Assembly: GCA_965218295.1 (NCBI GenBank)
Contig: CBDCKN010000009.1
Span: forward strand, 384,001-448,000
Origin: Longimicrobiales bacterium
GTDB lineage: Bacteria > Gemmatimonadota > Gemmatimonadetes > Longimicrobiales > Gaopeijiaceae
Reading direction: 5' to 3'
Length of the DNA: 64,000 bases
A program made the position numbers and the translations under genes. Below, piece by piece: positions 1 to 64,000 of this stretch (positions within the stretch are counted from its first letter, which is position 1; every line of letters begins with the position of its first letter). Below the pieces are notes generated by a model. It saw nothing but the letters and a program-made list of their open reading frames with translations, was not told where the DNA came from and did not search any database.

Positions 1-915
1 CTCCACCGCCGGGGCGTTTCTGGGATCGGCGAGCAACGTTCGTATGGCGCCCGCGATGGCAGTGCCCTCCACCCCGGCGACTCCGCTGAAGTACGCCCGG
101 GTGACCTCGTTCAGTATGACCGGGAACCGATACTCGCTGATCCGTAGGAGCGCGTTCATCAGGTCGTAGATGGCGTTGTCGTCACGGGGCTGAGAGCTGT
201 GGCCCCCCGGGTTCGTGGCCCTGAGGTTGAAGCTCTGGTAGACCTTCTCGCTGGCCTGGACCGAGTTCAGCTGGTTCTCGCCGTCCTTGATGGCTCCTCC
301 CCCGCCCTCGTTCAGAGCGTAGGCGGCGTCGATAAGGTCGCGCCGGTTCTGAATGAGCCACTGCACTCCGTTGAACTGGCCACCTTCCTCGTCCGCTGTG
401 AGCGCCACGATGATGTCCCGGTCCGGCACGAACCCTTCCTGCTTGTAGCGGATCAGGTTAGCCGTGTAGATGGCGGCCTCGTCCTTATCGTCGGTGACCC
501 CTCGACCGTGGTAGTAGCCGTCCTGCTCGATGAACGTCCACGGATCCATGCTCCAGTCCGTGGGCAGGGCTTCCACGACGTCGAGGTGAGCCAGAAGAAG
601 GATCGGCGGCCGCCCCGTGTTGGCGCCACGGAGACGGGCGACCAGGTTCATCTTTCTCTCGTTGGGTCCCACGACCTGGACGTCCTGCGGCCGAAATCCG
701 GCATCGAGTAGGCGCCGGGCCATGGCAACCGCAGCGGCTGTCGTTCCGGCCGAGTCCACCGTGTTGATCTCGATGAGCTCGCGGAAGATCTCGCGGGCCA
801 GCTCCTGATGGGGCTCCAGGGTGATCTTCTGGGCGGCGGCGCGTGGGGTGGCGAAGGCGGCTCCGACCACTATCGCCGAGGCAGCCAGGAGTATCCGTGT
901 CGGCCTGCTATTCAT
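1..915 (-). CDS. M20/M25/M40 family metallopeptidase with signal peptide (3' end runs off the window)
   Basis: Manual translation from ATG at 915 gives MNSRPTRILLAAS..., LLLAHLDVVEA, GRGVTDDKD, LTADEEGG, LNEGGGG, GGHSSQP, which are M20 metal-binding motifs. Absent from the ORF track because it has no stop in the window. Confidence 0.9.
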   Translation of the reverse strand, partial: MNSRPTRILLAASAIVVGAAFATPRAAAQKITLEPHQELAREIFRELIEINTVDSAGTTAAAVAMARRLLDAGFRPQDVQVVGPNERKMNLVARLRGANTGRPPILLLAHLDVVEALPTDWSMDPWTFIEQDGYYHGRGVTDDKDEAAIYTANLIRYKQEGFVPDRDIIVALTADEEGGQFNGVQWLIQNRRDLIDAAYALNEGGGGAIKDGENQLNSVQASEKVYQSFNLRATNPGGHSSQPRDDNAIYDLMNALLRISEYRFPVILNEVTRAYFSGVAGVEGTAIAGAIRTLLADPRNAPAVE

Positions 916-918
916 ACG

Positions 919-1608
919 TCACGTCTCCGACTTCATAACGGTATCGATCCATGCCCGTGTCGAGTCCACGAGCTCGTCCAGCACTTCCTCGTCGGTCCGC
1001 CCCGAGCGCTTCAGGACGTGGAAGCTATGGTCGGCTCCCTCGACGACGTGCAGCGTAGCCCTCTCTCCCAAACCTTCGCAAACCGGTGCCAGCAGGTCCA
1101 GGGGGGCGAACTTGTCGCGGGGCCCCTGGAAAAAGAGCATGGGGACCGTGACGTCCCTGAGGTGATCGGCCCGTTCGACACCCGGTTTGCCCACGGGATG
1201 GAGAGGGAAGCCGTAGAAGACGATGCCCCGCACGCCCCCGAGCGGCTCCCTGGCTCCGGCCATGGAGGTCATCCGCCCACCCATGGACTTGCCGCCGGCG
1301 AAAAGTGGTACCCCGCCGGCAATGTCATTAGCAGCCGCCACCGCGGACCGCACCGTTTTCAGCAGAACGGGTCGGTAGTCCGGTCTCCTGCTCCCCTTCT
1401 CCATGTAGGGAAACTGGTACCGGAACGTGGCGACACCCTGGTCCGCCAGCCGCTCTGCCGCGGCCTCCATGAAGCGGTGGCGCATGCCGGCACCGGCTCC
1501 GTGCCCGAAGACGAGGAAGCAGCGGGCCTCGGTCGGCTCGAGGAGCAGAGCCGAGACCTCGCCGGAACTCTCCGTGGCCTGGAAGCGGTGCTCGCTAAGG
1601 GTGTGCAG
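919..1608 (-). CDS. alpha/beta hydrolase (KANL3/Tex30-like)
   Basis: GGKSMGGR nucleophile elbow, QGPRD and GADHSF. The frame extends upstream of the track start (1485) through HGAGAG to a CTG at 1608 preceded by GGAGG. Confidence 0.85.
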   Translation of the reverse strand: MHTLSEHRFQATESSGEVSALLLEPTEARCFLVFGHGAGAGMRHRFMEAAAERLADQGVATFRYQFPYMEKGSRRPDYRPVLLKTVRSAVAAANDIAGGVPLFAGGKSMGGRMTSMAGAREPLGGVRGIVFYGFPLHPVGKPGVERADHLRDVTVPMLFFQGPRDKFAPLDLLAPVCEGLGERATLHVVEGADHSFHVLKRSGRTDEEVLDELVDSTRAWIDTVMKSET

Positions 1609-1631
1609 CGGGCCCTCCGCCTACGCTCCAA

Positions 1632-2807
1632 TCACGGTACCTGGATCGCCACGGAGAACCGCGTGCGATCCCAATCGAGGTGGAGCATGCCGCCATCGGT
1701 CGTCTCTTCCAGCGAGATTGTGAAGCGTTCCAGCATCTCGGGGAGCGACGACGTGGTCATCTCCACCGTGGCGAAGTCGTTCGCAGGGTCATAGGAGGCT
1801 CCCCCCTGACCCGTCTCACTGTTGATGATCAGCTGCTGGGAGTCGGCGGAATACGTCGACCAGAGCGTGTAGCTACCGGCCGGTACGTTCGCTCCCCCGA
1901 TCACGAGGGCCCTGTCCGCCGTAAAGACCGTCGCCGCGTTCGCGCCAGTCCGCCACACCTCCCCGTGGGGTACCAGCCCTCCCCAGATGTCCCGGCCACG
2001 CTTGGCCGGCTGGGAGTATGCGATCTCGATGGTGACACCCTGCACCGTTCCCTGGGTGGTAGCGGCGGGCGACGGGACACCGATGCCCTCACCGCGCGCG
2101 TCCATGTCCGCCCATGTGACGGCCAGCCCGTCCAAATCGAGCTGCGCCACCTTTTCGGTGACGATGTCCACGGTGGTGGGCGTGCCGTCGGCGCCGAGAA
2201 TGTTACCGTCCGCGTCGGCCCAGGCCTTCAGAGGGGAACCGAAGAAGTTGATGGCCACCGTGTCGCCGGCCAAGCGCCCGACGGTGTTGCTCACGGGCTG
2301 GGGGCGGGTGGGGTACACCAGCTCGACGGCGTGTTCGTCGGCACCGGAGGCCTGGGCCTGCCGCATCGCCTGCTCGAAGGCGAACATGGCGATGAAGGCC
2401 CTTCCCAGCGTCGGAATCGCTCCGGGCCCCACGTCGAAGCTGTTCGTTCCGGGGTTCTGCCCGCCGACACGCTCCACCGTGGCCGTGCCATCGGCGATGG
2501 TGGTGGTCCAGGACCGCGGTGCCGGACCCTCCGGATTCTCCGCCGGGGTGCTCATCTCCGCCTCCAGATGGGAGATGGTCCCGTCGGGGTTGAGGTCTGC
2601 CGCGTACGTGATCCGCTGCGTGTACGGTAGTCGGGTGACCAGCTGGCCTTCGATCCTCGTGTCGGTCCGCGTGAACGCCTCGATGGTAAGGGTGTCGCTT
2701 CCCAGCCTGGACACGAACGCGGCCGGGCCCGACTCCCCAGGCTCGCAGCCCAGGCTCACTACGGTCAGGGCTAGGACGCCCCAACTTAGGTTCCCATTCG
2801 CATATGA
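1632..2807 (-). CDS. DUF2911 domain lipoprotein
   Basis: Lipobox-like SLGC; C-terminal YSQPAKRGR-IWGGLVP-GEVWRTGANAAT typical of DUF2911. Confidence 0.8.
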   Translation of the reverse strand, partial: SYANGNLSWGVLALTVVSLGCEPGESGPAAFVSRLGSDTLTIEAFTRTDTRIEGQLVTRLPYTQRITYAADLNPDGTISHLEAEMSTPAENPEGPAPRSWTTTIADGTATVERVGGQNPGTNSFDVGPGAIPTLGRAFIAMFAFEQAMRQAQASGADEHAVELVYPTRPQPVSNTVGRLAGDTVAINFFGSPLKAWADADGNILGADGTPTTVDIVTEKVAQLDLDGLAVTWADMDARGEGIGVPSPAATTQGTVQGVTIEIAYSQPAKRGRDIWGGLVPHGEVWRTGANAATVFTADRALVIGGANVPAGSYTLWSTYSADSQQLIINSETGQGGASYDPANDFATVEMTTSSLPEMLERFTISLEETTDGGMLHLDWDRTRFSVAIQVP

Positions 2808-3067
2808 CATCTTCGTCTCCTTCGTGGGCAGCGGGTCATCCCCCATCCGCTGCCGGTTTCGAAACCTTCGTCGCCCATTTGTCGTACCAGGCCAGGTACC
2901 GCTCCAGCCGGTCAGTGCAGTCCTCTACGGTCTGGAGCGTCGTCGTGAATTCGGGTCAAGCGTGTCCGACTCCCCGAGCCCGGCATACTCTATATCGGGG
3001 ATTGTGCGTCAGCGGGCGAGGGCGTGCAAGCCGATGTCCGCCGTTCCACCGCCGAGGAGGGAGTCAC

Positions 3068-3613
3068 ATGAGTGATCGACGCTTGGAGGTCGCTACGCTA
3101 GGCGGCGGCTGCTTCTGGTGTCTGGAGGCCGTGTATGAGCTCCTTCAGGGTGTGGAGACCGTGATCTCGGGAGCGTCCGGCGGCCACGTCGTGAACCCCA
3201 CCTATCAGGATCTCTGTTCGGGACGCTCCGGGCACGCGGAGGTGGTTCGGATCGAGTTCGACACTGCGGTCACGACCTACCGCGAAATCCTCGACGTCTT
3301 TTTCGCCACCCACGACCCCACCACCCTCGATCGGCAAGGAGCCGACGTGGGGCCCCAGTACCGCTCCGTGATCTTCTATCACTCGCCCGAGCAAAAGGAG
3401 ACGGCCGACGCCGTCATTGCCGAGCTCACGACCGACGGCGTCTGGAAGGACCCCATCGTCACCGAGGTGGTGCCCTTCGAGCTCTTCTATCCGGCCGAAG
3501 ACTACCACCAGGGCTACTATCGGGAGAACGGGAGCCAGCCCTACTGCAGGGTCGTCATCGATCCGAAGGTTGCGAAGCTGAGGGCCAGGTTCACCCATAA
3601 GCTGAAGGTATAG
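3068..3613 (+). CDS. msrA: peptide methionine (S)-sulfoxide reductase
   Basis: GGGCFWC, GHAEVV, HDPTTLDRQGADVGPQYRS, AEDYHQ; GGAGG RBS before ATG 3068. Confidence 0.95.
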   Translation: MSDRRLEVATLGGGCFWCLEAVYELLQGVETVISGASGGHVVNPTYQDLCSGRSGHAEVVRIEFDTAVTTYREILDVFFATHDPTTLDRQGADVGPQYRSVIFYHSPEQKETADAVIAELTTDGVWKDPIVTEVVPFELFYPAEDYHQGYYRENGSQPYCRVVIDPKVAKLRARFTHKLKV

Positions 3614-3626
3614 CAGGCTTCCCCCC

Positions 3627-5527
3627 TCACCCGCCTTGGCCCACCCAGGCCACCAGGAAGCGTCCGACAGTGACGGCTTCGGGATAGCGAGCCTGTAGGG
3701 CCTCGAGCAGATCCGGCGCCACCGGACTCGAGTAGCTCGGCCGCCTGTTGATCACGACGACATCGACGCCGTGCTCGTCTATCTCGGCGAGGATGCGCTC
3801 GGTGCGACCCTCCGGGTCTTCGAAGAGGTCGTAGAAGGAGGCGAGCGGGTTCTTGAGACCCGTGAGGAAGTACACCTCGGGGCTGTCCGGAATGGCGAGA
3901 AGGTACTCGCTGCCGCCGTGCTCTTCGATGATCTCGACCAGCGTCTCGTACACGCTCTTCTCCACCGGCGACACGCGGATGCCCCGAGCCCGTTCGAGCA
4001 CGAAAGGCTCTGTCTGATCCGGTGGGCGGATGAACATCGGGTTCATGTGCAGGATAATCACCCCGAGTACGAGCATGATACACACATGAACGCGTCCGCT
4101 TAGCCGCGTGTCGGCGTGGCCGCCGATCGAGAGGGTCAGCAGCACGGCGACCGGCGCGACGAAGAAGACGTACGGGCTGGCGGGCGTGGGCAGGTGCACG
4201 AGCGTGAGCAGTGCGGTGGCCGCGAGCACGAGGAAGCGAAGAGGCGCGCTTGGCTCGCCCCTACCGTTTGACAAGCCCTTGCTAGCCGCCCGCCCGCCGC
4301 GAGCGACCACGCGCCGGCCAGGACGAGCACGGGGATCAGCGCCCCGAGATGGAGGATGACCTCGACGTGGAGCTGCACGTTCCCCTCGAGCGCGAGCAGG
4401 ACGGCCAGCGCAGCGATCAGGACCGCCCCCGCGACCCGGCGACCGGCGTCGCCGGTGCTCGGCGCTCGCGCGACGAGCCACACGGCGACGCCGGCGGCGA
4501 GGATGCCACGCGGGGCGGGGAAGGGGGCCGTGACCCGCTCGAAACGTGCGAAGGGCAGCACCAGCACACCGTGTACCAGGTCGCCCAACCCGCCTGCGAG
4601 CAGGTAGGGAACCGTTAGCAGGAGAACGGGCAGGGCGGCGCCCGCGAGCAGAATCGAGGTCGACCGGGCCAGAGCGGTGAATCTCGCGCCGGCCGAGCGG
4701 CCGGACGAAGTCCGCAGCCGGTCGAATAGCACCGCCACCACCGTGAGGGTAGGCGTAGCGTAGTAGAGAATTCCCACGACTCCGCCGCTGCGGCCGGCGA
4801 GCAGGAGGACGACGGCTACGAGCAGTCCGAGGATGACCACGACGACGGCTCGGTACGACGTGTCCGAAGTGCGGGGCGGCTCGTCACTTCCGGTCGACCC
4901 ACCGGCGGCGGCTCCGGACGTGCTGCGGTCGTGTCCCGCGTGCTCTACGTAAACCAGGAAGAGAAAGGCCGCCGTCAGGAAGTAAAGGCCGATGATCTTA
5001 AAGGTGACGGACACGCCGCCTGCCAGACCCGCCACGAAGAGCCACGAGGCGTGTCCGGTGTCGAGATACCGGACCAGCGCCACCATGCCCCAGGTAGCCA
5101 GGAAAAGGTTGTACCAGCTCGGCATGCCCTCCGAGTACATGGGCAGGGTCAGCGCTGCCGCGAGCAGTGTGGCGGTCGCCGCCAGTAGGCGCGGGGCGCA
5201 CCGGTTGGCCAGGTACCAGACCACCGGAATCCAGAGCACATACGCGCCGTAGAGTACCCAGCGCATCGGCGCGATGCCGACCCCCGCGAGCGCGAACGCG
5301 AGCGCGTTCAGGAAGGCGAGGCCGCCGGTGTACACGTCGGTGAAGTCTCGGTGGGGGAGCTCGCCGGCGAGCACGCGTTCGGCGGCATGACCCAGCGTGC
5401 CCGCGTCCCAAGGGATCCACCCGCGGTAGAGGTAGAGCAGGGCGTAGCCCGCGCAAGCGGCCCAGATGGCGAACCCAAGCCACCGTGCCGTGCTCAACCG
5501 TTCCAGCGACCGCTCCAAGCTCGTCAT
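3627..5527 (-). CDS. polytopic GT-C (ArnT/PMT-like) membrane glycosyltransferase, frameshifted at about 4230-4300
   Basis: N-terminal WDAG...GELPHRDF..VYTGG motif and many TM helices. The hydrophobic reading continues in the overlapping ORF 3627..4481. Confidence 0.7.
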
Positions 5528-5528
5528 G

Positions 5529-6176
5529 TCAGTTGGAACGCGTGCTGCGCACGAGCACGTGTGGATGCAGGTAGCCGCGGTCTACGCGCTCGTCTACGAC
5601 GTCGACGAATCCCGTATCTGAAACGTCGCGCGCGAGATCCTGCACGCTCTGGAAGTGGAGCTTGTCCCCCAAGGTGAGGTTTGCCAGGCGCACCGCGAAG
5701 AACTCTTCCGCAGCGGCGGGCCAGAACTTCCATCGGGGCCGAACGTCGAGTTCCTTCACCAGCAGGCTCCCTCCGGGTCGGAGGGCGTCTCGACACGCCT
5801 GCAGCACACTTCGCTTCTCCTCGGCGGGCAGCAGGTAGAGCACGTCGAAGATCGTGATGCAGTCGAAGTCAGCGCCGGGAATGTCCAGCGCTGAGCCTCG
5901 ATGGAGTTCGAGGTCCCTGGCGTCGGCACTTTGGGCGATCTCAAGCTTTCTCGGGTCGGGATCAACGCCTACCAGTTTCAGGCCTGGGCGTTCGAGTGAC
6001 AGGTAGGTGAGCCAAAGACCGGAGCCGCAGCCCAGATCGAGCAGTCGGCCCCCTTCGGGAACGTGCGACAACACGCGATCGAACGGACTGACGCTCCAGC
6101 GGATGAATCCGTAGGCGCGGGGGCCGAGGTCGAGGCCTCGGTACCTCGCGAGTACACGCCCCGCGCCCGCGGACAT
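5529..6176 (-). CDS. class I SAM-dependent methyltransferase
   Basis: LLDLGCGSG motif I, FDCITIFDVLY, LRPGG. The ATG at 6176 overlaps the upstream stop (TGATG). Confidence 0.85.
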   Translation of the reverse strand: MSAGAGRVLARYRGLDLGPRAYGFIRWSVSPFDRVLSHVPEGGRLLDLGCGSGLWLTYLSLERPGLKLVGVDPDPRKLEIAQSADARDLELHRGSALDIPGADFDCITIFDVLYLLPAEEKRSVLQACRDALRPGGSLLVKELDVRPRWKFWPAAAEEFFAVRLANLTLGDKLHFQSVQDLARDVSDTGFVDVVDERVDRGYLHPHVLVRSTRSN

Positions 6177-6970
6177 CAGGCCGGCTCCGGGGTGGCTCCG
6201 TCGGACCGGCGCGCACGAACGATCAGCCCGACACCCATTGGCAGGTCGCCGATGCGCATCAGCGACCCCTCGAGCGAGAGTAGGCCTGCCAGCATCTGGT
6301 TCACGGGCCACGGGGGCAAGAAGAAGCCACTCATGCCTTCGTCGCTCTCCACCTTCTTCTTCGGCAACAGCCGCTGGAGCAGCCGTACGGTCGCGATCGC
6401 GGGGAACAGGAATGCGTTCACGTAGGTGAGCTGCTCGATCTGCCAGCCGGTGTCGCGCACGCGTTGCTCGAGCTCGCGCCACCGATACCGCCGAACGTGG
6501 TGCACCGCGTCATCGTGTGTGCTCCACAGCCACCTGTGCGCGGAGGTCATGAGCAATAGGTGCCCTCCGGGTTTGGTCACACGGCGCATCTCCTCGAGCA
6601 TGCCGACGTCGTCGGGCACGTGCTCGATCACGCCGAGCGCGGTGACCAGGGCGAACGTCCGGTCTGGCATCGGGAGTTCGGTCGCCGAGCCCACCAGGAC
6701 CTTCGGCCAGCCGCGGTCACGGGCGAACGCCGCGGCCGACGGCGAGTAGTCGACGCCATACGGACGACCATAGGTCTCGAGCAGCGCGAGGTTGCCGCCG
6801 GTGCCACAACCCACGTCCAACACCTTCCAGGGCGGCTCGCTCTGCCGGCCCTCCCCCCCTTCGCCCGACACGATCCGAGAGAGTTGCTTCCGATAGATCT
6901 CTCGCATGCCGAGGAACCACCAATGGGATTCCTCGATCTCTCGGGTTTGCACGTACACCAGTTCCTGCAT
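6176..6970 (-). CDS. class I SAM-dependent methyltransferase
   Basis: EESHWWF, VLDVGCGTG, VIEHVPDD, WSTHD...HVRRY; this type is usually found next to GT2 genes. Confidence 0.9.
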   Translation of the reverse strand: MQELVYVQTREIEESHWWFLGMREIYRKQLSRIVSGEGGEGRQSEPPWKVLDVGCGTGGNLALLETYGRPYGVDYSPSAAAFARDRGWPKVLVGSATELPMPDRTFALVTALGVIEHVPDDVGMLEEMRRVTKPGGHLLLMTSAHRWLWSTHDDAVHHVRRYRWRELEQRVRDTGWQIEQLTYVNAFLFPAIATVRLLQRLLPKKKVESDEGMSGFFLPPWPVNQMLAGLLSLEGSLMRIGDLPMGVGLIVRARRSDGATPEPA

Positions 6971-6973
6971 GGG

Positions 6974-7840
6974 TCAGGCGGCCAAGTCGGCGAAGGTGCT
7001 CAGCGAGTAGCCCTCTCGCTCGAGCGAGTTCCTTAGCTCCGGATCAGTCAGCGCGGCGGTCTCACCACTCCAGTCGTATCCCCAAGGGCACCGCTCCTGG
7101 AGCGAGCGTGACGTGACGCCCGGGTGGGCGACCAGCTCAGCGACCCCCCCGCCCGCCTTGTCGGTTCTCAGGCCGCGCAGGATGCGATCGGTGCTCAGGT
7201 GTCCGCTGTGGCCCAACGCGGGGGTCGAGTCGGGCGAACGGAGCGGCCGCAGCGAGGCGCGCCGCACGCTTTGCAGCACGTTCAGCCCGGATCTCATCAC
7301 CATTAGAGTCGGGCTCGGCGTCCCGGCCCCGATCGGATCGAAGCGGGGAACGCGGATCCAGCGGATGTCGTTTTCGAGCGCCAGCTCCACGACGGCCGGC
7401 CAGATCGTGGGCAGTAGGTGAACGTGTTGGTGGGCGTCCAAGTGGCTCGGCCGGATGCCGACCTCGAGCAGCTTGGCAAGTTGGGCCTCGAGTTCACGGC
7501 GCACCGCCTTTCCGGAGACCTGTCCGGTGAGCACCCGGCCGACCAGGGCCGAATGGTCCTTCGGAAACTGGCCGTCAGACCGGGCCAGTCCTCCCAGCGA
7601 CTTCGCCGGCGAGAGCGGGCGCTCTTCGACCAGTGTGAGATGCAGCCCGATATCCAAGTGGGGACACCGGGCACAGGTCGCTACGCCGTCCTCGAACGCC
7701 TCAGCGACTACCGAGAACGAAGCGCTCGTAACGATGCCTTCCCGATGTGCCTTTTCGATGCCTCGGTTGATGTCCGTGTGCAAACCGAGGTCGTCGGCGT
7801 TCACGATGAGGATGCGATCAGCTGGGCCGGAGCCGGCCAC
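6974..7840 (-). CDS. YdjC/ChbG/HpnK family carbohydrate deacetylase
   Basis: IVNADDLG, IGLHLTL, SHLDAHQHVH, ELVAHPG. Confidence 0.92.
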   Translation of the reverse strand: MAGSGPADRILIVNADDLGLHTDINRGIEKAHREGIVTSASFSVVAEAFEDGVATCARCPHLDIGLHLTLVEERPLSPAKSLGGLARSDGQFPKDHSALVGRVLTGQVSGKAVRRELEAQLAKLLEVGIRPSHLDAHQHVHLLPTIWPAVVELALENDIRWIRVPRFDPIGAGTPSPTLMVMRSGLNVLQSVRRASLRPLRSPDSTPALGHSGHLSTDRILRGLRTDKAGGGVAELVAHPGVTSRSLQERCPWGYDWSGETAALTDPELRNSLEREGYSLSTFADLAA

Positions 7841-8929
7841 TCATGCTTCCTTCACGGATGGAGTGACGGGCTCGGGCAGGGACTCCGTCTTGGTCGTGGC
7901 TGGCTCCGCGGACGGGCTCCCGACGTCGGCCGCTTCTTTGAACGACGATGCGCGCACGACGTACGTCGGCCGACCCTTCGTCTGGTCGTACGCACGCCCC
8001 AGGTATTCGCCGAGCAGCCCAATCCCGATGAGTTGAGCGCCACCGAGGAAAGTGATCGCGGCGGCTAGGGTTGCCCAGCCGGGCGGGGAGACGGCCGTCT
8101 CTCCCGTGATGAGCGCGTACGCACCCGCGACTACAGCGACGACACCGTACAAGAATGAGAGGAAGGCGAGCGAGATACCGACCACGGTGAAGAGTCGCAG
8201 CGGCAGGATCGAGAACGAAAAGATTCCGGTGGTCACCAGACGGAGCAGCTGCCGGAAGGCGTACTTCCCCTCGCCGGCGAAGCGGGGGCGCACTTCGTAG
8301 TCGAGTCCGATTTGCCGGAAGCCGATCCAGTCGACGAGGCCGCGAAGGAACTTCTCGCGCTCGGGCATCGCAACGAGCGCGTCCACCACGGCCCGGTCGA
8401 GCAGGCGGAAGTCGGACTGACCGAACTGCAGCTTCATCCCCGACACGAAGCGGAGCACACCGTACCCCATCTTCATGAACAGGCGGCGGTGCAGCGAGAG
8501 CGCCTGCAGGGAGCCTCGTTTGATGGTGTACACGACGTCGTACCCGGACCTCCAGAGCTCCACCATCTCGGGCAGCAGCTCCGGCGGGTGCTGAAGGTCG
8601 GCGTCCATGGAGACCACGACGTCACCTCGTGCGTGCTCCAACCCCGCCACGATGGCCGCCTGGTGTCCGAAACTCCGGGAAAGGCTCACGTATCGGACGC
8701 GCGGGTCACCCGCGTGCAGCTCTTCGAGAAGGGAGAGCGTGCCGTCCTCGCTGCCGTCATCCACGACGATGAGCTCGAAGTCGTCTGCGAGTTTAGGCAG
8801 GACCGCACACAACTCATTGACCAGTCGTTCCAGACCCTCGGCCTCATTCAGCGCCGGGGTGACGACCGTTAGCAGACGGGGGCGGGCCCGGCTCGGTGTT
8901 CCGGTGGGCGGGGAAGAGTTGTCGGACAA
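7841..8929 (-). CDS. GT2 polyprenyl-phosphate glycosyltransferase (GtrB/ArnC-like)
   Basis: VDDGSED, SRSFGHQAA, MDADLQHPP, SDFRLLDR, two C-terminal TM helices, GEYLGR. Confidence 0.93.
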   Translation of the reverse strand: MSDNSSPPTGTPSRARPRLLTVVTPALNEAEGLERLVNELCAVLPKLADDFELIVVDDGSEDGTLSLLEELHAGDPRVRYVSLSRSFGHQAAIVAGLEHARGDVVVSMDADLQHPPELLPEMVELWRSGYDVVYTIKRGSLQALSLHRRLFMKMGYGVLRFVSGMKLQFGQSDFRLLDRAVVDALVAMPEREKFLRGLVDWIGFRQIGLDYEVRPRFAGEGKYAFRQLLRLVTTGIFSFSILPLRLFTVVGISLAFLSFLYGVVAVVAGAYALITGETAVSPPGWATLAAAITFLGGAQLIGIGLLGEYLGRAYDQTKGRPTYVVRASSFKEAADVGSPSAEPATTKTESLPEPVTPSVKEA

Positions 8930-9045
8930 TGCGATCTCCGGGTGCCGAGTGCAGTTCGGGGCGTGACTACAATATGCGTCGCGCGACTCGAAGAAGGGTA
9001 GCAGTCTACGGGCGTAGCCGTTTTGCCCCGAGTCGCGCAGGCCCC

Positions 9046-10794
9046 CTAGATCCTCGCCTGCACCGTGTAGAGCTGGTGATAGCGCCCGTCGACGGCGATG
9101 AGGTCCTCGTGGCGCCCTCGCTCTACGATCTGCCCGTCCTCGATGACCAGGATCAGGTCGGCCCGCTGGATGGTCGAGAGCCGGTGCGCGATGACGAAGG
9201 TGGTTCGGCCCTGGAGCAGCTGCCCCAGGCTCTCCTGGATGAACGCTTCGCTTTCGGTGTCGAGGCTGGACGTCGCCTCGTCGAGTAGGAGGATCCGCGG
9301 GTTCGACAGGATCGCCCGGGCGATGGTCACGCGCTGGCGCTGACCGCCCGAGAGCTTAACCCCGCGCTCGCCGATCACGGTGTCCAGGCCCTCGGGGAAG
9401 CGATCCGTGAACTCGGTCACGTGGGCCTGCCGGGTGGCTGTCTTCAGATCCGCATCCGAAGCGCCTGCGCGGGCGAACAGCAGGTTCTCACGGATGGTCC
9501 CGTCGAAGAGGAAATCGTCCTGGAGGACCAGGCCGAGCTGCTCCCGGTAGCTGGCCAGCTTCACGGTGGCGAGGTCGACGCCGTCGACGAGCACCCGCCC
9601 TGTGTCCGGTGTGAGGAACGTGGCGGCCAGCCCGGCCAGGGTGGACTTCCCCGAGCCCGAGCTGCCCACCAGTGCGATGACCGTGCCCGAATCCGCCTCG
9701 AAGCTGATGCCCTTGAGGACGGGCTTGTCTTCATCGTACGCGAAGCACACATCCTCGAAGATCACGTGGCCCTCGATGGGAGGCATGGTCTCGGTCCGGC
9801 GGGGATCGTCGTCCTCGCCCGGCCAGGAGAGGAGCTCTTCGGTGCGGTCGAGGCCGGCGAAGGCTTCGGTCATCTGGGTGCCGATGTTGGACATCTGGAC
9901 GATGGGTCCCACCAGGAAGCCCATGAATAGCGTGAATGAGAATAACTCTCCCAGCGTGAGGGAGCCCTGGAGGATCATTCGGCCGCCGTACCCCACGATG
10001 AGCACGCTGGCGAGGCCCATGAAGAACGTGCCCAGGCTGGTGACCGTGCTGGACGTGGTGAGCGTGGTCTTCACGTTGTCGAAGATGCGGAGCACGCCGG
10101 CCTCGAAGATCGCGCCTTCCTTCTCCACGGCGTGGAAGCCCTTGATCACGCGGATCCCTCCCAGGGCCTCGGTCAGCCGCCCGGTGACCTCCGCGCGGAT
10201 CTCGCCGCGTTGGCGGAAAGCGGGCCGAAGCGTCTGAAAGGCCCTTGTCGCGACAAAGCTGAAGAGCGCCAGCGGGACGAGCGCCAGGAGCGTCATGATC
10301 ACGTCGATGCGCACCAGGAAGATAAAAGCCACCGCGGCCGTGATGGTGCCGCCCACCAGCTGCACGAGCCCGGTGCCCACCAGGTTCCGCACGCCCTCCA
10401 CGTCGTCCATGATCCGAGACACCAGCTCACCCGTCTTGGTGTCGTCGAACGTCCGGATGGGTAGCTGGAGCACGTGCTTCTGTACCTGGGCCCTGAGATT
10501 CGCGATCAGGTGTTGAGCCTCGACGCTGAGGAGCATCGTCAACAGAAACGCGGTACCGGCCTGAATGGCTATGGCGACGGCCAGCAGGCCCAGCAGCTTG
10601 AAGAGGAGGTCGATCTGTCCCTGCCCCAGGACCTCGTCGATGAGGTACTTGGTGGAGGCTGGAAGGACGAGCCCGCTCAGTCGGTTGAGCAGGATGAGGA
10701 AGAGACCGAGGGAAATGAGCTTCCGGCGAGGCCAAATGATCTCGTGGAAGGCGTTTCGGAGGCTAGCGCCGGTGACCTTGGGCTTCTTTGACAT
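9046..10794 (-). CDS. ABC exporter, fused TMD + ATPase (MsbA-like)
   Basis: GSSGSGKS Walker A, LSGGQRQ, LLLDEATS, IAHRLST; N-terminal six-TM domain. Confidence 0.93.
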   Translation of the reverse strand: MSKKPKVTGASLRNAFHEIIWPRRKLISLGLFLILLNRLSGLVLPASTKYLIDEVLGQGQIDLLFKLLGLLAVAIAIQAGTAFLLTMLLSVEAQHLIANLRAQVQKHVLQLPIRTFDDTKTGELVSRIMDDVEGVRNLVGTGLVQLVGGTITAAVAFIFLVRIDVIMTLLALVPLALFSFVATRAFQTLRPAFRQRGEIRAEVTGRLTEALGGIRVIKGFHAVEKEGAIFEAGVLRIFDNVKTTLTTSSTVTSLGTFFMGLASVLIVGYGGRMILQGSLTLGELFSFTLFMGFLVGPIVQMSNIGTQMTEAFAGLDRTEELLSWPGEDDDPRRTETMPPIEGHVIFEDVCFAYDEDKPVLKGISFEADSGTVIALVGSSGSGKSTLAGLAATFLTPDTGRVLVDGVDLATVKLASYREQLGLVLQDDFLFDGTIRENLLFARAGASDADLKTATRQAHVTEFTDRFPEGLDTVIGERGVKLSGGQRQRVTIARAILSNPRILLLDEATSSLDTESEAFIQESLGQLLQGRTTFVIAHRLSTIQRADLILVIEDGQIVERGRHEDLIAVDGRYHQLYTVQARI

Positions 10795-10885
10795 GTCGCA
10801 GGATCGGGGTGGGTTCGGCCTCGTGGCCTTCAATGGCGGCCTAAAGATAGTCCTTGAGCACCCTCTGCGGTGATCGAGGTCGCTA

Positions 10886-10965
10886 GGCCCCGCTGAGCAG
10901 GACTTGGCCCCACTGAGCAGGACTTGGCCACGCTGGGCAGGACTAGGCCACGCTGAACAGGACCA
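10886..10965. repeat. 4 x 20-bp degenerate tandem repeat
   Basis: ggccccgctgagcaggactt / ggccccactgagcaggactt / ggccacgctgggcaggacta / ggccacgctgaacaggacca. Confidence 0.9.
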
Positions 10966-11569
10966 GCCCCCACACCACGAGCGCTGCCCCGGCGAGCCTA
11001 CCGATCCGCTCGCCTCGGGGCGCGAGAGTCTCCGCGGCGATCACCACCGTGAGGACTGCCATCCACGCCAGGTTCATCACGCCAAGGGCGAAGCCTGTGA
11101 GCATGAGCGCCCAGCAACACCCCACACAGAAGGCGCCGTGTGACAAACCCATGCGGAACGCGCCGCCTGGGCCGTTACGCCACCGCGAGAGGAAGTAGCT
11201 CATCGGTGTACGGCAGTGCTCGAGGCACGCCGTCTTCGACGGTGTCACCTGATGGAGACCGGCTACCACGAGAACCAGGCCGGCCAACGGCGTGGCCAAC
11301 GCCGCAGACGCTCCCAGGAGCCCCCATGAGCGGAGGCCGATCTGGAGCGACGCACCCACCACGCTGAAGGCAAGCCACGCGGCGAAGTACCCGAGGCCGA
11401 AGAGCGCCACCCAGCCGCCTCGGACCGCGCCCGACTCCCGGTCTCTGGCGAGGGCGGCGAAGCCGATGAGCCACGGGAGGACGGCCGGCAGCATCATGAC
11501 CACCATCATGAGCATCCACATGGCGGTGGTCGCCACAAGGCCGGCTCCATGGGATGTGGACGTAATCAT
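10943..11569 (-). CDS. DUF2182 predicted metal-binding membrane protein
   Basis: MWMLMMVVMMLP, K.ACLEHCRTP, CVGCCWALM; ATGA overlap with the upstream gene. Confidence 0.85.
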   Translation of the reverse strand: MITSTSHGAGLVATTAMWMLMMVVMMLPAVLPWLIGFAALARDRESGAVRGGWVALFGLGYFAAWLAFSVVGASLQIGLRSWGLLGASAALATPLAGLVLVVAGLHQVTPSKTACLEHCRTPMSYFLSRWRNGPGGAFRMGLSHGAFCVGCCWALMLTGFALGVMNLAWMAVLTVVIAAETLAPRGERIGRLAGAALVVWGLVLFSVA

Positions 11570-12240
11570 GCGGCGTCGACCGCCCAGTCGAAGTCGGAGT
11601 AGAGGGCGTGGGTGCCCTCGTTCGCGACGACGATCTCGCCGTCGTCGTAGGTGGTGCTGCCCCGGGCGATGACCTGGGTGGGGGCGTGGATCTGATTGAA
11701 GATGTTCTGGAAGGTCACCGGCCGATCCCGGTCCCTCCCCTGGATATTCTCCACCGTGCCTTCCAAAAGACCTTCGATGACGATCCGCTTCACCGCACCT
11801 TCGTCGGCGATGTCGATGGGGAGCGCCTGGGTGGGGAGCCGCCGTTCGACGAAGCGGTCCAGGACCTCCCACGGCCCACCCGCATGACCAGTGAGAATGG
11901 CCTCCGCCGCCGAGCGCTGTGCATCCGACGCGGCCTCGTCGAGAATGAGCACCTCGGTCCAACCGCCCGAGATCATGTGCTGGGGGGAATCGTACGCGAT
12001 GACGGCGCTCACTCCGGCGAGGTCGACGTCTCCGTACGCGCCCTCGTCCACCCGGAGGGCCCAGTAACCGACGCAGCGCTCGTGGGTGCAGTGGTTGGAG
12101 AAGTGCATGTGGCCAGGGCACACCACCTGGCAGTTGCAGTTCTCGAAGAGGAGGCCTTTGACCCACCACGAGATGCCAGCCGACCTCCCCTCATCCCTGG
12201 TGCCGCCGTCTCCGGACGCGTCGGTGGAAAGATCCGTCAT
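11566..12240 (-). CDS. DUF1326 protein
   Basis: W.VKG..FENCNC.VVCP, EG.YGDVDLAG, QR.A.EAILTG.AGGP. Confidence 0.85.
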   Translation of the reverse strand: MTDLSTDASGDGGTRDEGRSAGISWWVKGLLFENCNCQVVCPGHMHFSNHCTHERCVGYWALRVDEGAYGDVDLAGVSAVIAYDSPQHMISGGWTEVLILDEAASDAQRSAAEAILTGHAGGPWEVLDRFVERRLPTQALPIDIADEGAVKRIVIEGLLEGTVENIQGRDRDRPVTFQNIFNQIHAPTQVIARGSTTYDDGEIVVANEGTHALYSDFDWAVDAA

Positions 12241-12347
12241 GCTATGCCTTGCCTTCTGCCTGGGTCATTCATCGTCTTCCGTCCCTTCGTGGGTACGCTC
12301 AGGATCTCGCCGGGGACGCCGGGCCGGAGCGGGGGGCAGCGAGGGAT

Positions 12348-12983
12348 TCAGCGTCGGGTGGATGTGATCTCGATCATCATGAATGGCGGTCCGTCTCGGG
12401 TGTGGAGGGCGTCCTTGAACCAGATCTCCATGACGTACGTGTCGTCGTCCACGAAGCGTGTCCTGAAGTCGTACTCCTGGAGATGGCCGAAGATGGGATC
12501 ATAATCCTCACCGGACATTGTGATGGTCCGGGTCTCCTCGTCGTACGTGCCCTTGGCGGTTACCCAGTAGGTGCCCTCGGTGTCCATCCCGATCGTGTTG
12601 AACTCCTCGGACCTCCGGTCGAAGCCGAGAAGGGACATACTTCCCCCTTCTACGCCGGGGAGGTGCAGGTCCGACTCGGTCTTGAGAAAGCGCCCGCCGA
12701 GGATCATCTCGTTGGTGGCCATCCCCTCCATGGTCATAACGTCGGCCCCCGGGGCGGGAGTGAGCTTCAATACCTGGTGCCACTCTCCGACGAGGGTCGC
12801 CATGAGCGCGTGCTCCTCACCCGGCTGGGCGGCCGTGCCCATCCGGCGCTGAATGTCAGCCAGCTCCTTGGCGGTCATCCCTTCGGGGAGCTGTATCTGA
12901 GCCGCCGCCGGAGGCTGCCCGAGAACGGCCGCCCCGAGCAGAAGGAAAAGGCTGCGCGCCAGGGGTCGGTTGTGGGTCCTCAT
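12348..12983 (-). CDS. DUF1579 family secreted protein
   Basis: PGEEH..M..LVGEW, ILGGRFL, LLGFD; signal peptide. Start approximate. Confidence 0.75.
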   Translation of the reverse strand: MRTHNRPLARSLFLLLGAAVLGQPPAAAQIQLPEGMTAKELADIQRRMGTAAQPGEEHALMATLVGEWHQVLKLTPAPGADVMTMEGMATNEMILGGRFLKTESDLHLPGVEGGSMSLLGFDRRSEEFNTIGMDTEGTYWVTAKGTYDEETRTITMSGEDYDPIFGHLQEYDFRTRFVDDDTYVMEIWFKDALHTRDGPPFMMIEITSTRR

Positions 12984-13175
12984 GATGTCACTCCTCTGCC
13001 TCATGGTCTTCGGAGGTGGTCGGACGTGAAAGTGCCGGATAACCGGCCAGGAGAAACGGAAGCTCCGCCCTTCTTGGACTTCCGTGTCGTCGTATTTGTT
13101 CACGAGCTGCAGGCGAGAAACAGCACAACGACGGCAGCGAGCGCGAGCCGGCGCTCTACGGTCACGCCAGAGGTC

Positions 13176-13496
13176 CTACTCCTCGACCTTGTCGGAGCCC
13201 GGCCCCCGCTCGACCTCGATGGAGCAGCTCGCGACGAGTGCCGCGACTGCGCCGATAGCTGCCCACATGGGAGCCAGCACTGCCCCCACCACGCCCACGG
13301 AGAGGGGCACCTCGATGAGTGACCTGCCCTCTTCGTTCTTGATGATGATCCGCCGTACGTTTCCTTGATGGATCAGCTCCTTGATCTTGCCGATCACTTT
13401 GTCGCCGCTGACCCTGTGCTCCTCGCGGGTCTTGCCTCCTGCGTCTCCCTCGATCTGACGCTCGGTTCCTGCGGTCTCATCGTCCATTTCGTCCAC
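13176..13496 (-). CDS. DUF4342 protein
   Basis: KIKELIHQGNVRRIII...IEVPLSVGVVG. Confidence 0.85.
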   Translation of the reverse strand: MDEMDDETAGTERQIEGDAGGKTREEHRVSGDKVIGKIKELIHQGNVRRIIIKNEEGRSLIEVPLSVGVVGAVLAPMWAAIGAVAALVASCSIEVERGPGSDKVEE

Positions 13497-13498
13497 TC

Positions 13499-13640
13499 CT
13501 AGTGTCGGCCTTCAGCCGGCTCAAGCTCTCAGTGTGGCTGCAACGCCACACAAGTCTAAGATCCGTGCGCGGATGCCGCGATGATTCGAGAAGCCGGACC
13601 TGGTATCTTGGTAGCTCGCGGATTGGAAACGGAACACTAG
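13499..13640. repeat. degenerate CTAG-ended palindromic (MITE/REP-like) element
   Basis: Bounded by CTAGTGT...ACACTAG; the right arm resembles the copies at 17666 and 36397. Confidence 0.55.
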
Positions 13641-15361
13641 GCGCTGATCTCGTGTGCCTCTCCGGCGCCTCTGGGCACGCGGATGAGGGCGACCAGATGT
13701 GCGATTCTGGCCGGAGGCGCGGGGGTGAAGCGCGACACCGTCCACGCCACCGCGAAGTTCACGAGCATGCCCACGGTGCCGATCCCTTCGGGCGAGATCC
13801 CGAACCACCAGTGCTCGGCCGTGTTGGCTGCGGGGTTCACGAACTTGAAGTAGACGATGTACGCGGCCGTCAGCGAGATCCCGGAGATCATCCCCAGGAC
13901 GGCCCCTTCCCGGTTCATGCGCTTCGAGAAGATCCCCATGATGAACGCCGGGAAGAACGATGCCGCCGCGAGCCCGAAAGCGAAGGCCACCACCTCAGCC
14001 ACGAATCCGGGAGGGTTGATCCCCAGGTAGCCCGCCACGATGACGGCCGCCCCGGCGCTCACGCGGGCGGCGATGAGCTCGCCTCGCTCGGTGATGTCCG
14101 GCTTGAAGCCCCGTTTCAGCAGGTCGTGGCTCACCGCCGAGGAGACCACCAGAAGGAGTCCCGCCGCCGTCGAGAGGGCCGCGGCCAATCCGCCCGCCGC
14201 CACGAGCCCGATCACCCAGTTGGGGAGTCCCGAGATCTCCGGATTGGCCAGCACCATGATGTCCTGGTCGATCGCGAGCTCGTTCTCCACCGTAGCTCCC
14301 CGAGCGTCCTCGGCTCCCGGTCCCACGAACTGGATGCGCCCGTCTCCGTTTCTGTCGTCGAAGGAGATGAGGCCTGTCTCCTCCCACTTGGTGAACCACT
14401 CGGGCATCTCCGAGTAGAGCTGCTCGGAGACGGTGTTGATCAGATTCATGCGGGCGAACACCGCCACGGCAGGCGCGGCCGTATAGAGGAGGGCGATGAA
14501 GACCAGGGCCCACCCGACGCTGAGGCGGGCGTCCCGAACCTTAGGCACCGTGTAGAAGCGGACCATGACGTGGGGAAGCCCCGCCGTCCCCACCATGAGG
14601 GCCGCGGTGATGGCGAACACGTCAATGGTGGTCTTCGTCCCGGAGGTGTATGGGGTGAATCCCAGCTCCTCGTGCAGTCCGTTGAGCCGATCGAGAAGGA
14701 AGGTCCCGCTCTCCTGGTCCATCCCTCCGAAGCCCAGCTGCGGTATGGCGTTTCCGGTGATGAGAAGGGAAAGGAAGATCGCCGGGACGAGGTACGCGAA
14801 GATCAACACGCAGTACTGGGCGACCTGGGTATAGGTGATGCCCTTCATCCCGCCCAGGACCGCGTAAAAGAACACGATCCCCATGCCGATGAGCACGCCG
14901 ATCTCCACCGGCACCTCCAGGAACCGACCGAAGACGATCCCCACACCCCTCATCTGGCCGGCAACGTACGTGAACGAAACGAAGATGGCGCAGACGACCG
15001 CCACCATTCGGGCCGTCTGCGAGTAGTAGCGGTCGCCCACGAAGTCGGGGACCGTGTAGGCTCCGAACTTCCGGAGGTAGGGAGCCAGCAGAAGGGCCAG
15101 GAGCACGTACCCGCCGGTCCACCCCATGAGATAGACCGAGCCGTCGTAACCCCGAAACGAGATGAGGCCCGCCATGGAGATGAACGACGCGGCAGACATC
15201 CAGTCGGCGGCCGTGGCCATGCCGTTGGCCAGGGGCGAGACGCCGGTGCCGGCGACGTAGAACTCCTTGGTGGAGTGCGCCCGCGACAAGATGGCCACCC
15301 CGATGTACAGGGCGAAGGAGAGGCCCACCAGGACGAAGGTCCAGGCCTGGACGGTCATCAA
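13637..15361 (-). CDS. sodium:solute symporter (ActP/VC_2705-like)
   Basis: NGMATAADWMSAASF, GGMKGITYTQVAQY, GTAGLPH, AAALSTAAG. Confidence 0.93.
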   Translation of the reverse strand: MMTVQAWTFVLVGLSFALYIGVAILSRAHSTKEFYVAGTGVSPLANGMATAADWMSAASFISMAGLISFRGYDGSVYLMGWTGGYVLLALLLAPYLRKFGAYTVPDFVGDRYYSQTARMVAVVCAIFVSFTYVAGQMRGVGIVFGRFLEVPVEIGVLIGMGIVFFYAVLGGMKGITYTQVAQYCVLIFAYLVPAIFLSLLITGNAIPQLGFGGMDQESGTFLLDRLNGLHEELGFTPYTSGTKTTIDVFAITAALMVGTAGLPHVMVRFYTVPKVRDARLSVGWALVFIALLYTAAPAVAVFARMNLINTVSEQLYSEMPEWFTKWEETGLISFDDRNGDGRIQFVGPGAEDARGATVENELAIDQDIMVLANPEISGLPNWVIGLVAAGGLAAALSTAAGLLLVVSSAVSHDLLKRGFKPDITERGELIAARVSAGAAVIVAGYLGINPPGFVAEVVAFAFGLAAASFFPAFIMGIFSKRMNREGAVLGMISGISLTAAYIVYFKFVNPAANTAEHWWFGISPEGIGTVGMLVNFAVAWTVSRFTPAPPARIAHLVALIRVPRGAGEAHEISA

Positions 15362-15660
15362 TCGCCGTCCTCGTCCAGGCCGAACTTCCGGTCCAGGCGG
15401 TTCATGAGGACCACGTAGACGAAGATCAGGACGACGAAGGTGTAGATGGAGCCCTGTTGGGCGAACCAGAAGCCCAGAGGAAAGCCTGTGCCCGGGATGC
15501 GGATGGTGTTGAGCTGCTCGACGAACAGGATTCCCGCCCCATACGAGACCAGGAACCAGATGGTGAGCAGAACCGCGACGTACGTGAGGTTCCGGCGCCA
15601 GTAGGCGGTGGGGCTGGCTGCCGAGTCGTAATCACCGTCTGTGGATGTCGGATCTCTCAA
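15358..15660 (-). CDS. DUF4212 symporter small partner
   Basis: YWRRNL, GFPLGFWFAQQGS, MNRLD; ATGA overlap with the symporter. Start uncertain. Confidence 0.88.
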   Translation of the reverse strand: MRDPTSTDGDYDSAASPTAYWRRNLTYVAVLLTIWFLVSYGAGILFVEQLNTIRIPGTGFPLGFWFAQQGSIYTFVVLIFVYVVLMNRLDRKFGLDEDGD

Positions 15661-15824
15661 GCTCGACGCCTCTTCGATGGGCAGTGTCGGACACAGGGCG
15701 CCGTTATGGTGTAGTGAAGGCTGGCGTCGCGCAAATCAGCCAGGATGGCCGAGGTCGAAGATTGCCAACTCCGTCGGGATGACGGCAGAATTCGATCCCA
15801 CCCAAAGCCCGGGAGGGATGAGCC

Positions 15825-17000
15825 ATGAAGGAACCGCTATCCGCACGGGACGGGTTCGCTTCGTTCGGAATTACCGGCCGCGCCGTTGCAGTGGCGGCCG
15901 TTGCCGGCGCGGCCCTGACGCTGTGCACGACGCCCGCCGAGACTCCCACAACCACGGTGGTCACTTCGTCGCCCCTGCAGGTCGAGATTCTGGTGTTCGG
16001 ACTGGACACGCCCTGGGATCTGGCTTGGGGACCCGACGGCTCCATCTGGGTGACCGAGCGGCCCGGGCTGGTCTCCAGGGTCGACCCGAGCACCGGCACG
16101 GTCACGCCCGTGGGTGAGGTAGAGGTCCTGGAGCGGGGAGAGAGCGGCCTCATGGGCATGGCCTTCCACCCTGACTTCGCGAATGAGCCGTACGTATACC
16201 TGGCCCATTCCTACGGTGACGGAGGGGATATCAAGAATCGCTTGATTCGCATGCGATATGACGGCGCGAGGCTAGGCCAAACCGAGATTCTCATCGACGA
16301 CATCCCCGGTCGCAGCAACCACGACGGGTCGCGCTTGGCCGTCGGCCCTGATGGATATCTATACATGACCATGGGAGATGCGGGCCGGGCGAGCCTGGCC
16401 CAGGACCTGGGATCCCTTTCCGGAAAGGTGTTGCGCGTCACGCTGGATGGCCGTCCGGTGCCCGACAACCCTTTCGGCTCCCTGGTCTACTCCTACGGGC
16501 ACCGGAACCCCCAGGGCATCGTGTTCCACCCGCGCACGGGAGATCTCTACGTGGCAGAGCACGGTCCCAGCGACAACGACGAGGTCAGTCGGATCGTGAG
16601 GGGCGGGAACTTCGGCTGGCCCGACGTTCACGGCTTCTGTGACGGAGACACGTCGGGGGAGCAGGCCTTCTGCGCGAGCAATGTGGTGGAGGAGCCTCTG
16701 GAGGCTTGGACTCCCACCATAGGGATCTCCGGGGCGGACTACTACGACGGCGATCTGATTCCCGAGTGGAAGGGGAGCCTGCTCGTCACGTCGCTCATTG
16801 GCGAGACGCTGTACCGCCTCGAGCTCTCCGCCGACGGACGGCGGGTAGTGGGCCGTGAGGCCCTCTACCAAAGGGAGTTCGGGCGCCTCCGCGACGTTCT
16901 GGTGGGGCCAGGTGGGGGGGTGTATCTGGCCACGAGCAATCGCGATGGCCGTGGCAACCCTTTCGGCGGCGACGATCGCATCCTGCTGATCAGGCGCTAG
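15825..17000 (+). CDS. PQQ-dependent sugar (glucose/sorbosone) dehydrogenase
   Basis: PWDLAWGPDG, GESGLMGMAFHPDF, HDGSRL, YGHRNPQG, FGRLRDV. Confidence 0.92.
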   Translation: MKEPLSARDGFASFGITGRAVAVAAVAGAALTLCTTPAETPTTTVVTSSPLQVEILVFGLDTPWDLAWGPDGSIWVTERPGLVSRVDPSTGTVTPVGEVEVLERGESGLMGMAFHPDFANEPYVYLAHSYGDGGDIKNRLIRMRYDGARLGQTEILIDDIPGRSNHDGSRLAVGPDGYLYMTMGDAGRASLAQDLGSLSGKVLRVTLDGRPVPDNPFGSLVYSYGHRNPQGIVFHPRTGDLYVAEHGPSDNDEVSRIVRGGNFGWPDVHGFCDGDTSGEQAFCASNVVEEPLEAWTPTIGISGADYYDGDLIPEWKGSLLVTSLIGETLYRLELSADGRRVVGREALYQREFGRLRDVLVGPGGGVYLATSNRDGRGNPFGGDDRILLIRR

Positions 17001-17019
17001 GGCTGATCGGGCGCTAGGA

Positions 17020-17574
17020 ATGGGTGAGCTTCCGCTTCGGACGCTTTTCTTCCTCTTCGGGGCCTTCGCGCTCCTCTCAGCCGGCCTGAAAGGCCGCTCG
17101 AGCAGGCGTGCTGGCGGGGGCGTCTCGGTCTTGACGCTCGTAGAGGGTCTTGCGGGCGTCGTCCTGATGGTGACGACGCTGCCGGGGGTGTTCCCTGTAC
17201 GCGTTACAGGCAGCGTCGGGATGGGGACCGCCGTGCTGGTTGTGCTCTCGACAATGACGTACCTGGGACAGGTGCGGGCGCTGAGCCGGGCTCGAGAGGA
17301 GTCGGCGGGTCAGCGGCTCTACGCCTCTATAAAGTATGGATCGGATGACGGCCCCGCGGAAGAAAGTCCTACTGAGCCGGAGGAGAGTGCTACCGAGCCG
17401 GACGAGAGCCCCGCCGAGTCGGAGGCGGTGGATCCGATCACGGCCGCCCTCCAGAGCGGGCACTTCGACGAGGAAGCCTTCCTGAGAAGCACCTCCGGCG
17501 AGGGGGAGACCCAAGGAGACGGTGACGCCGCTCCGAGGGGTGAGGATCTCCCCGAAGGGGAAGAGAAGCCGTGA
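17020..17574 (+). CDS. hypothetical three-TM membrane protein with acidic repetitive tail
   Basis: Three hydrophobic segments followed by EESPTEP/EESATEP/DESPAES repeats. Confidence 0.65.
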   Translation: MGELPLRTLFFLFGAFALLSAGLKGRSSRRAGGGVSVLTLVEGLAGVVLMVTTLPGVFPVRVTGSVGMGTAVLVVLSTMTYLGQVRALSRAREESAGQRLYASIKYGSDDGPAEESPTEPEESATEPDESPAESEAVDPITAALQSGHFDEEAFLRSTSGEGETQGDGDAAPRGEDLPEGEEKP

Positions 17575-17665
17575 ACTCCCACGGATCCCGATTGCCGTCC
17601 TCCTGCGCCCTGAGCATGTTCCGACCGAAGGGCGGCATCTTCCCGGGGCCCAAGCCGGTTCGATC

Positions 17666-17712
17666 GCCCCGACCCTCTTGGTGGCTCGCGAACTTCGGAG
17701 ACGGAACACTAG
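17666..17712. repeat. right arm of CTAG-ended palindromic element
   Basis: gccccgaccctcttggtggctcgcgaacttcggagacggaacactag, nearly identical to 36516-36556. Confidence 0.8.
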
Positions 17713-17715
17713 GTC

Positions 17716-18957
17716 CTAAAGCAGCGCCATCACCAGCCCGCTGCGGATCTTGGGCTCGAACCAGGTGGACTTGGGCGGCATGTGGCGATTCTGCCTGCAC
17801 ACCTCGATGAACTGCTCCATGGTGACCGCCGGCAGCATCACCGCATAGGCCGCCCGTCCCTCGTCCACGGCGGCCTGGAGCCAGGCGGCGTCCTTGTTGC
17901 TTCCCACGAAGGTCAGGCGGGGGTCCCCTGCATCGTCGATCCCGAAGACCTCGGCGAAGAGGTTCCGCTGCACGATGTCGGCGTCGATGGCCTCCACGGC
18001 GTTCTTCGGATCGAAGGTGCCGGGGAGTGGGCGCAGATGCATCCAGCCCTGCTCGGGTGAATAGAGTCCGATCTGGTGGGTTTCGGTGGGCTGATAGGCA
18101 GCCGCCTCCCGGGACCCTGCGATCTCGAACTTCCTCGCTACTGCGGCTGTCAGTCCCGAAGCCGGATCTCCTGCCTCAGTGACGAGACGGTTGTACGGGT
18201 AGATGCTCATGGTAGCGGCGGGGAAGAACACCGCTAGGAAGCTCTCGTACCCGAGCATGGCGGCGGCGGCGCTCCGGTGATTCCCGTCCGCCACGTACGC
18301 GTGGGGCTCCTCGGCGAAGAGTTGCCGGAAGTGTCCCATGGCGCTCGGATCGTCCACGATCCAGACCCGGTGCCAGTTCCCGTGGTGATCGGGGACCTCG
18401 AAGTCGGGCGCAGAGGAGGCGGCTTGGGCTTCCAGCGCGGCCTGAATCTCACCCGACGTGTCGTCGATGGCGTTGTTCACCGTCCCGATAAAAGCAACGG
18501 TGGCCTCGATGAGGTCGGCCCGGCCGCGGGCCTTGGGTTCGCGGATGCCCTCGTTCCGGATGATCGTTCCCCCGGGCGTGGCCCCGGTTCGGATCTGGGC
18601 CGTGCGCGCCATCCCGCCCAGTCCGATTTGGGGAGCGTCCGGTCGCCTCGGGTCCTCGATCTCGTAGACCCACAGCATGTTCCGGACTTCGCGTGTGAGG
18701 TCGCTCTCGATAAGCTCGTCCATGTTGAGCTTCGCCCGGGTCAGGGACGCCACCGATTCCCCCGCTGTAATGTCGGTGGGCGAGGGCGTGTCGCAGTGGG
18801 CCATGGTGACCCGGAGGATACTCATGGGGCTTCCCTGGAGCAGATCCCAGATCTCACGGTCGCCCTGGAACTCGTCGTAGTTGGGGGCGCTGATCCGGGC
18901 GGCAGCCTCCGAGTCGATGGGGACCAGGGCGCGGGGAACGGGGGTGATCGTGATCAA
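17716..18957 (-). CDS. DUF1015 family protein
   Basis: APNYD, YVADGNHRSAAA, MPPKSTWFEPKIRSGL. Confidence 0.88.
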   Translation of the reverse strand: MITITPVPRALVPIDSEAAARISAPNYDEFQGDREIWDLLQGSPMSILRVTMAHCDTPSPTDITAGESVASLTRAKLNMDELIESDLTREVRNMLWVYEIEDPRRPDAPQIGLGGMARTAQIRTGATPGGTIIRNEGIREPKARGRADLIEATVAFIGTVNNAIDDTSGEIQAALEAQAASSAPDFEVPDHHGNWHRVWIVDDPSAMGHFRQLFAEEPHAYVADGNHRSAAAAMLGYESFLAVFFPAATMSIYPYNRLVTEAGDPASGLTAAVARKFEIAGSREAAAYQPTETHQIGLYSPEQGWMHLRPLPGTFDPKNAVEAIDADIVQRNLFAEVFGIDDAGDPRLTFVGSNKDAAWLQAAVDEGRAAYAVMLPAVTMEQFIEVCRQNRHMPPKSTWFEPKIRSGLVMALL

Positions 18958-19199
18958 GGTCGCCTCATCGGGGGAGTTGTGGTCAGATGCCGTCCGTGAT
19001 GCGCCTCAACGCAGCCTGAAACGTTGGATTTTCCCCGTGACTGCCTTAGGGAGCTGCCTGCCGGAAGATTGACTTCATGATCAACTCGGTCGTCGGAGGG
19101 TAGCCCTTCCTCGAGAACGGACCGCCCCAGCTCGAATCAAAGAGAATGCCCCCTCGCCCGGAAGCTCACAAGGAGGGGCGGACGCCGAGAGGCCGACGG

Positions 19200-19440
19200 C
19201 GAGTGGGCCGTCAGCCAGAACCTGCGCGCCGTTCACGAACACGTGGACCCTGCCGGTGGCGTACTGGTGGGGATCCTCGTAGGTGGCGTGATCGATGATG
19301 GTCTCGGGGTCGAAGATCACCACGTCGGCGAAGTGGCCGGGCTCAGGCTGCCGCGGCCGGCGATGCCGAGGTTGCCCGCCGGGAGCGAAGTCAGCTTCTT
19401 CACCGCCTCCTCAAGTGGGATGACCCGCTCCTCCCGCAGG
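19200..19440 (-). pseudogene. C-terminal remnant of an N-acyl-D-amino-acid deacylase/amidohydrolase
   Basis: [23 protein letters not shown], then a frameshift, then [32 protein letters not shown]. The catalytic N-terminus is missing. Confidence 0.75.
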
Positions 19441-19532
19441 TCGAGACCGTACCGGGTAGGCGCTCGCCTCCTGCGAGTCGCGCGTCCGGCTTCCGCTTGC
19501 GCGTACCGGCCCCCGCATCAGATGTTGACCAC

Positions 19533-21712
19533 GAAACGCTCGGCACCGACGACTGCGGCCAATTCAGGCTTCAGGACCTTGAGGGCGATCAAGACGACGG
19601 CGAATCGCAGCACCCGCACATCCTGCCGCTCTTCGACTCGGGCGAGGCCGACGGCTTCCTGTACTACGTGATGCCGTACGTGGACGGGGAGTCGCTGCGC
19701 CAGAAGCTTGACCGGGAGAAGCCGCTGGCCGGGGCCGAGGCGGTCGAGATCACCCGAGTGGTGGCGAGCGCGCTCAACTACGCGCACGAGCAGGGGATCG
19801 TCCACCGCGACATCAAGCCAGAAAATATTCTGCTCCATGACGGACAACCGGTTGTCGCGGATTTCGGCATCGCCCGGGCGCCGACGGCGGAGGGGAGCGA
19901 GCGGATGACGATCGCCCATGAGAGGCTCGGCACCGCCGCGTACATGAGCCCGGAGCAGGCGGCCGGAGAGGAGCACGTCGACGCGCGCAGCGACATCTTC
20001 AGCCTCGGCTGTGTGCTGTACGAGATGTTGGCCGGAGATCCGCCGTTCGCCGGTGCGTCGCCACAGGCGGTCATCGCCCAGCGCTTCATCCAAGAGTCAC
20101 CCAGCGTGCGCAAGAGGCGCCCGAGCGTGTCGCATCGAGTCGATGCTGCGATTCGAACGGCCATGGCCCTCGAGCCGGGCGACCGATTCCAGAGCGCCGC
20201 GCGCTTCGCCGACGCGATCTCCTCGGCGGGCCTCACGTCAGAGAACGGTGAGGAGGCGAAGAAGTCCATCGCCGTACTTCCTTTCACCAAGCCGTACTTC
20301 CTTTCACCAACATGAGCGCCGATCCCGACACCGAGTTCTTCAGCGACGGGATCACGGAAGAAATCCTGAACGCGCTGGTCAGACTCCCGGGCCTTCGGGT
20401 GATCGCGCGCACGTCGTCCTTTGCCCTCAAGGGCGTAAACCTGGACGTGCGAGAGGTCGGTGAGCGCTTGGGTGTGGGCATGGTACTGGAAGGGAGCGTT
20501 CGGAAGGCGGGCAACCAGTTGCGGATCTCGGCGCAGCTCGTCGACGCCATGGCCGGACACCAGCTCTGGTCCGAGCGCTACGATCGGGAGATGAGGGATA
20601 TCTTTGCCGTTCAGGACGAGATTACCGCCGCGATCCGCGACGCGCTCAGCGAGAGGCTGCTCGGCCTCGGGCGGGCGCAGCCGCAGGCGGAACGGGCGAT
20701 CGATTCTGAGACGTACGAGCTCTTCCTGCGGGGCCGGTTCTTCGTCGCGAAGCGCGCGGAGGGAATGAAGAGAGGGATGGAGTACTTGGCCGAGGTGGTC
20801 GCACGCGCCCCGGCATACGCTCCGGCGTACGCGGAGCTGGCGACCGCGTACAGCATCCTGACACACTACTGCGCGGTGCCGCCACGGATGGGATGGCCGA
20901 AGGTGCGCGAGCTGGCCGACGCCGCGCTGCAGCTCGACCCCAGGCTGGCGCGCGCACACGCCGAGCTTGGAGGTGCGGCGTTCTGGTTCGACTGGGACTG
21001 GCAGGAGGCACAGACGCACTTCGAGCGCGCCGTCTCCCTCGACCCGAATGATCCATGGGTCAACGTGCTGTTCGCGACGTACTTGTCGTCGCTCGGCGAG
21101 GCGGTCGAAGACTGCGAGCGCGCGAGATCCCTCGATCCACTCAATCCGTCGGTCAGCACGGGGCTCGCCATCACCCAGTTCCTCGCACTCCGTCACGAGG
21201 AAGCGGTTGCGGTGTGCGACCGGATCATCGATCAGGATGCCACCTACTCCGACGCTTACCGCGTCAAAGGTGGGGTGCTGCGGGAGCTCCGGAGGTTCGA
21301 CGAAGCGATCGACCCCACGGAGGCGGCCGTTAGGGCCTCGGGCGCACATCCCTGGATGGTGTCTCTCAGCGGGATGCTCCACGCGGCCGCCGGCCGAGTC
21401 GACGACGCCCGCGCGGTCGTGGAGGAGCTGATCGAGAGGCACACGAACGCAACGGCGCCCCCGCTCGTTCCCCCGCTGGCGATCGCACTGGTGCTCGGGC
21501 AGCTTGAGGATGCCGATGCCTATTTCAAGTGGATGGAGCGCTCGTTCGAGGCGCGCGATGGCTGGCTCGTGATGCTCCGCGCCGACCCTTCCTTCGAACG
21601 GCACAGCGAGGATCCGCGCTACTCCGATCTCGTCGAGCGCGTCGGAATCCCCGAATGGACTCCGACGTATCCACGGGCGACCACAACCCATGAGCACCCT
21701 CGCCCCGCGTGA
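19533..21712 (+). pseudogene. Ser/Thr kinase-TolB-like-TPR gene: 5'-truncated, N-lobe fragment inverted, frameshifted by a 20-bp duplication
   Basis: HPHILPLFDSG, HRDIKPEN, DFG, YMSPEQ; KSIAVLPF.NMS.DP..EFFSDGITEEI; TPR-like helices. Confidence 0.85.
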
Positions 21713-21778
21713 CCAGGAGGCTGGCGCCTGCATAGCACTCCGCGGTTGAGCTGGCACTGCCGGCTGACCCTCTAGCCC

Positions 21779-23513
21779 ATGGAAAGGTTCTACATCGGCC
21801 TCGCCACGAGCTTTCACGATCCCGCAGTGGCCGTGGTGAACTCGTCGGGGGAAGTCGTCTTCGCCGAGGCGTCGGAGCGATACCTACAGGACAAGAGAGC
21901 CCAAGGGTCTGCCGCGGACGTCCGTGAAACCGTCCGGCGAATCATTAGGGACTACTGTGATCTACGAGGCGAGTACGTCATCGCGAAATCGTGGAGCCGC
22001 AAAGCGACCAGGGCGTTGGACCTTCTCTACCTTCTCGGTTTCGCACGCCACGAGCGGCTGCCCCATCGACCCGGGGTCCCGAGCCGGTTCCTCGCCGATC
22101 GGCGCGCTCTGTTCGGATCCGTGTGGCAGCAGCACACAGCGAACAAACTCTCCGGCGGGCATTTCGCCGACGTTCTCTCCCGGCTCGGCCGTCCCCGAGT
22201 GTCCTACGTCGCCTTTCCGCACCATCTGACCCACGCCGCTACCGGCGGTTTCACGAGCCCGTTCGAGCAGGCCGCCTGCATGGTCGTCGACGGCCACGGC
22301 GAGGGGGGATCGATCAGCTACTTCGAGTACAGGGAGGGGCGGATCCGGCTCGTCAAGCGCATGCAGGGGGCGGAGAGTCTCGGCACGCTCTACTCGCTTT
22401 GCACCGATCTGTGCGGATTCAGCTCCGAGAAGGGCGAGCAGTGGAAGATGATGGGGCTGGCGCCCTACGGAAGGCTGAACCCGGAGATCCACCACGCCTT
22501 CAAGTCGCTGGCCAAGACCAACAGCATGACCTTCCGGTATCCACCCACCCGACGCGTCCGAGAGTGGGTCGAGGGGAATGAGACGCTGGGCGCGCCCCGA
22601 GGACGCTGATCCCATGGCGGCCGCGGATCTCGCGTTCACGACGCAGCACTTCTACGGCGAAGTGATGGACGGGCTGCTGAAGAGCTTCTATACGATGGGC
22701 CTCTCGGAGAATCTCGTCCTCGTCGGTGGCTGCGCGCTCAACTCCTCCTACAACGGTCAGATCGTGGGACGGACGGGCTTCAAGAAACTGCACGTTCCGA
22801 GCGCTCCGGCCGACGACGGGAACGCCGTGGGAGCGGCGCTCCTGGCCTACTACAAGGATCATCCGGAGAGGAAGCCCAGGGCCAGCGTGCATAGCCCCTA
22901 CCTCGGATCGCCCATCTCGAAACGCACGCTCGGCAACCTGGCCAGGTTCGGGCGCATCCCCGGGCTGCGCCACGTTCCGGATACCTTGCACCAGGATGCC
23001 GCCCGTCTGCTGGCAGAAGGCAAGCTGCTGGGATGGATCCAGGGTCGCGCCGAGTTTGGCCCGCGCGCCCTCGGCAACCGTTCCATCCTCGCCGATCCTC
23101 GCCACGAGAACGTGAAGGAGAGGATCAACTCGATGGTGAAGTTCCGGGAGGAATTCCGCCCGTTCGCCCCATCGATCCTGGATGAGTTCGGGGATGAGTA
23201 CTTCGAGGACTACCAGGTCTCACCGTACATGGAGCGGGCACTCGTCTTCAGAGAGAGCGCCCGTACGAAGGTGCTCGGCATCGTGCACGTGAACCAGACC
23301 GGCAGGTTGCAGTCCGTGCGGCGCGAGTGGAACGAGCGGTTCTACGATTTGATCCGGGCCTTCTACGATCAGACCGGCGTGCCGCTCCTGCTCAACACGA
23401 GCTTCAATGTGCTCGGCAAGCCCATCATCCATTCGTTGGAGGATGCCTTGGGGGTCTTCTACACCACGGGCCTGGATGTTTTGGTGGTCGAGGATTACCT
23501 GATCGAGAAGTGA
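21779..23513 (+). CDS. CmcH/NodU family O-carbamoyltransferase, frameshift in a G run at about 22573
   Basis: HDPAVA, ERY..DK, HHLTHA, VDGHGE, KMMGLAPYG; GGCALN, EFGPRALGNRSILADP, KFREEFRPFAPS, LLNTSFN. Confidence 0.9.
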
Positions 23514-23584
23514 GCTCCCGCCGCGGGACCTGGGGGTGCCTCCGCTGATCGTGATGCGAAGCCCGTGACCTGGAGTCAGCAGCC

Positions 23585-23697
23585 GTGAAGTATCCGAAGC
23601 GAAGCCAGTACAAGCACGCGAAATCTCAGTATCGGTTACGGAATTGGTCTGAGTACGAAGCTGGCCTCCAGCGTCGTGGCGACCATGCACCAACGCC
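23585..23697 (+). mobile_element. internally deleted IS5-family (IS903-group-like) remnant
   Basis: Transposase start KYPKRSQYK...YRLRNWSEYEAGLQRRGD joined directly to catgcaccaacgcc, which resembles an IS903-type terminal IR. Confidence 0.65.
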
Positions 23698-23769
23698 TGA
23701 GATTGCGGGGGTGGAGTGGGATTGTGGGGGGGAGTGGCGGTGGAGGCCGAAAGACCCCAGCCTTCACCT

Positions 23770-24520
23770 ATGAACTCAAAGCGAAGACCGTGCCGCGCCG
23801 GAGTGCTCCTCGCTGCGTTCTCGGTGGTCGCCTGTGCGACCCCGCCCGGGCTCGAGGCGCCGGCCCCGACAGCGCTCGAAGATCCCCTGGCCCTCCACTG
23901 GGCCCGCACCGCGGCGGAGCACCGGGCCGTATACGAGCAGACCTTCCGGTGGATCGGGGAGCGCGTGGCCGCCCAAGCACAGGGACGGGATCGGGGCACA
24001 TGGGCCGTGATCATGGATGCCGACGAGACGGTCCTGGACAACTCCGAGTATCAGCTTCGCCGGGCCCGCCAGGGCCTGGGTTACACTCCCAAGAGCTGGA
24101 ACGCCTGGGTGCGGGAAGAGGCCGCACCGGCGCTCCCAGGGGCCGTGGCGCTCGTGCGCAGGATCGGCGAGATGGGAGGGCGCGTGGCCATCGTCAGTAA
24201 CCGTGACGAGGAGGTGTGCGATCCGACGCGGCGTAACCTGGAGGCCGTGGGGTTGGACGTCGATGTGGTGCTGTGCCGGCAGCGCCCCGGGGGCAAAGAG
24301 GGCCAGTTCCGTGCGGTCGCGGAGGGAGGTACGTCAGCCGGCCTGCCTCGACTCGAGGTCGTGGCCTGGGTGGGGGACAACATCCAGGATTTTCCGGGAG
24401 GATCCCAGGAGCTCCGCGACGCGGAGCCCGAGTCGCTCGCCGATTTCGGGGTGCGTTTCTTCATCCTACCCAACCCTATGTACGGAAGCTGGGAGAGGAA
24501 CCCCCCCCCGAGATCCCTGA
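23770..24520 (+). CDS. class C acid phosphatase / e(P4) 5'-nucleotidase lipoprotein
   Basis: Lipobox VVAC, DADETVLDNS, SNR, GDNIQDF, LPNPMYGSWE. The likely stop is TGA 24518-20 if the 9-C run at 24501 has one C too many. Confidence 0.88.
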
Positions 24521-24612
24521 ACGCGCATCTGGGCGCACAGGATGGTGGAGGAGGGAGGCGTCCGAGGTCGCCGAACAGATGTCAGGGGGGCGCACCCGGA
24601 GTCGGCGGAACC

Positions 24613-27600
24613 TCAAGGCCCGTTCGCCTGCACCCCATCGTTGCCCACCTTCACGAGCCGCACGCGTGCCTTCCCGAACATCTCCTGAAGCTCGCCCAGG
24701 GCTTCCCCACTGGGATCGACCTTCAGTGTCCGCGACCGGAGAAGTGGTGAGAGCGTGCCGTTGTCACTGCCCAGCGTGAGCTCCACGGGCGCCGTTCCGG
24801 GGTGGGCCACCAGGACCTCCTTGGCCCGTGCGAATACGTGGGCGTCCAGCTCGGCCCCGATGGGGAGCTCGATCTGAAGGGCCAGCTTGCCACTGTTGGC
24901 GAGCCCCTCCAACAGGACGGCCTCGTCGAGAAAGATGGGCGGATCCTCTTCGTCCCGCTCGCGTCCGCTGACTTTCCCGGAGATGAGCACCACAACGTCC
25001 TGCTGGAGGACTTCCGTGTACTTCTGCCAGTTGTCCTTGAAGGCCAGGATGGTGGTGGTTCCGTGGAAGTCCTCTACGGTGATCTTCCCCCACTCCGAGT
25101 TGTCCCGGCGCGAGATCTGCCGCGCCACCTTGGTCACCACGCAAGCCAGCTGCACGGGCTGCCCCGCGTGGTCCTTGAGATTGCTCGAGTTCAGAAGGTC
25201 GAAGGCCCGGACCACGTCCCCATGGCGATCCAGCGGATGCCCGGAGATGAAGAAGCCCAGCGCCTCCTTTTCCCTCTTGAGGCGCTCCTGGTCGGGCCAC
25301 TCGGGCACGCCCGGCAGGCCCGGATCGGATCTCTCGAGGGCCGTCTCGCTGACTCCGAAAAGCGACCCTTGGCCGGCCTCCTCCTCGGCCTTCCGGGCGC
25401 TGATCTCCGAGTACGCCGTGTCGAGGCCGGCCAGGAGCTGGGACCGGTATCCGAACGAATCCAGGGCGCCCGCAGCGATCAGGGCTTCCGCCGCGCGCTT
25501 GTTCAAGGCCCGCAGGTCGACCCGCTCCAGAAAGTCGAACATGGTCTTGAAGGGCCCGTCGCTGCGGGCGGCCAGGATCGACTTCACCCCGCTCGACCCG
25601 ACGCCCCGGACCGCGCCCAGCCCGAATCGGATCTGCGTCTCGCTCACCACCGTGAATTTCCACCCCGACTCGTTCACATCCGGAGGGAGGACCTCGAGCC
25701 CGTCGTTCAGCTGTGGGAGGTACCGAGGCAGATCCCGGCACTCAGCGATGTACTTCACGACGTCGTCGGTGTTGGAGAGCACCGCCGAGAGCATGGCCGC
25801 CATGAACTCGGCCGGGAAGTGCGCCTTGAGCCACGCCGTGTGATACGAGAGGAGCGAGTACGCGACCGAATGGGACAGGTTGAAGCCGTACCGCCCGAAG
25901 GTCTCGATCTGTTCGGCGAGGTTCTGCGCGACACGCTTGTCAACGCCCCGCTCCACCGACTTGTCGATGAACTGAGCGAGCTCCTCCCGGATGAGCTTGG
26001 CGATCTTCTTTCCCATCGCCTTCCGGAGCACGTCCGCCTCGGCCATGTTGTAGCCCGCCAGGACGTTGGCGATGCGCATCACCTGTTCCTGATAGACGAT
26101 GATGCCGTACGTGGACTCCAGGACGGGCTCGAGATCCGGATGGTCGTAGCGCACCGGCTCCTGGCCGACCTTGCGCCGGATGTACGCGTCGGTCATGCCC
26201 GAGTCGAGCGGGCCCGGCCGAATGAGGGCGTTGGTGGCCACCAGGTCGTCGAAGCGGTCGCAGCGCATCGCTCGCAGCTTGTCCACCGCCAGTCGTGACT
26301 CGAACTGGAAGACGCCGGAGGTGCCGCCCCGAGCCAGCATCCGGTAGACGGCGGGGTCGTCCAGGGGGACGTCGTCCATGGTCTCGTAGACGTCGGCGCT
26401 CTCCGGGTGCCGTAGCTCTCCGAGCCGGGCCTTCACGGCCTCCACCGCGTCGTGGATGACCGTGAGGGTCTTGAGGCCCAGGAAGTCCATCTTGAGCATC
26501 CCCGCGTCCTCGAGGCAGTTCATGTCGTACTGTGTGACGTACGTTGCTTCGCCGGCGTCGCCGTTCGACCCGCTCTTCCCGGTCTGGATGCACACCGGCA
26601 CGTAGTCGTCCAGCGGACCGGGGGCGATGACGACGCCGGCGGCGTGGACCGAGGAATGCCTCGAGAGGCCCTCGAGCGTCATCGAGTAGTCGAAGAGCTG
26701 CTGGTATCGCCCCCCCTCCTCGTAGAGCTCCCTGACCTCCTTGAGCCCCTTCACGGCCTCCTCCACCGTGAAGGCTTGGCCGGGCGCGTTGGGGATCATT
26801 TTGGCGATGCGGTCGGTCTCGGATGGCTCGAACCCCAGAGTCCGCCCCACGTCCCGGATCACCGCCCGCGACTTCATGGTCCCGAAAGTGATGATCTGCC
26901 CGACGGCGTTCTGACCGTACTTGTCCTTCACGTAGTCGATGACTTCTCCCCGACGCTCGTAGCAGAAGTCGATGTCGATATCCGGCATCGAGATCCGCTC
27001 GGGGTTGAGGAAGCGCTCGAAGAGGAGCCCGAACTCCAGCGGATCCAGGTTGGTGATCCAGAGCGCGTAGGCCACGATGGACCCGGCGGCGGAGCCCCTT
27101 CCGGGACCCACGGGGATTCCGTGACGCCGGGCCCAGTCGATGAAGTCCCAGGTGATCAGGAAGTATCCGGCGTAGCCCGTCTCGGTGATGACGCCGAGCT
27201 CGTAGTCAAGTCGCTTCTGAACGGGCTCCGGCAGCGGACTGCCGTAGCGCTTCTCGGCGCCTTGGATCGCCAGGTGGACCAGGTACTCGTTCTCATCCTC
27301 GTGCCCCTCGGGCAGAGGGAACGCCGGCAGGTGGTAGGTCTTCTTGAAGCCGAGGTTCACCTCGTCGGCGATCTTGAGCGTGTTCTCGAGGACGTCGGGC
27401 CGGTCCGGAAATCGCTCGGCGATCTCCGGGGCGCTCTTGAAGTAGAGGCCCTGGTCGTAGCGCATGCGGCGCGGGTCGCTTCGGTCCTTCCCGAGGCCGA
27501 TGCACAGGAGCACGTCGTGGGCCTCGTGGTCCTCCGCCTGCAGGAAGTGGGCATCGTTCGTGGCGATGACCGGGAGCCCCATCTCCTCGCTCAGCTTGAA

Positions 27601-28170
27601 GATCTTGGTGTTGAGCTCGGCCTGTCCTTCCGAGTCGTGGGCCTGGACCTCCAGGTAGTAGCGGTCCCGGAAGAGGTTGGCGTACCAGTCGGCGGCTGCA
27701 CGGGCCCCCTCCCAGTTGTCGGCCATGAGGTTCCGGGCCACCTCCCCCGCCATGCAGGCGGAGCTGACGACGATGCCGCCGGAATGCGCCGCCAGGACCT
27801 CCCGGTCCACCCGCGGCCTGTGATAGAAGCCCTCCGTGTATCCGATGGAGGAGAGCTTCACGAGGTTCTCGTAGCCCTCCATGTCCCGGGCCAGAAGGAC
27901 CAGATGGTAGTAGGCCCGTTCTTCCTGGCCGACCTTCGAGCGGTCCCGGCGATCCCCGGGAGCCACGTAGGCCTCCATCCCGATAATGGGCTTGAGCCCT
28001 TCCTTGCTGGCCAGCTTGTGGAATGCCCAGGCGCCGAAGAGGCAGCCGTGGTCCGTAAGGGCCAGTCCGGGCATCTCGAATTCCTTGGCCCGGTGAACGA
28101 GGTCGGTGAGGCGGTTGGCTCCGTCGAGGAGGGAGTACTCGGAGTGTGTATGGAGGTGGACGAAGCTCAC
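24613..28170 (-). CDS. dnaE: DNA polymerase III alpha subunit
   Basis: HLHTHSEYSLLDGA PHP domain, GRGSAAGS, MPDIDIDF, KMDFLGL, YGFN.SH, C-terminal OB fold. Confidence 0.98.
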   Translation of the reverse strand: MSFVHLHTHSEYSLLDGANRLTDLVHRAKEFEMPGLALTDHGCLFGAWAFHKLASKEGLKPIIGMEAYVAPGDRRDRSKVGQEERAYYHLVLLARDMEGYENLVKLSSIGYTEGFYHRPRVDREVLAAHSGGIVVSSACMAGEVARNLMADNWEGARAAADWYANLFRDRYYLEVQAHDSEGQAELNTKIFKLSEEMGLPVIATNDAHFLQAEDHEAHDVLLCIGLGKDRSDPRRMRYDQGLYFKSAPEIAERFPDRPDVLENTLKIADEVNLGFKKTYHLPAFPLPEGHEDENEYLVHLAIQGAEKRYGSPLPEPVQKRLDYELGVITETGYAGYFLITWDFIDWARRHGIPVGPGRGSAAGSIVAYALWITNLDPLEFGLLFERFLNPERISMPDIDIDFCYERRGEVIDYVKDKYGQNAVGQIITFGTMKSRAVIRDVGRTLGFEPSETDRIAKMIPNAPGQAFTVEEAVKGLKEVRELYEEGGRYQQLFDYSMTLEGLSRHSSVHAAGVVIAPGPLDDYVPVCIQTGKSGSNGDAGEATYVTQYDMNCLEDAGMLKMDFLGLKTLTVIHDAVEAVKARLGELRHPESADVYETMDDVPLDDPAVYRMLARGGTSGVFQFESRLAVDKLRAMRCDRFDDLVATNALIRPGPLDSGMTDAYIRRKVGQEPVRYDHPDLEPVLESTYGIIVYQEQVMRIANVLAGYNMAEADVLRKAMGKKIAKLIREELAQFIDKSVERGVDKRVAQNLAEQIETFGRYGFNLSHSVAYSLLSYHTAWLKAHFPAEFMAAMLSAVLSNTDDVVKYIAECRDLPRYLPQLNDGLEVLPPDVNESGWKFTVVSETQIRFGLGAVRGVGSSGVKSILAARSDGPFKTMFDFLERVDLRALNKRAAEALIAAGALDSFGYRSQLLAGLDTAYSEISARKAEEEAGQGSLFGVSETALERSDPGLPGVPEWPDQERLKREKEALGFFISGHPLDRHGDVVRAFDLLNSSNLKDHAGQPVQLACVVTKVARQISRRDNSEWGKITVEDFHGTTTILAFKDNWQKYTEVLQQDVVVLISGKVSGRERDEEDPPIFLDEAVLLEGLANSGKLALQIELPIGAELDAHVFARAKEVLVAHPGTAPVELTLGSDNGTLSPLLRSRTLKVDPSGEALGELQEMFGKARVRLVKVGNDGVQANGP

Positions 28171-28376
28171 AGCGCTCGGTTCACACAGTCAGGTTGAGGG
28201 GGCGGTCGGGCACACTTCTCAGCGACGAAAGCGGTCGACGACCCTCCATTCTACACCGTGTGGGGAGAGGTCACAAAGAACCGGATGCGCCGATGGCGTA
28301 ACCACGCGCTTTGGGGTTCGAGAACTCCGCCACTGGGGGGGCGTCGAGTGCCGTGGGCCCCCGGGAGTGGCCCTCG

Positions 28377-28799
28377 CTACTCGATGACCCAGCTGTATTT
28401 TTCCCCGGAGTTCCACCTGGGCGGGGGCAGCATGTCCAGGAGCGTGAGGCCGAGCGTGGCGTCGGAGGTGATCAGGGTCACGCCGACGAAGAAGGGCGTG
28501 CCACCCCAGTTGTCGAAGTCCAGCACGTAGTCCGACTTCGTCAGGTCGAAGCCGTCGGGGAGGTACGCAGCCATGCCCGTGGGAACCACGCCCCGGCTGG
28601 CGTCCGGGGGCCAGGTGTTCTGGTCCGCCTGGAACTCGAGGGCGGCGACGCGAACGACCTCTATGTCGGCATACGCGTCCGCGGCTCTGGCTTTCACCAG
28701 AACGTCACTCAGCTTGGGCTGGGCGATGGCGGCCAGAATGCTGAGGATGAGGACGACGACCACCAGCTCGGCTAAAGAGAACCCTCTGCGATCAGTCAT
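28377..28799 (-). CDS. type IV pilin/pseudopilin-like protein
   Basis: RRG|FSLAELVVVVLI prepilin cleavage/methylation motif with Glu at +5. Confidence 0.85.
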   Translation of the reverse strand: MTDRRGFSLAELVVVVLILSILAAIAQPKLSDVLVKARAADAYADIEVVRVAALEFQADQNTWPPDASRGVVPTGMAAYLPDGFDLTKSDYVLDFDNWGGTPFFVGVTLITSDATLGLTLLDMLPPPRWNSGEKYSWVIE

Positions 28800-29314
28800 C
28801 CGCCCGCCGCCTGTGTGGTTACGATCTCTTTGGCATCCTGCAGGAGCTCCTCCGCGGGTTGTGTGGAGACATAGTCGATGGTGACTCCGGAGACGCTCCC
28901 ACGGAGTAGGAACGTTGAGTCGGCCATGGCTATGTATTCGACGCCGGCCAGGACGTCCTCTTCCGTTTCCAGGAGAGAGTTGGGAAGCCTCCCGTTGTCC
29001 CTCAGGAACTTCTGGATGCGGGTGAGCTGGAGGTACATCTCGATCCTGAGTCCCGCCTCTTGCACGGCCACCGGCACCTGCGGGGGAGGGGTCGGCTGCA
29101 GAGGCGGCGGGGGGAAGACCCAGAGCCAGAAGGAGATGCCGGCCAGCGCAGGCGCCAAGAGAGGACTGAGCTGGCGGCGGAGCGGATGCGCCGAGGCGTG
29201 CTGGCGGCGGTCCGAGCGGCGCCGCTGATCGGCAAGAACGTCCGATAGGGCGTCGCCGTATTCGCTACCGGTCTTGTCTTCCGGGCGAGAGGGGGGGTGC
29301 TTTTCTTCGGTCAT
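28796..29314 (-). CDS. hypothetical single-TM protein coupled to the pilin gene
   Basis: TM helix, Pro-rich linker, F.RDNGRLP.SL pilin-head-like segment; ATGA overlap. Confidence 0.65.
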   Translation of the reverse strand: MTEEKHPPSRPEDKTGSEYGDALSDVLADQRRRSDRRQHASAHPLRRQLSPLLAPALAGISFWLWVFPPPPLQPTPPPQVPVAVQEAGLRIEMYLQLTRIQKFLRDNGRLPNSLLETEEDVLAGVEYIAMADSTFLLRGSVSGVTIDYVSTQPAEELLQDAKEIVTTQAAGG

Positions 29315-29506
29315 TCGGCCTGTCGGGCGGGGTTCCGGTGTTCAAGGGTCAGCGATGCGGGTGCGCTCCATCATACAATGTACTAGCGCGGCGGCGTAGA
29401 GCCCAAGAATAAACATCGGGCCCGGCCCCCGCAGCCTTGTGGGCGGCCGCCGAACCGCGTATCAAGGTGGGACGCCCGTCGTATCGACCCGAATCCGGAC
29501 TTCGCC

Positions 29507-31036
29507 ATGTGGCCTTGGATCCTGGGGATCGCCCTGCTCTTGGTAGTGCTTTACGACGTCACGCAGAAGCGTCATGCCATCCTCCGGAACTTCCCCATCA
29601 TCGGCCACTTTCGGTACCTCCTGGAGTCCATCGGCCCCGAGCTCAGGCAGTACATCGTCACGGGCAACGACGAAGAGCGCCCCTTCTCGCGGGACCAGCG
29701 GAGCTGGATCTACGCCTCCTCCAAGAAGGAGAACAACTACTTCGGATTTGGCACCGACAACGAGCTGGAGCGGACGTCTAACTATCTGATCATCAAGCAT
29801 CGGGTCATGGGCTCGGGCCCCAGCGCCGAGGGCAAGGCCTACGGGCAGTCCGGGGGCGACGAGAGCTGCCGGGTGCCCTGCGCAAAGGTACTGGGAGGGC
29901 CGAGGCGCCGCGCGGGAGCGTTTCGGCCCGACTCGGTGGTCAACGTCTCCGGCATGAGCTTCGGCTCCCTCTCGGGCGCGGCGGTGGCGGCCATGAACGA
30001 AGGTGCCAAGATCGCCGGCTGTCTACAGAACACGGGGGAGGGAGGGATCTCTCCGTACCATCAGCGGGGTGGCGAGCTCATCTGGCAGATCGGGACGGGG
30101 TACTTCGGCTGCAGGGACGGGCTTGGGTATTTCCACATGGAGCGGTTCCTGCAGGGTGTGGACGCGAATCCAGTCCGTGCCGTGGAGATCAAGCTCAGCC
30201 AGGGTGCCAAGCCGGGTCTCGGGGGATTGCTGCCCGGGGCCAAGGTCACCCCGGAGATCGCCCAGATCAGGGGCGTTCCCGTCGGCGAGGACGTCTACAG
30301 TCCCGCGACCCACTCCGCCTTCTCCAACGTCGATGACATGCTGGACTTCGTGGAGCGCCTGGCCGAGGCGAGTGGTCTCCCCGTGGGGATCAAGTCCGCC
30401 GTCGGCGACCATCGCTTCTTCGAGGAGCTCGCGAACCTCATGTCCCGGGGCGATCGCGGGGTGGACTTCATCACCATCGACGGCGGGGAGGGGGGCACGG
30501 GAGCCGCACCGCTCGCGTTCTCGGATCACGTGGCTCTGCCCTTCAAGATCGCCTTCAGCCGGGTCTACCGGATCCTGGCCGAGGCCGGAGTGCACGAGAA
30601 CGTGGTCCTCATGGGATCCGGAAAGCTGGGGTTCCCGGCTGTTGCAATGCTCGCCTTCGCCCTCGGGTGCGACACGATCAACGTGGCTCGGGAGGCCATG
30701 ATGGCCGTGGGCTGCATCCAGGCGCAGCGCTGCCACACGGACCACTGCCCCACCGGCGTAACGACGCACAACCGCTGGCTGATCCGGGGCCTGGACCCGA
30801 CGTCCAAGGCCGCTCGGCTGGCCAACTACGTGATCTGCCTGCGTAAAGAGATCCTGCAGCTGAGCCGGGCGTGTGGCGTGCCTCACCCGGGGCTGCTCTC
30901 GGGGGAGCACATCGAGATTCTGGACGGGCGCTTCGGGTCCTCCAACCTCTACGAGATGTTCGGCTACCGGCCCGAATGGGGCTTCCCGTCGGTCCGGGAC
31001 CAGGAGGAGATCCGGGCGGTGATGGCGAGAGGCTGA
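29507..31036 (+). CDS. FMN-binding glutamate synthase family protein
   Basis: SGMSFGSLS, NTGEGG, EIKLSQGAKPGLGG, IDGGEGGTGAAP, CIQAQRCHTDHCPTGV. Confidence 0.93.
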   Translation: MWPWILGIALLLVVLYDVTQKRHAILRNFPIIGHFRYLLESIGPELRQYIVTGNDEERPFSRDQRSWIYASSKKENNYFGFGTDNELERTSNYLIIKHRVMGSGPSAEGKAYGQSGGDESCRVPCAKVLGGPRRRAGAFRPDSVVNVSGMSFGSLSGAAVAAMNEGAKIAGCLQNTGEGGISPYHQRGGELIWQIGTGYFGCRDGLGYFHMERFLQGVDANPVRAVEIKLSQGAKPGLGGLLPGAKVTPEIAQIRGVPVGEDVYSPATHSAFSNVDDMLDFVERLAEASGLPVGIKSAVGDHRFFEELANLMSRGDRGVDFITIDGGEGGTGAAPLAFSDHVALPFKIAFSRVYRILAEAGVHENVVLMGSGKLGFPAVAMLAFALGCDTINVAREAMMAVGCIQAQRCHTDHCPTGVTTHNRWLIRGLDPTSKAARLANYVICLRKEILQLSRACGVPHPGLLSGEHIEILDGRFGSSNLYEMFGYRPEWGFPSVRDQEEIRAVMARG

Positions 31037-31129
31037 GGGAGCGAGCAGGTAGGCTCGCGATCTGTCATGGGTGGCGCCCGCCCCCTATTTTGTCCTCATC
31101 AACACAGGCGCTCGGTCCGGAGGAGTACC

Positions 31130-33966
<2,837 letters not shown>

Positions 33967-34004
33967 TCAATCCTCATCATGAGAAGGCGAAAAAGACTCT
34001 CGTA

Positions 34005-34955
34005 TCAGTTGGTCCTCGTCACCGAGGCGACGAAGAGCAGGGGGCCCGACGCCTCGGGCCGGGCCGGAATGGGCTGGTAGGTGAAACAGGAAAACCCGGC
34101 CTCCCGGCTCCAGCCCGCCAGCGTGGCCTCGTCGAAGCCGGGCCAGACTTGGCCCATGTCCTCGAGAAAAGCCTCCCGTGAGTGCAGCCTCATGTCTACC
34201 ATCAGCAGTCGGCCGCCGGGCGTGAGGGCTCGGCATGCCTCCTTCAGCACCGCCACGGGCTCCACGACGTAGTTGAGCACCAGGAGCAGGACCGCCAGGT
34301 CTACCTCCGCGTCGGCCAGGGGGAGATCCTCCAGCTCGCCCCGCCGCAGCTCCACGTTCGGGAAGCTGTCCAACCGGTACCGCGCGGCCTCGAGCATCTC
34401 CTGGGAGCCGTCCACGGCGATAACGCGCTCCACGAACGGTGCCACGCGCACGCTGAAGTGTCCCGTGCCGACGCCCAGATCGGCCACGGCCCAGCACGGG
34501 TCCAGAAAACCGAAGAGCGGAAGCAGCTCCGAGTCGGCGCCGAAGAGGTCGTCCCGGAGGGAATCCCATCGGTGGGCCGAAGACGCGAAGAACTCCTTGG
34601 AGCGCTCACGTCGCTCGGCGAGCACCGCCCGGGCTCTCTCCACGTCCTCCTCGGTGTAGCCGGCTGACACTACGTCGGGTCGGACCAGCTCCCACAGCTC
34701 GCGGGCGGCATCGTGCAGGTCCGGTGCCATACGGTAGTGTCGGCTCGTCCCGCTGGATCTGGACGTGACCCAGCCATCGTCGGCCAGGACCTTGAGGTGA
34801 CGGCTCACAGTCGACTGGGGAAGCTGGAATACCTTCACCAGCTCCGAGACGGTGAAGTCACCCTGCTCCAGCAGCACCAGGATGCGGCTACGCGCCAGAT
34901 CGCCCAGCGCGCTCATTCGGTCGAAGACCCGGGGTTCCGTCAGCACAGTATCCAT
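34005..34955 (-). CDS. sahR: ArsR-HTH + SAM-binding methyltransferase-fold regulator (SahR-like)
   Basis: LPQSTVSRHLKVL HTH, DLGVGTG; directly upstream of ahcY. Confidence 0.85.
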   Translation of the reverse strand: MDTVLTEPRVFDRMSALGDLARSRILVLLEQGDFTVSELVKVFQLPQSTVSRHLKVLADDGWVTSRSSGTSRHYRMAPDLHDAARELWELVRPDVVSAGYTEEDVERARAVLAERRERSKEFFASSAHRWDSLRDDLFGADSELLPLFGFLDPCWAVADLGVGTGHFSVRVAPFVERVIAVDGSQEMLEAARYRLDSFPNVELRRGELEDLPLADAEVDLAVLLLVLNYVVEPVAVLKEACRALTPGGRLLMVDMRLHSREAFLEDMGQVWPGFDEATLAGWSREAGFSCFTYQPIPARPEASGPLLFVASVTRTN

Positions 34956-34985
34956 AAATCCGGATATAATGATATAATAAGCTCC
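34950..34985 (-). promoter_or_regulatory. AT-rich promoter / putative SahR operator
   Basis: The minus strand reads TATTATATCATTATATCCGGATTTATG: an imperfect ATATCA..GGATTT dyad abutting the start codon in an otherwise GC-rich context. Confidence 0.45.
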
Positions 34986-35052
34986 CACGGGCCGCAAGGT
35001 GGATCCGGTGAGGGTGCTGGCTGAATGAGGGGACGGGCCGCGACCGCTCGCC

Positions 35053-36087
35053 TCAGAGGCTCGCGGTAACCGTCCCTTCCGGGGCGCGGCAGCGGAACGA
35101 GTTCAGGATGGTCTCGAGCTGCAGGATGTACTGGTATTTGTCTCTGCCCGGTGCGTAGAGCCAGGCATCGACCAGGTAGTCCCGGCCCTGGTGCGGGCAA
35201 GGAATGGTCCGGGTGATCATGGGTCCGCCCGCCGGGAAAAGGTCTTCGGGCGGGTTGGCCCAGACGGCCCGGACCTCGTCCATGATGACGTCACCCTGCT
35301 GGAGTCGGCGCGTCTGAGCCAGCGAGAGGTCCAGAACCTGGGGATATCCGAAGTGGCCGTCGGCCACCTCCTGGCGCCATGCCAGAAGCTCGTCTTCGCT
35401 GATTCCCTCGGGTGAATACGTCCGCCAGGTGACCGTGATCTGCCGGATGAGCTCGGACGGATCCGGATTGTCGTTACGGAACATGAACACCGAATCCTCT
35501 TGCCTCCGCTTATACAGCTGGGGCAGCACGATGCTGAACTGGGCCAGATCCCAGAGGGAGTCAGCGAGTGCCTCGTTCCGGCCCGACATGAACATCCGCC
35601 GCCTCACCCACTCGCGATACTGGCCGTCCAGCAGGTCGTGGAGGCGCTCCATGACCGGCTCGGCTCCCGCAGCGTCGCCGGACGTGAGCAGCAGGACGGT
35701 TACGGTCTGACCTCGGGCCCACACGTCCTCCACCTGGAATAGCTCCGGGGGATCGAACGAGGTGCGCCTCGTGAGAGCCAGCGCCTCGGTCATCCAGGGG
35801 TCGTCGGCCGCTCCGATGAGGAGGAGCTGCCGAAAGAGCTGCAGCCTCTCCCACTCGGGCCGGAAGGGGTCCTGATACGTGACTACGAAGGTCTTCTCTG
35901 GGCGCACGGTCACGATCCGCGCCTCGAGGGTCGACTCCACCAGGTCCGAGACGGCTGCCCACTGCTCCTCCGACGTGCCGACAATGATGCTGTTGAACTC
36001 CCCCCACGACCTGGGTCGCTCGCACGCGGAGAGGGAGAGGAGGAAGGCGAGGGCGGCGAGGGAGAGCAGAGTCGAGATTTTGCGCAT
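35053..36087 (-). CDS. DUF4837-like lipoprotein
   Basis: Lipobox LSAC, DVWARGQ.V, AGGP.ITR, DAWLYAPGRDK. Confidence 0.7.
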   Translation of the reverse strand: MRKISTLLSLAALAFLLSLSACERPRSWGEFNSIIVGTSEEQWAAVSDLVESTLEARIVTVRPEKTFVVTYQDPFRPEWERLQLFRQLLLIGAADDPWMTEALALTRRTSFDPPELFQVEDVWARGQTVTVLLLTSGDAAGAEPVMERLHDLLDGQYREWVRRRMFMSGRNEALADSLWDLAQFSIVLPQLYKRRQEDSVFMFRNDNPDPSELIRQITVTWRTYSPEGISEDELLAWRQEVADGHFGYPQVLDLSLAQTRRLQQGDVIMDEVRAVWANPPEDLFPAGGPMITRTIPCPHQGRDYLVDAWLYAPGRDKYQYILQLETILNSFRCRAPEGTVTASL

Positions 36088-36396
36088 GGTCCGCGATCGG
36101 ATGAGGGAAAGCAGGCACTTCTCAGAGTACCGTGCCCGCCTCCCCTCCGTTCCCGTGGCCATTCGCTCCTCGTGGGACGCTGTGCTGACTGTGCCGCGTG
36201 GGCGCTCGTACGCACCCTCCTCGTTCGTGTGTGGCGCTTCTGGTAAGTGCCCTGTTCGTTCCTCAGTCTACCGCCGCTGTGATCAGTCGCGTCGCGAGGG
36301 CGAGCACTCGGGCCACGATCCCGGCTGGCCCGTATCGGGGTTGATGCCCGCTGGCGATCCGGTCGGGGGAAACAACCGGAATTGAAGCCACCGGAA

Positions 36397-36556
36397 CTAG
36401 TGTCCCGTTACCAAAGTTCTCGGCCAGTCGAGGGCACGGTGCATCCGTGGGCTCGGCGTTGGGACTCCTTGCCGTAGCTAGCGCTACGCCGCGTCGTCCC
36501 GCCTTGATCCCACGGTGCCCCGGCCCTCTTGGTGGCTCGCGAACTTCGGAAACGGA
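36397..36556. repeat. ~160-bp palindromic MITE/REP-like element
   Basis: Starts CTAGTGTCCCGT. Arms pair (aagttc/gaactt, gagggc/gccctc, ccgtggg/cccacgg, gggac/gtccc) around a central cgtagc-tagc-gctacg. Confidence 0.8.
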
Positions 36557-36565
36557 GGCCGGGCC

Positions 36566-39232
36566 CTACTCGCTCCTCAACGACGTCATAGGGTCGATAC
36601 GGCTGGCGCGCCGGGCCGGGAGGGCCGAGGCCAAGAGGGCCACTGCGCCGAGCAGGACCGTGACAGCCGCGTAGGCCTTGAGGTCGAAGGGCTCCACGCC
36701 GAACAACAGGCTGGCGAACAGGCGGGTCGAGGCCGCTGCACCCAGCGGCCCGATGACGAGTCCGAGCACGGTCATCAACATGCCCTGGGAGACGATGAGG
36801 CTCAGAACGTCTCGCCGGGTGGCGCCCAGAGCCATGCGGATGCCTACTTCTTGGCGCCGCTGGGTCACGGCGTAGCTTAGCACCCCGTGGACGCCGAGGA
36901 GCGCCAGGAAGAGGGCGATGGCGGAGAAGACCGCCAGCACCACTCCGGCGAAGCGCTCCCTGGCCGTGGCGTCGCGAAGTGTCTCATCCATGGTCGACAC
37001 GTTGAAGACCGCCAGGTCCCGATCCAGCGACCAGATAGTTTCTCTCACCGACGCGGCCATGACGCCGGGATCCCCGGTGGTCTCGACCATCAAAGTGGTC
37101 GAGGTGATGCGGGGTGGGGCCTGATACATATTGGCGTACATGGCCGGGGGCGCTTCGGTGTCCAGGCCGTGGATCCGCTCGTTCTCGACGATGCCGATGA
37201 TCTCTCTCGGGATGGGTCCCCAGAAACTGAGGGTCGATCCCAGGGCGTCGCCGTCGGGGAAGTAGCGCTCCGCTGCAGCACGGTTGATGACCACGACGAG
37301 AGGCATGTCCGTGTCGTCGGTGGCGTCCATCTGTCGGCCGGCCACAAGCTGCAAGCCTACGGTCTTGAAGTAGCCGGGAGTCACGATGCGGGTGGTCATC
37401 TCCCCTTGGCTCGGGTCCACCGGCTGGCTGTTGATGGAGAAGCTGTTTGTGAAGCCTGCGTCCAGGGGATGATTCGTGGTCACGGCCGCCGACTCCGCAC
37501 CCGGAAGGGCCTCGACCAAGTCGATGAGCTGGTGATTGAAGCCGTTCACCTCGACCCAGTTGGGCCAGACCGAGAAATCCCTTGGATAACGGGACCCTGG
37601 GAGCACGAAGTCCATTCGCAGCGCGTTTGCGGGCCGGAACCCGGGGTCCACGCTCTGGAGGTTCACTAGGGTCGTGATGAATAGGCCGGCCGACACGAGC
37701 AGGATCACGGCCATGGCGATCTGACCCGACACGAGGAACCGGCGCACGGGCATCTTGGATCCCGCCCCCCCCCCTCCCTGCGATCGGCCTTCCTTGAGCT
37801 GATCCTGGAGGTTCAGTCGAGACGCCTGCACCGTGGGCAGAAGACCGAAAACCAAGCCGATGGCGGTGCTCACGAGAAGCGCGAACGCCAGGGCGGTCCG
37901 GTCCACGTTGACGTCGCCCAGGGTGAGGAGCTCGGCTGGGGCCAGTGCGAGGAGCGCTCTGGTTCCGAGGACGGCCAGGGCGATTCCACCCGCGGCGGCG
38001 ATAGCGGCCAGGGAGAGGCTCTCGACCAGGAATCGCCGGGCGAGGCGGAGCCGGTCGGCGCCGAGCGCCACGTATACGGCCGTCTCCCGTGCGCGGGCCG
38101 CGCCGCGGGCCAGCAGCAGGTTGGCCACGTTTGCGCACGCGATAAGAAAGCACGGTGAAGACGGCGGCGAAGAGCACCCACGGGGTCAGGCGAACGTCGC
38201 CACGTAAGTACTCGGAGATGGGCTCTACGAAGGCCTCCCGGTTCCGGTTGGCCGGGTATTCACTCTCGAGCTCCTGGGCGATCCTGGTCATCTCGCCCTG
38301 GGCTTGCGGCACCGAGACCCCGGGCGCCAAGCGGCCCATGACCCGAACCCAGTGCGGATTCCGGGCTGCCGTGGCGATCGACTGCTGGATGGGTGCCCAG
38401 ATGTCCGTATCCTTGGTCGGGAAGTCTAATCCGGCCGGAAGCACGCCGATGATGGTTGCCGGTCGGTCGTCGATGGAGACCGTGCTTCCCAGCACACCGG
38501 GGTCCGCCTCGAAGGATGTCCTCCAGAGCCGGTCGCTCAGCACGATGACCGTAGGGCCGCCCTGGCACGTCTTCCGCCTCGGAGATCCCTCTCCCCAGCT
38601 GGAGGCTGACGCCCAGCACGTCGTCCAGGTTGTGGGGTTACGACGGCAGAGTTGAGCCAGTGTGGCTCGTCGTCCCCACGGGTGAGATTGCCCGCCCCCT
38701 GCCCGACCATGGCCAGGGACTCGAACGAGCGGCTCCGCTCCACGAAGTCGAAGTAGTCGGCCGTGGAGGCATTCTCGCGGATCGTGCCGGTGGCGCGATC
38801 ATTCTGCCAGACGACGGTGAGGTCGTCGGCGTCGTGATAGGGGAGAGGCGCAAGGAGGACGCCGTTCACGATGGAGAAGATGGCCGTCGTGGCCCCGATC
38901 CCCAGGGCGAGAGTCACGGCCACCACCGTGCTGAAGCCCCAGTTCTTCACGAGGGTCCGGAATGCGAGCCGTGCGTCCTGTCCCAAGGAGTCCATCATCG
39001 TCGTCCACCCCCGTGGTTCCACCCGTTGCCGTGAGTACTTCCTGCAGGCTGCCTCTACCGTCGTGTAGTCACCGAAGCGCCGCATCACCTCTCTTCTGGC
39101 TCGGTCTTCCGACCAGCCGTCCCGCACCAGCTCCCCCACCTTCTCCTCGATGTGGAAGCGCAGCTCTTCTTCCACGTCTTCTGCGATGACGCGCTCAGGA
39201 GAGAGCATGCCCTTCAGTTGTCGCCAGACCAT
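36566..39232 (-). CDS. ADOP-type duplicated ABC permease (MacB/FtsX), with three +1 homopolymer frameshifts at about 38635, 38565 and 38145
   Basis: EEELRFHIE prefix domain, TLALGIGATTAIFS, ACANVANLLLARG, EVGIRMALGA, IDPM.SLRSE. Confidence 0.88.
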
Positions 39233-39265
39233 GCTCGGCCCCCCTTCGTCCGCCCCTAGAGCCGG

Positions 39266-39613
39266 TTACTCGGTCCACGCGGGGCCGAGCCTCAGAACCG
39301 AGGCCACGGCGTTGGCATGGCTCATCCACCTCTCTACTTCCCGCTCGAGGTGGCTGCGGCCCTTCTTGGTGAGCTCGTAGAACTTGGCTCGGCGCCGGGT
39401 CTCCGAGATGCCCCAGCTGCCCTGCACGAGCTCGTCTCGCTCGAGGCGGTGGAGGGCGGGGTAGAGCGCTCCCTCCTCAACCTTGAGCGCGTCCTCCGTG
39501 TCGGCGTGGATCTGGCGGCTGATAGCCAGGCCGTGGAGGGGGCCCTCGGCCAACGTCCGGAGGACCAGCAGGTTCAGCGTTCCGTAGAGGGTATCCGATT
39601 CGATGTTGCCTAC
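39266..39613 (-). CDS. PadR family regulator (acidobacterial type)
   Basis: LYGTLNLLVLRTL.EGPLHG, EEGALYPALHRLE, RRAKFYELT. No canonical start is seen; a GTA codon follows GGGAG. Confidence 0.88.
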   Translation of the reverse strand, partial: VGNIESDTLYGTLNLLVLRTLAEGPLHGLAISRQIHADTEDALKVEEGALYPALHRLERDELVQGSWGISETRRRAKFYELTKKGRSHLEREVERWMSHANAVASVLRLGPAWTE

Positions 39614-39669
39614 CGTAGCACTCCCGTTTGGCGGTGTCGCGATCGCTCTCCTCAGCGGCTTAGGGCAAG

Positions 39670-40302
39670 CTAGGAGTCTTCTCCGAAGCTGTCAAGGACC
39701 GGCGTCTCTTCCTGCTCCGCCCCCGGAGAGAACGAAACAAAGCGGATGCCGGCCCCGAAAAGAGCCCCTGCCAGACCCTCGGACTCCTCGTCGACCGCAA
39801 GAACCGTCTCGGCCTCCCACTCGAGCCCCTCCTCGGAGACGGTCATCGGTAGTCCTGGCAGCCGGCTCCAGATGTCGGTGAAGGCCGCTTTGATCTCCTC
39901 ATCCGCCTGCTCCTGAATGGGATGATCCGCGCCGTACCCGTAAAGGGTTCCGAGGCGCTTCTCCATGAGGAGAAGGTTGTTGACCACGTCATCCTCCGCG
40001 GACCACCCGAACCTATCCCAGTCGATCCGTCCACCAGCGCTGAAGACCACCCCCTCATCTTTCAGGAGAGCGCGTTGGACCTGGGCGATATGGTGGATAG
40101 AAGACGTCGAGATCCTCCCGGTGCTGCTCACGACCCGCCACCACGGGACGTCCTGGTCGTCGGGGAGAGCCGACAGCGCTCCGCCCACGGCCCTGGGAGC
40201 CCGGGGTCGACCGGCCATGGCCGCGACGTCGCCATACGAGAGAATGCGGCCTGGGGGGATGGCCGCCACGACCGCGTAAACGCGTCGCGTGAAGCGTGTC
40301 AT
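39670..40302 (-). CDS. alkyltransferase-like (ATL/MGMT family) protein with C-terminal extension
   Basis: IPPGRILSYGDVA, RAVG, PWWRVV (Trp in place of the catalytic Cys), Q..LL..EGV. Confidence 0.85.
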   Translation of the reverse strand: MTRFTRRVYAVVAAIPPGRILSYGDVAAMAGRPRAPRAVGGALSALPDDQDVPWWRVVSSTGRISTSSIHHIAQVQRALLKDEGVVFSAGGRIDWDRFGWSAEDDVVNNLLLMEKRLGTLYGYGADHPIQEQADEEIKAAFTDIWSRLPGLPMTVSEEGLEWEAETVLAVDEESEGLAGALFGAGIRFVSFSPGAEQEETPVLDSFGEDS

Positions 40303-40481
40303 GCGTCGTGACTCGATGGTGGTTGGGGTGATGGCCGCGCTCCCGTGTGTCCGCTAAAGTGTGATGGCTGCACTCTCGTGGGCTCCGATGTAAGTTGACC
40401 GACACGAGAGGGTGAGCCGAGTTCACGCGCAAGCCCCCTGCACACGTCCATTCGTCGACCGTTCACCAATAACCGTTCTTC

Positions 40482-40787
40482 GTGAGAATCATCGGTCTCT
40501 CCCTGACGCTGCTCCTGCTCTTCGGGATCGCCTATCTTGTCGTGGTGGTGGCCGCCGTGCGTCAGTTCTGGCTCGCCGCTCTTGTCATCTTCTCCGGCCG
40601 TGCCGCCCTGACTTACTGGGGCGCCCGGGTGGGGCTCGCCCGCGCGGGAGCGTCGGCCGACATCCGTCACAAGACGTGGCAGGGCCTCCTCTCCCAGCGC
40701 GCAGTGACGCTGGGACTCGTGCTCCTGGGCATGGGCTTGCCCTCCGCTCTTCATGAGGAGTCACCGGTAGCGGTGGTGGCGAGCTAG
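40482..40787 (+). CDS. hypothetical small membrane protein
   Basis: Three hydrophobic segments; the stop abuts the next ATG. Confidence 0.5.
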   Translation: MRIIGLSLTLLLLFGIAYLVVVVAAVRQFWLAALVIFSGRAALTYWGARVGLARAGASADIRHKTWQGLLSQRAVTLGLVLLGMGLPSALHEESPVAVVAS

Positions 40788-41748
40788 ATGCCTCACGTTC
40801 ACGGATCCTCGTACCGTCACGCCTTCGGCGCCCACAGGCACGACGTCGAAAACGGCGGTCTGGATCGGCGCTCTCAAGCGAGCCGGCTGTGGATCGTGCT
40901 CCTCATCACCGGCGCGTTCATGGTGGCAGAGGTGGTCGGCGGAGCGCTGGCCAACTCCCTGGCCCTCCTGGCCGACGCCGGCCACATGCTCACAGACGTG
41001 CTGGCGCTGGCCCTGTCGCTCATGGCCATGCGTTTTGGCGATGCGTCCGCCGAGCCAGGAGCGCACGTTCGGCTACGTTCGCCTGGAGATTCTGGCGGCC
41101 TTGGTCAACGGAGCGGTCCTTTTGGGGGTCAGCGTGTGGATCGCCTGGGAGGCTTGGGGGCGACTGCGGGCGCCTCAAGACGTGGACGGGCCCTTGATGA
41201 TGGCCGTAGCCGTCCTCGGCCTCATCGTGAACCTGGTGGGCGCCGGCCTCCTGAAGGAGCACGCCAGCGACAACCTCAACGTTCGGGGAGCGTATCTGCA
41301 CGTCCTCGGTGACCTTCTCGGCTCCGTGGGAGCCATCGGAGCCGGCGCCATCATCCTGCTCACCGGATGGACTCCGGCGGATCCTCTGGTCTCCGTGATC
41401 ATCGCAGGGCTGATCCTCCTGGGGGCCTGGCGCCTCGTCCGGGAGGCCACCGAGATCCTCCTGGAGATGGCGCCCCGGCACGTGGACATGACGGCGGTCC
41501 TCAAGGACTTGGAGGCCATCCCGCACCTGGACCACGTGCATGACCTGCACGTCTGGACCCTCACGAGCGGGTTCGTGGCGCTGAGCGGGCACGCCGTCCT
41601 CAAGGACCCCGCTCACCACCAGGGAGTGCTGGACGAGATCCGGGAGCGGATGGGGGAGCGCGGCATCGAGCACGTGACCTTCCAGCTCGAGCCGCGCCGC
41701 CTCCACCAGATCACTCCGGTGAACCGTGAGGGCGAAGTGAGCGGGTAG
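40788..41748 (+). CDS. CDF family metal efflux transporter (CzcD/ZitB-like), frameshift at about 41036
   Basis: SLALLADAGHMLTD, TFGY.RLEILAA, NVRGAYLHVLGDLLGS, HDLHVW, H.T.Q.E. Confidence 0.9.
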
Positions 41749-42002
41749 GGTGCGGATGAGCGGTCCGCGTCGGTGCCTTCGAAGAGGGCCGTAGGGCGGT
41801 TGGGTGACGGGCCTGAGCGATGCACCGTAATGTTGCGGAGCACGCCGAGGCCGGTATGATGAGGGCCTTCACGGTTCATTGGACCCCCCCAGCGTGAGGG
41901 CGCTTCGAAGGAGCGGTACCATGAGACGCATGCTTTTCCTCCTCGCAGGCCTCGCCGTGGCTCTCCCGATGTCGGTGGCTGAGGGCGGGTAGAAATCAAC
42001 TG

Positions 42003-42525
42003 ATGCGAGACGATACCCTCCTCCCAGTGGGTCGGCCCGGCCTACCGCGGGCGCTATGGCGCTCCCTCGCCCTCATCGCCGTTTCGGCCTCGCTTCTGGG
42101 AGTGGCGTCGGGCGTCGATGCCCAGAACGACGAGGAGCGTGCGGTGATCGAGGCCGTCCCAGGCCATGTTCGACGCCATGGAGGCCCTCGATCCTGGAGC
42201 TTTCCGGGACTCGATGATCCCGGAGGGCTTGCTCACGGCCGTCGGATTCGAGACCACACAGCGGACCACCCGGGAGCAGTTCGCGACTCGCCTGGCGGAT
42301 GTGACGAGCCCCATGTACGAGCGCATGTGGGATCCCGAGGTCCGGGCCGGTGGCGACGCTGTGGGCGCCCTACGACTTCTACCGTGGCCTGGAGTTCAGC
42401 CACTGTGGAACCGACGCCTTCCAGCTCGCCAAGACCCCGGAGGGCTGGAAGGTCGTCTTGGTCAGCTACACGGTGCGGATGCCGCCGGACTGCAGCACCC
42501 ACCCCGACGGGCCCCCGGGAGGTGA
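42003..42525 (+). pseudogene. secreted NTF2-like protein with two frame disruptions (about 42160 and 42345)
   Basis: Signal peptide, then ERAVIEAV-QAMFDAM, YERMWDPEVR, ATLWAPYDFY..G.EFSHCGTDAFQL...GWKV in successive frames. Confidence 0.7.
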
Positions 42526-43031
42526 GTAGGGAAGTGCGCGGCTCCGACCGACTGAGGGATCCAGCGACGGGCCTCTCCACCGAGCGGCACTTCGAGATCC
42601 TCTTCGACTTCGTTTTTCCCATCGCACACCGTGGTGTGAATATGACGTTGGTTCTGTTCGGGATCGACGAGGGTTCTTGGGCCGAGGAACAGCCCGACCC
42701 GAAGCAGCAGATAACCGAGCTTGGATCGGCCATCCGCCAGGTCACGAGATCGAGCGATCTGGCCGCTCGCTATGGGGAGGATCTGTTCATCTGTCTTCTG
42801 CCCCTGTGCAACGTCCAGGGCGGCTTGATCTTCGCCGACCGTATCCGCGATGCCATCTCCGACTACACCAGCAAGACCGGAACCACCGTGAGTGCGGCAG
42901 TGGCGAGCTATCGCGGAGACGACGAGGGCACGAAGGAGGACATGCTCCGGGCACTCAAGGGCGCCCTGGTCACCGCCTGGGCTCAGGGCGGAGATCGGGT
43001 GGAAGTACCCAAGGACGCTTGGAACCACTGA
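42522..43031 (+). CDS. stand-alone degenerate GGDEF-domain protein
   Basis: DPATGL, RSSDLAARYGEDLF, TVSAAVA; the GTG start overlaps the upstream TGA. Confidence 0.75.
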   Translation: MSREVRGSDRLRDPATGLSTERHFEILFDFVFPIAHRGVNMTLVLFGIDEGSWAEEQPDPKQQITELGSAIRQVTRSSDLAARYGEDLFICLLPLCNVQGGLIFADRIRDAISDYTSKTGTTVSAAVASYRGDDEGTKEDMLRALKGALVTAWAQGGDRVEVPKDAWNH

Positions 43032-43169
43032 GGGTCCCTCGACCCCGCGGGACTAGCGCCCCTACCTCGGCTCCGGCACTTTGGACGGCGCCACAGGATC
43101 AAATGAACTATCCCAATAGTAGAAGCCGGTTCTTCACTTGAGGTTCATGTATCGACGGAGGTAGAAACG

Positions 43170-43817
43170 ATGCGATCGAGTCTTGTAGCACTGATGACGC
43201 TCCTGCTTGCCGTGCCTCTAGCAGCGCAGGAGCCGATGGACGCCGACCGGGAGATCGAGGGCGGGGGTGAGCTGGCCGAGGGTTGGATGGGCCGGACCGA
43301 CAGAGGCCAGAATTTCGACAACGTTCGGTTCAGCGACGAGGGCGGCACGCTCGACATCAGTGTCGGACCTGCCATCGTGCTCTATCGGCCCGAGAACATG
43401 GCGCATGGAAGCTACACGGCGTCGGGCACCTTCGAGCAGCTCAGCTCCAAGGGCCACGGTCACGGCATCGGGTTGATCGTCGGTGGTGACGATCTGCAGG
43501 GCCCGAACCAGGTGTACACGTACTTCCTAGTTCGCGGTGACGGCTACTACATCATCAAGACCAGGACCGGAAGCGAGACCTTCGAGCTGGCTCCGTGGAC
43601 GCCGCACGGATCGATCCATCAGAGTGACGATGCGGGCCACGCCACCAACGACATGTCCGTCGAGGTGGGGGCCGAGGACGTCATCTTCAAGATGAACGGC
43701 CAGGAGGTCCATCGTGAGAAGACGGCCGACATCTACACCGACGGAGTGTGGGGCGTCCGCTTGAACCACAACTTGGACATGCGGATCAAGAACCTCGCAC
43801 TCCACGGGGGGATGTAG
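43170..43817 (+). CDS. secreted beta-rich hypothetical protein
   Basis: GGAGG RBS, signal peptide, YTYFLVRGDG.Y.IK.R, G..G.R.NHNL. Confidence 0.75.
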   Translation: MRSSLVALMTLLLAVPLAAQEPMDADREIEGGGELAEGWMGRTDRGQNFDNVRFSDEGGTLDISVGPAIVLYRPENMAHGSYTASGTFEQLSSKGHGHGIGLIVGGDDLQGPNQVYTYFLVRGDGYYIIKTRTGSETFELAPWTPHGSIHQSDDAGHATNDMSVEVGAEDVIFKMNGQEVHREKTADIYTDGVWGVRLNHNLDMRIKNLALHGGM

Positions 43818-43848
43818 GCTCGCGCTTATCGTAGGAAGCTGTTTCAGG

Positions 43849-43878
43849 AAGGCCGGGCCGATGTCGGCCCGGCCTTCT
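43849..43878. terminator. GC-rich hairpin
   Basis: aaggccgggccga-tg-tcggcccggcctt downstream of 43817. Confidence 0.65.
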
Positions 43879-43884
43879 GCATTA

Positions 43885-44115
43885 CCTGGGAACACCGTTA
43901 CCATCAAGGCCTACCACGTGCCGCGATTCACACTGCTGATCTCGCCCGACGCATTCGCTCTCGGCCGGCCTATCCGCGTCGTGACCAATGGTGAAGTATC
44001 TTTCGAGGGGCGTGTAGAGCCCAGCGTCGCGACCCTCCGGAAGTGGGCGGCGCGAGACCATGACCGAACGATGCTCTTCGCGGCCGAGATCACGGTCGTG
44101 CTGGAGTCGCAATAA
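43885..44115 (+). pseudogene. C-terminal remnant of an esterase/peptidase-like protein
   Basis: GNTVTI...FTLL.SPD.F....PIRVVTNG...[25 protein letters not shown], with no N-terminal body. Confidence 0.5.
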
Positions 44116-44126
44116 GAGGCAGCGGA

Positions 44127-45116
44127 ATGAGCTTTCCGAGGCGCCGCCTGCGCCGGCTTCGCCAGAATGAGACCTGGCGGCGAGCGGTGAGGGAGACCTC
44201 ACTGTCAGTGGACGATCTCGTCTATCCCCTCTTCGTCGTGGAGGGAGAGGGCGTAAAGAACCCCGTGGCGAGCATGCCCGCGGTCTTTCAGCTCTCCGTC
44301 GATCTCGTCGTGGAGGAAGCGAGGGAGGTACACGAGCTGGGCATTCCCGCGGTCATCCTCTTCGGCGTTCCCGACGACGAGCACAAGGATGCACAGGGCT
44401 CTGCCGGTTTCGATCCCGAGGGGATCGTTCCCCGGGCCATCGGCGCCATCAAGGACGCCGTGCCCGACCTGCTGGTGTGGGCGGACGTCTGTCTCTGCGA
44501 GTATACCGACCACGGCCACTGCGGCGTGCTCACCGAAGCGGGGGAGGTGGACAACGACTCCTCGCTTCCGCTCCTGACCCGGGCGGCGGTGGCCTACGCC
44601 CAGGCCGGCGCCGACGCGGTGGCCCCCAGCGACATGATGGACGGCCGTGTGGGCGCCATCCGCACCGCCCTCGACGTGGCCGAGCTTCCTGACGTGGTCA
44701 TCGTCTCGTACGCGGCCAAGTACGCGTCAGCGTACTACGGTCCCTTCCGTGATGCGGCCCACTCGGCCCCGTCCTTCGGGGACCGGCGCTCGTATCAGAT
44801 GGATCCGCCCAACGGCGACGAGGCGCTTCGCGAGGTCGAGTTGGACATCGACGAGGGTGCCGACATCGTCATAGTGAAGCCCGCCGGGCCCTACATGGAC
44901 GTGATCTTCCGGGTAAAAGAGGCGTTCGGCGTGCCCACGGCCGCATATCAGGTGTCGGGTGAGTATTCCATCATCAAGGCCGCGGCCGACAAGGGATGGG
45001 TGGACGAGGATCGCATCGTCATAGAGAGTCTCGTGGGGCTCAAGCGGGCCGGCGCCGACCTCATCCTCACCTACTTCGCCAAGGACGCCGCCCGGGCCTT
45101 GAAGGGAGGGGAGTGA
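44127..45116 (+). CDS. hemB: porphobilinogen synthase
   Basis: [45 protein letters not shown]. Confidence 0.97.
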
Positions 45117-45117
45117 C

Positions 45118-46215
45118 GTGAGCGATGCCTCAGTGGCCGTAACCCCCGAGACCGAGGCAGGCTCGACGGCGACATCCCCCTTCCTGGCCGCCTGCCGTCG
45201 TGAACCAGTGGAGCACACGCCGGTCTGGATCATGAGGCAGGTGGGACGCTACCTACCGGAGTACCGGAAGATCCGGGCCGACGTGGACTTCCTGACCCTC
45301 ACCAAGACTCCGGATCTGGCGGTCGAGGTGACGCTCCAGCCCATCCGGCGCTTCGGTATGGATGCGGCCATCCTCTTCAGCGACATCATGACCCCAGTGG
45401 AAGGGATGGGGGTCTCGCTGGACTTCGCTCCGGGGCCCGTCCTCGAGCACCCGGTTCGGAGCCTGGCACAGGTGGAGGCGCTCCGGATCCCGGATCCGGA
45501 TGAGAGCGTGCCCTTCGTTCTCGAGACGGTGCGCATCTTGAGTCGGGAGCTTCCCGACTCGGCGCCCCTCATCGGGTTCGCCGGGGCTCCCTTCACGCTC
45601 TTCTGCTACCTGGTCCAGGGACGGGGGTCCAAGACCTTCGCCGAGGCCAAGGGCTTCCTGTTCGCCGAGCCCGAGGCGTCCCGGAAGCTTCTCGAGAAGC
45701 TGGCCGACACCATGATCGGGTACATGGGGGCACAGGTCCGTGCGGGAGCCAAGGCCCTCATGCTCTTCGATTCCTGGGCGGGCCTGCTAGCGCCCGAGGC
45801 GTACAAGGCTTTCGCTTTCCCGGCGGTTCAGCGTGTGATGCAGGCCCTTCGGCCCCTCGACGTGCCGCTCGTCTACTTCCCGAACCAGGGCGCCACGCTG
45901 TTGGAGACTGCCCGCGACTCTGGAGCCGACGTGCTGGGCGTCGACTGGCGGCTACCCCTCTCCCGGGCCCGGGAGATCCTGGGTCCCGACCTGGCCGTGC
46001 AGGGGAATCTGGATCCGGCGGCTCTGTTCGCCTCCCGGGACGAGCTCGGCCGCCAGATCGACCGGGTTCTCGCGGAAGCGGGCTCCGCGCCCGGCCACGT
46101 GTTCAATCTGGGTCACGGGATCGAGCGGACGACGGATCCCGACGCGGTGGCCTTCCTGGTGGACCGGGTCCACGAGGTGTCGAGCCGGGCGCTCAGCGCA
46201 GCAAGGCCCGGATGA
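45118..46215 (+). CDS. hemE: uroporphyrinogen decarboxylase
   Basis: PVWIMRQ.GRYLPEY, DAAILFSDI, GFAGAPFT, QGNLDP, FNLGHG. Confidence 0.97.
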   Translation: MSDASVAVTPETEAGSTATSPFLAACRREPVEHTPVWIMRQVGRYLPEYRKIRADVDFLTLTKTPDLAVEVTLQPIRRFGMDAAILFSDIMTPVEGMGVSLDFAPGPVLEHPVRSLAQVEALRIPDPDESVPFVLETVRILSRELPDSAPLIGFAGAPFTLFCYLVQGRGSKTFAEAKGFLFAEPEASRKLLEKLADTMIGYMGAQVRAGAKALMLFDSWAGLLAPEAYKAFAFPAVQRVMQALRPLDVPLVYFPNQGATLLETARDSGADVLGVDWRLPLSRAREILGPDLAVQGNLDPAALFASRDELGRQIDRVLAEAGSAPGHVFNLGHGIERTTDPDAVAFLVDRVHEVSSRALSAARPG

Positions 46216-46283
46216 CCTCGAGCGACACGCCTGGGTCATTGAGACGCTTGTGGCCCAGCACGACTTAGGCGCATCTTGCGGCC

Positions 46284-48967
46284 ATGTCTGATGCTATCAC
46301 CCGCCTGAACGCTGCCTTAGAAGGCCGCTATGCCATCGAGCGTGAGTTGGGTGAGGGCGGGATGGCCACCGTGTACCTGGCCGAGGACATCAAGCACAAC
46401 CGCAAGGTGGCCCTCAAGGTCTTGAAGCCTGAGTTGGCTGCGGTTGTCGGTGCCGAACGGTTCCTGACCGAGATCAAGGTCACCGCCAACCTGAATCATC
46501 CGCATATCCTGCCTCTCCACGATTCCGGGGAAGCCGACGGCTTCCTGTTCTATGTCATGCCCTATCTGGAAGGGGAGAGCCTTCGGGACCGGATAGACCG
46601 CGAGAAGCAGCTTCCGGTGGATGAGGCCGTGCGGATCGCCACGGCTGTGGCCAACGCCTTGGATCATGCGCATCGTCACAAGGTCATCCACCGGGACATC
46701 AAACCCGCGAACATCCTGCTCCAGGACGGCGAGCCGGTGGTGGCGGACTTCGGGATCGCACTGGCTGTCGGAGCAGCAGGGGGCACCCGACTCACCGAGA
46801 CGGGACTCAGCCTGGGCACACCCTTCTACATGAGCCCGGAGCAGGCGACGGGTGATCAGCCGGTGGGCGCTTCCACCGACACCTACGCCCTGGGGTCCGT
46901 GCTGTACGAGATGCTGGTGGGCGAGCCTCCCTATCCAGGAACGACCGCCCAGGCAGTGCTGGGCAAGATCATCGCGGGTAAGCCCGTCTCGGCCACAGAG
47001 CAACGTCCGGCGATTCCGGCGAACGTGGACGCGGCGCTGCGGAAGGCCCTGGAGAAGATACCGGCGGATCGGTTCACCTCGGCGCAGGACTTCGTGAGGG
47101 CGCTGGGTGATGAGCACTTCCGGTATGGGGAGGCAGTTGCGAGAGTCGATGGTGCGGTCGCGAGTCCGTGGAATCGAGTGGCGATCCTGGGTTGGAGCGC
47201 TGCTGCTGTATTTGCCGTCACCCTCGGTTGGCCGCTCCTCCGTTCCGAGCCTCCCGAGCCTCCTGGGCCGATCACCCGGGTTTCCGTGCTGATGGGAGAA
47301 GATCAGTCCTTTCATTCCAATTTCGGAGTACTCGACCTTTCGACCGATGGATCGCTCATGGTCTACAGAGGTCGAGGTGATGAAGGGCAACCTCAGGTGT
47401 GGGTGAGGCGGTGGGATGCCTTGGAGGCCACTCCGATCCGAAACACGGACGGGGCTTTCAGCCCGACGATTTCTCCTGACGGTCGCGAGGTGGTTTTTGG
47501 AGTGGCTGGCTCGATTCGGGTCGTCCCCCTCCAGGGGGGTATCGCGGACCCTCACCGAGTCAGCCTGGTGCTGCCCAAGCTGGAGTCCGGAGGGTGATTG
47601 GGTCTATTACGTCAACGTGTCGCGAGGACTGAGCCGCGTGCCAGCGAGCGGTGGACCGCCCGAGGTTGTCACCCAGGTGGATAACACAGCCGGAGACGTT
47701 ATCAATTTGTGGGTGGATGTGCTGCCGGGTGGCAGGGGCGTCTTGTACATGGCGGCGGGGGCTGGGAATACCAACCAAAGAATCCAAGCCCTGGACCTGG
47801 AAACCGGCGAGATCAAGGATCTGACACCGGGCCAGACCCCACGGTACAGCCGCGCCACCGGCGATCTGCTCTTCATGGACGCGAACGAGGGCACCCTTTT
47901 GGCCGCCCCCTTCGACGCGAAGAAGCTGGAACTTACGGGCGCGGCGGTGCCAGTGGCGGAAGAAGTGCTGCAACACGCCCAGGCATGGCCGTTCTTCGAC
48001 ATATCCGCATCGGGCAGGCTTGTTTACCGGACAGGTAGGGGAGGGGATCTCGTCACCCCGGTATGGGTGGAGCGTGACGGAACCGTCCGAGAGGTCGATC
48101 CTGGATGGGAGTTTCCCGGCAACTTTGACCTTTCCAGTGTTGCGCTTTCCCCCGACGGCACCCGGCTCGTCACGTCGATCACGGACTCAGACGGGACCAC
48201 AGACCTGTGGGTCAAGCAGCTGGACACCGGCCCTTTGTTCCGCCTCACGTTCGAGGGAACGGAGAACCTCAGGGCTCTGTGGTCGCGGGACGGACAATTC
48301 GTCACGTTCGTGTCGAATCGTGCGGGACAACGGGATCTGTGGAGAAAGAAAGCGGACGGGAGTGGCCCGGCTGAGCTCGTGCTGGACAGGGAGCGGCCTC
48401 TCCAGGAATTCGTCTATTCGCCCGACGGCACCTGGCTGGTCTTTGTGGAATCAGACGGCGGGACCGCCAACTCCGACATCTACGGCATACGCCCCGGGGT
48501 GGACAGCGTAGCGACTCCGTTGGTCACGGAGGGGTCAAGCGCCGATGAGATGTCACTTTCCCCCGACGGTCGCTGGCTCGCCCATACCTGGGTACAGGAC
48601 GGCGATGTTCAGGTGTACGTGCGTCCCTTCCCCGACGTTGATGCGGGCAGGTGGCAGATATCCACGACTAGGGGCGATGAGGACCGTGTGGGCACACAAT
48701 GGTCGAGAGTTGTTCTATCAGGGCACGACGAACGCTGACGAACAAATGGTTGCCGAAATCATCGGAGATCCATCGTTCGCGGTGGGGGAGCAGCGAGTCC
48801 TGTTTCCCTTGGCCACCTACCTAATCGGGAACGGTCACGCGGGATACGACATCAGCCCGGATGACCAGCGATTGGTGATGCTGAAGGCCGTGGGGGGAGA
48901 GGACGACAGGCAATTGATCCTTGTCGATAACTGGTTCGAGGAGTTGAAGGAGCGGGTGGGCAACTAA
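46284..48967 (+). CDS. Ser/Thr kinase + TM + TolB/PD40 beta-propeller, frameshifts at about 47535 and 48675
   Basis: GEGGMATVY, HRDIKPAN, DFG, YMSPEQ; repeated SPDG motifs; NWFEELKERV C-terminus. Confidence 0.88.
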
Positions 48968-48988
48968 CGGTCTCCCATCAGTCCCATC

Positions 48989-49038
48989 TCTCGGGGCGGT
49001 GAACTGAGGGAGCGGAAGCATGAACAAGCCGTTCTTGC
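48989..49038 (+). repeat. ~50-bp direct repeat of the integrase 3' end (partner at 53887-53938)
   Basis: tctcgg-ggcggtgaactgagggagcggaa-gcatgaacaagccgttcttgc vs tctcggcggcggtgaagtgagggagcggaaggcatgaacaagccattcttgc. Confidence 0.9.
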
Positions 49039-49076
49039 TTGCGGTCCACATCTTGGTCGCGCACCTATAAAGCGGA

Positions 49077-49366
49077 CCCGGTCAATAGGACGCACGCCAC
49101 CTAGGGCCTGCGCGAGCAGGCCATCGTAGGTGTTCTTCAGATCCTTCAGCATCCCCAAGTCTCCTGCGGCGTGATGTTGAGAAGTGGTTGGATCACGCGA
49201 CCGATCGAAGGCGAGTCTTGTCAGGGACTCGAGCACCTATTCGGGGTTCGGCCTCTGTAGCGTGGCACGTCCCATGATCTCCTGTGCGAGGTGGGGGGCT
49301 CAGTCAGCAGAAGAAGGTCGTCGAACGACATGCGCGACCAGGAGCTCACCCCGTGGATCCTGAACC
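49077..49366 (-). ncRNA. putative bridge/seek RNA
   Basis: A GGGG-UGA-GCUC...GAGC-CCCC stem encloses segments matching both target flanks; a separate 8-nt segment matches the element end. Boundaries approximate. Confidence 0.75.
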
Positions 49367-50386
49367 TCAAGCGACATGGCGCCACGCCTCACCTGTGCGA
49401 AGCATCGCGTGCACCGCACGAGCGAGCTTGCGTGCGGTGGCGATGCGAGCGACACGCCAATCGAGCCGATCCTTGAGCCGGTCGTAGTACTGGCTGAGCC
49501 AGCTATCGGGAGATCGGCCATGATGGATGACGACGGTCTGGACGAAGGCATTACGGAGCCAGCGGTTGGCACCGGCCGGGATCGGCCCGTAGCGGACGGT
49601 CATCCCGGAACGAGAGGAACGAGGAGCGAGTCCTGCATAGCTCACGAGGTGCTTCGGGCCTCGGAAGCGCTCGATCGGCAGGGTCTCGGTGGCGATCAAG
49701 AGGGCGCGGTAGGGTCCGATGCCGGGAACCGTGCGAAGGAGTTCGACGGCCGGGATCTCGCGGCCGACCTCGAGGATGCGACGGTCGAGCGACTTGATCA
49801 TGTCCTTGAGTTCGTCTGCGATGCGCTCATGCGTGCAGATGAGTCGTTGCTGCTCGGGCCCCATGCGGGGCCAGGCGATGGTATGGACCCAGCCACGTCC
49901 CTCGGCGGTGAGCAACCGACCGCGGGGCAGGCAGAAGCCCAGAGAGTGGAGCTCGGCATGAATGCGCGACGCCGAGGAGGTCCGCATCCGGACGAGTCGG
50001 GCCTGGTGCCGGACGAGGGTGGCCTGCTCGCGTTGGCTGATGGGTTTGCAGTAGACCTCAGGGATGAGGCGCACGAGTTGCATGCGAGCGAGCAGCGTGG
50101 CGTCGATCGCATCGTTCTTGTAGTTGGCCTCGGCGATCGCACGCAGCTTCTTCGCGTGGGCGAGCACGAAGCGACAATCCGGTCCGTTGAGCAACTCGTA
50201 TAGCCAGGGCCAGGACGGACTCGTCTCGACGACGACCTCGAGCGGCCGATAGGCATTCAGCAGCTCAACGAGCCGGTCGGACTCGGTGTTGCGGATGCGG
50301 AGCGGCTTTTGGACGAACGCTCCGTCATTGCTCACGATCGCGACGACGAGGTACGTTGCGTGAGCATCGATTCCTGCGACATACAT
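49367..50386 (-). CDS. IS110-family DEDD recombinase
   Basis: GIDAH, VVETS, KNDAIDA, VPGIG, SYAGLAP...RSG (catalytic Ser), A.ARKL. Confidence 0.95.
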   Translation of the reverse strand: MYVAGIDAHATYLVVAIVSNDGAFVQKPLRIRNTESDRLVELLNAYRPLEVVVETSPSWPWLYELLNGPDCRFVLAHAKKLRAIAEANYKNDAIDATLLARMQLVRLIPEVYCKPISQREQATLVRHQARLVRMRTSSASRIHAELHSLGFCLPRGRLLTAEGRGWVHTIAWPRMGPEQQRLICTHERIADELKDMIKSLDRRILEVGREIPAVELLRTVPGIGPYRALLIATETLPIERFRGPKHLVSYAGLAPRSSRSGMTVRYGPIPAGANRWLRNAFVQTVVIHHGRSPDSWLSQYYDRLKDRLDWRVARIATARKLARAVHAMLRTGEAWRHVA

Positions 50387-50990
50387 GATGGCCTCCTGGT
50401 GGTTGGCAGCCGCAGGTTACTTGGGGAAGTGCCAGCGTAGTGCGCCGGCCGTTGGGAGGCCATCCGCTTTATAAGGTCAGCAGAATCGTGAGACGGTACT
50501 GACTGGCGCGAGTTCTATACATGTGCGTATTGGCCGCACGGAATACGAGTGGAATAGGAGGCCGGACATGAAGGATGTGGCGTTCGGACTAGTGGGCGGT
50601 GCCGTGGGTGCCTTTGTCTGGGCCGCGGTAGTATATGTGACCGAATACGAAATCGGCTGGATCGCCTTGGGAGTCGGCGGGCTTGTGGGTTTCTGCGTAG
50701 CTCTCGGTAACAAGGATCGCGGCAGATCTCCGACGGCTGCTGGCACTCTCGCCGTTGTAATCACAGCCCTCTCCATTGTGGCGGGCAAGTACGCCGCTGT
50801 CGAAATGCTCATGCCGAGCGACGCCGAGCTGGTCGGGATGTTCACAGAGCGCTTCGACGACGAAGAGTATGTCGTCTCGTTCCTCGCAGACGACGTTGCC
50901 GGCGAGTTCCGATCAGCCGGCCGTGAGATGGTCTGGCCGCAGGGGGTCGATCCGGCCAACGCGTCAAGTCAGTCGGACTATCCCCCCGCG

Positions 50991-52221
50991 TGTACAGAGA
51001 TGGTAATGACCTGACAGTTGGCCCTCGCCGGAGCTGTGTCTAGGCTGCCTTCGTCTTAGCCTCCTCCTTCCTGGCCTTTGCGGCCTTCCTGGCGTCGGTG
51101 AGACCGGCCTTGAAGACCTGATAGGGCGTGCGGCCCTCCATGGCTCGACCGCGGTGCGGCCGCTTCCGGTTGTAGGTCTCCAGATACGCCTCGAGGTCCT
51201 GCTGCATCTCCTCGACGGTCTCGTACCAGGTGGTGCGGCCCTTCACCCTCAAGTGCTCGTCGAGGAGCGTGCGGTGGAAGCGCTCGATGAAGCCGTTGGA
51301 CTGGGGCCTGCCCACCTTCGTCGTGCGGTGCTCGATGTCCTCGAGCTGAAGGAACAGCTCATATGGGTGACGGTCCGGACGGCCGCAGAACTCGCGGCCG
51401 TTGTCGCTGAGCACGGTCTTCACCCGGACCCGGTGCTCATCGAAGAACGGCAACACGTCGTTATTCATCACCTGCACCGCCGTGAGCGGGAGCTTGCTCG
51501 TGTAGAGCCGGCCCCAGGCGTAGCGGCTGAAGCAATCGAGCACGGTCTGCAGGTACACCTTGCCGACCCCCTTCAGCGTTCCGACGAAGAACGTGTCCAC
51601 GGCGACGAGGTCGCCCGGGTAATGGACTTCGATGTGGCGCTCCCGGAACTCGGGACTGAAGCGCTCCAGCAGCTCGATCTGCTCGTCGGTCAGCTTCAGC
51701 TTCCGTTCCCTGGCCGTCTCTTCGAGCCTGAGCAGCCGTTCGTGCTTCGTGGTGAGGCCATGCCGGCTCCACACGCCCCGTACGCCTCCTGAGCTCACCT
51801 GGATCCCTCCGAGCAGCAACTCGTCCGCGACCCGCTGAGCTCCGTGCGTCGGAGCCTCCAAGGCGTGGGCCAAGACCGCCTGCTCAATCTCTTCACTCAC
51901 CCGGTTCGGGTGCGGTCCCTTCGGCCCCGGAAGCTGGTCGATCAGCCCCTCGGCCCCGTAAAGCTGGAAGTTCCTCCTGATCTCGTAGAACTGCTGCCGG
52001 CTGTAGCCCACGATCTTGCACGCCTTGCTCACGTTGCCGAGCTCCTGGGCCAACTGTAGCAGGCTCAGCTTGCGGCGCGCTATCTTCTCCCCCTGGACGG
52101 TGGTCATCTTCTCTCCCGTGCTAAGTGAGTGACTTCGACATCTCTCAATTAGCTCCGGCGAGGGCGGCTGGCCACCGTCCTCTCTCGTGGTCAACTGTCA
52201 GGTGAATACCGTCTCAGCACA
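50991..52221 (-). mobile_element. IS481-family element
   Basis: TGT...ACA ends, 30-bp imperfect IRs, 7-bp TSD CCCCGCG. Confidence 0.93.
51040..52107 (-). CDS. IS481-family DDE transposase
   Basis: ELGNVSKAC..GYSR..FY HTH, AVDTF, SDNGREF, NGFIERF. Confidence 0.95.
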   Translation of the reverse strand: MTTVQGEKIARRKLSLLQLAQELGNVSKACKIVGYSRQQFYEIRRNFQLYGAEGLIDQLPGPKGPHPNRVSEEIEQAVLAHALEAPTHGAQRVADELLLGGIQVSSGGVRGVWSRHGLTTKHERLLRLEETARERKLKLTDEQIELLERFSPEFRERHIEVHYPGDLVAVDTFFVGTLKGVGKVYLQTVLDCFSRYAWGRLYTSKLPLTAVQVMNNDVLPFFDEHRVRVKTVLSDNGREFCGRPDRHPYELFLQLEDIEHRTTKVGRPQSNGFIERFHRTLLDEHLRVKGRTTWYETVEEMQQDLEAYLETYNRKRPHRGRAMEGRTPYQVFKAGLTDARKAAKARKEEAKTKAA

Positions 52222-53118
52222 CCCCGCGGTATGGGCCGAGGCGGGTCGACGCTGGACCGAATGGAGCGATGACGAGCGCGCTACGTTCCGCCGGGAAAGG
52301 GAGGCGGAAACACGAGCGAACGTCGAAGCGAGCCTGCCAGAGCTCCGGGCAGCGATCTCCCAGGGGGGGTTTCTCGGAAGCTTCGCCCCAATGGACTTCA
52401 TCTTCTTTGGGCTCGCAATGGTGACCGCCTTCGGACTGGGCTCGGGCAGGAAGACAGCGGAGGAGGTGACGGCGGAGTTCGAACAGGCCATCAGGCTTGC
52501 CATGATGAGAATGATGCTGGCGGATGGCAGCGTTGGTGACGATGAGGTGTCGACGATCGCCGCGGTGTATCAGCAATTGACGGGTGTTGAACTTGCGGAA
52601 GACGCGATTCGAGCTGAGGCGGCGGTCGCACAGTCAGACGGGGCGGACCTCCTAGCCTCCCTCACTGCATTGTCGCCTCATCTCAACGATGAAGGGAAGG
52701 AGATTGTCGTCAAGGCGGCGCTCATGGTGGCGCTTGCGGACGGTGCTGTGGCCGAAGAGGAGAAGATCCTCGTCGGGGAGATCTCCGCGGCCGTCGGGAT
52801 GTCCGAAACCCATCTGCAGGGCACGATCGCGCAGTTCACCAGCCCCACCTAGTCGCGACGGGACCTCCGATGGACTTCGTCGTTGCCGCCGCCAGCGCCC
52901 AAGGACGGTCGGAGAGCGACAATCGGTCGGTGGGGATGGGCGCACCGATCTATTGGGTGGTAGTGGGCCGGAAACTAGGTGGCGAAACCGCCTAGCTGAC
53001 AATTCCTCCTCCCGCCAATCAGGCTCATTCAGCCATCGCCCAACCTCAGCATCACCCATAGCTTGAGCGCACGGGCGTAGCTTTGGGTTTGGCTTCACGG
53101 TCCACGAGCAAAGATCAA

Positions 53119-53330
53119 CTAGGGAGTGAAGGCGATCAGGAGGACCCAAAACAGCAGTTGGATAAAGAACGCCCACACTCCCATCGTCCGTCCCATCTCA
53201 AGGCGATACTCCCTCATCTCCAGCTTGTCGATCCTGTCTCTGTAGATAAGTTCCAACCTGTCTATTTCTTCCATCCCCCACCGTATGTCGATGGTGGCCT
53301 GGAGATCGTCCTCCCAGTATCGCTCCGGTG
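53119..53330 (-). pseudogene. possible C-terminal fragment of a membrane protein abutting the integrase remnant
   Basis: Charged helix plus a C-terminal TM segment; the 5' part overlaps integrase-like sequence. Confidence 0.3.
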
Positions 53331-53332
53331 TC

Positions 53333-53923
53333 ACGACCAGGGCGGTCTCGGATCGGCTCGCGATGGAGATGCGGGTGAACAGCAAGAGGGAAGGCCAGCG
53401 CAGCTACCTTTCTGAGATCCTCGACATCATCAATGGCACAGGCCGCCGGATCTCAGCGGTGTGTTCCCTCACATTTGATGATCTAAAGCTGCATGAGGGC
53501 CCCTACGGCTTGATTTGCTGGCCTGCCGACACGGACAAGATGGGCCACGAATCCACGGTGCCTATTTCGCCACCCGTAAGGGCCGCTCTCGACAGAATCC
53601 TCGCAGAGCGGCCAGGCATCGGGGCAGCGCCCTTGTTTCCCTCGCCAGGCGATCCCACAAAGCCCATGACGCGCCACCTTGCAGACAAGTGGCTGCGGAA
53701 GGCGGAGAGGCTTGCGGGGCTGGAGCCGCTCAAGGGGAGCCTGTGGCATGCGTACCGGCGGAAGTGGGGCTCGGAGCGCAAGCACATGCCCGATGTTGAC
53801 GTAGCTGCGGCGGGCGGCTGGAAGGACACCGTAAGCCTCAAACGCGCCTACCAGCAGGCCGATGCCGATACTATCTTATCTGTCGTTCTCGGCGGCGGTG
53901 AAGTGAGGGAGCGGAAGGCATGA
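53333..53923 (+). pseudogene. tyrosine recombinase/integrase, catalytic domain only (5'-truncated)
   Basis: TGRRISAV (catalytic R), DK, WHAYRR (H-x-x-R), GGW, AY. Confidence 0.85.
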
Positions 53924-53974
53924 ACAAGCCATTCTTGCACACAACATTGCACACCGCAGCCAAAAGTTGTTGCA

Positions 53975-54048
<74 letters not shown>

Positions 54049-54057
54049 TTGATGTAA

Positions 54058-54097
54058 GACGAAGCCCTGACACCAGTTGTGGTGCCGGGGCTTCGTC
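54058..54097 (+). terminator. hairpin downstream of the tRNA
   Basis: gacgaagccctgacacca-gttg-tggtgccggggcttcgtc. Confidence 0.65.
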
Positions 54098-54175
54098 GCG
54101 TCTTCTGGCGGTGTGTCCCGATTGTGTCCCACTCAACCACCGTTGACGGCTACGAGGACTCCCACTGGGTCGGCC

Positions 54176-54294
54176 TTCCCTCTCTGCCAACTTAGGTGAG
54201 ACACGGAACGAGTAAAGAATTAGAGTAGGGCGAAGGCAGAGAAACCGAGGATGCTGAGACACCGAGAGAGAATGAAAGAGAATGGAATAGCCCC
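54176..54294 (+). mobile_element. truncated left end of the neighbouring IS3-like element, in inverted orientation
   Basis: Near-identical reverse complement of 56277-56395, including the orfA start MLRHRERMKENGIAP. Confidence 0.9.
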
Positions 54295-54583
54295 GATCGG
54301 GCATGTACTCGTGGGATCTCGATTTCGTAGCTCCACCTCAAGCATCCACCAGCCTAAAGATTCTTCAACGGGCCGCGCTAGTTCTATTCATTACATTGGT
54401 CCTCGCAAATTTTCGGGATTTTGAATCTTCGGTTGGAAGCCAGGGGTTGCTGAAGGTGCTTGTAGCCCTGTTCAGGTCCCCCCCTGAGATTTCATTGGAG
54501 GTCCTCCGATACCGAAACTACCTTTGAAGTAGTGCTTCCACCGTTCCTTGGGTGGTCTGTTCCCCGAGATAGGCTTGCAGATT

Positions 54584-54799
54584 ATGCGCACGACACTCCA
54601 ACGCCATGCCATTGGGCTAGCCCTGGCGCTTCCCTTCTTCCTGCTCTCCACTCAGGACGCTGAAGGCCAGCGCCGAGGCAAGAAGGCAAAGGAAGAGGCG
54701 AAGGTCACCGCCGAGATCACGGCGGAGTTCACGCTGACGATTGGCGTCCGTGAGCAGATCCGCGAGTACTACACGGCCAATCCGCAGCCCGAGCTGGAC
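54584..54799 (+). pseudogene. secreted protein N-terminus truncated by the IS3-like element
   Basis: Signal peptide and ...REQIREYY... run into the IS end at 54800. Confidence 0.55.
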
Positions 54800-54866
54800 G
54801 GAACCTGTCAACGCCAGTGAGACACTCGGAGCCTGTCAACGCCAGTGAGACACTCTTGGGAATTAA

Positions 54867-55874
54867 TTAGAGAGCAATCTCCTGTGTAGTGAGGGATGGG
54901 GTGGGAGGATTGATCCAGACGGCCTCCGGGAGTGGTTTAGGCTTCGGCTCACCGGAGACGAAGCGCTCGGGATGAGCGGCCCATGCCTCACGGAGCACGG
55001 CCTTCCTGCAGGCGATGATCCGATCGGCGTGACCGAAGTGGACCTGTTCGGGGGTCAGCATCGAGATGCCGCCATGGCGGTGCTCGGCATTATACCAACG
55101 GAAGAACGAGCGACAGAAGGTCTTGGCTTGCCCCTGATCCCCGAACCGGCCGGGAAACGAGGGATGGTACTTCAAGGTCTTGAACTGAGCCTCGGAGAAC
55201 GGATTGTCATCCGAGACCTGGGGTCGGCCCAACGAGCGGGTCACGCCGAGATCGGCGAGTAGTTGAGCCGTGCATTGGCTCGTCATCGGAGCCCCTCGAT
55301 CGGAATGCAGGGTCAGGAGGTGGGGCTGGACGCCATGCTTCAAGCAACTCTGCTGGATCAGCCGGCTGGCCAGGGCAGAGTTCTCCCGATCCGCCACCAT
55401 CCATCCCACGACGTAGCGGCTGAAGATGTCCAGGATCACGTAGAGGTAGAAGTAACTCCACTTCTTCGGCCCCAGCAGCCGGGTGATATCCCAGGACCAG
55501 ACCTGGTTCGGGCCCCTCGCCATCAACTCGGGCTTCTGGTATTTGGGATGACTCCGCTGCGCTCGACGCTCCTGAACCGGCACCTGGGAAGCCAGAACGC
55601 GATACATCGTACGCTCGCTGCACAGGTAGACGTCCTCGTCGAGCAGCGTCGCCACCACCTCGGCTGGGGACCGGTCCACGAACCGCTCCGAACACAGGGT
55701 GTCGAAAATCTTGTCCCGCTCCCTCTCACTTAAGGCCCGGGCGGGGGTCGGGCGGGGCTGCTGATGCCCGGTCGATGCACTCCGACGACGGTAGAACGTG
55801 GCTCGCGGCACCCTGAGCGCATCGCACGCGGGCTTCACCCCTACGTGCTTGGCTAGCTCCTGGGTCGCCTTCAT
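54867..55874 (-). CDS. IS3-like OrfB DDE transposase
   Basis: PNQVWSWDIT, LDIFSRYVVGW, HSDRG, DNPFSEAQFKTLKY. Confidence 0.93.
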   Translation of the reverse strand: MKATQELAKHVGVKPACDALRVPRATFYRRRSASTGHQQPRPTPARALSERERDKIFDTLCSERFVDRSPAEVVATLLDEDVYLCSERTMYRVLASQVPVQERRAQRSHPKYQKPELMARGPNQVWSWDITRLLGPKKWSYFYLYVILDIFSRYVVGWMVADRENSALASRLIQQSCLKHGVQPHLLTLHSDRGAPMTSQCTAQLLADLGVTRSLGRPQVSDDNPFSEAQFKTLKYHPSFPGRFGDQGQAKTFCRSFFRWYNAEHRHGGISMLTPEQVHFGHADRIIACRKAVLREAWAAHPERFVSGEPKPKPLPEAVWINPPTPSLTTQEIAL

Positions 55875-56320
55875 GAGTTCGTCCCGTCCTCGAGGCTCAA
55901 TCCCAGCAGCCCTGCAACTTTTCCCTGGACGTCGATGATCAAGTGCGCCTTCTGGAGCTCCTTCTCGAGGCGAGTGTTCTCGCGCTCCAGCTTGCGCACC
56001 TTCTCCTCCAGCGGATTGCGCTCGCGCTTACGGCCTCGTTTCTTCGACAGCGCTTTCAGGGACCCGCTATGCGCCGCCTTGCGCCATGTCGTCAGGTGCG
56101 ACGAGTATAAGCCCTCCCGCCGTAGGAGTCGGCCAACCTCTCCGGGCTCCGTGCACCGGTCCGCTTCTTCGACGATCCGCAGCTTGTACGACGGAGCGAA
56201 CCGCCGGCGCAGCGGCCTATCTACCACCTCCGAGTCCGCAGGAGCTGCCGCGCTTCGCTTACCGTCCCAGGTTGGTGGGGCTATTCCATTCTCTTTCATT
56301 CTCTCACGGTGTCTCAGCAT
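55871..56320 (-). CDS. IS3-like OrfA (HTH + coiled coil)
   Basis: RRRF...YKLRIV.EAD, LLRREGLYSSHL..WR; ATGA overlap with orfB. Confidence 0.9.
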   Translation of the reverse strand: MLRHRERMKENGIAPPTWDGKRSAAAPADSEVVDRPLRRRFAPSYKLRIVEEADRCTEPGEVGRLLRREGLYSSHLTTWRKAAHSGSLKALSKKRGRKRERNPLEEKVRKLERENTRLEKELQKAHLIIDVQGKVAGLLGLSLEDGTNS

Positions 56321-56395
56321 CCTCGGTTTCTCTGCCTTCGCCCTACTCTAATTCCTTAGCTGCTCCGTGTCTCACGTAAGTTGGCAGAGAGGGAA

Positions 56396-56626
56396 CGTGA
56401 GATATCTTCCGGGCTCCCCGGACATTGCGAACAAATCCAAGCGAAAGGCGCTCTTTGTACATGGATGTTTCTGGCACTACCACAAGGGGTGTCCACGGGG
56501 GACGGTCCCAAAGAGGAATTCCGCCTACTGGGAGGAGAAACTTGAGCGGAACCGTGAACGAGATCGGCAGAAGACTGAAGCCCTTTCTGGCCTCGGCTAC
56601 ACGACATACTCGTGGTTTGGGAATGC
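56396..56626 (+). pseudogene. vsr: very-short-patch-repair endonuclease remnant
   Basis: LPGSPDI, FVHGCFWH.H, W..KL.RN..RD; GYDILVVWEC after removing a duplicated ac. The 5' end is lost at the IS3 end. Confidence 0.85.
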
Positions 56627-56905
56627 CGTTCTGCGGTACGGAGATGCAGAGACGCTCAGCCTCGGGCGGGCGCGGGCATTGCTCGATGCGTTGAAGCAGC
56701 TATCGGTGGAAGACCCTTATTTCAGATCTGAGGATTGGGGTCCACATGCCGCTGCGGGACTGATGCGTGAGGAACTCAAGGACGACATCCTGGCCATCAT
56801 CGATGCGCCCGACCACGCGCAGCTCACGAGTTTCCTCCTTGAAGCTATGGTTGGCACACCACTCGCGCGGCAACTTCGCCCCGAATTGGAGGCAATGCTG
56901 TTCGC

Positions 56906-58283
56906 GAGCTAGGATCAAAGGGTGTGTAAAAAGAGAGGCGACGTACCTTTCCGCTGAGTAATAACCAGCGAACTCCGGGTGACAGCCCGGGGGAAAGGAA
57001 CGACGCCTCGTGAGGAAGAATACGGTGGGACCCGAGGGTGAGTCCAGGACGCCCGTGTGGGAAGTTCTGGAAGAAGTGGTTCGGGAGAAGGCGCAGGAGT
57101 TCATTCAACAGATCTTGGAGGAGGAAGTCACGGAGTTGCTAGGGCGAGAGAAGTCAGAGCGCAGGAGGGTGGTGGACGCGACCGAGGGCTACCGCAACGG
57201 ATACGGCAAGCCGAGGCGGCTGGCGATGAGCTCGGGCACGATCACACTCCGACGCCCTCGAGTTCGAGGCCTTGAGGAGCGGTTCGAGAGCCGCGTGCTG
57301 CCGTTGTTCGCGAGGCGGACGAAGGAGCTGGGCGCTCTGCTTCCGGAGCTGTATCTGCACGGACTGGCGGAGGGAGACTTCGAGTTGGCGATGCGGGGCC
57401 TGCTGGGCGAGGGGGCACCGCTGTCGAAGTCTTCGATTCGGCGGCTGCGGGCGGGATGGACGGCGGAGTTCGAGGAATGGAGCCAGCGTCGCCTGGAGGG
57501 TCGTGAGGTCGTCTACGTGTGGGCGGACGGGATCTATGTGAAGGCAGGGCTGGAGCGGGACAAAGCGGCGCTGCTGGTGGTGCTGGGTGCCATGCGAGAC
57601 GGGACGAAAGAGGTGTTGGCCCTGAGAGCGGGCTACCGAGAGTCGGTCGAGTCCTGGTCCGAGGTGTTGCGGGACCTGAAGGCACGCGGCATCGAGGCGC
57701 CCCGGCTTCTGATGGCGGACGGTAACGCTGCGATCTGGGGCGCAGTACGGCAGGTATGGCCTGAGGCGGGTGAGCAACGGTGCTGGAACCACAAGATGAG
57801 GAACGTGCTGGACCGACTACCTCAGCGGGAGCAGGGCGAGGCGAAGGATCTTCTCCGGGCCGTGGTCTACGCACCGAGCCGGGCCGAGGCCCTGAAGGCC
57901 CGCGAGGTGTTCGCCCGACGCTATAGGCCGTGGTATCCGAAAGCAGTGGACGTACTCGAGGACGACTGGGAGCGGATGGTAGCGTTCTACGACTTCCCCG
58001 AGGACCACTGGAAGCATCTACGCACGACGAACGTGGTCGAGAGCCCGTTCGCCGCGGTACGGCTCAGGACGACAGCAGCGAAGCGGTTCAAGCGGGTCGA
58101 GAGCGCTACGGCGCTAATCTGGAAGTTGCTCTTGGTGGCTGAGAAGCGGTTCCGAAGGCTCGACGCTCCTCACCTCCTCAAGGACGTATTTGAAGGAAGA
58201 AAGTTCGAAGACGGAAAGCCCGTCTCACACCAACAGCGGAAGAACGCCGCCTAATACGTTTACACACCTATTGACCCAACCTC
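56906..58283 (+). mobile_element. IS256-family element A, copy 1 (transposase 57010-58254)
   Basis: 25-bp imperfect IRs GAGCTAGGATCAAAGGGTGTGTAAA; 8-bp TSD CTGTTCGC; WADG, DG, QRCWNHK, RTTNVVES. Confidence 0.95.
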
Positions 58284-59773
58284 CTGTTCGCTCGAGACCG
58301 TGACTATCAGGAGCGGTTGCGAGCTACCGCTGCAATATCCGCTGAAGGCAGTGTCTACGATCGGGAAGCCCTTATTCGCCAGCTTCTCGAATTGAACGAC
58401 GGCGATGCTGCGCGGCTCGCATTCTACCTCCTCCACGAGGTCGGGGCGGGGGCCGTTTCCGCAGATATTGTCTTGGACACCGTCTTGGCGTTTCCGGGGC
58501 TTGACGCGAAGCGTGATCCCACTTCGACATCCGGCGAGATCTGGTACCCGCCCGACAGTCTTTTCCGTGGCCTTGGTGTCGACGAGATCCCGACACTTCT
58601 CGACCGCTTGGTCGAACGGGTGGGACCGTCGCTGGAGGACGCCAACCACTCCGCGAGGTCATTCCTCACGGACTCGGTGACACACCTCGTAATCCGGACT
58701 CTCGAGGGCGATCCCGAAATCGAGCCGGAGCGCCTATGGGCGTGGCTCGGCTGGATAGAAGAACGCGACTCTCTCGCCAGGGACAGCCGAGAACAGCTCA
58801 CCGCAGTATTCCGAGAGAACCGAGCTCTTCGTGCGGCGCTTCTGAAACATGTGCTACTGACGCCGCGCGCCGACAATCTCTGGATGGCCCATGATCGCCT
58901 CGGGGAAATGGGATTCGGCCTGGATCCAACAAGTGAGGACCTTGCGGGCGTGCTGAGGGCCCTGCGCACACGGGCAGACGATGGCCCGATAGATCCAAAC
59001 ATGTGGCGCGACCTCTTGCGCCTTGACTGTTCTCCCATCGTGCGGGATACGGCTGCCGAAGTGGCAAACGCGGACCCCGAACTGCTGTCCATAGTCACCG
59101 AGATGTCTGAGGTAGTCGCGCCGGAATGGAGGGTCCGAGAGGAGCAGCGCAGAGCTCGCATGAAAGCGGAGCAACAGGAGAGTTATCAATCCCATCGCGA
59201 TACGCTTGCCGAGAACGCTACGGACGTTGTCGCTGGCGATTTCCGCTTTCTGGCCTTGCCGGCCGCTGTGTATCTCAATCGAAGCAATGCGCTCCCTAGA
59301 CATTTCCGTCTTGATTCCGAGGCATCCCCGCAAGAGCGTCTGAGCATTTTTCTCGGCGACACACTCAGTGAGCAGGTGTTCTCAGGCTTCGTGGCGGTCC
59401 TGAGTCGTAGCGACTTGCCGAGCGCTTCCGAAGTCGCCCAAGCGCATTGCAAAGACAAACACTGGAACGTCGAGGCGCCCATGATATGCGGTGTCGCCGG
59501 GATGCTTCGCCAGGGCTGCCCGATCGATACCGTCGATCGGGGCACGCTCGCCGCAGTCTACATGGCATGGCAACGAGCTCCAGAGTCAAACGTTGTTGGG
59601 CCAATGGACATCGGGCCGGCCCTCGAAGCGGTCCTGTTCACAACGGAAGAGGACGAGGAAGCCCACTTCCGCACCAGCATAGAGCCTCAGCTGCGTCGCA
59701 ACCTAGAACACATCCGCGAGTTGCACCGGCTTGTCGAACAACCCCGCTTCTCCGCGCTGGCAGGCCGCCTCGC

Positions 59774-62616
59774 GATGGTGTCCCGCTGACAGTTGAAGGT
59801 GGTGGCTCCGGAGAGTCTCCTTGTTAGCCTGCCTTTCTCATTTCGGCAACCGGTTCATGGTCGTCGAGGTGGGCCCTGAGCATCCAGAGCTGGTCGTAGC
59901 CGATGATCCTCCGGTAGCTCTTCTCGGTCTCCACGAACGAGGCCGCAGCCCAGCGCAAGGCCATCGCTCCGTTCTTCCAGTTGGTCACCCTGCGGGTCTT
60001 CTGTCTTACGCCCGAGTGGGTGCTGTCGATCAGGTTGGTCGAGCCCAGGCACTTCCTCAGCCGCGGCGGGAGGCCGAGCCGGTTGATCGTGAACATCTCG
60101 CTGAGGCCTTCGCGTAGGCTGGCCGAGGCCGAGGGGTGGTCGCGCTCGAGCCATCGGGCGAGCTGCTCGAGCTTCTGCTCGCCCTCCTTCGCGTCCAGCT
60201 TCATCGCTGCCCGGAACACCGCCTTCACCTGAGCGTGCTGATCCTTCGGCAGATGACCCAGCACGTTGCGGAGCGAGCTAGGATCAAAGGGTGTGTAAAA
60301 AGAGAGGCGACGTACCTTTGCGCTGAGATTTAAACCAGCGAGCCCGGGTGACAGCCCGGGGAAAGGAACGTCGCCTCATGAGAGAGGATATCGCGGGACC
60401 CCAGGGTGCGTCCAGCAGGCCGATGTGGGAGACGCTCGAGGGGATGGTTAGGGAGAAGGCGCAGGAGTTCATCCAACAGATCATGGAGGAGGAAGTCACG
60501 GAGTTGTTAGGCCGGGAGAAGTCAGAGCGCAGGAGTACGGTGGACTCGGCCGAGGGCTACCGCAACGGATATGGCAAGCTGAGGCGGTTGGCGATGAGCT
60601 CGGGCACGATCACACTCCGACGCCCTCGGGTTCGGGGCGTCGAGGAGCGGTTCGAGAGTCGGGTGCTGCCGTTGTTCGCGAGGCGGACGAAGGAGCTGGG
60701 CGCTCTGCTTCCGGAGCTGTATCTGCACGGACTGGCAGAGGGAGACTTCGAGCTGGCGATGCGGGGACTGCTAGGCGAGGGGGCACCGCTGTCGAAGTCT
60801 TCGATTCGGAGACTGCGGGCGGGATGGACGGCGGAGTTCGAGGAATGGAGCCAGCGTCGCCTGGAGGGCCGTGAGGTCGTCTACGTATGGGCGGACGGGA
60901 TCTACGTGAAGGCAGGGCTCGAGCGGGACAAGGCGGCGCTACTGGTGGTGCTGGGCGCGATGCGAGACGGGACGAAGGAGGTGTTGGCCCTGAGATCGGG
61001 CTACCGAGAGTCGGTCGAGTCCTGGTCGGAGGTGTTGCGGGATCTGAAGGCACGCGGCATCGAGGCGCCCCGGCTTTTGATGGCGGACGGCAACGCGGCG
61101 ATCTGGGGCGCAGTACGGCAGGTATGGCCTGAGGCGGGCGAGCAACGGTGCTGGAACCACAAGATGAGGAACGTGCTGGACCGGCTGCCTCAGCGGGAGC
61201 AGGGCGAGGCGAAGGATCTTCTCAGGGCCGTGGTCTACGCACCGAGCCGGGCCGAGGCGGTGAGGGCCCGTGAGGCGTTCGCCAGACGCTACAGGCCGTG
61301 GTATCCGAAAGCGGTGGACGTACTCGAGGACGACTGGGAGCGGATGGTGGCCTTCTACGACTTCCCCGAGGATCACTGGAAGCATCTACGCACGACGAAC
61401 GTGGTCGAGAGCCCGTTCGCTGCGGTACGGCTCAGGACGACGGCGGCGAAGCGGTTCAAGCGAGTGGAGAGCGCTACGGCGCTGATCTGGAAGTTACTCT
61501 TGGTGGCCGAGAAGCGGTTCCGAAGGCTCGACGCTCCTCACCTCCTCAAGGACGTATTTGAAGGAAGAAAGTTCGAAGACGGAAAGCCCGTCTCAACCCA
61601 ACAGCGGAAGAATGCCGCCTGATACGTTTACACACCTATTGACCCAACTTCTGCGGAGCTTGTGGTTGCGGCACCGCTGGATGGGGTGGCGTTGGCCGAA
61701 CACCTGGCCGATCGCCTTCCTGAGCGCCTTCGAGCCGTCGATCACGAACAGACGCCGCCTGTTCGGGTCCATCCCGCGCTCGACCAGGTCCTCCAGAAGC
61801 GCCCCGGTCACCTCGGCGTTCTCACTCGCTCCTTCCCTCACGCCCAGCACGTGCTTCTTCCCGTCTGAGTCCACACCAACGGCCGCCAGCACGTGGTGCG
61901 AGCCCATCTGGATCCCGTCCAGGTAGATCACCAGCAGGTCCCTCGCATCCAGCCGGCGTTCCATCAGCTCCTTCAGCACGCGCTCTGAGGCCTCGGTCGC
62001 TTCGCGGCTCACCGCCGACTTGCTCACCCCGACCGTGTCGGCCATCTCTGCAATCACACGGCCGTACTTCCGCGTGCTGACCCCCGCCATCAGGATCTCG
62101 AGCATCCGATCCGCTACGGCGCCTGGCCTCCGCATCGCCGTGTACGCCGGCACCTCGACCTCGCCTCCCTCACCTGCGCTCCGCCGCCTGAGCCGTGGCC
62201 GCTCCACACGCACCTTCCGATCCGACAGGTAGACCAGACCACCCTGCCGGCCGTACCACACCGTGTCGTCTTTCGCTCGTGACCGGCCCGCCTGCTTCGG
62301 ACCCGCTACCCCTTCGGCGCTCATCTCCAGCACCGCCTCGATCGTCGCGCGTCCCATCACCTCAATCACCTCGTCGATCGCGAGCTCGGCATGCTCCACC
62401 AACTCAAGCATCGGCAGCAGAAACTGACCCTCCCGCTTCAGGAACTCCCTGATCGCTCGCTTGTCCGCTCGCTCCGTGACCTCGTACGTTCTCTTCATTG
62501 TGGTGGCTCCGTGTTGGGGGTTTTTCCCTGCCCGATCCTACCTGGATCGGGTCCCCCGGAGCCACCACTTCTTTCCTCCCCTATCAGGGACCTTCAACTA
62601 CCGACGGGACAGCTTC
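59774..62616 (-). mobile_element. IS256-family element B, interrupted by element A copy 2
   Basis: IRs GATGGTGTCCCG / GAAGCTGTCCCG; 8-bp TSD CGCCTCGC; transposase 62498-61660 + 60274-59824 rejoins as CRNHKLR|NVLGHLP (429 aa). Confidence 0.92.
60275..61651 (+). mobile_element. IS256-family element A, copy 2 (transposase ends at 61622)
   Basis: Same IRs as copy 1; 8-bp TSD TGCGGAGC; protein nearly identical to copy 1. Confidence 0.95.
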
Positions 62617-64000
62617 CGCCTCGCTGTCGAATGGCTGGGCGCATACCCTGCATTGTCCACCTCCACCCAGGGGCAACTCCTGACCTGCGCGCTTAATAAC
62701 GCCACGTCTGAAATGGTCCGGGCACTCCGAGCTGACATCCAGACGAGTGGCCACTGGGATGACGAGACGAAGACAATTTGGCTATTGGCGGACTATATCG
62801 TCGACTTCGACAGTCACCGCAACGTGCTTGAGGAGGCAGCTGAGGATAACCGAAACTTGCTCTGGACCATCCGGAACCAGGTTCGGCCGAGAGGTCGGGA
62901 GCGATTCCACCGGCTCTCGCTCGACCATCTCGTCTTCATCGTAGAGACTTTCGGCACGCATTGGCCCAGAAGAACATTTCCCAACACCGTCTTTCATGGC
63001 GATGGCAACCCGTGGGATGCAAGCGAGTTCATCGAGCGCTCGATCCATGCGATCGCTAGCCGCCCATCGCCTCAAGCCACCGAAGCATTGCAAAGCCTGA
63101 TCGCGGATTACGCCCCGACGTACGCTGATACGGCAAGGCACGCGCTCGCGCTTCAGCTCAGGACCCGGCGGGACTCCGAATATACCGCACCCACGCTCGA
63201 ACAGCTTAGGGCTGTGATGACGGACGAACTACCCGAGACCATTGATGACATGCGGGCATTCTTTGCAGACCGTATAGCGGATCTCCAAGGGCGGATGCGT
63301 GGCAGCAACACGGACATGTGGGAGGCCTATTGGGTCGATGACAGACCTAGGAAGGAGACCTTCTGCCGGAACCGCCTTATCGAACACATTTCGGGCGCGT
63401 TGCCGGAGTCGATTCGGTTCGAGCCGGAGATGCACATGCCCGGTCAGACGCGGGTGGACATCGCCGCGATCCGGAACACCATCGGGCTACCGGTCGAGAT
63501 CAAGTGCCAATGGCATCGCGAAGTGTGGAACGCCGCGAGCGACCAACTCGATACGAAATATGCGCGTGACTGGCGCGCGCAAGGCCGCGGCGTGTACATC
63601 GTTCTTTGGTTCGGCGACGTTCCCGGGAAGCAGATCCCAGGACATCCGGAGGGTCTCGAACGGCCTGCGACACCTGAAACGCTCAGGCAGATGCTGATCG
63701 ATCGCTTGAGGCGCGACGCCCATTGATCGATGTCCTCGTCATCGATATCAGCAGGTCCATGGGGACCGCCTGAGTTTCACTGATCGACCAGGGTACCACT
63801 CATATGACAATGCCTATGGACTGCTTCGCCTCGTCGTTCCAGGCGGCGGCGCCCTGACCCCGGCGAATGGCTTGATCAGAAGCCTGTCCGCCCGTGCGGG
63901 CGTGACCGATCTCAGTCTTGCCACCCCGTGCGTCCCACAGGCCAGCATCACGCCAATCCGCACCATCATCCAGGATTGGCCGAACGGTTACGCGAGGTTC

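Follow-up and report, generated by a model that had tools for sequence, protein, structure and literature searches.

The window, by which we mean the whole 64,000-nucleotide stretch analysed here, contains what we read, with a probability of roughly 0.87, as an intact IS110-family insertion sequence (IS) of IS1111-like layout. The element has inserted into an attC-type site, where its 2-bp CA core lies 15 nt in from the R' end. It is likely mobilised through RNA-guided recombination, with a predicted bridge/seek RNA that is encoded downstream of its gene. The features on which this reading draws are listed below in window coordinates.

49037..49061, plus strand: left remnant of the attC-type target, of which 49054-49061 are read by the predicted first target guide
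49062..49063, plus strand: 2-bp core CA (TG on the gene strand) at the right-end junction, placed by the empty-allele contig and by empty sites
49064..50477, minus strand: body of the IS element, 1414 bp (1416 bp with one core)
49066..49076, minus strand: subterminal inverted repeat of the right end, 11 bp
49080..49085, minus strand: outward-facing -35-like TTGAC of a predicted junction promoter
49213..49230, minus strand: predicted 3' hairpin after the donor loop, with one pair changed on both sides in 4 of 10 aligned rows
49232..49240, minus strand: right donor guide (49236-40) with core (49234-35) and handshake bases (49232-33)
49275..49283, minus strand: position of the left donor guide with core, a conserved block of columns with a weak match to the left end
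49293..49352, minus strand: target-binding loop of the predicted bridge/seek RNA, with three pairs of its outer stem changed on both sides
49303..49312, minus strand: second target guide (49307-12) with core (49305-06) and handshake AC (49303-04)
49331..49340, minus strand: first target guide (49333-40) with core (49331-32)
49367..50386, minus strand: IS110-family DEDD recombinase, 339 aa, with D7, E54, D92, D95 and S260
50387..50397, minus strand: ribosome-binding site (RBS) AGGAGG, in one arm of a 10-bp hairpin
50455..50464, minus strand: anti-RBS arm of the predicted hairpin
50463..50473, minus strand: subterminal inverted repeat of the left end, 11 bp
50478..50479, plus strand: 2-bp core at the left-end junction, placed by the empty-allele contig
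50480..50495, plus strand: right part of the attC site, of which 50480-85 are read by the predicted second guide

Guides of the predicted RNA and their covariation

A preliminary description pointed to three matches between the non-coding region and the ends and flanks of the element, and all of them hold. The 10-nt segment at 49331-40 equals 49054-63 letter for letter, 49307-12 corresponds to 50480-85 in a match that extends to 10 nt (49303-12 = 50476-85), and 49233-40 matches the element end at 49061-68. The 10-nt run across the junction is made up of six guide, two core and two handshake bases. The arrangement of right guide, core and handshake guide is as given for IS621 in the available text of PMC11208158. 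When the 290-nt non-coding region is shuffled 5000 times with its dinucleotides preserved, the two 10-mers recur in 3 and 6 cases, and the 7-mer end match (49062-68) in 58. The second donor guide had not been located before; a position can now be assigned to it (49275-83), but it matches the left end poorly and does not covary with it.

In a 10-row alignment 88.6% of the cells of the predicted structure are paired and 5 of its 21 pairs show changes on both sides. This structure outscores all slid controls, and RNAalifold returns the same two-loop frame. Folding of the whole 290-nt region, which the preliminary description had proposed as a check, is uninformative, being no better than shuffles (z -0.11). 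The target loop alone reaches z -1.88 against shuffles, and the donor loop alone is no better than its shuffles (z 0.65-0.66). The non-coding region has no match in Rfam. Gene-less copies of the RNA were not found in the element's own genome, where all five matches lie in the window and C3 copies.

We recovered 16 elements with both ends and aligned 14 of them, the other two (L004 and L008) having been missed by the left-end pattern. Removal of the near-duplicates L001 (of L003) and L011 (of L007) left 12 elements in which covariation could be followed. Because these elements are kin rather than independent and the permutations ignore relatedness, the results are to be taken as counts and not as p-values: the first target guide agrees with its own flank at 78/82 positions (permuted mean 31.9), the second at 51/72 (permuted 23.6), and the right donor guide with its own right end at 55/60 (permuted 49.1, with 151/20000 permutations reaching 55), whereas the left donor guide agrees with the left end at only 33/72 (permuted 32.2). 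Both target guides therefore track their flanks, which is the behaviour that the preliminary description had proposed looking for in homologues. Where the right end has changed, in L015, L017 and L018, the right donor guide has changed with it. There are two exceptions, L004, whose left flank is unfit for its guide, and L022, whose right donor guide agrees at 1/5 in the aligned column. L008, which stands outside the set of 12, fits its guides when judged by eye.

The handshake bases behave similarly. In 11 of the 12 elements the target loop has as its second handshake base the one found at position two of the left end (6.3 permuted), and in 11 of 12 the donor loop's first handshake base is identical to the first base of the target (5.5 permuted). 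Every one of the 12 has zero or one handshake pair before and two to four after exchange. The window element has none before and three after, and IS621 is credited with one and three in the available text of PMC13626964. Two opposite-strand target guides that covary with the flanks, a right donor guide and handshake guides are all marks of a bridge/seek RNA; covariation between the left donor guide and the left end, a further mark, is not seen among these 12 elements.

The constancy of the left donor guide would suit a seekRNA-type variant, in which the target loop alone works as a short processed RNA, the protein recognises both ends through their subterminal repeats and the donor loop has become a relic. 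The conserved long inverted repeats also fit this variant, and IS1111 elements are described in the available text of PMC11187229 as co-purifying mainly with RNAs of 82-96 nt that carry target matches only. However, the right donor guide tracks the right end, and agreement of the first handshake base with the target base in 11 of 12 elements is not expected of a relic. We consider this variant unlikely and favour RNA-guided recombination by a predicted RNA that has both a target and a donor loop.

The attC-type target and the core

The flanks of the window copy and of two further copies (C3 and C2) belong to one repeat family. One member, C1:80246-80346, is intact: it spans 101 bp, with CTAAC at one end and GTTAG at the other, and forms an imperfect hairpin of -24.3 kcal/mol; the emptied C3 site folds at -17.2 kcal/mol with its R boxes unpaired. 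The left remnant in the window matches attC-like repeats at C9:270371 and C13:28822 as well as the flank of the C3 copy, and the arm upstream of ~49037 has been replaced by other sequence. On the right, the R' box, which starts at 50495, is degenerate from 50496, where the C3 copy and the empty sites continue into GTTAG. The window's own attC is a relic at both ends. The element's own genome (G000) holds scattered attC relics, and no integron integrase above the cut-off was found in its assembly (90.7% complete). Three related genomes, G356, G401 and G402, all carry an integron integrase; in two of them, G356 and G402, the cassettes that adjoin it are set apart by repeats of the same family. 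The G402 array also contains a left end 93% identical to that of the window element, at the same position in an attC.

All four insertions of the window element or of a relative above 90% identity (window, C3, C2 and L038:17051) lie in attC-type repeats and at the same position. Where R' is intact the core lies 15 nt inside it. The orientation of insertion is opposite to the cassette direction, as in the IS1111-attC group, and the position near R' differs from the R''-end position of ISKpn4, ISPst6, ISPa21 and ISPa25. The relatives L001, L003, L005, L007 and L011 also occupy attC near R', 15-16 nt from an R'-type box and in the same orientation. That the guides spell the element's own site had been recognised before, but that this site is of the integron attC class had not.

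In the element's own genome the 15-nt target is matched at 9 sites when up to 2 mismatches are allowed and at 173 when up to 3 are, and most of these sites are not attC (a script flags 1/9 and 7/173, and about 3/9 are attC by eye). That insertions nevertheless fall in attC-type repeats in four of four cases could mean that the guide alone is insufficient and that a folded or accessible attC hairpin helps in the choice of site. However, the occupied sites fit the guides better than most alternatives do (13/13 in the window, 12/13 in C3), selection removes insertions into genes, and relatives with the same RNA scaffold use targets other than attC. Such help from the hairpin appears quite improbable to us, and we retain the reading in which the guides direct insertion.

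A contig of run X2, one of four runs, joins 49061 to 50478 and so skips 1416 bp, with an ambiguity of two letters. The contig goes on along the window's right flank, and its short side measures 21 nt. This is the empty site for which a search of the reads had been suggested, and it represents precise removal with one short core copy left behind, as is typical of the IS110 family. No circle junction was seen in the four runs, all of which are contigs. The nine unoccupied look-alike sites printed for the element's own genome all have CA and three more bases before GAA or a variant of it, and TG rather than TGC is common to the junctions of relatives. The 1416-bp skip, the look-alike sites and the relatives' TG together place the cores at 49062-63 and 50478-79 and the element at 49064-50477. 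The core is therefore the 2-bp CA and not GCA, which the preliminary description had placed at both junctions; its empty target and its circle junction were each 3 bp off. In L017/L009 and L018 the core is TG at the left junction, whereas the right junction and the first target guide have CG; the first base of the core thus need not be the same in target and donor. A 1-nt core, tried for L001/L003, was dropped since the TG core accounts for all junctions.

A 3-bp GCA core, which would make the empty site shorter by 3 bp, can be dismissed as extremely improbable, for although GCA stands at both window junctions and one attC of G402 (L039:227-321) has the shorter form, which thus occurs in nature though not at the window locus, such a core predicts a skip of 1419 bp, the look-alike sites are longer in 9/9 cases, the shorter site has no match in the element's own genome, and some relatives lack GCA at one junction, with ACC-TG-ACC instead of TGC at the left, which excludes it as the shared core.

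Recombinase, element ends and other copies

The reading frame at 49367-50386 is intact, as stated earlier, and its product matches NF033542 at 195 bits (cut-off 140) as well as the domains PF01548 and PF02371. The residues D7, E54, D92, D95 and S260 are present in 14/14 aligned clade members, and the combination of a DEDD RuvC domain with PF02371 and its catalytic serine is that of the IS110 family. Among 7997 candidates, 948 proteins are related at E <= 1e-40. Solved structures are remote (PDB 9t56, E 1e-8; 8wt6, E 3e-7). Among the 30 listed of 2281 plasmid records with a match, the best reach ~34% identity, and the nearest of the matches listed are haloarchaeal and rhizobial IS110 elements at ~33%.

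The earlier label "IS1111-type" applies to the layout of the element, but its recombinase falls outside the core IS1111 clade. Its identity to ISPa21 is 18-19% along the whole alignment (27% locally, over 129 aa) and its identity to IS4321 is 20%, whereas ISPa21 and IS4321 share 29-30% identity and branch together, apart from the window clade, in an unrooted FastTree tree of 20-22 proteins. At 18-20% identity we find no full-length relation to IS1111-type proteins, a placement that is provisional because it rests on two IS1111 references, ISPa21 and IS4321.

The non-coding DNA amounts to ~300 bp downstream of the gene and ~90 bp upstream, a layout like that of the IS1111 group. The 11-bp subterminal inverted repeats reported before are present letter for letter. 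The spacing rule for inverted repeats of the IS1111 group includes a part of 3 bp. The repeats of the window element lie 7 and 3 bp from its ends, as in that group, and the 7-bp part of the rule is given in the available text of PMC11187229. In the computed circle the 10-bp inner repeats are separated by 3 + 7 bp. The right-end repeat keeps 9-10 of 10 positions in 9/14 elements and 6/10, without gaps, in the five that have a 1-nt offset. The outward TTGAC noted earlier is also there, and it occupies the same position in 14/14 computed circle junctions; 22 nt, rather than 17, separate it from a TATAAA-like hexamer in the left end. The 10-bp inverted repeat around the start of the gene (50387-96 / 50455-64) likewise stands letter for letter. 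A helix of at least 8 bp covers the RBS in 12/17 loci, with changes on both sides; it has 7 bp or fewer in L001, L003, L005, L007 and L015 and is weak in the closest relatives. This hairpin would damp translation.

Matches to the element occur in 4/401 genomes phylum-wide and 10/401 class-wide, its own genome included, and collection scans gave a further 2 and 3 loci which, where labelled, belong to Gemmatimonadales and Longimicrobiales. L020 and L024, at 50-53% identity, occupy attC-like sites at the R' crossover point and use the top strand; only the left end of L024 falls within its locus. The targets of L017 and L018 are palindromic repeats, and that of L008 is presumably a transposon-end-like repeat. 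Since the targets of relatives differ, the RNA scaffold has been naturally reprogrammed.

Two broken copies are present in the element's own genome (C3:372240-378978 and C2:63497-64150), which also holds very many near-identical IS copies of ~1.4-1.6 kb. The C3 copy (within C3:372216-378990) sits in an intact attC, is split by three other IS insertions and is partly duplicated. Its right end has become attached to an internal CA (window 49913-14), a branch supported by unitigs ending at 49914 in X2, X4 and X6. The C2 copy has lost its right end and RNA through a deletion into the attC arm, and its junction is found in run X1. We did not count this deletion as a recombinase event, its junction lying in a microhomology of 5-6 nt. 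In G402, L015:2619-3114 contains an exact 248-bp tandem duplication that starts just after the TG core in the element's own second-target-guide DNA and ends at the right-end core. As the guide DNA mimics the left junction, the recombinase seems here to have acted on the gene of its own RNA. At 49303-12 the window carries the same 10-bp mimic of the left junction.

Several neighbouring features of the window were also recorded. The gene downstream of the attC relic seems to be interrupted by an IS481-family element (51040-52194), which leaves two parts (50523-51014 / 52187-52852), the second with a TerB domain. Immediately to the left of the attC remnant is a 45-bp repeat (48995-49038; 93%), which recurs at 53894-53938, between a phage-integrase fragment (53285-53923) and tRNA-Ile (53975-54048); it is possibly the end of an integrative element that cut the attC. 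A Ser/Thr kinase with PD40 repeats (46284-48738) is read in two overlapping frames (46284-47597 and 47416-48738), which suggests a frameshift.

Proposed mechanism and relation to known systems

By analogy with IS621 (PMC11208158, PMC13626964) and ISEc11/ISKpn4 (PMC11187229), as far as the available text of these papers describes them, the element would be excised as a circle in which right end, core and left end are joined, the inverted repeats are brought 10 bp apart (3 + 7) and a promoter is formed. The target loop of the predicted RNA would pair with both attC strands around the core, and firm pairing of the donor loop would be confined to the right end. What holds the left end is probably the contact between the protein and the inverted repeat, together with the handshake pairs, since the left donor guide is near constant while the left end changes. 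RNA-guided synapsis would be followed by cleavage at the DEDD and serine sites and by handshake-driven exchange, and the gain from no handshake pairs to three would favour insertion. Insertion would part the attC arms by 1.4 kb, and the cassette would then be locked until precise excision.

The IS1111-attC group was reportedly the subject of studies by Tetu & Holmes (2008) and Post & Hall (2009). attC is an established target class of IS1111 elements with seekRNAs (PMC11187229). In the available text of that paper, the members ISKpn4, ISPst6, ISPa21 and ISPa25 resemble the window element in targeting attC opposite to the cassette direction, in their subterminal inverted repeats, in an RNA encoded downstream of the transposase and in a top-strand match 5' of the bottom-strand match. 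However, members are 46-90% identical to one another, and the window protein, at 18-19% to ISPa21, falls short of the identity of at least ~46% that would join it to them. ISPa21 of pME-1a, named in PMC7232449, lies just inside R'', unlike the window element near R', and the targets of ISKpn4, ISPst6 and ISPa25 are at the R'' end in Table 1 of PMC13604230. The element thus works like the IS1111-attC group but differs in protein identity and attC position, which argues for a separate lineage.

With IS621 and ISCro4, as presented in the available text of PMC11208160, PMC11208158 and PMC13626964, the window element shares a predicted two-loop RNA with target and donor guides, a 2-nt core, 2-nt handshake guides, the DEDD and serine catalytic set and three handshake pairs after exchange. 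Unlike theirs, its RNA region lies downstream rather than upstream of the gene and its core is CA/TG rather than CT. It also differs from them in its 11-bp inverted repeats and weak left donor guide, and the protein similarity is only remote (PDB 9t56, 8wt6). An IS1111-like layout combined with a protein outside the tight IS1111 cluster is also found in divergent IS110 groups (ISAcp5, ISHvo10, ISAzs32 and ISCARN28), for which PMC11187229 and PMC11208160, in their available text, give downstream non-coding regions or an IS1111 label. No close named element was found in these comparisons, outside which the ISfinder set lay.

The RNA-guided mechanism of IS110/IS1111 elements and the targeting of attC are already known. 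A description of this lineage, attC position and core was not found in the literature searched, to which subscription papers, bioRxiv supplements and ISfinder did not belong. We tentatively suggest, at slightly less than even odds, that the IS1111 layout and the targeting of attC evolved independently in an IS110 lineage that is centred on Gemmatimonadota and stands outside the IS1111 clade. This lineage would have been retuned to two or more positions within attC (on the bottom strand near L'/R' in the window element, and on the top strand at the R' crossover in L020/L024) and to several repeats other than attC, would read its donor one-sidedly (right guide and handshake, with the left guide frozen) and could recombine with its own guide DNA, as in the 248-bp duplication of L015.

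If this is true, donor reading of this one-sided kind would fall between the bridge RNA and seekRNA models, as an intermediate, and attC targeting would have arisen convergently at another position. Because the donor loop covaries on one side only, whether IS1111-type ends are recognised by the donor loop or by inverted repeats becomes directly testable by single guide swaps. The element would provide for this a natural and, to all appearances, active 339-aa ortholog with a fully readable predicted RNA and a CA/TG core, on a branch far from the tested systems.

Follow-up and report, generated by a model that had tools for sequence, protein, structure and literature searches.

The window (the whole 64,000-nucleotide stretch of a Longimicrobiales genome analysed here) carries, close to its end, the remains of a gene of the Erebus (EruA)/Avs10 receptor family. 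We put the probability at roughly 90% that this copy is a pseudogene and likely dead, its NACHT part deleted, three IS256 elements inserted, and its predicted nuclease cut by a 4-nt deletion. The architecture, the family assignment and the lesions were established in this analysis. The initial annotation is partly supported overall: it was right about the architecture and the history, but the gene that it presented as recoverable is a multiply broken pseudogene. The fresh point of the locus is the mosaic sensors found in its close relatives, which merits modest follow-up.

Reconstruction of the interrupted gene

Three IS256-family elements with PF00872 transposase matches interrupt the eruA remnant, as the initial annotation had recognised. 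The segments are given with the residues of the nearest relative, P0001, a protein of 1333 aa.

56625 to 56905, + strand: eruA remnant segment 1; residues 363-456, 100% identity
56906 to 58283, + strand: IS256a; transposase 57010-58254; 8-bp target duplication 56898-56905 / 58284-58291
58292 to 59773, + strand: eruA remnant segment 2; residues 457-950; predicted all-helical sensor, type A
59774 to 62615, - strand: IS256b; 9-bp target duplication 59765-59773 / 62616-62624; transposase split by IS256c
60275 to 61651, + strand: IS256c, nested in IS256b; 93% identity to IS256a; 8-bp duplication
62625 to 63703, + strand: eruA remnant segment 3; residues 951-1311; sensor end and nuclease domain

The target duplications of all three copies are exact. 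Like IS256 itself, a Mutator-family element, the copies combine Mutator-type PF00872 transposases and imperfect terminal inverted repeats with target duplications of 8-9 bp; nothing about them is unusual compared with known IS256 elements, and one copy lies inside another. Cutting out 56906-58291 and 59774-62624, the excisions originally proposed, gave a single stop-free frame of 1045 codons from stop to stop, and both junctions match P0001 across them. In the spliced sequence this open frame extends upstream across a vsr remnant. The eruA-derived frame begins at 56625 and has 954 codons before it meets a premature stop; with the tail past a frameshift, the count is 971. The proposed start at 56627 was not correct, since translation from there meets 33 stops.

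Alleles were checked on the contigs of four public runs, each belonging to a different study; one of the runs is possibly the window's own source. The joint free of IS256a was found in all four runs, that free of IS256b in three, and that free of IS256c in all four. The reconstructed reading frame is no chance reading, because the frame is free of stops and the empty sites are present in contigs of other runs.

Phase variation by IS256 is familiar from staphylococcal ica. Perfect target duplications and the empty alleles of other runs would also suit a reversible switch at this locus, with precise excision restoring defence. Excision cannot bring back 362 deleted codons or 4 nt, and the empty alleles stand in contigs that are not phased with the window haplotype; the switch is largely refuted by the NACHT deletion and is extremely improbable.

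Lesions and the vsr junction

The pseudogene carries further lesions at both ends, and an IS3-like element lies upstream.

54799 to 56394, - strand: IS3-like element with HTH_Tnp_1 and rve ORFs; one of about 45 near-full copies genome-wide
56395 to 56626, + strand: vsr remnant, matching TIGR00632 profile positions 42-112 of 119; 5' end lost
56623 to 56626, + strand: 4-bp microhomology at the deletion junction, joining vsr to eruA codon 363; NACHT part removed
After 63703, + strand: 4-nt deletion, with a premature stop at 63724-63726; last 22 residues lost
63704 to 63773, + strand: original eruA 3' end in another frame; stop 63771-63773

On the vsr side, the contigs of runs X7 and X8 part from the window after 56626, and on the eruA side they meet it at 56623, so a deletion fused the two genes through the 4-bp microhomology. 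Contigs of runs X3 and X4, from different studies, cross the vsr-eruA junction without differences. The adjacency of vsr and eruA is thus the product of a deletion and not a conserved linkage; the initial annotation had taken the position next to vsr and a tRNA-integrase site as a hint of an antiphage system. Conserved vsr-eruA linkage was considered separately and rejected: none of 27 other loci (3-24 kb, many of them short) gave a vsr match. A Vsr motif was likewise found in 0 of 240 homologues.

At 56599 the window carries 2 letters that are missing from X7 and X8 but present on the X3 and X4 contigs. Without these letters the vsr frame ends as a normal Vsr tail, and with them it enters the eruA frame; this is why the open frame runs through the vsr remnant. 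At the other end, the 4 letters missing after 63703 are present in three of the four runs, and X3 shows the deletion too. At least two alleles are present in run X3, and the contigs carry no phasing of the lesions. The small frameshift suspected near 63707, hiding a stop at 63773, corresponds to this 4-nt deletion. The IS3-like element abuts the 5'-truncated vsr, whose 5' end is lost there; it has no target duplication at this site, while many of its other copies have a short one.

An in-frame GTG at 56397 lies behind a purine-rich stretch of the IS end, and the sole promoter-like site is downstream of this GTG; no clear promoter or native start is left for the remnant. The GTG and the frame open across vsr might suggest that, before the IS256 insertions, a Vsr fragment, the sensor and the nuclease made up a functional fusion of about 1030 codons lacking NACHT, with the 2-nt insertion in vsr selected for its frame. 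The X3 and X4 contigs have both the junction and the 2-nt insertion, and the Avs7 sensor functions without its NTPase in Dsr1 (PMC13581612 and its preprint). Yet the chance of being in frame is about 1 in 3, the nuclease fold is truncated by the 4-nt deletion, in X3 as well, vsr has lost its 5' end, the one promoter-like site is downstream of the GTG, and the homologues and other loci counted above have no Vsr part. We consider such a fusion very unlikely.

Three IS families in this genome have 40, 13 and 45 near-full copies and make up 4.7% of it. Under uniform insertion, two independent IS256 insertions in 2.9 kb have a P of about 0.001, so that local clustering or selection to inactivate is needed. 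Selection could have acted if loss of the NACHT part freed a toxic nuclease and the 4-nt deletion and the IS were then fixed as suppressors and not by drift. At least 4 separate inactivating lesions lie within 2.9 kb, two of them the direct IS256 insertions with this P value, and mutations of the NACHT module hyperactivate other bacterial NLRs (bioRxiv 2022.07.19.500537). Against this, dispensable DNA gathers IS in any case (IS make up 58% of 56001-64000 and 45% of another bin), the remnant has no clear promoter or native start, and activation of Avs7 requires an NTPase-driven tetramer (PMC13581612). Suppressor selection is therefore judged unlikely; it concerns the cause of the decay and is compatible with the pseudogene reading.

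Family, domain architecture and published relatives

A search with segment 3 among longer proteins gave 356 relatives, and most of the best 120 listed are about 1335 aa long. Shorter homologues of 950-1080 aa are also present among the relatives listed, and PF28130 is annotated on many of the listed relatives, whatever their length. The nearest relative is P0001, and the remnant corresponds collinearly to its residues 363-1333, with identities of 100% (363-456), 98% (453-951), 90% (948-1311) and 92% (1309-1333).

P0001 scores 1217 bits on NCBIfam NF058535, "NACHT domain-containing antiphage protein EruA" (profile length 1318, curated cut-off 1000 bits). Scores above the cut-off were also obtained for 12 of 12 homologues tested (1192-1289 bits), for 7 of 7 loci from GTDB genomes (L008-L014, 1165-1365 bits) and for one plasmid copy (1326 bits). 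Two distant relatives stay below it, L016 with 909 bits and the enterobacterial L017 with 776 bits. The window segments match the profile in order, at positions 356-449, 461-937 and 937-1304; scored separately, they reach 99, 262 and 390 bits, below the whole-protein cut-off. The remnant is a pseudogene derived from eruA and not an EruA member protein. It shares with Erebus EruA the collinear profile order, and its nearest intact allele has the same length class and domain order, but it differs in lacking residues 1-362 (NACHT) and in having three IS256 copies, a C-terminal frameshift and a recombinant 65-residue patch.

Hypnos HyoA (NF058534) matches the EruA relatives weakly, over their NACHT and early sensor region, with 74-169 bits against a cut-off of 1200; the window segments gave no match to NF058534 at E<=0.01. 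Neither large segment was named by Pfam or PADLOC, and for the relatives PADLOC returned nothing and Pfam only a weak NACHT match, which explains why the gene is anonymous in older annotation. A sequence search of P0001 against solved structures returned 3 matches, all at chance level. A metagenome scan gave 49 pattern matches, of which 0 were confirmed, and no locus.

The intact ancestor is a 1333-aa protein with NACHT (residues about 1-360), a helical sensor of about 750 residues and a C-terminal PD-(D/E)xK domain. Of 196 full-length relatives, 195 have Walker A, and the Walker B residues D80 and D83 are found in every one of 90 aligned proteins, which fits the NACHT signature D[GAS]hDE (bioRxiv 2022.07.19.500537). 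Pfam NACHT matches were weak in all 12 relatives searched (E 3e-6 to 0.06). The window remnant has no N-terminal NACHT NTPase: searches with four close queries found nothing matching residues 1-362 of P0001 in the window or in the genome, which comprises 3.57 Mb and is 90.7% complete. These results support the proposed STAND/NACHT protein with its ATPase half deleted; full-length homologues are about 1335 aa long and have an N-terminal NACHT domain.

The long helical scaffold noted earlier is borne out by a model of the 493-residue middle segment, predicted as an all-helical solenoid with a pLDDT of 89, as expected for a large helical (TPR-like) sensor. Foldseek with this model gave only generic solenoid and repeat-protein matches with low TM-scores. 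The C-terminal motif is also retained.

63427 to 63504, + strand: PD-(D/E)xK-type motif; codons E 63427, D 63457, E 63496 and K 63502

These codons correspond to P0001 E1218, D1228, E1241 and K1243. E1218, D1228 and K1243 are present in 90 of 90 homologues and E1241 in 89 of 90, in agreement with the nuclease-like D...ExK C-terminus first described. A model of the last 230 residues of the intact relative L008 (pLDDT 81.8) matched BstYI best (Z 8.6, rmsd 3.4, 139 aligned), followed by OkrAI (Z 8.2), BglII (7.9) and BamHI (7.7), and mostly PD-(D/E)xK nucleases are found below BamHI in the match list. Z values of 7.7-8.6 are at a level that the search tool calls common. The case for a restriction-endonuclease-like fold is good but not overwhelming, because Foldseek with the nuclease model gave no match at E<=0.001. 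Sequence identity to BstYI, BglII and BamHI is only 5-12%, and the domain is here an effector at the C-terminus of a STAND protein; most Avs proteins have theirs at the N-terminus (PMC13581612). The D...ExK motif survives in the window, but the 22 residues at the end are lost, and with them the final beta-strand of the model.

The name Erebus was reportedly given by van den Berg et al. in 2024.

The Erebus-naming work is covered in the review PMC13276650, and the Erebus mechanism was called unclear in a plasmid preprint (10.64898/2026.03.27.714766). Erebus, Hypnos and bNACHT64 were grouped as Avs10 in a 2026 Nature article, according to which Avs10 senses the phage major capsid protein, its sensor wrapping the A-domain of the HK97-fold capsid protein in models (PMC13581612). 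With three capsid genes, EhAvs10 reduced survival to 0.0005-0.015, according to the source data of that article, and its E1263A-K1265A mutant abolished killing, with survival back to 0.57-1.16 in the presence of capsid genes. Among 13 of the 23 capsid rows, 4 were strongly depleted for EhAvs10, and the protein was reported as unresponsive to the capsids of T5, lambda, HK97 and P22 (PMC13581612). Structures of Avs7 in the same work display release of autoinhibition, exchange of ADP for ATP and an oligomerisation that assembles the nuclease. The family is accordingly neither new nor without experiment: it is named Erebus/Avs10, its trigger is published and its ExK mutant has been assayed, so that the initial label of a poorly characterised antiphage system does not apply.

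EhAvs10 resembles the EruA relatives in its STAND NTPase, its helical sensor and an essential ExK at 1263-1265, where the ExK of the relatives lies. The ExK glutamate is at a median position of 1250 (5-95%: 1236-1273) in 188 of 196 full-length relatives and at 1255-1259 in members from Pantoea and Serratia; given this range, E1263 and K1265 of EhAvs10 very likely are the C-terminal ExK motif of the EruA relatives. What links EhAvs10 to the window subfamily is the naming in the paper, the EruA profile and the position of the motif. EhAvs10 may belong to a distant branch with other triggers than those of the window subfamily, as the enterobacterial L017 has only 776 bits on EruA. Capsid activation and cell death would be expected for window-type alleles by analogy with EhAvs10, the sole member for which they have been shown. 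The sensor of the intact ancestor would bind the phage major capsid protein, and death of the infected cell would depend on the ancestor's D...ExK domain. As in Avs7 and in STAND biology generally, capsid binding would release autoinhibition, and ADP/ATP exchange and oligomerisation would yield an active DNase.

A possible island boundary is marked by two features upstream of the remnant.

53285 to 53923, + strand: tyrosine recombinase ORF of 212 aa, C-terminal part (PF00589, E 2.9e-11), ending just before the tRNA
53975 to 54048, + strand: tRNA-Ile(GAT)

The 3' end of the tRNA-Ile(GAT) (14-26 nt) has no second copy in the genome, and the boundary is not fixed by it. An ORF for an N4/N6 DNA methyltransferase lies directly downstream of the window. 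PADLOC was applied to 86 of 157 ORFs in the eruA neighbourhoods of nine loci. With this coverage and no background rate, clear defence neighbours were found at 4 of 7 GTDB loci, two of which have the same arrangement: a type I RM system at L008, ThsB, IetAS and a Fic protein at L009, and OloAB at L012 and L013, the latter also with RmrTA. L014 had weak matches and an IS helper only, L011 one weak match, and L010 none. The Pantoea plasmid copy lies between Ppl and an Abi gene; the Burkholderia plasmid copy has no annotated defence neighbour.

The distribution is patchy, with the gene in 2 of 61 relatives including the window genome, in 0 of 2 of the same genus, and the family in 28 of 301 genomes of the phylum. 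The nuclease profile gave 2184 cluster representatives. An intact copy in genome G272 has about 350 bp of 3' flank in common with the window and lies in a different IS-rich region with no tRNA in 40 kb. Two runs labelled as sponge metagenomes contain just 0.26-0.32 of the window's words, which is no evidence of habitat.

Sensor exchange among close relatives

Among the closest relatives, two NACHT alleles (83-90% identity) occur with two sensor types, A and B (50-69% identity), in all four combinations, each on separate contigs.

Combination 1: P0001/P0389/P0392
Combination 2: P0390/P0393 (variant P0002/P0003)
Combination 3: P0005/P0399/P0407
Combination 4: P0402/P0404/P0405/P0406/P0008

For the P0005 cluster, 15 of 26 members are among the matches listed. 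Break points were located near residues 372-411 (max-chi, 0 of 1000 permutations). In a tree of the sensor region of 21 proteins, A and B form separate deep groups, as they must by construction since the types were defined there. In the NACHT tree of the same number of proteins A and B interleave, and holding either type together was rejected (p-AU 4e-43 and 3e-4). These comparisons indicate that the two sensor types on common NACHT alleles were likely exchanged by recombination. P0040 and P0085 have the NACHT and the nuclease in common but not the sensor, and other such pairs are found among 90 homologues. The window allele is itself a mosaic.

62941 to 63135, + strand: recombinant patch of 65 codons; 97% identity to type B (P0005) and 55% to type A (P0001)

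The flanks of the patch are 96-99% type A, and among 26 sequences compared the window allele is the only type A with a type B patch. Contigs of X3 span both patch borders, and runs X7 and X8 have a diverged version of the same length at this site. In an IS-rich genome with many near-identical IS copies, the whole arrangement, including the vsr junction and this patch, might be blamed on assembly, all the more as one of the runs showing the junction may be the source of the window itself. The spanning of the junction in X3 and X4, the coverage of both patch borders in X3 and the matching target duplications of every IS in the remnant argue against this, and an artefact carries next to no probability.

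Domain exchange is a familiar theme in immune receptors. Swapping and chimeras of defence systems in general are treated in PMC13586616; in the literature on Avs10 and Avs sensor recombination no sensor swapping was found for Erebus/Avs10, and the supplement of PMC13581612 may bear on it. We tentatively propose, as a possibility short of an even chance, that the Erebus/Avs10 genes of this lineage diversify by recombining the capsid-sensor block within conserved flanks, that types A and B persist on a common pool of NACHT alleles, and that shorter patches move too, as in the window allele. The proposed flanks would be the end of the NACHT/winged helix on one side and the nuclease on the other.

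For the window copy, decay as a pseudogene remains the preferred account. On this account eruA decayed during an IS bloom of its genome: a microhomology deletion fused the middle of the neighbouring vsr to codon 363 of eruA, and the locus collected small indels and IS insertions. No working protein should be expected, because the NACHT is absent, two IS blocks stand in the frame and the nuclease is truncated. The locus itself matters little: the defence gene is already named, and this copy of it has decayed. It illustrates cleanly how such a gene is lost during an IS bloom, and it cautions that neighbours such as vsr may be deletion artefacts.

Avs10 is so far known mainly from one tested protein and from models, and natural alleles in which NACHT and sensor assort independently offer a direct test of which part of the sensor sets Avs10 capsid specificity. 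If A and B recognise different capsids, a bacterial NLR would here be diversifying its receptor alleles under balancing selection, and the natural chimeras would be ready-made for mapping specificity.

IS load of the genome and joints in other runs

The genome carrying the broken eruA gene has undergone an IS bloom. Across the whole genome, three IS families are present in about 98 near-full copies, many of them at least 99% identical, and together they make up 4.7% of the assembly. As the window shows, the left end of the IS3-like element is tandemly duplicated over 28 nt (54799-54854). Beside the tRNA, 2 kb away from the IS3-like element, a sister IS subfamily is represented by an inverted partial end of 119 nt at 54176-54294. 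Additional IS elements were found upstream of the tRNA, where the rve-type transposase splits a membrane-protein gene:

49367-52194, IS110-family transposase and rve-type transposase

Other public sequencing runs contain additional short joints that link IS ends to eruA, at 54878-56905, 56393-59773 and 57953-59313. These joints possibly represent separate, independent insertions in other strains, which sides shorter than 30 letters do not prove.

ORFs beyond the window and beside eruA homologs

Three ORFs were located directly beyond the window:

L015:2342-6924 (contig 9 of the same genome, 448341-452923), N4/N6 DNA methyltransferase and two convergent ORFs

The methyltransferase ORF is apparently intact and convergent with ORFs of 839 and 239 aa, neither of which had a match in Pfam, PADLOC or NCBIfam. 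The three ORFs possibly form an unannotated restriction or defence module. At two GTDB loci from different genera, OloAB adjoins eruA in divergent orientation (L012:6071-14790 and L013:6086-14790), and at both loci a 260-aa ORF without any family match comes next after eruA and overlaps it.

Assortment of NACHT alleles and sensor types, and the shared 3' flank

Several genomes of the same phylum carry two copies of the eruA family. In more distant members in this phylum (loci L003, L024, L025, L030 and others), the open frame is 1500-1820 codons long, and these members may possess extra N-terminal domains. Two NACHT alleles and two sensor types assort freely among the closer homologs (P0001, P0005, P0002, P0008 and cluster members), and the eruA allele of the window contains a 65-residue patch from the opposite sensor type at 62941-63135. 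A 3' flank of about 350 bp is common to the window (63773-64130) and the intact copy of genome G272 (L032:13802-13873, L033:2594-4143), which suggests that eruA travels together with its downstream non-coding DNA.
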